Shown: piece by piece, positions 1 through 34,914 of the stretch
How the letters are laid out: each line of letters begins with the position of its first letter
Numbering within the stretch: position 1 is the first letter of the stretch
NCBI RefSeq assembly: GCF_004010195.1
Contig: NC_057746.1
Coordinates: 12,951,812 to 12,986,725, forward strand
Reading direction: 5' to 3'
DNA length: 34,914 nt
From: Chiloscyllium plagiosum
Lineage: Eukaryota
The notes under the pieces: model-generated
Database searches by the model: none
Seen by the model: the letters and a program-made list of their open reading frames with translations, nothing else
What the model was told of the DNA's origin: nothing
Made by a program: the position numbers and the translations under genes

Positions 1-797
1 CCCCTGGGTCACTCCACTCAGTCCATCCCCCAGCACTGACCCCTGGGTCACTCCACTCAGTCTTTCTCCCAGCACTGACCCCTGGGTCCCTCCACTCAGT
101 CCATCCTCCAACACTGACCCTTAGGTCTCTCCACTCAGTCAATCCCCCAACACTGACCAAGAGGTCACTCCACTAGTCCATGCCCCAGCTCTGACCCCTG
201 GGTCAGTCCACCCATTCCTTCTGCCAGCTCTGCCCCCTGGGTCACTCCACTCAGTCCATCCCCAGCACTGACCCCTGGGTCACTCCACTCAGTCCATCCC
301 CCAGCACTAACCCCTGGGTCACTCCACTCAGTCCATCCCCCAGCACTGACCCCTGGGTCACTCCACTTAGTCCATCTCACAGCACTGACCCCTGGGTCCC
401 TCCAGTCAGTCCATCTCCCAGCACTGATCCCTGGGTCACTCCACTCAGTCCATCACTGACCACTGGGTCACTGCACTCAGTCCATCTCCCAGCACTGACC
501 CCTGGGTCACTCCACTCAGTCCATCCCCCAACACTGACCACTATGTCACTCCACTAGTCCTTGCCCCAGCTCTGACCCCTGGGTCAGTCCACTCAGTCCA
601 TCCCCAACACTGACCCCTGTGTCACTCCACTCAGTCCATCCCTGAGTCACTCTACTCAGTCCATCTCCCAGCACTGACCCCTGGGTCACTCCACTCAGTC
701 TATCCTCCAGCACTGACCCCTGGATCCCTCCACTCAGTCCAACCCCCAGCACTGACCCCTGGATCTCTCCACTCAGTCCATCCCCCAGCACTGACTC
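1..797. repeat. 39-bp minisatellite (~20 copies, runs off the left edge)
   Basis: Unit CCCCTGGGTCACTCCACTCAGTCCATCCCCCAGCACTGA repeated head to tail. The - strand ORFs show the matching 13-aa periodicity (WTEWSDPGVSAGG; LGDGLSGVTQGSV). Confidence 0.97.
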
Positions 798-819
798 CTT
801 TGTTGAAGAGTCTAATAAT

Positions 820-1420
820 CACCTTAAATTGATACTTAGCCCCTTTCTCCTCTGATTAGACTATCACTTTAATCTCCCTTTTCTCTCTGAGACTCGTTCC
901 CCTTTCCTTCTGACCAGATTGTGATGCTAATCCCTCAGTTCTGTCTGATATTAAATCCCTTGCCCCTTTGACCAGGCTGTGAATGTAATTTCCCATTTGG
1001 ATCAGATACCAGGTCGCCTTTATCTTCTGTTCAGATTGTGATTCTGATCCTTCATTTCTATTTGATACTTGACCCCTTTCCCCTCTAATCACACTGTCCC
1101 TTTCACCCCATTTCTATTTGATACTCGAATCCCTTTGCCCTCTGATCACTCTGTGACATTTACGCCCCATTTATACCTCCTATGAGATCCTCTTTCCCTC
1201 TGATCTACTTCTGACATCAATCTGCAATTTCTATCTAATACAGATCCCCTTCCATCTGATCAGACAGTGACTCCAATCCTCCATTTCTGAAGCTTGATCT
1301 CCTTTCCCCTCTGATCGGATTGTGACTTGAATCCACTTTTTCTATCTGATGTTGGATTCCCTTTCCTCTCTGATCAGACTGTGACTCTAATCCCCCATGT
1401 CAATCTGCTACTAGATTCCT
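820..1420. repeat. Degenerate ~58-bp tandem repeat (~10 copies)
   Basis: Recurring motif like CCCTTTCCCCTCTGATCAGACTGTGACTCTAATCC...ATTTCTATCTGATACT. TCTGAT-like cores fall at about 851, 909, 1026, 1084, 1141, 1199, 1255, 1310 and 1369. Confidence 0.85.
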
Positions 1421-1710
1421 TACTGAGGCAGTGTTCTAATGTTTCCCAACCTCTGGGAGAATAAATCTCTTGTCAACTCTGTCCTAATAGGGAGACCCTA
1501 TTTGTTAACAATGCTCCCATCAGTTGTGACTTACTCATAGAAGAAAACATCCGATACTTATCCAGCTTCTCAAGACCAATCAGGATGTTAGGTACTTTAA
1601 TTAAAGCACTCCTGACTCTTCCAACTGGATCAGAAGCTTGACCAGTCTATCCAAAAGAGAAGAGAACCCACTCCTTCCAGGTACCAGTCTCCTCTAAACT
1701 GCCTCCAACA
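1421..1710 (-). mobile_element. Highly decayed CR1-type LINE, 3' part of ORF2
   Basis: Weak by-eye resemblance to the 3' ORF2 region of the younger CR1 copies in this window; no intact ORF. Confidence 0.4.
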
Positions 1711-1712
1711 TC

Positions 1713-2023
1713 GAGTCCATAGAATCCCTACAGTGTGGACACAAGTTATTTGGCCCAACAGGACTACATCGACCCTCTAAAGACTATCCCACTCAGACCC
1801 ATCCCCCTATCCTATCACCGTGTATTTCCCAAGGCATGGCTAGTCCACCTAATCTGCACAACTTTGGACGGTGGGGGGAAACTGGAGCACTCAGAGGAAA
1901 GCCACGCTGATACGGGGAGAATGTGTAAACTCCACGCAGACAGTTGCCCGAGGTTGGAATCTAACCCGGGTCCAGGTGGTGCTATGAGGCAGCAGTGCTA
2001 ACACTTGACCCACCATGCTGCCC
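1713..2023 (-). mobile_element. HE1-like tRNA-derived V-SINE
   Basis: Central V-SINE core (GGGGAGAATGTGTAAACTCCACGCAGACAG on +), a tRNA-like head at ~1950-2023 and a CR1-like 3' tail; diverged copy of the 14493-14833 element. Confidence 0.85.
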
Positions 2024-3041
2024 TACAGCCTGGAAACAAAGACTTCAGTCCAACTTGTCCACACCAACAAGATATCCTAGATTGATCTCGTCCCATTTAC
2101 CAGCATTTGGCCCATTATCTCTCCAAAATCTTCCTGCTCAGGTACTCACCCAGATGCATGTTAAATATTGTAATTGTACCAGCCTCCACCACCTCCTCTG
2201 GCAGCTCTGCGTGAACACGTTGCCCCTAAGGTTCCTTTTAAATGTTGCCCCTCTCACCTTAAACCTCTGCCCTCTAGGTTTGGACTCCCCTACCTGGCAA
2301 AAAGACCTTGGCTATTCACATTACCCATGCCCCTTATAATTTTATAAATATTTATTAGGTCATCCCTTAGCCTCTGAATGCTCCGGGGAAAACTGTCCAT
2401 CCCCATTAAGTCTCTCCCTGGAGCTTAAACCCTCCGACCCTCGCAACATTCTCGTAAATCTTTTCTGATCCCGTTCAAGTTTCACAACATCCTTCTGATA
2501 GGAAGGAGACCAGAACTGATGCACTATTCTCAAAGTGGCCTAACCAATGTCCTGTACAGTCACACATGACATCCCCCGAACTCCCATATTCAATGCACTA
2601 ACCAGTGAAGGCACGCATGTCAAATGGTCTGCAGTACCCTGTCTCCCTGTGACTCCACTTTCAAGGAACTATGCATCTGCACCCCTCGGTCTCTTCATTT
2701 GGCAACACTCCCTAAGGCCCTACCTTCATTAACTACTGCCTTGGTTTGCCTTAGCAAAGTGCAACACTTCATATTTATCTAAATTAAACTCCATCTGCCA
2801 CTCCTCGGCCCATTAGCCCATCTGATCACGGTACCATTGTAGTCTGAGTTAACCTTCTTCACTGCGCTCAGCACCATCTATTTTGGTGTTATCTATAAAG
2901 TTACTAACCATACTTCCTGTATTCACATTCAAATCATTTATATCAGTGACGAAAAGCAGTGAATCCAACATCTATCCTTGTGGCACTCTGCTGGTCAAAG
3001 GCACCCAGTCTGAAAAGCAACTCTCCATCACCGCAACTCTC
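2024..3041 (-). mobile_element. CR1/HER1-type LINE, 3' ~1-kb fragment (decayed RT C-terminus + 3'UTR)
   Basis: Colinear with the CR1 copies at 8702-9590 and 10114-11554, with stops and frameshifts. Confidence 0.85.
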
Positions 3042-5755
3042 CATGTCCTGGATGGTGTCAAGCTTCTTGACTGTTTGAGCATGCCCCCCTCCAGTTAAGT
3101 GGAGAGTATTCCATCACACTCCTGATTTCTGCCTGGTAGGTGGTGGACAGGCTTTGGGGAGTCAGGAGGGAGTTACTTGCTACACTATTCCCAACCTCTG
3201 ACCTGCCCTTTTAGCCATTGTAATCATATAATGTGCCTGGCTAGTTTCTAGCCAATGATAACTCCCAGGATGTTGATAATGGGAAGTCCAGTGATGGCAA
3301 TACTATTCAATCTCAAGGAACGATGGTTAGATTGTCTCTTGTTGGTGATGGTCATAGCCTGGCGTTTGTATAGCGTAAATGTTACTTGTCACTTGTCAAC
3401 CCAAACCTGAATATTGTCCAGGTCTTGTTGCATTTGGACATGGACTTCTTCAGTGTCTGAGGAGTCACGAATGGTGCTGAACATTGTGCAATCATTGGTG
3501 AATATTCCCACAACTGATGGAGGGAAGGTCATTGATAAAGCACCTGAAGATGATTGGGCCTAGGGCAAGGATTCATGCCGAGATGTCCTGGAGCTGAGAT
3601 GACTGCCCTCCAACAACCACAACCATCCTCCTATGTGCCAGGTCTAACTCCAACTATCCCCCCTCCCCCCGAAGTCACTCTCACCTCATCTGTGGAACTT
3701 AGCTCTTTGTCTATGTTCGAACCAAGGCTGTATTGAGGTCAGGAGCTGAGTGACCCTGGCAGAGCCCAAACTGGGTGCCACTGAGAAAGGTATTGCTGAG
3801 CAGGAGCTGCTCGATAGCACTTTGATGACACCTTCCATCACTTTACAAATGATTGAGAGTAGACTGATGGGACGGTAATTTGCTGGGTGAGATTTGTCCT
3901 GCCTTTTATTCTCAGGACACTCTTTTGCACGTTTACACCTTGTTGGGTAGATGCCAGTGTTGTAGCTTGGCTAGGGGAGCAGCAAGTTCTGCAGCACAAG
4001 TCTTCAGTACTATTGCTGTAACATTGTAAGGACAAATAGCCTTGCAGTATCCAGCCTTCAAGCATTCATTGATATTATATGGAGTGGATTGAATTGGCTG
4101 AAGACAGCCAGTGATGCTTGGGACCAAAGAGGAGTCCAAGATGGATCATCCACTCAACACTTCTGGCTAAAATTTTCTGCTAATGCTTCAGCCTTTTCTT
4201 TTGTGCTGATATATTGGACTCTTCCATCATTAAGAATGGGGAATTTTGTGGAGCATTCTCCACCAGTGAGTTGTCTAATTTTCCATCACCATTCACGCTT
4301 AGACCTGATCTATTGGTTGTGGGATTACATATCTCTGTTGATCTCTTGCTACTTATGCTGTTTGGTGTGCACGTTGTCCTGTTTGGTAGCTTCACCACAT
4401 TGACACCTCATTTTCAGGTAAGCCTAATACTGCTCCTTGCAAGCCCTCCTGCACTCTCCATTGAACCAGGGTTGATCTCCTGACTTGATGATGTGCCAGG
4501 CCATGGGTTTGCAGATTGTGTTGAAGTACAATTCGTTTGCTGTTGATGGACCACAGCACCTCAGACTTGAGCTGCCAAATCTGTCCATTTAGCATGGTGA
4601 GAGTGTCACACAACATGCTGGAGGTTATGAAGGCAGGACTTCATCTCCATAAAGACCATGTGGTGGTCACTCGTATCAATACTGACATGGACAGATGTAT
4701 CTGCTGCTGGCAGATTGATGAGGAGGAGGTCAAGTATGTTCTTCCCTCATGTTGGTTTTCTCACCACCCAGTCTAGCAGCTATGTCGTTTAGGACCCAAC
4801 CAGCTCAATCAGTAGTACTGCTACCGAGCCACTCTTGTTGGTGGACACTGAAATCTCCCACCCAGAATACATTCTGTGCCCTTGCCACCCTCAAGCTTCC
4901 TCCAAGTGTTGTTCAACATAGAGTCATAGAAATGTACAGCATGGAAACAGACCCTTCAGTCCAGCCCGTCCGTGCTTACATATCCATGCGCCTCATAATT
5001 TGGAAACCTCTATAAGGTCATCCCTCGGCCTCCGACGCTCATGGGGGACTGCTGATTCATTAGCCAAGGGAGGATGGTCCACGGTAATCAGCAGGTGGTT
5101 TTCTTACCATATTTAACCTGAAGACATAAGACTTCATGGTGTCCAGAGCTGATGTTGGAGACTCCTTTTGCAACTCTCTCCCAACTATAAACCATCGTGC
5201 TGCTACCTCTGCTGGGTCTGTCCTGCCGTTGAGACAGGACATATCCACTGATGGCGATGGTGGTGTCTGGGACATTGTCAGTAAGTTATGATTCCATGAG
5301 GCTGTTGCTTGCTTAGTCTGTGAGACAACTCTCCTGATTTTGGCACTATCCACCGATGTTCATGAGGAGGTCTTTGCAGGGTCAACAGAGCTGCTTCTGC
5401 AGTTGTTGTTGCCGGTGCCTACGTCAATGCCAGATGGTCTATCCAGTTCCATTTCTTCTTGAGACTTCATTGCGATTGTTACACGGAGTGGCTTGCTCTG
5501 CCATTTCAGAGGGAAGTTGGAGTCACCAGGTGGGGATGGCTGGTTTTTGTACCTGAAGAACATTAATGAGCCAGATGGGTTTTCTGACAATCAACAATGG
5601 CTTCATGGTGATCAGTCATTTCTTAATTCCAGGTATTTTTATTAAATTCAAATTCCATTATCTGCCACAGGAAGGTTTGAACCTGAGTCCTGAGAACATC
5701 AGCTGAATTTCTGGATTACCAGTCTCTAGTGATAGTACCACTGCCATCACCTCCC
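3042..5755 (-). mobile_element. Decayed non-LTR retrotransposon (APE endonuclease + RT ORF), preceded by a tRNA-like head
   Basis: - strand peptides: APE-like IVPKSGELSHRLSKQQP...DNVPDTTIAISGYVLSQRQDRPSRGSSTMVYS (~5350-5180), IVLKTCAAELAAPLAKL (~4000), and RT-like LGPIIFRCFINDLP...VGIFTNDCT (~3560-3485). A/B-box-like head at 5670-5755. Confidence 0.8.
4916..5040 (-). mobile_element. Short, internally deleted CR1 3' fragment nested in the older LINE
   Basis: Starts with the CR1 3'-terminal signature ATAGAGTCATAGAAATGTACAGCATGGAAACAGACCCTT, then jumps to CATGCGCCTCATAATTTGGAAACCTCTATAAGGTCA. Confidence 0.75.
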
Positions 5756-5759
5756 CATC

Positions 5760-6690
5760 ACCTCTTGAATATCCCTTCCCCAATGATTGTAATTTAACCA
5801 AGTTCCTCTCCCCCTTCCACTTCCTGGTTTACAGCTAAGACTCAACTGGTTTTGTACTCTCTGTAGTGAAGGCAACAGGAAATTATGTCTTTATTTCATT
5901 CACCATTTTCTTATTAATTTCCCATTTCACTCTTGAGAGGACCAGCACTAACTTTACATAATCTTTCTATTTTTAATACCTGTAATAAATTGCTGTCCAT
6001 TTTCACATATGTAGCTAGCTGCTTTTCATTCATTATTTTCTTTCTAAATGATTAATCTTTGAACCGTTCTCTGCTGCTCCTTAGACTCTGTTCAACCATC
6101 TGATCTGCCATTCACCTTTAAGTAATTCTGTGCTTTTTCCTTGACTTTGATGCTTTCATTAGCTTCTTTTGTTAACCACAGTACTCCCCTTAAAATGTTT
6201 CTTTATATTTGTGTTTGCTGCTTTCTATATGTACCTTTGCTCTGAGGTTCATGATTTATCCTGTCACATTACACAATTCGAAGCCTAACATAACCTGTTC
6301 TCTGTTGGTTCCTAAATGTGCTTCTCGAAAGAAAAACTTGCTCAAAAGCAAACTATGACCTGTTCATCCAACCTACCAGTGTCAATCTTATTTTTCCACT
6401 TGCTATGTAAATTAAATTGACTACAATTATCATTGTATTGTCACAGCAATCAGCATTTCTTCTTGTAAGTTCACTGTTTACTGTTCATGGAACTAGGGAC
6501 CACTGCTACAAATAATTCATTCCCCCTACTATCCCTCACTTCCACCTGATCTGATATTCAACGTCTCAATGTCTGAAACCAAGATCATTTGTAACTATTG
6601 CACATGTACCATCTTTGATTAACTGTGTCATCCCTCACCATTACCAAACTTCTGATTCTTTTAGAGGTCATCTGTCCCTGAAATGTTATG
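5760..6690 (-). mobile_element. Highly decayed CR1-type LINE ORF2 (5' part), possibly the same insertion as 1421-1710
   Basis: By-eye resemblance to CR1 ORF2 sequence upstream of RT; no ORF. It lies between the two blocks of the 58-bp repeat. Confidence 0.35.
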
Positions 6691-6696
6691 ACCCAA

Positions 6697-6835
6697 ATCA
6701 GTGACACTGATCCCAATTTATATCTAATATTAGATCCCCTTTTCCTTCTGATCAGAATGTGACACTCATCCACCATTTCTAAATGATATAACATTCCCCC
6801 CTCCCTCTGATCAGATTCTGATTATCTATTAATGA
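6697..6835. repeat. ~2.5 further copies of the ~58-bp repeat, directly upstream of the alpha2 exon
   Basis: TAGATCCCCTTTTCCTTCTGATCAGAATGTGACACTCATCCACCATTTCT and CCCCCCTCCCTCTGATCAGATTCTGATT match the 820-1420 unit. Confidence 0.75.
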
Positions 6836-6866
6836 TTGATTACTGACCCCTGTTGGTCACTCACAG

Positions 6867-7142
6867 GAATTCATATTTTCCAATGGACCCGTTCAGCTGA
6901 GGTCAGTGATGACGGCTCCATGAAGAGATGGATGAGTTTTGGATTTGATGGAAAGGATTACATTAGTTTAGAACCAGACAGAATGAGGTGGGTTGCAGCA
7001 AATCACTTTGCAGTGCAAACGAAAGAGAAATGGGATTCGGATCAAGCCTGGAACAACTACTGGGAATCATATCTGCAAGAAAGTTACATTGAATATTTGA
7101 ATAAGTATTTGCAAGCAGGAAAGGAATATTTCTCAAGGAAAG
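6867..7142 (+). CDS. MHC class I alpha2 domain exon
   Basis: tcacag|GA...AAAG|gtatgt, 276 nt. Translates (G)IHIFQWTRSAEVSDDGSMKRWMSFGFDGKDYISLEPDRMRWVAANHFAVQTKEKWDSDQAWNNYWESYLQESYIEYLNKYLQAGKEYFSRK, with class I motifs GxHxxQ, FDGKDYI, TKxKW and YLxxGKE. Confidence 0.95.
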
Positions 7143-7259
7143 GTATGTATTTCTGTTTTTATGCCATGTTCTGATCTAACCTCACTGATCTATGAAACCG
7201 CTCTCCCATTCCATTCAGTGTCTGTCTGTTGTTTGTGGTTTCACCCTTTCCCATCACAG

Positions 7260-7537
7260 TTCAGCCTGAAGTGTTCATCTCCAGGAGGGAGCCCAATGGT
7301 CAGGACAAGCCACTCACTCTCTCCTGCCTGGTCACTGGGTTTGATCCTGTAGACATCGAGGTGACCTGGCTACGGAATGGAGAGGTCATGTCTGAGACCC
7401 AATCCTCGGGGTTCTACCGAACCATTATGGGACCCATCAGATCCAGAAAGAGATTGAGATCAATGCTGGGGATGAGGATCAATACTCCTGTCAAATTGAA
7501 CACAGCAGCCTGGCAGAGGCCCAGCTCTATCAGTGGG
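7260..7537 (+). CDS. MHC class I alpha3 (Ig C1-set) exon with a 1-nt frameshift at 7408-7411
   Basis: atcacag|TT...TGGG|gtaagg. Reads (V)[50 protein letters not shown], then in the shifted frame [43 protein letters not shown]1 motifs LxCxxxGFxP, W and YxCxxxHxSL are present. Confidence 0.93.
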
Positions 7538-7897
7538 GTAAGGGACTGTCCTCAATGATATTTAAATATTGATTCCCCGCACTGCACATTTATTGGTGGT
7601 AAATTTGCTGCCACCAATCATTCTGACTGGTGTTCATCAACAAGACTGATTTCCAGTGCCACTTCATCTTAGGCAGTGCTGGAGTCTCAATGGACAATCA
7701 GTCAGTTCATTACAGAATATTTCATAACTAATTATACCATACAGCAAATGCAGCATGATCTCCCATGAGACAGCAGACACAGCCTAAGATGAAGCACACA
7801 ATACTGTTCTTCCAACATTCTCACATTATGGATAGACCTCACCTTGTGATCTCAGATTCCACTCTCAGCTCACATTGTAACTGCTGTACACAACAAG

Positions 7898-8262
7898 TAG
7901 TGTGTATCTGTATGTTGATATGTTTGTGTGTACATGTTACTGAGTAAGTATGCATCTGTGTATGGACATGTTTGTGTGGTCTGTGTGTGGACGTGTCAGT
8001 GTGTATGCAATTCTCTGTGTGTCCATGTATTTGTGAGTGGATATGACTGTTGTGTCTGTGCCTGGGTGTGTCTATGTATGTGTGTGATGAGGGTAAGTGT
8101 ATCTATGTGTGTTGGAGTGCATCTGTCTGTCTGTGTGTGTATGTAGGTGTGTCATTGTGTAGGTGTGCACTTTTGTGGGAGTGGTCTGTGTGGGTGTGCC
8201 CATTAATGATGTGCGTGTTTCTATGCAAGGGCATGTTTGTGTGAGTGTGTGAGTGTGTATGG
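7898..8262. repeat. Degenerate (TG)n-rich low-complexity tract
   Basis: Imperfect GT dinucleotide repeats; source of the spurious Cys/Val-rich and His/Thr-rich ORFs. Confidence 0.9.
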
Positions 8263-8701
8263 ATGGAAATGCCTACACATGGACCAGTCTGCATGATAGT
8301 AGAACATCCACAGACTTAGTGTGGGGCATGTTTCCACATTTCTGCTGCCTGATTTATGCCATGGTTTTCCCTCTTTTTAACCATAGCTAAAACATGCAGC
8401 TCTCTTGTTCCAGATTCTGCAACTAGAGAAAATAGGTTTGCTGTAAATAAGCTATCACCTCCCTGTAAACACTTTGATCAGCTCATCTTTCATCCTGCTT
8501 ATCATGTGAAAACACATGGCTGATCGATATGATCTGTCCTTAGACTGTATTCTTGACCAGACCAGACCACCTTAAAATGTTTTAAGAAGGTATCCCAGAC
8601 CCTAACGTTTTTAGTTGTTTTGGTAGATGTAAGGTGGATATCCCAGGAGTGATGCAATTGGTCAAACCATGCAACTTTAAACAAAACAGAGTTTATTTGC
8701 A

Positions 8702-9755
8702 GAGTACCAAATATATGGAAACAAGCCCTTCAGTCCAACTCGTCCATGCTGACCAGATATCCTAACCCAATCTAGTCCCACCTGCCAGCACCCGGCCTAT
8801 ATCCCTCCAAACCCTTCCTATTCATATACCCATCCAAATGCCTCGTAAATGTTGCAATTGTACCAGCCTCCACCACTTCTTCTGGCAGCTCATTCCATAC
8901 ACGTACCACCCTCTGTGTGAAAAAGTTGCCCTTGAGGTCTCTTTTATATCTTTCCCCTCTCACCCTAAACCTATGCCCTCTAGTTCTGGACTCCACCAAC
9001 CCACAGAAAAACCTTTTGTATTTACCCTATCCATGCCCCTCATGATTTTATAAACCTCTGTAAGGTCACCCCCCCCCCAGCCTCTAACACTCCAAGGAAA
9101 ACAGCCCTAGTCTATTCAACCTCTCCCGATAGCTCAAATGCTCCAGCCCTGGCAACATCCTTGTAACTCTTTTCTGAACCCTTTCAAGTTTCACAGTATC
9201 CTTCTGATAGGAAGGAAACCAGAATTGCATGAAATATTCCAAAAGTGACCTTACCAATGTCCTGTACAGCCGCAACATGGCCTCCCAACTCCTGTACCCA
9301 ATACTCTAACCAATAGAGGAAACGCCTACCAAACGCCTTCTTCACTATTCTATCTGCCTGTGACTCTACTTTCAAGGAGCTACAAACCTGCACTCCAAGG
9401 TTTATTTGTTCAGCAACACCCCCAAGGACCTTACTATTCAGTGTATAGTCCTACTAAAATTTGCTTTCCCAAAATGTAGCACCTCGTATTTATCTAAATT
9501 AAACTCCATCTACCACTCCTCAGCTCATTGGTCCATCTGATCAAGATCCTGTTGTAATCTGAGGTAACCCTCTTCGCTGTCCAATACACCTAACCTGCAC
9601 ATCTTTGGACTGTATGAGGAAGCCGGAGCACCTGGACAAAACCCACGCAGACACAGGGAGAACGTGCAAACTCCCCACAGCCTGAGGCTGGAGTTGAACC
9701 TGGGTCCCTGGCGCTGCAAGACAGCAGTGCTAACTGCTGAGCCCCCGTGTCGCCC
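8702..9755 (-). mobile_element. Chimeric retroposon: HE1-like SINE head/core (9755-9587) fused to ~890 bp of CR1 3' end (9590-8702), with a 7-bp TSD
   Basis: ATTTGCA at 8695-8701 and at 9756-9762. The SINE core runs directly into CR1 RT sequence (GVLDSEEGYLRLQQDLDQM) across a CACC microhomology. Confidence 0.85.
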
Positions 9756-10000
9756 ATTTGCAACACTCCTACTTCAATTCCTGTGACAATCTAGAGTCTG
9801 TTATAACCCAGGCATGTGTCATTTGATCACTCTTTTCTAATTTACCTACTAGTTTGAACTTGGCTTTTCATTTTGGTTTCTTAATTTAAAAAATGTAAAC
9901 CCATAGTATTTGCGAAGTGATGAAGCTAAAAGGATTAAATAATGAAAACATATAAATATGCTGGTGTTGCTTAAAATCTTTAGGATTATGGGGTGACCTC

Positions 10001-11676
10001 TGAAATAACTCCACAGAAGCCGATATCTTTTAACCAAGTCACCCTTTATTGACACATGGAAAGTCCTTGACACTAGTCCAGCTCCCTCAGAGACAACTCT
10101 CAGTGTGTCAGAGTAGAACATAGAACATAGAACAATACAGCACAGAACAGGCCCTTCGGCCCACGATGTTGTGCCGAACATTTGTCCTAGCTTAAGCACC
10201 CATCCATGTACCTATCCAATTGCCGCTTAAAGGTCACCAAAGATTCTCACTCTACCACTCCCACAGGCAGCGCATACCATGCCCCCACCACTCTCTGGGT
10301 AAAGAACCCACCCCTGACATCTCCCCTATACCTTCCACCCTTCACCTTAAATTTATGTCCCCTTGTAAAACTCTGTTGCACCCGGGGAAAACGTTTCTGA
10401 CTGTCTACTCTATCTATTCCTCTGATCATCTTATAAACCTCGATCAAGTCACCCCTCATCCTTCGCCGTTCCAACGAGAAAAGGCCGAGAACTCTCAACC
10501 GATCCTCGTACGACTTCCTCTCCATTCCAGGCAACATCCTGGTAAATCTTCTCTGCACCCTCTCCAAAGCTTCCACATCTTTCCTAAAGTGAGGCGACCA
10601 GAACTGCACACAGTACTCCAACTGTGGCCTAACCAAAGTCCTGTACAGCTGCAACATCACTTCACGACTCTTGAATTCAATCCCTCTGCTAATGAACGAT
10701 AATACTCCATAGGCCTTCTTACAAACTCTATCCACCTGAGTGGCAACCTTCAAAGATCGATGTACATAGACCCCAAGATCCCTCTGTTCCTCCACCTGAC
10801 TAAGAACACTACCATTAACCCTGTATTCCGCATACTTATTTGTTCTTCCAAAATGGACAACCTCACACTTGGCAGGGTTGAACTCCATCTGCCACTCCGC
10901 AGCCCAGCTCTGCATCATATCTAAGTCCCTCTGCAGCCGACAACAGCCCTCCTCACTGTCCACAACTCCACCTATCTTCGTATCATCTGCAAATTTACTG
11001 ACCCACCCTTCGACTCCCTCATCTAAGTCATTAATAAAAATTACAAACAGCAGAGGACCCAGAACTGATCCCTGCGGAACTCCACTTGTAACTGGGCTCC
11101 AGGCTGAATATTTACCATCTACCACCACTCTCTGCCTTCGACCGGTTAGCCAGTTTTCTATCCAATTGGCCAAATTTCCCTCTATCCCATGCCTCCTGAC
11201 TTTCCGCATAAGCCTACCATGGGGAACCTTATCAAATGCCTTACTGAAATCCATGTACACTACATCCACTGCTCTTCCCTCATCCACATGCTTGGTCACC
11301 TCCTCGAAGAATTCAATAAGACTTGTAAGGCAAGACCTACCCTTCACAAATCCGTGCTGGCTGTCCCTAATCAAGCAGTGTCTTTCCAGATACTCATAAA
11401 TCCTATCCCTCAGTACCCTTTCCATTACTTTGCCTACCACAGAAGTAAGACTAACAGGCCTGTAATTCCCGGGGTTATCCCTATTCCCTTTTTTGAACAG
11501 GGGCACAACATTCGCCACTCTCCAGTCCCCTGGTACCACCCCCGTTGACAGTGAAATGTCTGACATTCCTCGTTATCTGTCAGCCAGAGGTCCCTGATTG
11601 GACCAGATAAATAGCCCCAATCTGGGAACTCATATTCTATGATATCCACCTGGCTGACCTCATTGCTATCACAATA
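10001..11676 (-). repeat. 3' LTR of the Gypsy element (10001-10113 + ~11555-11676), split by a CR1 insertion
   Basis: Both halves align to 15777-16009 (TGAAATAA...AAAGTCCTTGAC...TGTCAGCCAG...CCCTGATTGGACCAGA...CTGGCTGACCTCATT). Confidence 0.8.
10114..11554 (-). mobile_element. Young 5'-truncated CR1-type LINE with an open RT frame and (TTCTATG)n tail
   Basis: ORF 10247-11566 has NYRPVSLTS, QHGF, DFSKAFDKVPH, GVPQGSVLGP and FADD. One premature TGA at 10247-10249 near the C-terminus; no endonuclease or ORF1. Tail TAGAACA repeats at 10114-10134. Confidence 0.95.
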
Positions 11677-13091
11677 TCCCTCCCCCTTTGAGTCTGAAGT
11701 CATAGGTTGACCTTTTCTCTTAGGGAGCCTCCTGGGGCATTTTAGCACTGCATCAAGTCCTTCCTCGAAACTCGGTGTGCAGTGTAGGCAGTATGTAACG
11801 CACGGGAGCTTGGCTTTTATGAGAGAAACTCCTCGGAAGGAACTCAGTCTCTTTTTCCGCAAGCAAAGACATTGATGCGGCTACATCCTCCATGTCCATC
11901 TCAGATTCAGAATCTCGTGATGGGGAAGGTGAACCCATGGGTTCAGAGCCTTTCCAACTGTTCTGTGGAACTGAGCATGGTTTGTTCCCATGCCGTTTGC
12001 GGATTTGCGGGCTTTCATATGTCATCATTCTTGTTCAGGACCGTCGCACTGACTGAGTTCCAGATGTGGGGAACTGCTGACGGTAATTTTTGTTCTTTTT
12101 AGCACTCTGGGCACTGGCCCATTAGTGTGGCTATGTCTGTATCCAAGCCTGGTCACCAGACATATCCTCTCACGAACATCTTCATTTTGGAGACCACTGG
12201 ATGACTCTGGTAGAGTTCAGCCAGTATCTGGTAGTGACCATTGCTCAGGATAATCACTCTTGCTGTCCTCTACTGTGAGCTGGTCGCTCTGGGTCCAAAA
12301 AGGTTTCAATTCTGGTTGTGATTGCCCTTTCATTTCTCCCATCACCACCAGCTGTTTTAGTTTTGCCAGGACTGGATCTCTCTGCACCCAAAGTCTGATA
12401 TTGTCAGCTGTGCCTGGAAGTGTGTATACAAAATTTAAGACCACCACAGGCTTTTCCATTGATGGTACCAGCGATTGTATATCTGCTGGTGGGAAGCAGC
12501 TCAATATATCTGTAATCACTACTTGGCCTCCAGGACGGTGTTCCAACTTGTAATTAGAGGCACTTAGTATTAGAAGCTAATGCTGAATTTGGCCTGAAGC
12601 TATGTGTGGTACTGCCTTGTCCTCTTCAACCAGACCTCGTAGAGTTTTATGGTCCATTATTATCACAAATTTCTATCAATAAAGATATTGGTTGAACTTC
12701 CTGACTCCAAATATGACTGCCAATCCTTCTTTGTCTGTCTGGCATATTTACGCTCAGCATTAGCCAAAGTCCTGGATGCATACGCGATTGGGCATTCCTC
12801 TCCATTGGGCCACCTATGAGCTAATACCACCCCGCTTTTGTACATTGCATGTCAACACCAGATCCGCCTGAGCTCATAGTGTGCCAGCATTTTAGAAGAG
12901 GATTGCCATTTTGTCACTTCACTGAAAGCTTTGATTTGACTTTGTGACCATCTCCAAGGCTGACCCTTTTTTAGGAGATGGTGCAAAGCTGGCAGGATGT
13001 GGTTTAGGTTATGTATGAACTTTCCATAATAATTTACCAGCCCAAGAAATAACCTAAGCTTCTGGACGTAAATGGAAGCCGGAGCACTTTT

Positions 13092-13672
13092 AATCAGAGT
13101 AATCGAGTAATACAACACGGAAACGGACCCTTCAATCCAACTAGTCCACACCATCCATGTTCCCAAAATAAACCAGTCCCACCTGCCTGTGTTTGGCTCA
13201 TAGCCCTCTAAACCTTTCCTATTTGTGTACTTATCCAAATGTCTTTGCATCCACTGCTTCCTCTGGCATTTCATTCCACACACAAACCACCCTGTAAAAA
13301 GAAATTGCCCCTCATGTCCTTTTTAAATCTTTCGCTTCTCACCTTAAAAATATATCCCCCATGTAGGGAAAAGACCTTTGCTATTCATCTTATCAATGCC
13401 CCTCATGATTTTATAACCTTCTATAAGGTCACCCCTCAATCTCACATGCTCCAGTGAAAACAGTCTCAGCCAATCTTGCATAGTTTTATAACTCAAATCC
13501 TTCATTCCTGGCAACACCCTGGGAAATCTTTTCTGATCTTTTTTCAGTTTCGTAATCTCCTTCCTATAACAGGGTGATTAGAACCTGTGCACAATATCCA
13601 GCAGAGACCAAACCAGCTCCCTATGTGTCTATGTTAACTACCTGTACAATCTCAACATGGTGTCCCAACTCA
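13092..13672 (-). mobile_element. CR1 3' fragment inserted in Gypsy pol
   Basis: RHLDKYTNRKGLEGYEPNTGRWD peptide and CR1 3'UTR, colinear with 8702-9300. Confidence 0.85.
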
Positions 13673-14492
13673 AATGTTGAGCCAATTTTGGTAAATCTCT
13701 CTCAGTCAATTTTGCTCAATCAAGCTTAGGCCTGAGTCTTTTAGTACAATAACTGGTAACGGAACCAGTTGCTTATTTGAAGAGACCAGAACAGAAGTTG
13801 TACCCCTAATCTGTAAAGGTTCCCTACAAAAGGATTTTAGCCCAGTTGAAGTTTTGTGCAAACTTAAGGGTTGGAGTCCAGAGCAAGTTTAGTTAAAGAC
13901 TGCTTTTGTGCCCACTCACACAGTCCCGCCTGTATTGACATCCATTAGAACTGGGTGACCATATACCCAGATATTGATTTTGATTGGTTCTGATTTGGAT
14001 GTTCCAAACAGGATGGACTCACCAGGCTGTGCCCTCTCCTGGATGCCAGCCTATGATTTCTCTGACTGAATTTATGTCTGGTAGGACTCTCTTGCTTTTG
14101 AGTCCACATACTGGCTTGCCGACTCGGATCCTGAAAAAATGTCTAACCATTCGGCCAAGGCTTAGCTTTATTTTGGCGCTTTGCTGTGGGCTGACCGAGA
14201 TCCCTCCAATCAGGATATGTCCTGAATGTGGCTATTCAATTGACTGCACTGAAGTGGTGTTCCCAAGCTCAGTTTTACTCTGCAATTCATATGCTCCACT
14301 TGCCATATTTTCCAATGATAAAGCCAGTGATCGGGCCTGTTTGAAGTCCAGTTGGGCTTTAGCCAGTAGGTGCTTTTGTATAGTTACATCATTCATACCA
14401 CACACCAAATGATATCTAAGCATCTCGTTAAGGGATAAACCAAAGTCACATGCCTCTGCTCGTCACTTTAACCTTGTCAAAAATCCTGACAT

Positions 14493-14833
14493 GATTAGAT
14501 TACTTTACATTTAGATTAGATTAGATTAGATTACTTTACAGTGTGGAAACAGGCCCTTCGGCCCAACAAGTCCACACCGACCCGCCGAAGCGCAACCCAC
14601 CCATACCCCTACATTTACCCCTTACCTAACACTACGGACAATTTAACATGGCCAATTCACCTGACCTGCACATCTTTGGACTGTGGGAGGAAACCGGAGC
14701 ACCCGGAGGAAACCCACGCAGACACGGGGAGAATGTGCAAACTCCACACAGTCAGTCGCCTGAGGCGGGAATTGAACCCGGGTCCCCAGCGCTGCGAGGC
14801 AGCAGTGCTAACCACTGTGCCACCGTGCCGCGC
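14493..14833 (-). mobile_element. Well-preserved HE1-like V-SINE inserted in Gypsy gag
   Basis: - strand A box TGGCACAGTGG, B box GGTTCAATTCC, V-SINE core TGTGTGGAGTTTGCACATTCTCCCCGTGTCTGCGTGGGTTTCCTCCGGGTGCTCCGGTTTCCTCCCACAGTCCAAAGA, and (TCTAA)n tail. Confidence 0.93.
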
Positions 14834-14887
14834 ACCATGGATTCCCCGGTTCTTGAATTGCTAAGTAAAACTGATAGCATCTCAGAA

Positions 14888-15449
14888 ACATAAATGATTT
14901 GGATGCAAGCATAAGCGGTACGGTTAGTAAGTTTGCAGATGACACCAAATTTGGAAGTGTAGTGGACAGCGAAGAGGGTTACCTCAGATTACAACAGGAT
15001 CTTGACCAGATGGGCCAATGGGCTGAGAAGTGGCAGATGAAGTTTAATTCAGATAAATGCGAGGTGCTGCATTTTGGGAAAGCAAATCTTANNNNNNNNN
15101 NNNNNNNNNNNNNNNNNNNNNNNNNNNNNNNNNNNNNNNNNNNNNNNNNNNNNNNNNNNNNNNNNNNNNNNNNNNNNNNNNNNNNNNNNNNNNNNNNNNN
15201 NNNNNNNNNNNNNNNNNNNNNNNNNNNNNNNNNNNNNNNNNNNNNNNNNNNNNNNNNNNNNNNNNNNNNNNNNNNNNNNNNNNNNNNNNNNNNNNNNNNN
15301 NNNNNNNNNNATGGATATATGAATAGGAAGGGTTTGGAGGGATATGGGCCGGGTGCTGGCAGGTGGGAATAGATTGGATTGGGATATCTGGTCGGCACGG
15401 ACGGGTTGGATTGAAGGGTCTGTTTCCATGCTGTACATCTCTATGACTC
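14888..15449 (+). mobile_element. CR1 3' fragment (spans an N gap) inserted in Gypsy gag
   Basis: SKFADDTKFGSVVDSEEGYLRLQQDLDQM before the gap; GYMNRKGLEGYGPGAGRW and a 3'UTR ending CTCTATGACTC after it. Confidence 0.9.
15092..15310. other. Assembly gap (219 N)
   Basis: Run of N. Confidence 1.
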
Positions 15450-15776
15450 GAATTAAAGGAGGCTTGGGTTGTCATATTCTTTAACTAAATCCATCATGGC
15501 TTGCAAGGTTTTAGTTTCTGGTGCCTCAGGGAAAGTTAGGCTCCTAATAACAGAAGGGGCTGTGGTTCCACGGGCTATTAGGAGAATTACTTGTTGCTTT
15601 TCAACTACCTCAGTGTTGTTCTCCTGGAAAAAATAACACATTCTATCCTTATGCTGGGCCCCGTCTTCGGCAGGGTTGATCCCAAATAATGGCATGTTCC
15701 AAGAAATGCTTACCCAACTCAAAGACAATTATTGCGAGCAGGTTTCTTCAGGAATGTGCTTTATTTTCATCACCAC

Positions 15777-16009
15777 TGAAATAAGTCACAGATGCCAGTA
15801 TCCCATCAACAATTCACAGTCCATTTATTTGTGCAAAGTCCTTGACTCTGGCACAGCTTCATTAGTGACAGCAGCCAAACGTTAGAATCTCTGACACTCC
15901 TCTTTTTACTTGTCAGCCAGGGCTCCCTGATTGGACCAGACTAACAGCCCCTACCAGGGAACACATCTTCTATGAGGTCCTTCTGGCTGACCTCATTACA
16001 ATCGCGACA
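15777..16009 (-). repeat. 5' LTR of the Gypsy element
   Basis: TG...CA termini; similar to the split LTR at 10001-11676; PBS-like sequence adjacent at ~15765-15776. Confidence 0.8.
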
Positions 16010-16194
16010 CTCATCAAATTCATTGAGATGCGTCAGACATGAACTCACCTTCACAAATTCATTCACGCTATCCTTCAGATCCTTGTCTCAGAGTCTGTCT
16101 CTCAGTGTCTGGACGTTTGTGGGAACTTCATTTGAGCTGGATTCTTTCACTCATTTCATGTGATGGGTTCACTGCAGTCGATTAGGACTAAGAT

Positions 16195-16505
16195 TTTAAA
16201 AATGTATTCACGGGACATAGGTGTCACTAGCTAGGCCGGCATTTATTACCCATCCCTAATTGCTGGGAAAGCAATTGAAAGTCAACCACATTTCTGTGGG
16301 TCTGGAGTCTCACATAGGCCAGACCAGGTAAGGTAAGCAGTTTCCTTCCCGAATGGACACTGGTGAACCATCTGGGTTTTTCCAGCAGTCGACCATGATC
16401 TCACGGCCATCATTCGATTCCTAATTTCTAACATCATTGAATTCAAATTACATTTCAAACCTGGGCTCCCAGACCATTAGCTGGGTCTCTAGATTAATAG
16501 TCTCA
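16195..16505 (-). mobile_element. tRNA-headed SINE-like element whose 5' half matches the 5' end of the 3042-5755 LINE
   Basis: Shares GAACCATCTGGGTTTTT / GAGCCAGATGGGTTTTT, ATTCAAATT...AACCTG and AGCTG...GATTA..AGTCT blocks with 5565-5725. It has a separate 3' tail (GGCATTTATTACCCATCCCTAATTGC on +). Confidence 0.7.
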
Positions 16506-16955
16506 CACTTGGTCCTGGGATTGTGCTAAATGCTTTTTTGGAAGGTTTTGCTCGTTTTCCTCATGATTAGCTCAGCCTAATTTCCAACAGTCAGTTTACT
16601 CCTCATCCCTTTGAGGTTTGATGTGAAAGCTATTGGTGATGCTGCCTTCTGGGCTGTCCAATGTATTCTGAGGGATTGAACAAGGACAGGACACAGAGAC
16701 ATTGGGGAGAATGGGAACTGAACTGTCCGGGAAAGTAACCCCGAGGATTGGAATGACATCATGTTAACACCCCCATCAATGGGATCTTTGGAGAGTTTAC
16801 TGGAGAGTGAAATTGGGTGAGAGTCAAACCAGCATTTCAACCAATCCCTTCAATTTCCAATGGGTGGGTTTACTTAAAATTGACCCCAATGAACACAGAA
16901 CTGGGAATGAATCCTGGAAAAGAGATAATCCTGATATTATTCCAATGTGTTTCAG

Positions 16956-17063
16956 AAATTGCAGAAAACAGAGTGGAGCATTTCCATCTTATTATTGTTT
17001 TTGGAATAGTCTCTGCAATGGCTGCAATATTCGGAATAATCATCTGGAAAAGGCCTTGGAGAG
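16956..17063 (+). CDS. MHC class I connecting peptide/transmembrane exon
   Basis: tttcag|AA...AGAG|gtaaga, 108 nt, phase 1-1. (E)IAENRVEHFHLIIVFGIVSAMAAIFGIIIWKRPWR: hydrophobic span followed by a basic stop-transfer. Confidence 0.88.
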
Positions 17064-17161
17064 GTAAGAATCAGAGAGAGAGGAATGTAGAACTGAGGGG
17101 ACAGAGTGAGTGTGGGGGAGTCTCCAGTACTGGGAGTACAGGGAATGGAACTGATTGAATT

Positions 17162-17166
17162 CACAC

Positions 17167-17218
<52 letters not shown>
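17162..17218. repeat. (CA)n microsatellite
   Basis: Direct reading. Confidence 0.97.
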
Positions 17219-17225
<7 letters not shown>

Positions 17226-17495
17226 ACTTGTTCCCTGTCTGATCTTCTTTTGTGTGATTGGCCCCGACCAAGTCTAATATTGATCATTAAACCCAATGCA
17301 CACACTCACATTCTCACTGACTGAATATCGATAGAATGGGAGAGATCTCTAGAAACTCCATAAGGTGTAAGGATAGAGGGGAGTGTGGGAATGAGGATTT
17401 CTGACACAATCTCCATTCCCTCGCACTTGTTGTGTTCTCACTCTCTGAGAATGGATTATTCCCCATTCTAATGGACATTTATTTTGTTTCTGCAG

Positions 17496-17528
17496 GTTCA
17501 CCAAGTGGGACCTACACAACAGCTCCCA
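17496..17528 (+). CDS. MHC class I cytoplasmic exon 1 (exon-6 equivalent)
   Basis: ttttgtttctgcag|GT...CCCA|gtaagt, 33 nt, phase 1-1. (G)SPSGTYTTAP has the YxxA motif typical of class I tails. Confidence 0.85.
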
Positions 17529-18053
17529 GTAAGTGACTGAGGGGACAGAGTGTTGGGAATGATGCAAAAGAGATTGGAAGTTGAAGAAATATCTTCTTTT
17601 TGCAGTGACTTAGGGGAACAGTGATGCTGCATCTCTCAAAAGTCATGACCTTTCCTTGAAGGTCCTCACTCCATGGTCTCCTGTTGTTCTTTTCCTTCAT
17701 CTCTATCTCTCCACTCATTCTCCTTCTAAATCTCATTCTTCAATCCTTATTTCCCATTCTCTCTTTCTTCAATTCCTCACCCTTCACTCCCTCACTGTCC
17801 AGTGTCTCACCATCCAGTCCCTAAACCCCAAACTTCCATCTTCCTCTCATTCTCTCACAGTTTCCAGACCCTATTTCAATCCCTTACCCACCTCTCCTTC
17901 ACCCTTGACTCCCTCTGTGCTATATCATGTGAGTCTGGTTAGTTAACGCTGAGGGTGATTGAATCCTGGGGTGCAGTGAGTGAGAGAGAATATCTCACAC
18001 TGTCTAATTTTATATTTTATTCCATTTCTCACATTGTGTTTTTATTTTCTCAG

Positions 18054-18085
18054 CTTCTGATGTTGCTGTTCCAGCTTCTTCATGA
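18054..18085 (+). CDS. MHC class I cytoplasmic exon 2, coding part (exon 18054-18089)
   Basis: tttattttctcag|CT TCT GAT GTT GCT GTT CCA GCT TCT TCA TGA TTCA|gtaagt gives (T)SDVAVPASS*. Confidence 0.75.
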
Positions 18086-18767
18086 TTCAGTAAGTGACAT
18101 ACAAACTTCTCTACAGACTTATTTGGAATATTTTCACTCCCGCTCTGACCCTGTCACACCCTCCCAGACATTGGTAAATTCTGTAAACCTCATTTCATTC
18201 CCATTCCCATACTGACGTGATTCCCTTGTGTCTGTCTTCCTGACCATGTAGGTTTCCTGGGCTTCACTGCAGGATATTCCTGGAGCCTCATTGTGGAATA
18301 ATGGGATTCTCCTATTCCAGTATGATCATGGACACTATTGTCCATCCTTCCATGTCACAGCAGACACACAGAATTACAACTCATTGCTCACACCCAGTTC
18401 TTTCAGGATTGAGATTGATTTTTCCTGGGAATGTGTTTCCACAGATTGGGCAGTGGATCCCAGATCCCCAGGTTTGGATCCTGATCCTTCAAGAGAGACC
18501 TTCTCAAGTCGTGTTTCCATCCCGTCTCAGAAATGTGAGCAGTGTCACCGTCAGAGGGATCTTCACGGATGGTTCCTCCCTCACACTTCTCATCTTCACT
18601 GTCTTCAGTGGGTCAGTGATTGACCTGAAATAAGGCAACATCCCGAGGGAACTCAGAGGCAATTTTTATAGATTGTATTCTGTGTCAACCATTTTTAGTC
18701 ATTGTGTACATATTTATATAACTTTTGCAACTTATCATTTTATGTTGACAAAAATCTTTTTTGATTT

Positions 18768-19170
18768 ATAGTCATAGAGATGTACAGCACGGAAACAGAC
18801 CCTTTGGTCCAACCCGTCCACGCCGACCAGCTATCCCAACCCAATCTAGTCCCACCTGCCAGCACCCGGCCCATATCCCTCCAAACCCTTCTTATTCATA
18901 TACCCATCCAAATGCCTCTTCAATGTTGTAATTGTACCAGCCTCCACCACATCCTCTGGCAGCTCATTCCATGCACGTACCACCCTCTGCGTGAAGAAGT
19001 TGCCCCTTAGGTCTCTTTTATATCTTTCCCCTCTCACCCTAAACCTATGCCCTCTAGTTCTGGACTCCCCGACCCCAGGGAAAAGACTTTGTCAATTCAT
19101 CCTATCCACGCCCGTCATAATTTTGGAAACTTTTATAATGTCACCCCTCAGCATCTGACGCTCCAGGGAA
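18768..19170 (-). mobile_element. CR1 3' fragment within the putative 3'UTR
   Basis: RGERYKRDLRGNFFTQRVVRAWNELPEDVVEAGTITTLKRHLDGYMNKKG peptide and CR1 tail GTCATAGAGATGTACAGCACGGAAACAGACC. Confidence 0.92.
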
Positions 19171-19349
19171 TTTGTTTGTTTCTATTTAATAATTATTCTA
19201 TTTCAAGCTGAACAGTGATGTTTTGAATTTTTAGTAACTGTTGTGGGCTCTTTTGTGATGTATAAATTTTATAACTTGTGCTTTTTTACATATGTTACTG
19301 TTTATCATCAATGTTGAACCACAAATACCGATAGCAGTGGTGTGTAATT

Positions 19350-19355
19350 AATAAA
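19350..19355 (+). terminator. Candidate polyadenylation signal of the class I gene
   Basis: AATAAA followed by a T/GT-rich tract (TTTTTCTCTTGTTGATTTCTT). Confidence 0.55.
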
Positions 19356-19451
19356 CATTTTTCTCTTGTTGATTTCTTCACATTGTTCATTAATGAATTT
19401 CACAAGAAAGGTTTAATTCATTCACTCAGCAGCTTGTGGCTCTTGGAACCA

Positions 19452-19951
19452 NNNNNNNNNNNNNNNNNNNNNNNNNNNNNNNNNNNNNNNNNNNNNNNNN
19501 NNNNNNNNNNNNNNNNNNNNNNNNNNNNNNNNNNNNNNNNNNNNNNNNNNNNNNNNNNNNNNNNNNNNNNNNNNNNNNNNNNNNNNNNNNNNNNNNNNNN
19601 NNNNNNNNNNNNNNNNNNNNNNNNNNNNNNNNNNNNNNNNNNNNNNNNNNNNNNNNNNNNNNNNNNNNNNNNNNNNNNNNNNNNNNNNNNNNNNNNNNNN
19701 NNNNNNNNNNNNNNNNNNNNNNNNNNNNNNNNNNNNNNNNNNNNNNNNNNNNNNNNNNNNNNNNNNNNNNNNNNNNNNNNNNNNNNNNNNNNNNNNNNNN
19801 NNNNNNNNNNNNNNNNNNNNNNNNNNNNNNNNNNNNNNNNNNNNNNNNNNNNNNNNNNNNNNNNNNNNNNNNNNNNNNNNNNNNNNNNNNNNNNNNNNNN
19901 NNNNNNNNNNNNNNNNNNNNNNNNNNNNNNNNNNNNNNNNNNNNNNNNNNN
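19452..19951. other. Assembly gap (500 N)
   Basis: Run of N; the round size suggests an estimated or placeholder length. Confidence 1.
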
Positions 19952-20506
19952 TCAGACAACAACTCACCAGAACGAAGGACCCGATACCCAACATGAGCAA
20001 AACTAATGTAGTGTACAAAATACCATGCAAAGACTACACAAAACCCGATATAGGACAAACAGGAAGACAGCTAACAATCCGCATACATGAACATCAACTA
20101 GCCACGAAACGACACGACGAGCTATCCTTAGTAGCCACACACGTAGTCAACAAGCAACATGACTTCGACTGGGACGACACTACGATCATAGGGCAAGCCA
20201 GACAGAGAACAGCCAGGGAATTCCTAGAGGCATGGCATTCATCCACAAACTCCATCAACAAACACATCGACCTGGACCCAATATACCAACCACTACAGCA
20301 GACAGCTGAAACTACAACCGGAAGCAGCAGGGACAGACCACTATAAACACCGGAGGAAACATCAAAGAAGCGCTTCGCAGGAGGCTCCCAAGCAGTGATG
20401 ATGTCGCCAAGCCAGGGGACGAAACGTTTGCAACAAAAACTTCCAGCTCGGCGAACAGAACCACAACAACGAGCACCAGAGCTACAAATCTTCGCACAAA
20501 CTTTGA
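19952..20506 (+). mobile_element. Penelope-like element 3' end (GIY-YIG endonuclease + 3' terminal region)
   Basis: KTNVVYKIPCKDYTKPDIGQTGRQLTIRIHEH...REFLEAWHS, the PLE GIY-YIG domain; near-identical to 29390-29717. Confidence 0.92.
20392..20431 (+). ncRNA. Minimal type I hammerhead ribozyme motif (one core mismatch) in the Penelope 3' end
   Basis: GCA-GTGATGA-T-GTCGCC-AAGCCA-GGGGAC-GAAAC-GTT-TGC. Stem I GCA/TGC, core (C>G)UGAUGA, stem II GTCnCC/GGnGAC, GAAA, palindromic AAACGTTT stem III, GUU cleavage triplet. Confidence 0.7.
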
Positions 20507-21039
20507 GCAGAGATTGTGCTGAGTTATTTAAAGAATACTGTCTGAAATTTCATATTCACCAATCAATACTGGCTTGATAATGCACCCTGAGTTCGTGAGG
20601 CAACAATGCAGACTTTTCAATCACAGTTTTGGGCAACAATTGTGTTTTTGCATCACATTCTCACCCCATTTGTACCCTTTATTTTGATTGTGTCACTGAA
20701 TCTTTTCACTGTAAGCCACATTGTTGTGGCCAGCAAAGCTTGCAGAAGACTTAGAAGTCGGAACAATAAAGAGAGTAGCAAGGTCCCACAGATGGAAAAC
20801 AGAAGAAAATCCATAACTTTACTCTTTGCAATCTCCAGAAATTTCATACTATTATGATCTATGTTCATGTTGTATTCTCTATGGAGTCGCATGTGGTAGA
20901 TGGGTTATAAGTCTGTATTTCTCCCGTTTGCTGCACAAACATTTGCATTTCTGCTGTAACTCAGGCGAAGTTTGGAGAGCAACTGAAAAATGTGATGACC
21001 TATCCATTTATGTTCATTGGAAAAGTAATTAAATTATGA
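20507..21039 (+). pseudogene. Rhodopsin-class GPCR pseudogene fragment, GPR139/142-like (TM4-TM7 + C-tail)
   Basis: WATIVFLHHILTPFVPFILIVSLNLFTVSHIVVASKACRRLR...DP-like VPQMENRRKSITLLFAISRNFILL*, then in another frame CCTNICISAVTQAKFGEQLKNVMTYPF. Multiple stops and a deletion/frameshift before TM7; N-terminal half absent. Confidence 0.8.
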
Positions 21040-21124
21040 AATGCATTTAATCCCTTACATTAGCATTGTTTGCATTTTAATGAAATATTATTCCTACTAG
21101 ATGTCACTGACAAAGTTAGCACTT

Positions 21125-21126
21125 AC

Positions 21127-21161
<35 letters not shown>

Positions 21162-21213
21162 CACACATACACAAACACACACACACACACGAACACACAT
21201 GCACACACACACA
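21125..21213. repeat. Imperfect (CA)n microsatellite
   Basis: Direct reading. Confidence 0.95.
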
Positions 21214-23049
21214 CTCTGGGGGAAAAAAAAAACAACTGCATATTATACAAGACACATCAAGAGTCTGAAATCATCCCACCAGACTCAGAAACAATAGGAA
21301 ACTTTTGCCACAACATTAGCACACTAAGCATGTTTTTTTTTCCACAAAATGATATAGTTAACTGCCGACAAACTACAAATTGCAATGCAAGTATTTTAAC
21401 TTGAAGACTGGGGCATTTAATTTGTTAGCTTCAGTGTGATTTCCTTATTGATTACCTGTCGAGAAATTGAGACTGAGTAACATTGAACATTCCCACGCTA
21501 TTTGGTAATCCATGGAGAGATGATTAGAAAGGCAATGACAAAAAAGCTCCGTCGATAGTCATGTGCCGTAATATAATCAAGCACAAAAGAAGTTGGGAAT
21601 ATGAACTGAGGATTGTAATCAACTTGCTTTAGCTTCACTTTTTGATTCTGATCACTAATTCATTGTCAGTCAGAACTGAACATTTTAAAAAGAGATTTGC
21701 ATCATGTGAAACCTTGAATATCCAGACAAGTATTTTATGTCAGTGAGAGAAGCACATTTTATTTGTTGGTCTGCAACATATCACAGCTTTTGAATATTTC
21801 AATGAAAGTCTTCTAGCAATTTGGATGCAGTGAGTAGGTGGAGTGTTTTCAGCCAATACAGAATTAAAGTAAATCCGGATTCATTAATATTTTCCACAAA
21901 TGTATTTGTCACATTTCTGCACATCAATCGTCTTCCATTCCCAACAGATCTGTAAAGGAAGTCGTAAGATGTCAAAAAGTGCTGACCAGTCCAGTAACTG
22001 ATGCACTTGTCCACAGAAAGTTTCTATTAAAAAAGTTGTGGTTATTCTCAGATAATATATTTCCGTTATCTGCAGAGCAAAAAGGGGAGTGATTATGGAA
22101 TTTATAGGTCAGCAAGGGTAAATATGTGTCTTGTATTGAGAAAAATGCTTTTGAATATTTTACATCTTCCTGTACAGGCTGGTGGTTTTCCTTTAGTGTC
22201 TCTTTATCAATGCAGCACAACTGAACTGAAGAGATGGACTAGAGCATCATCTTTACATTTTTGAAACATAAACTCTATCGTAGCATTCGGTGCCAAACAC
22301 AGTCTTCTGAACTAGAGGTGACTTCCACCATATGTGTCACTAAATTCCGCAAAAGCCGTTGTCCAGTTCCTAAATATGGTTCCACTTTGTTTGATTGAAT
22401 CCTTCGAAATATACAGTTATGTTCGGGATTCGGATCAGAATGTTAAAATTAGATAACTTCTTCCCCCAAGCAAACTTCTATCTTCCACTAATTTTCGAAA
22501 TATTGCTGCCAGGCACTGTTTTAATGGGATCATTTTCATTATATGACATTCCCAGGTAGCAATCAATCACACGGGGACTTTACTGGTTTCACTGCTTGCG
22601 ACACACACGGCGGCCCTTCCCAGTTTTGAAACATCAAAAACAGACATGCTTCGACTGGACTGGGATAGAATCATAAGTTTTCTTCAGCAAAATGATATGT
22701 GACAAAGTAATAAACATTGTTTCATCACTACATTTTGTAGACCGTGTTACTTACCTGCACTTACTTGGGACTTTGTCTAGGCTATGAAAGCCACACCTGA
22801 TTACTGATTATAACGTGATGATGTTTCCATGTAGAAGCTGCTACCTCACCGCCTATCCATAGGCAAGAGTTCAATATCGTTACCTTGCAGAGAAATAGAT
22901 TTGGCAAAATCAATGAATAAGAAATGTCTCAAGGTCAACTCAGAAGTTAACTGCATGTTGACTTTCCTCTCTGAGTGTCCAACGAGTCCAGGTTGTTGCT
23001 TTAAATGGATAAAATATGCCACGCTCTGTAAACCAACACATGTGTAATC

Positions 23050-24080
23050 CCATGTAGAACATACTAAGACACATTGGAATATAACTAAGCCTTTCAGCTC
23101 AACAGGTTATTCCGCCATCCAACGCAATCATGACTTGAAACACTTCAATATAATTTCTCAAAACATTACCATTAACCTGAAGATATTTGGTACACAACAT
23201 AGCGCAAATATATATGTAATTAAAGCTGTAGACAAAGTATCTGTGCCTCTCTGTGATAACCAATGCCAAAGGTCTACAAGCCGCCGGCTAAAAGTCAGTT
23301 CTCTTCAGTTTAGACTTAATTTGCATTTTTTATATGTTACAGCTCTCGTTCAAGATATGTCAAATGGTGAAATGTCTCACCTGAACCTATTCAGCTTATT
23401 CGTGTTTTCTGTTTAGTGGCATTTCATTGAGATTGTTCTCATAACTCGAAACTTTGGCGACAATCTGGTGAACATATGTAGCACTCCCTCCACCTCAATA
23501 TATTTAATGTGCTGGGAAGACTTCAGCAACAGTCAAAATAAGCTCTGACGCAAACAAGCATTCTTTTTGTACACCTGTCTTCAAATCCTCATTAAATGCA
23601 GTCTAGAATTGTGTTAGTCTAAATCATAGCGTTCCTGCAACTGCATGTCAACTGCATGTCAAACATCATTACCACTAAGATGATTATTATTCTCTACCTA
23701 CTTATCGCATTGTTTGTAAAAGATTCTAAATTTTGCCTCTTTCTCTTGCAAGGCCAACAGTTGAAGTGTTCCATCATGTCTCTCCTGCTATCTTCCCAAA
23801 TACTTTTCTGATATTTGTCACCTTCTATGTTTTTGAGGATTCATTCTAGAATCAGTGGAATGTTGAAAGATAATGAGCAATGCATCAGCTATCTTTGTAG
23901 CAATTTCCTTCAGCACTGAAATGTGGAGTGTCAGGTTCCAAGTGTTTTATCCGTTTTCCGTCCTTTTAATTTTACTAGTGCAATGATTTTGCTGATATGA
24001 TTTTCTTTCATCTCATCTTTCTTCCTTGGAACACTAGTTCTGCAAAATGTATTGATTGTATTATATTTTCCCTTCTGTTT
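23050..24080 (-). mobile_element. Old decayed CR1-type LINE fragments
   Basis: CR1-like 3' tail at ~23050-23135; - strand LKEIATKIADALLIIFQHS at ~23915-23860 resembles the N-terminal RT region. Confidence 0.55.
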
Positions 24081-25039
24081 TAAAGCAAGCCAATTAAAGG
24101 CGGTGGTCTTGATTAAGTAGTGTGTGTATTTTGAAAAATATTGTCGGACGTTCCCCAGCTTCAGCCAAGAGCAAAATATTACCAAAGCACAAAGCAGAAA
24201 ATGATTTCTTAATGAATACAAAAGTGTGAAATAATGGATACACAAAGGAAGCTTCGCCGCAAGTGTGAAGAGAAAAAGAATTTCTAAACAATTAGATGAA
24301 ATTTCCCGACATTTTGGTACTCAAACGAAAATATAGACCACTGATAACCTGTAGCAGGTACTCAAATGAGGTTTTGTTCTGACAACATTCCATTCAGAAC
24401 ATTGTTATCGCAATCACCATGAAACCTAACCATCCATCCAGAATGTGATGGCTTGACTTGGATACAATAGTCGAGTTGGCATTGAACCTATTTTTCATAA
24501 CTAGTTATCGATGAAAGTGTTTTAACTTATCAGGATCCAGTATGTTTCTCTACACACTTTCTCAATTTTAATACCCGGTGGATTTACACACTGTGTTGTC
24601 ACGGATTTTGAATCCCCGCTGTCGAAACCCTCCTTTAAATTGTGCTTTTGTGTAGTAGCCCACAGATCGGATTGGAGACTGACATCACCATCCCTAGATA
24701 TCTCTGATCTCATCAGCATGTCAGACCAATAGAGGTTCAGGTATATTGGTTATTATGGAAAGTCACCGGAAGTTTTCATTTGTCCACTTTTAAATCTTGC
24801 AAAACCTCAAATACATCATTTTATTTAAAAAATAAACAATCCTTTAAAGAGCATCACATTCATAATTTCCAATTCTGTATTTGCATCCTCCTTCGCTCCA
24901 GCAAAATGTGTGTTAAGTAATCATTTATCACTTTAACTAAAGTTCTCTGGGTTCCCACACAGGTTGCAACATTCGTCCCAATAAGAACTATAACTTCCTT
25001 GGAAATTGTAATCCACTTGATATCATTCTCACAAATGCA

Positions 25040-26820
25040 CCTCCACATACCTTGATACTGTGTTATCCTCCCTGTTCCAGGCATTGCACACATACATTCA
25101 GGACACCACCAGCGCCTTCTGCCTCCTCCAAGACATTGGCTTCTCTGGCCCCCAGTACCTCATCTTCACCATGGACTTTCAGTTACTATACACATCTCTC
25201 TGCCATGATGGAGGCCTCCAAGCCCTCTATTTCTTCCTCTCATGGCGTCCCCACCAGTACCTCTCCTCTGATACTCTCATTCATTTGGCTGAACTGGCCC
25301 TCAACCTCAATACTTCCTCCATTGAATCCGCTCACTTCCTCCAGATGAAAGGTATAGCCATGGACGCCCATCTGGGCCACATCCATGTCTGTCTCTTTTT
25401 CAGTAACGTTGAACAGTCCATGTTCCACAGCTACACCGGCCCCATTCCCGATCTTTTCCTCTGCGACATTGTTGACTGTCTTGGCGCCACCCCATGTTCA
25501 CATAAGGACGTTGACCAGTTCATCAACTTCACCAACCCATTCGAACCTGAACTTGAGTTCACCAGAACCATCCCAGTCACCTCCCTCAACTTTCTCGACC
25601 TCTGCATCTCCGTCAATGGTGACTGACTAAATACAGATATCTTTGACAAATGCACTGACTCCCACAGCTACCTGGATTGCACCTACTCCCACCCTGCCTC
25701 TTGTAAAAATACTGTCCTTTAATTCCAATTCCTCCACCTCAGCCGCATCTACTCCAGGAGGACCAGTTCCTCCACATAACACACCAGATGGCCTCCTTCT
25801 TCAAAGACCGCAACTCCCTCTCCCATCTGGTCAATAAAGCGCACCTCATTCACTTCCAACACCTCCATCCTCGAACCTCACGCCTCCAACCACAACAAGG
25901 ACTGAAGCCACCAACTTCCACTGCCATCGCACCATCCTCCTTCATTTTCAAAACCGACAATAGGACTCCACCACAGGAGGTTTATTTCCCTCCACACCTC
26001 TATCCATTTGCCGTAACGACCACTCCCTCTGCGACTGTGTTGTCAGGTTCACGCCCCGCACCTGTCTCTTTTCCCTGCCACCGCAGGAATCACAAAACCT
26101 GCTCACACACCACCCCACTCAAATCTGTTCATGGTCCCAAAGGAAACTTCCGCATCCATCAAAGTTTTACCTGCACTTCAACAGATGTCATTTACTATAT
26201 CCATTGCTCACAATACAGTCTCCTCCAGATTGTGGAGACAGGACGCCTACTTGCAGAGTGCTTCAGAAAATATCTTCGGAACACCGGCACCAACCAACCC
26301 CACCTACCATTAGTGACACATCAATTCCCCCACCCATTCTGCCAAGGACATACAGGTCCTGGGCCTCCTCCATCACCACACTAAATAAATAATGTTGGAC
26401 GAAGAATGCCTCATTTTCCGCCTTAGGACCATCCAGCTGCTCAGCATCAATGTGGACTTCACCAGTTCCCTCATTTCCCCGCCCTCACCAAAATGCAATT
26501 CCAACCATCCAACATGGCATTACCCTCATAACCTGCCTACCTGTTCATCTTCCTTCCGACCTGCCCACTCCACCCCCTCACTGGTCCATCACCTTCACCC
26601 CATCCCCATCTACTTATCGCACTCTCAGCCACACTCCTCCTAGCCCCAACCCCTCTCACTTATCTCTCCAACTCCTCGGATCACAAGCCCGATTCCTGAT
26701 AAAGGGCTGTTGCCCAAAGCGTGGATTATCTTGCTCCGTGGAAGCTTCCTGATCTGCTGTGGTTTTCCAGCACCACACTCTTGACTCTAATGTCGAGCAT
26801 CGCAGTCCTCACTTTCTCAT
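25040..26820 (+). mobile_element. Decayed Penelope-like element (RT + GIY-YIG + 3' end), second PLE family
   Basis: TYIQDT, FTMDFQLLYTS, HFLQMKGIAM, LFLCDIVDC (RYIDD-derived), LNFLDL; GIY-YIG remnant FTCTSTDVIYYIHCSQ...IVETGRLL; degenerate hammerhead-like motif at ~26696-26725. Confidence 0.88.
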
Positions 26821-26824
26821 AATT

Positions 26825-27560
26825 CGCCCTATCCTGACAGCCAGCATTTTATCATGGCCTGTCTGAGCTCACCAAATTGTTGTCTCATGCTCCCCCACAC
26901 TTCCTTCATTCTTGTCGGTCTTCCATTGGTTTGCTTCCATCGAACCTGTTGTCCACCTCTCCTTTCCTGTTTTTAAATGAATCACGATTATTCCACGGAT
27001 ATCTGGGCTTGCTACTTCTGCATTTCACCTGAAGGTTACAAATATGAGCCTTTATTCTCGTAGTTCATTTTTAACTCCTCACATTACTCCAATATACTTT
27101 TCAGTAGCTGTACATTTTCACCAGATCCACCATAGTTTAACAAATTCTGCTAGTCCCAATGTAAAAACTCTTTTTGCTGATCATTTTTTCTCATTTACGA
27201 TGTCAAATTTAAACCATATAGTGGTCACTGTCATTTAAATGATGCTCCATTTTCACCTCAAACTTATGTCGAATATCTCTTCCCAAAATTCGATCTAGAA
27301 TGGCACAAGCCTTGTTGGACGACTTGTGTCATCACAGAAAAAAACAATCCTGTATAAAAGGAATATTATTATTTCTGATTATCCCAACCAAGTACTGATA
27401 TAATTAACTCATTAATATTTATTTAAACGTGTTAGTGAATTGGTTATATATCGGCCCCACAATTGCTCACTGGCTGGGTTCTCTATTACAGTCCTAACTA
27501 AATGACTGCTGCCCGTTTATTCCTATGATCTACCCGCAAACCATCCATCGGTTTGAACAA
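26825..27560 (-). mobile_element. Old CR1-type LINE endonuclease-region fragment (probably continues at ~24800-25035, split by the PLE)
   Basis: - strand AILDRILG...SDHYMV at ~27305-27210 matches the APE C-terminal LD...SDH motif. Confidence 0.55.
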
Positions 27561-27659
27561 CATCCGAGGACTTTCACTGAAATTGGTAAATCTGTCTCAC
27601 AGTCAGGTAAAATAACAGTCTAATGTTGTCCCACTGAATAATCATGGTGAACAACATTC

Positions 27660-28215
27660 AAGGAAGCTCTAACGGTGTCAAGGGCAGGGAATCAACTCAG
27701 AGTGGGGCAGTTCGAGGTTCACCAATAATTATGGCCCAAAAAAAGGCGCAATCAAGCTGCTCGGTCCCAAATTACATACTTGCTGGAGTAATGCTGTGGA
27801 AGGTGATGAGAGAACCAAAGTGAGGAAAAATAAAGCATGATTGATCTGAACCACACAAATGGCGGAAGGAACGCCAGCATCAGTAGCAGGCATTTCTAAA
27901 CATGAGGTGTCAACGTGGTGAAGCTCCGAAACAGCATAAAAACAAGTGATAGACGGGGATAAGCGATGCCACAAACTGCAGATCAGATGTAAATTCTACA
28001 CTCTGTCACATCCAGTCGTGATTGCTGGATAACAAGTCACTGGAAGAGGATGTTTTACAAGCACCTCATCTTCAACGATAGAAGAGCTCAGCACATCTTT
28101 CCAAAATATAAGTGTAAAGCATTCACAACAATCTTCAGCCAGAAGTGTCAAGTAGCTGATCGAACGCATCCTGCGTCCTGCCTTGAAGCAATTCGATTAA
28201 TTTCAACATTTGGAT
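27660..28215 (+). mobile_element. Decayed fragment of the same LINE family as 3042-5755
   Basis: ATGAGGTGTCAACGTGGTGAAGCT (27902) and TTCAGCCAGAAGTGTCAAGT (28134) match the reverse complement of 4388-4411 and 4152-4171. Confidence 0.7.
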
Positions 28216-28424
28216 CCTATGCTTGCAAAAAGTGAACATATGATTTTTTTGTGCAACTTTATGGAAACTTCAGCCGCTACCATCCTGACAGGCAAGGAAT
28301 TCCAGATTCCCATCACTCTCTGAGGGAAAATGATGCTCCGTCCGTCTCCTCTAAAGTTCTGCCCCGGATTTTAAGTCTGTGCTCCTTGACGATAGAGCCC
28401 TCCATACAGGTGAAACGTCTCTTC

Positions 28425-29260
28425 CGACTCAACTTCCATCCCACCTTCAAATTCAGTTGGTCCACCTCAGATGACCCCTCCCCTTCCATGACCTCAACAT
28501 TATCATCTCTGGCAACAGTCTGCAAATGGGCATCTACTACAAACCTACAGACTCCCATAACTACTTGGACTGCACGTCCTCCCACCCAGCAACCTGCAAA
28601 AACTCCATCCCATTTGCTCAATTATTCTACCTCCACCACATCTATTTGAATGAGTAGACATTCCACTTGCGAGCATTCCAGTTGAGCAGCGATTTTGATT
28701 AATTGCTTTTCCTCCCTCCATCTTCCAGACATCTCTCTGCCACACCACCTCCATTCCCTATTCCACCACTCCAAAATCCGCCTCACAGCACAGAAAGAAC
28801 AGAGTCCCCCTTGTCTCCACCTACTTCTCCACCAGAGTCCGCATCCAACACATCATCCTCAAACACTTCTGACAACTCCAAGACCCTACCACCAAGAACA
28901 TCTTCCCCTCCCCATCCCATCTGCCTTCCTCAAGTTCTGTTCCCTTTCACAGTTCTTGGGTCATGCCACCCCCGTCACTGAACCCCAAGAACCTTGCCTT
29001 GCTTCCAGAATAAATGCAAAATCTACGAGCACACCACCCACCTCAAATCCACCCAGGGCCCCAAACAGCCCTTTCAGGTGAGTCAGAGGTTCATCTGCCT
29101 TTCTTCCAACCTAGCTTGTTGCATCAGGTACTCCCAATGTGGTCTCGTCTACATCAGGAAAACCGATTATAAACTTTGGCAATGGCTCACCAATTATCAA
29201 GCCAGGTCCGCAGGGGCCAACCCGACATACCAGTCACCACCCAATTCAATTCCCCCATAC
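28425..29260 (+). mobile_element. Decayed Penelope-like element fragment (RT thumb + GIY-YIG remnant), related to 25040-26820
   Basis: NFHPTFKFSWS, YYKPTDSHNYLD, QGPKQPFQVSQRFICLSSNLACCIRYSQCGLVYI. Confidence 0.8.
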
Positions 29261-29261
29261 T

Positions 29262-29720
29262 GTCTTCCAGGACTTACCACAACCAAAAGGACGAGCCACA
29301 CTACCATACATCAGGAGCATATCAGAACTGACAGCCAGACTACTGCGACCCTTAGAACTCATAACGGCACACAAATCAACAGCCACGCTCAGACAACATC
29401 TCACCAGAACGAAGACCCCGATACCCAACATGAGCAAAACTAATGTAGTGTACAAGATACCATGCAAGGACTGCACTAAACACTATATAGGACAAACAGG
29501 AAGACAGCTAACAATCCGCATACATGAACATCAACTAGCCACAAAACGACACGACCAGCTCTCCTTCGTAGCCACACACGCAGGCAACAAGCAACATGAA
29601 TTCGACTGGGACAACACTACTATCATAGGGCAAGCCAGACAGAACAGCCAGGGAATTCCTAGAGGCATGGCATTCATCCACAAACTCCATCAACAAACAC
29701 ATCGACCTGGACCCAATAAA
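29262..29720 (+). mobile_element. Well-preserved Penelope-like GIY-YIG fragment (family of 19952-20506)
   Basis: ATLPYIRSISELTARLLRPL...KTNVVYKIPCKDCTKHYIGQTGRQLTIRIHEH; short deletion/frameshift at ~29640. Confidence 0.92.
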
Positions 29721-29723
29721 CCA

Positions 29724-30140
29724 ACTTCACATCTTTCCTAAAGTGAGGCGACCAGAACTGCACACAGTACTCCAACTGTGGCCTAACCAAAGTCCTGTAC
29801 AGCTGCAACATCACTTCACGGCTCTTGAATTCAATCCCTCTGCTAATGAACGATAATACTCCATAGGCCTTCTTACAAACTCTATCCACATGCGTGGCAA
29901 CCTTCAAAGATCTATGTACATAGACCCCAAGATCGCTCTGTTCCTCCACCTGACTAAGAACCCTACCATTATCCCTGTATTCCGCATTCTTATTTGTCTT
30001 TCCAAAATGGACAACCTCACACTTGGCAGGGTTGGACTCCATCTGCCACTCCTCAGCCCAGCTCTGCATCATATCTAAGTCCCTCTGCAGCCGACAACAG
30101 CCCTCCTCACTGTCCACAACTCCACCTATCTTCGTATCAT
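29724..30140 (-). mobile_element. Internal fragment of the young CR1 subfamily
   Basis: Nearly identical to ~10572-10987 (DSEEGCCRLQRDLDMMQSW...YCVQFWSPHFRKDV). Confidence 0.93.
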
Positions 30141-30520
30141 CACTACCTTATATGCACTACCTTCTGCTTGAAAACTTTACCTCATTGGTCCCTTTCAAAT
30201 CTTTCCCCTCTCACCCTACCCCAACACCCTCTAATTCTGGAATCCCCCACCCCAAGGAAATGACTCTGTGTATTTACACTATCCAAGCCCCTCATGATTT
30301 TATAACCCTCTGTAGGTCATGCCTCAGCCTCAGATACTCTGGGGAAAACAGCCCCAGCTTATTCAGCCTCTCCCTATCACTCAAATCCTCCAACCCTGGC
30401 AACATCCTTGTGAAACATTTCTGAACCCTTTCAAGATTCAGAACATCCCTCCGATGGGAATTAGTCAGAACCGCACACAATATTCCAAAAAATGGCCTAA
30501 TCAATCGTGTGATGACCTCC
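30141..30520 (-). mobile_element. Older CR1 RT C-terminal fragment
   Basis: LERVQKCFTRMLPGLEDLSDRERLNKLGLFS peptide. Confidence 0.85.
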
Positions 30521-30977
30521 CTGAAATGCAAAAAGTCATCAAAACATCTGCAAACTTGCTAACTGGAATGGTATGGTTGGCCAGGGTGCGTGGGGATTGA
30601 GAACACCTGCACTTGCTCCAAGAGGCAATAAAATTATGAGCATTCTCTATCCTCTAATATTGGCAAACTGTTGTGATTTGTCTAAATCTGAAACAGAATG
30701 CTGGAGACACCCAACATGTCTGGCAACATTTGGAAAGAAAGAGATAATATTTTGCGTCCAATAAGAACTCTTCAGAACGGATTTCAATCACATTAGATTC
30801 AAACAGTTCAAATGTTTCTCAAGCATTTTCTGAATCTGTACCTGTCTATATTCTGTTGTGATGAAACGTGCTTGCCCCTTTCAGAGATTGCATCTTAAAC
30901 TATTGCACATCATTAAATCCCTCGACACGATCTCATGTTTATATCCCCATAACTTGCTGTCACATCTACATTCTACT

Positions 30978-31392
30978 GAGTACAGATATACTCCATGGAA
31001 ACACCCTTCAGTCCAAACAGTCATGCCAAATGTTATCCCAAACTAAACTAGTCCCTCCTACTTGCTCCAAGACCATTTCCTTCCAAACAATTCCTATTTC
31101 TATATCTATCCACGTTTCATTTAAGCATTATTATTGTGCAACCATCCACCACTTCCTCAGGAAGCTCATTCCACATATAAACCACTTTCTGCATAAAAAT
31201 AATTCCCTCTTATGTCATTTTTAATTCTCTTCCCGATTACCTTAAAAATATGTCCTCAAGTCTTTAAATCCTCCATCCTTCAGAAAAGCCAACCATTCAC
31301 TTTATCTACACTTCTCATTATTTTATAAACTCCTGTCAGATCGCCTCTCAATCTCCTACACTCCAGTGAAAAATGTCCCAGCCGTTCCCTGA
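30978..31392 (-). mobile_element. Decayed CR1 3' fragment
   Basis: CATGGAAACACCCTTCAGTCCAA tail signature; colinear with 8702-9110. Confidence 0.8.
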
Positions 31393-31403
31393 ATAAGAAT
31401 TGA

Positions 31404-31546
31404 AGTGTGGTGTTGGAAAAGAGCACAGCCGGACAGGCAGCGTACGAGGAGCAGGAGAATTGACGTTTCGAACATAAGCCTGTCTTCTGAAATTCTTGAT
31501 GTCGAGCTTATGCTGGAAATCTCGATTTTCCTGCTCCTTCGCTGAC
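31404..31546. repeat. Inverted (head-to-head) pair of Penelope terminal-repeat fragments
   Basis: Arms GAGGAGCAGGAGAATTGACGTTTCGAACATAAGC (31446-31479) and GCTTATGCTGGAAATCTCGATTTTCCTGCTCCTTC (31506-31540) are imperfect reverse complements; both resemble the PLE 3' end at 26695-26785. Confidence 0.75.
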
Positions 31547-31619
31547 AACGCAAAGCCATTGCATAAGCTGCAGTCTGTTAACTGTGCTCTCATTTTCATC
31601 ACCAAAATTGCCGCTATTT

Positions 31620-31895
31620 TGAAGGTCCCAAAAGAATAAGTCTCAAACTCACTACCCTTGCAAACTTCCACCTCACCTTCAACACATTTTCGAATCTCCT
31701 TTCCCTAAAAGCCACAATCAAACCTTTCCAATCACATTTCTATCTCTGTTGCAGTACCAAAATAGCTGTTGTCAAAATCAGCAGAGCCATCGGATTGATT
31801 CAGTTTCTTAATCTGTTTTCGGATTTTGAAATAATTCATCTCACCATTCTCTTCCAATACAATTCCACGTCTTTCAGCTGCATGAGACTGCCCTT
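31620..31895 (+). mobile_element. Possible ancient L2/CR1-group RT remnant
   Basis: KPFQSHFYLCCSTKIAVVKI (~31720-31780) resembles the QSGFRxxHSTETALxKV motif. Confidence 0.35.
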
Positions 31896-33646
31896 GCAAA
31901 AGCATAATCAGGGAAAGAATAGGACCCCTTAAAAATCAATGAAGTCGTCTATGTGTGGTGCCACATGAAACAGCGCAAATCCTAAATGAATAATTCTTGT
32001 CAGTATTTACCATGCAGAAAGATATAGAAATTAGGGAATTCCAGGAAACAAATAGTGATGTCATGAATAGAGTCTACATTGTAGAACAGGAGTTGCTGGA
32101 AGTCCTAAGATGTATCAAGACCGATAATTTCTTGAACATCATCACGTGTATCTCAGGACAATGTGGGAAACTAATGGAGAAATTACTGGGCCCTTGCCAG
32201 AGACACTTGTATCATTAATAGCCACAGGTGATGTGCTGGAAGCACGGAGGGTGGCTAATGTTGCGTCATTTTTAAAAGAAAGTTAGCAAGGAAAAACCAT
32301 GGCATTACAGACTGGTTTAACATAATGTCAGTGGTTGTAAGTTATTCGAGGGGATTCTTAGAGATGGCATTGACAAGCATTTGGAAAGGCAAGGACTAAT
32401 TAGAAATAGTCACCATGGCTTTGTATGTCGGAAATCATTTCTCAAACATTTGACTGATTCTTTTGAAGAGGTGACAAAGTATCTAGATGAAGGCACAGTG
32501 ATATACTTTGTCTGCATGGGTTTTACTGACATCTTTGCCAAGATTCCATATGGTAGACTGATTAATAGGGTTAGATCACATCGAATCAAGGGAGAGATAG
32601 CCAGTTGGATACAAACTTGATTTGATGGTAGGAGACAGAGTGAAGATTGTTGTTTCAATTTGAGACCTGTGGCCAGCAGTGTGCGACAAGGATCAATGCT
32701 GGGTTTATTGTTGTTCATCAATTATACCATTGATTTTGACGAGAATGTAGGAGACATGATTAGTAAACTAGGGGATGACACCGTAATTGGCAGTGTAGTG
32801 GACAATGAAGAAGTTCATCTCAGAGTATAACAGAATCTTGACTAACGAGAGCAGTGGACAGAGGAATACCAGATGAAATTCAATGCATATAAATTTCTGA
32901 CATTACATTTTGGGAAGACACACCAGGACAGGACTTGCAGTTAATGGTAGGACCCTGAGGAGTGTTGTCAGATCAGTCTTAGGGGTGATTGGACGTAGTT
33001 TCTTTGAAGTGGTGATACAGGTAGAAAGGCTGGTGAAGATGGCACTTGGCATCCATGCCTTCATCAGGCAAAGTCTTCAGTCCAGGAATTGAGATGTCAT
33101 GTTACAGCTGTAAAAGACATTGGTGAGGAAACATTTGGAGTACTGTCGGAAGGATGTTATTAAATTGGACAGAGTGCAAAAAAAATGATTTACAAGGATG
33201 TTACTGAGACTGGAAGTCTTGAATTATAAGCAGAGGTTGAATAGGCTGGGACGTTTTCCCAAAGAGCGTAGGAGGCCGACAGGTGATCGTATAGAGTAAT
33301 ATAATATTGAGCAGCATACCTAAGGTGGAAAGACAAGGCCTTTTCACCACAGTATGGAACTCCAAACCTACAGGGCATAGGTTTAATGTGAGTGTAAAGA
33401 TTTAAAAGCAACCTAAGGGACAAATTTTCATACAGATGGTTGTGTGTGTATGGATCAAGTTGCCAGTGAAAGTGGTGAATGTGGGTACAGTTACAAAAGT
33501 TAAAAGACATTTCAACAGCTACATGGCTAGGAATGTTTTAGAGGGATATCGGCCAAATACAATCAAATGGGACTAGTTCAGTTTCGGAAAACTGGTCAGT
33601 ACAGACAATTTTGCAGAAATGCCTGTTCCCTTGCTGTATGACTCCA
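31896..33646 (+). mobile_element. Decayed CR1-type LINE, ~1.75-kb 3' portion
   Basis: LERQGLIRNSHHGFV...FEEVTKYLDEG...KIPYGRL, VRQGSMLG and GDDT remnants; ends in a CR1-like tail GCTGTATGACTCC. Confidence 0.88.
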
Positions 33647-34515
33647 TCTTCTGTAAAATGTCTCAAGTGTTGTTTGCCATTATACACTCCATAAACCTAA
33701 GGTCATATTGACTTCACAAAATTCAAGAGGTCCTCGTAAAGACAGGGAAAACTCTGTTCCACAGGGAATGTTGGTACTGCCACTGAATTCTCTTATCAAG
33801 TGAACAGAAATGATGCACTATGATTAAATGGAATCTTGAGCCGGAGAGCCAATGTATAAAATTCAGTATGAATGCAAGAACTTGTGCACAGCTCATTATC
33901 ATAGTCGAGTCCTGGGTGTGATTAATCGAAGTACTACGAGCAGAATCAACCCCTACTGTCAAATGTCACTACATTGTGATAATAGGTTGAGTGAATGGGT
34001 AAATAATTTGCCATGTACAAAATATTCTGCTGTACAGAGAGCTTCCCGTCAATTAAACCTACTCTTTGACTCCACATGCTCTGAGTTTCGTCATGAATGT
34101 ACTATATTCTCACTGATTGAAGGTCTTTAAAAAACACAAACATGTTACATCTCCTGCGTTACCCTTATCTACCTTTCCTGTTACTGTTCAAAGTATTAAG
34201 AATGGACACTTTCTATTTTGAAATAAGCACTGGCGGTTTTATTTTAAATCCTATTTGCTGTTCCTTGGAGTCAATTCTCTATTTGAATATAGATTTCACA
34301 CCACTATTATGTAGTTCCTTATACATAATTTATTGTATTAGTTTTAGTTCCCTTTTTATTTATCAAAAATGCATTTAGAAATCTCCTGTTGACTTGTTTC
34401 TCTGTTGAACAGTGCTTCTGAAAGGGATACTGGAGTTCTAAGAATGAAAGCAACCAATGATCCAGTATTCCGGTATGAACAGAAGCCAAAATAAATAGGA
34501 TTGAATTCATCTGAT

Positions 34516-34914
34516 TCAGTCTTGTGCATAATTAACACTAGCAATAATAGAAGATTCAAGCCCCTTCAATCTCACGTGAACTTGCTGGTGTCTCTGTAAA
34601 TTAGAAGATCGACTAAATCCCTTCTCACACACTGAGCAGATGAATGGCCTTTCTCCAGTGTGAACCCGCTGATGTGTCAAAAGCTCAGATGACAGTGTAA
34701 ATCTCTTCTGACACACAGGGCAGATAAAAGGCCGCTCCCCAGTGTATACACCCTGGTGTGTCAGCTGGTGGGATACATCGGTGAATCTCTTCCCACTCAT
34801 AGAGCATGGAAATGGCCTTTCCCCTGTGTGAATTCTCTGGTGTGCAATTAGATGAGGTGACTTTCTGAATCCCTTCCCACAATGAATGCAAGTGAATGGT
34901 CTCTCATCAGTGTG
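34516..34914 (-). CDS. C2H2 (Kruppel-type) zinc-finger protein, C-terminal 4 fingers (5'-partial)
   Basis: Open frame from the window edge: [113 protein letters not shown]...QD*. TGERP linkers; candidate AATAAA on - at 34355-34360 and 34329-34334. Confidence 0.93.

Follow-up and report, generated by a model that had tools for sequence, protein, structure and literature searches.

The shark class Ib lineage UEA was set out by Almeida et al. 2021 (J Immunol 207:824), whose abstract is said to describe it as found only in sharks, bamboo shark included, as related to UCA and as being without the nine anchors; the same authors reportedly gave UEA a hydrophobic groove. According to the accessible part of a 2025 review (PMC12562908), UBA and UEA are the two expanded class Ib families of sharks, and Verissimo et al. 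2023 (PMC10751288) describe UDA, in single copy, as clustered with multicopy UEA. As to how the N-terminal end of the groove is closed, the available portion of Wu et al. 2021 (PMC8236899) states that the helix is lifted by G100 together with the C101-C164 bridge, which brings W167 to block the P1 end, that G26 lets Y7 reach the P1-end pocket and, by citation, that MICA is unlike classical class I at the G100 kink. The same disulfide that is missing in the shark genes treated below is missing in HLA-A*02:01 C101/C164 mutants, where, in the available text of PMC6926029, bridge loss abrogates the interaction with TAPBPR, an effect ascribed to destabilisation of the alpha2 domain; the shark genes differ in tolerating this loss across six shark orders. 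Nothing usable was found in the literature on low-expression HLA alleles with Cys164.

The gene studied here lies in a window (the whole stretch analysed, 34,914 nucleotides) of Chiloscyllium plagiosum. Its family resembles UEA as described in being multicopy, in lying in an MHC-Ib cluster beside single-copy UDA, in having been seen only in sharks, in its relation to UCA, and in not conserving the anchors as a set, while the C. plagiosum copy differs in keeping six alpha2 anchors and in its frameshifted alpha3. Taking the parts together, we think it quite likely that this is a UEA-type, multicopy family without the alpha2 disulfide, with a groove open at the N-terminal end of the ligand, and that the C. 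plagiosum copy is a transcribed pseudogene. The features mapped in the window are:

6867..7142, + strand: alpha2 exon of a shark non-classical MHC class I gene (in all likelihood UEA-type), no Cys; 92% identity to C. punctatum XP_072406485.1
6896..6898, + strand: codon for HLA position 101 by alignment, GCT, Ala; family norm Val
7085..7087, + strand: codon for HLA position 164 by alignment, TAC, Tyr; family mostly Leu or Phe
7143..7259, + strand: alpha2-alpha3 intron, 117 nt, in frame with its first stop at 7172-7174; in two RNA-like runs, identical contigs extend into it from alpha2
7260..7537, + strand: alpha3 (Ig C1) exon; its length of 278 nt is one base too few for whole codons
7408..7411, + strand: G run, site of the alpha3 frame break; one extra G in collapsed family contigs of three runs
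16956..17063, + strand: connecting peptide/transmembrane exon, where the shifted frame stops at about 17007-17009; 95% identity to P0004
17496..17528, + strand: first cytoplasmic exon
18054..18085, + strand: last coding exon, with normal stop codon; 90% identity to the end of P0004
1..830, no strand: tandem-repeat block, probably within the alpha1-alpha2 intron; paralog model P0025 has a similar repeat translated directly behind alpha1

The leader and alpha1 exons lie outside the window, a tblastn of which gave no credible alpha1 match; by-eye reading of the loose end of spliced contigs from runs X5 and X7 places Arg at HLA position 84, in the end of alpha1. The RefSeq model XP_043533873.1, a 100% match to the alpha2 exon, starts at a Met inside alpha2, passes the frameshift uncorrected and omits the transmembrane exon. 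Assembly gaps occur at 15092-15310 and 19452-19951.

The alpha2 exon (276 nt, phase 1, AG/GT ends) translates into an open class I alpha2 domain with zero Cys, and its gap-free alignment to PDB 7cpo_A (E 8e-19) fixes the HLA numbering. The initial annotation, made by eye, had reported a Cys-free exon of 92 codons with Ala (GCT) at position 101 and Tyr (TAC) at 164 and with Y123, T143, K146, W147, Y159 and Y171 all present, and every one of these assignments is borne out by the alignment, the cysteine replacements also by contigs of public runs. One contig of run X1, whose independence from the assembly is uncertain, is identical to 6760-7193 with 0 differences, and both codons are matched by contigs of X5 and X7; since identical contigs come from X1, X5 and X7, the exon is not an assembly error. 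G100 is replaced by Ser and W167 by Tyr, points absent from the initial annotation, as is the alpha3 frameshift downstream.

Relatives were collected in two protein searches (76 matches, and 120 of 134 matches listed) with a word-indexed method of limited sensitivity. A set of 96 domains was defined by at least 50% alpha2 identity, with exclusion of the model of the window gene itself and of any alignment shorter than about 60 residues; isoforms stay in this set, so its rows are not independent. A second, hand-picked set comprises 64 near-full-length members, with fused and short models left out. Among the matches listed, the family occurs in at least 13 named shark species of six orders, none of the 96 domains has both alpha2 cysteines, C101 is absent from all 93 domains that reach this position, and C164 is found in nine of 96. 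Position 101 in these listed matches is Val in 86, Ala in 3, Leu in 2, Ile in 2 and uncovered in 3. The near-full-length members agree, with V101 in 61/64 and C101 in 0/64, while position 164 is more varied (L 21, F 17, Y 6); every one of the 64 keeps the alpha3 Cys pair. Both alpha2 cysteines are present in seven of eight control proteins (five UDA, one classical, one UAA/UBA-like), the eighth, dogfish UCA, having Val at both positions. The nearest relative, C. punctatum XP_072406485.1, is an intact protein of 346 aa with 92% alpha2 identity, and has Val101 and Ser164.

On the aligned sequences, cysteine loss is a family-wide lineage trait and not decay, because this intact, 92%-identical counterpart is also without both residues. 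The initial annotation had favoured a lineage trait over random decay and was right to do so; its check of whether intact paralogs also lack the pair came out positive in XP_072406485.1 and other family members. Its supporting argument, that C101 to Ala takes two base changes, was misplaced. With Val the family norm (86 of 96 domains among the matches listed) and also the residue of the nearest counterpart, Ala101 of the C. plagiosum copy most likely derives from Val rather than directly from Cys. Unpaired cysteines occur in alpha1 at P0004 columns 59 and 86 of alignment A2 (25/64 and 8/64 members, never together), and could act as dimer mediators in some sub-clades. A replacement disulfide was considered and rejected, as these two extra-Cys columns never co-occur and 18 of the 64 members have no Cys at all in alpha1 and alpha2.

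The family is multicopy, with many alpha2 domains per species on one chromosome (at least 96 domains, isoforms included), and its named matches, among those listed, are all from sharks, one family match being unnamed. Its position beside UDA in the MHC-Ib cluster was shown in white shark, where the model LOC121291255 is a fusion, with a family member as its first half and UDA as its second; this locus stands among the MHC-Ib cluster rows in the available part of Verissimo et al. 2023 (PMC10751288). In the query alignment from the same source, as far as it was available, a nurse-shark sequence, 'UCA_NODE_26056', has a Cys-less alpha2 with 62 of 92 residues identical to our exon by eye count, dogfish UCA is also Cys-less, and the UAA, UBA, UDA, UFA and UGA rows all have both cysteines. 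The label UEA has 0 occurrences in the available part of that supplement, in which the family member is tagged UCA, a tag that would be older than the UEA name.

A careful alpha2+alpha3 tree of 21 rows places the family and UCA apart from UAA/UBA-like and UDA rows at 89/87 and pairs the window exon with the C. punctatum gene at 89/92, while a family clade without UCA has only 85/50, so that support is modest; a tree of this kind had been proposed in the initial annotation. A quick tree of 36 rows agrees (supports 81 and 98), and a quick alpha2-only tree is poorly resolved, with UCA inside the family and outgroups beside the window exon at support 32. Dogfish UCA (Squalus acanthias, AAN78091.1 / Q8HWI9) is not a close ortholog, having 37% alpha2 identity against 50-92% within the family and a long separate branch. 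Like the family it has no alpha2 Cys, is without G100, W167 and Y7, and has W97, W152 and W156; unlike the family it has also lost T143, K146 and W147. The genomic neighbor UDA (nurse shark QGX07421.1), which has its leader sequence in common with the family, and classical UAA (Triakis O46847; nurse shark 6lup) have the same domain layout and predicted fold but keep G100, C101, C164, W167 and Y7, at 32-44% alpha2 identity. Neither cysteine of the classical disulfide of UAA, UDA, UBA, UFA and UGA is encoded in the window exon.

Because the family is multicopy, has been seen only in sharks, groups with UCA and, in white shark, adjoins UDA within the published MHC-Ib cluster, it fits the descriptions of UEA, and we hold with high confidence, from these descriptions rather than a labelled UEA sequence, that it belongs to that published lineage. 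The ordinary explanation is that the disulfide loss is ancestral and common to UCA. A separate, undescribed Cys-less shark lineage, outside both UEA and UCA, would be consistent with the fact that no UEA-labelled sequence entered our direct comparison, but seems very unlikely: the family is the multicopy neighbor of UDA in the published cluster, it already served as a query for the group that named UEA (available part of PMC10751288), and no second multicopy family beside UDA appears among the matches listed. Loss of the pair through pseudogene decay of the C. plagiosum copy, which does carry a frameshift, has a negligible probability given intact members without the pair in at least 13 species; the initial annotation had named retention of C101 and C164 by the closest relatives as the sign of decay, and those relatives do not retain them. 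Its candidate, an unusual shark non-classical class I gene, stands as to non-classical, and the family fits published UEA; its question of whether a Cys-less sublineage was already published is largely answered by the public family and dogfish UCA sequences in the available PMC10751288 query alignment. The gene is already annotated and relatives without the cysteines have been public for a long time; the family is very probably the published UEA lineage. No statement of the Cys loss in UEA/UCA was found in the literature searched, the UEA-defining paper apart, and the available portions of PMC6523485, PMC4364491 and PMC6769792 have nothing on it.

The nine anchors occur in the 64 members as follows: Y7 in 0, Y59 in 25, R/Y84 in 14, Y/F123 in 60, T143 in 48, K146 in 57, W147 in 64, Y159 in 13 and Y171 in 45. 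All nine are found together in no member, the best having seven (2/64) and most five or six. All six alpha2 anchors are present in the C. plagiosum exon and in 7/64 members, and the T143/K146/W147 triad is intact in 46/64. G100 and W167 are each found in 0/64 and G26 in 12/64; the intact C. punctatum counterpart has T7, F59, R84 and N159. As read from these columns the anchor pattern is lopsided, the C-terminal clamp being mostly kept and the N-terminal pocket not. The claim of the initial annotation that classical anchors are retained thus holds for the six residues of this exon and is overstated for the family, with Y7 and W167 in 0/64. The residues Q96, G120, D122 and W133 are invariant in the family and D119 nearly so, a retention that fits normal folding and pairing with beta2-microglobulin. 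For the intact counterpart from C. punctatum, AlphaFold2 predicts a class I fold, with a pLDDT of about 87-96 in most of alpha1/alpha2, and nurse-shark class I 6lup is the best structural match (TM 0.86 by target length); this confidence in a chain without the disulfide may reflect only learned class I folds, and the model is silent on bound ligand. Many MR1 fold matches were also returned, and kinship to MR1 was rejected as their explanation in favor of a shared fold and PDB redundancy.

We propose that intact members fold as beta2-microglobulin-binding class I molecules in which packing of Val101 against a mostly hydrophobic residue 164 (Leu/Phe) would replace the bridge. The groove would be classical where the ligand's C-terminal end lies but open or remodelled towards the N-terminal end, and peptides or peptide-like ligands would be held by their C-terminus in an aromatic groove formed by W97, M114, F116, W152, Y155 and W156. 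The open N-terminal end is suggested by the joint loss of G26, Y7, G100, C101-C164 and W167 in the family and UCA (G26 remains in 12/64); against it counts the partial survival of the N-terminal pocket, as Y159 and Y171 in the C. plagiosum copy and Y171 in 45/64 members. Since loss of the bridge in HLA-A2 abrogates the TAPBPR interaction, family molecules may load ligand otherwise than HLA-A2 does. A stronger version, which we consider unlikely but worth stating, is that in the UEA/UCA clade the N-terminal lock was dismantled as one unit while UEA kept the C-terminal clamp, giving a half-open, class-II-like groove for N-terminally extended peptides or lipopeptides; in the literature searched (the UEA-defining paper apart) no statement of such lock loss with a half-open groove was found. 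What deserves to be retained, in our view, is a pattern that intact paralogs could put to the test: the N-terminal lock has been lost in a coordinated way and the C-terminal clamp has stayed. A disulfide usually regarded as nearly invariant is dispensable across a whole shark family, lost with other residues that close the A pocket, and this offers a natural test of class I folding and ligand loading without C101-C164, for which the right subject is the intact C. punctatum counterpart rather than the C. plagiosum copy.

As for that copy, its alpha3 exon lacks one base at the G run 7408-7411 in the assembly, and spliced as is would be frameshifted into a predicted stop in the transmembrane exon. 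The copy appears to be transcribed, as X5 and X7 contigs join the end of alpha1 to the exact alpha2 exon and X5 has zero depth in the upstream intron; both runs are flagged 'DNA?' and no matching run is recorded as RNA, so that they are read as RNA from this pattern. Contigs identical to the copy run from alpha2 into the following intron, which may weakly hint at decay of a spliced, stop-bearing message. The contigs that cross the break have an extra G, but they merge collapsed paralogs and show six or seven further differences, and therefore neither confirm nor refute the frameshift; the copy's own alpha3 variant is in no contig, and a single raw read over 7407 is uninformative. A raw single-cell run gave eight reads from about 2% of the run, with 0 on alpha2, and is silent on expression. 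Within 20 bases of the break lie two substitutions, R-to-L at a residue that is Arg in 64/64 members and D-to-Y at HLA 238, where Tyr is found in 0/64. A test of the copy for extra decay was not significant (four departures from conserved columns, and 12/64 members have four or more). The frameshift would seem to be real, although its break lies in a homopolymer of a many-copy exon, and judged on sequence the copy is probably a pseudogene.

Two other accounts of function deserve weight, one of the family and one of the copy. Intact members might bind no peptide at all, with a groove filled or narrowed by aromatic residues that holds a hydrophobic small molecule or stays empty in the manner of MR1/CD1 or MIC, T143, K146 and W147 then being structural. 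The absence of any member with all nine terminal anchors is in keeping with this, as are the aromatic and groove residues (W152 in 63, W156 in 64, M114 in 64 and W97 in 47 of the 64 members), the cited departure of MICA at the G100 kink (available portion of PMC8236899) and a mean groove hydropathy of -0.04, against -0.69 to -0.89 in five UDA and -0.46 in one classical protein. Yet the family ranges from -0.67 to 0.70 and overlaps the few controls, with P0113 at 0.09; the polar K146 (57/64) and T143 (48/64), known ligands of the peptide C-terminus, are kept, and groove positions vary widely among paralogs. We rate this account a little short of even, and keep to a C-terminally held ligand as our working view. 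The C. plagiosum gene, for its part, could be a functional UEA-type gene, a faulty assembly or a rare (polymorphic) null allele then accounting for the alpha3 frameshift. The break does lie in a G run, within an exon common to many copies (X1 contig depth 657 over alpha3 and 19 over alpha2, about 35x, which is not a copy number), the transmembrane and cytoplasmic exons are intact, as is the counterpart in the sister species, and X5 and X7 contain contigs spliced from alpha1 to alpha2 that are identical to the exon. We find this doubtful, in view of the R-to-L and D-to-Y changes so near the break, the frame left uncorrected by RefSeq, and the identical contigs that enter the intron, with no spliced alpha2-alpha3 joint among the 24 of 65 contig pieces listed. 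A transcribed pseudogene remains our reading of the copy.

Some further observations concern the cluster and the window. (i) The 117-nt alpha2-alpha3 intron, which has stops in the C. plagiosum copy, is open in paralog P0058, and contig depth over 7143-7259 is substantial in X5 and X7; from these two points, the family may have intron-retaining isoforms or secreted products of alpha1-alpha2 only. (ii) RefSeq models P0002, P0003, P0005 and P0107 fuse adjacent class Ib genes (family with family, family with UDA, UDA with UFA-like), and are probably annotation artefacts that are useful as synteny evidence. (iii) The leader peptide is nearly identical in family and UDA (P0004, P0114, P0116, P0119) although alpha2 is only about 33% identical, which suggests leader-exon sharing or conversion within the cluster. 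(iv) In the available part of Supplemental File 10 of PMC10751288, the row 'Pamandae_UHA' is highly divergent and has no alpha2 Cys, a possible further Cys loss outside the UEA-type family. (v) The introns of the window gene are filled with pieces of LINE reverse transcriptase and other repeat remnants. The fragment at 10247-11572 on the - strand, open over 441 aa, is a LINE-type reverse transcriptase that we take from its motifs to be CR1-like. (vi) An open frame at 34561-34914 on the - strand encodes repeated C2H2 zinc fingers joined by HTGERPF linkers, one of the fingers being degenerate, and runs off the end of the window; it is a separate zinc-finger gene.
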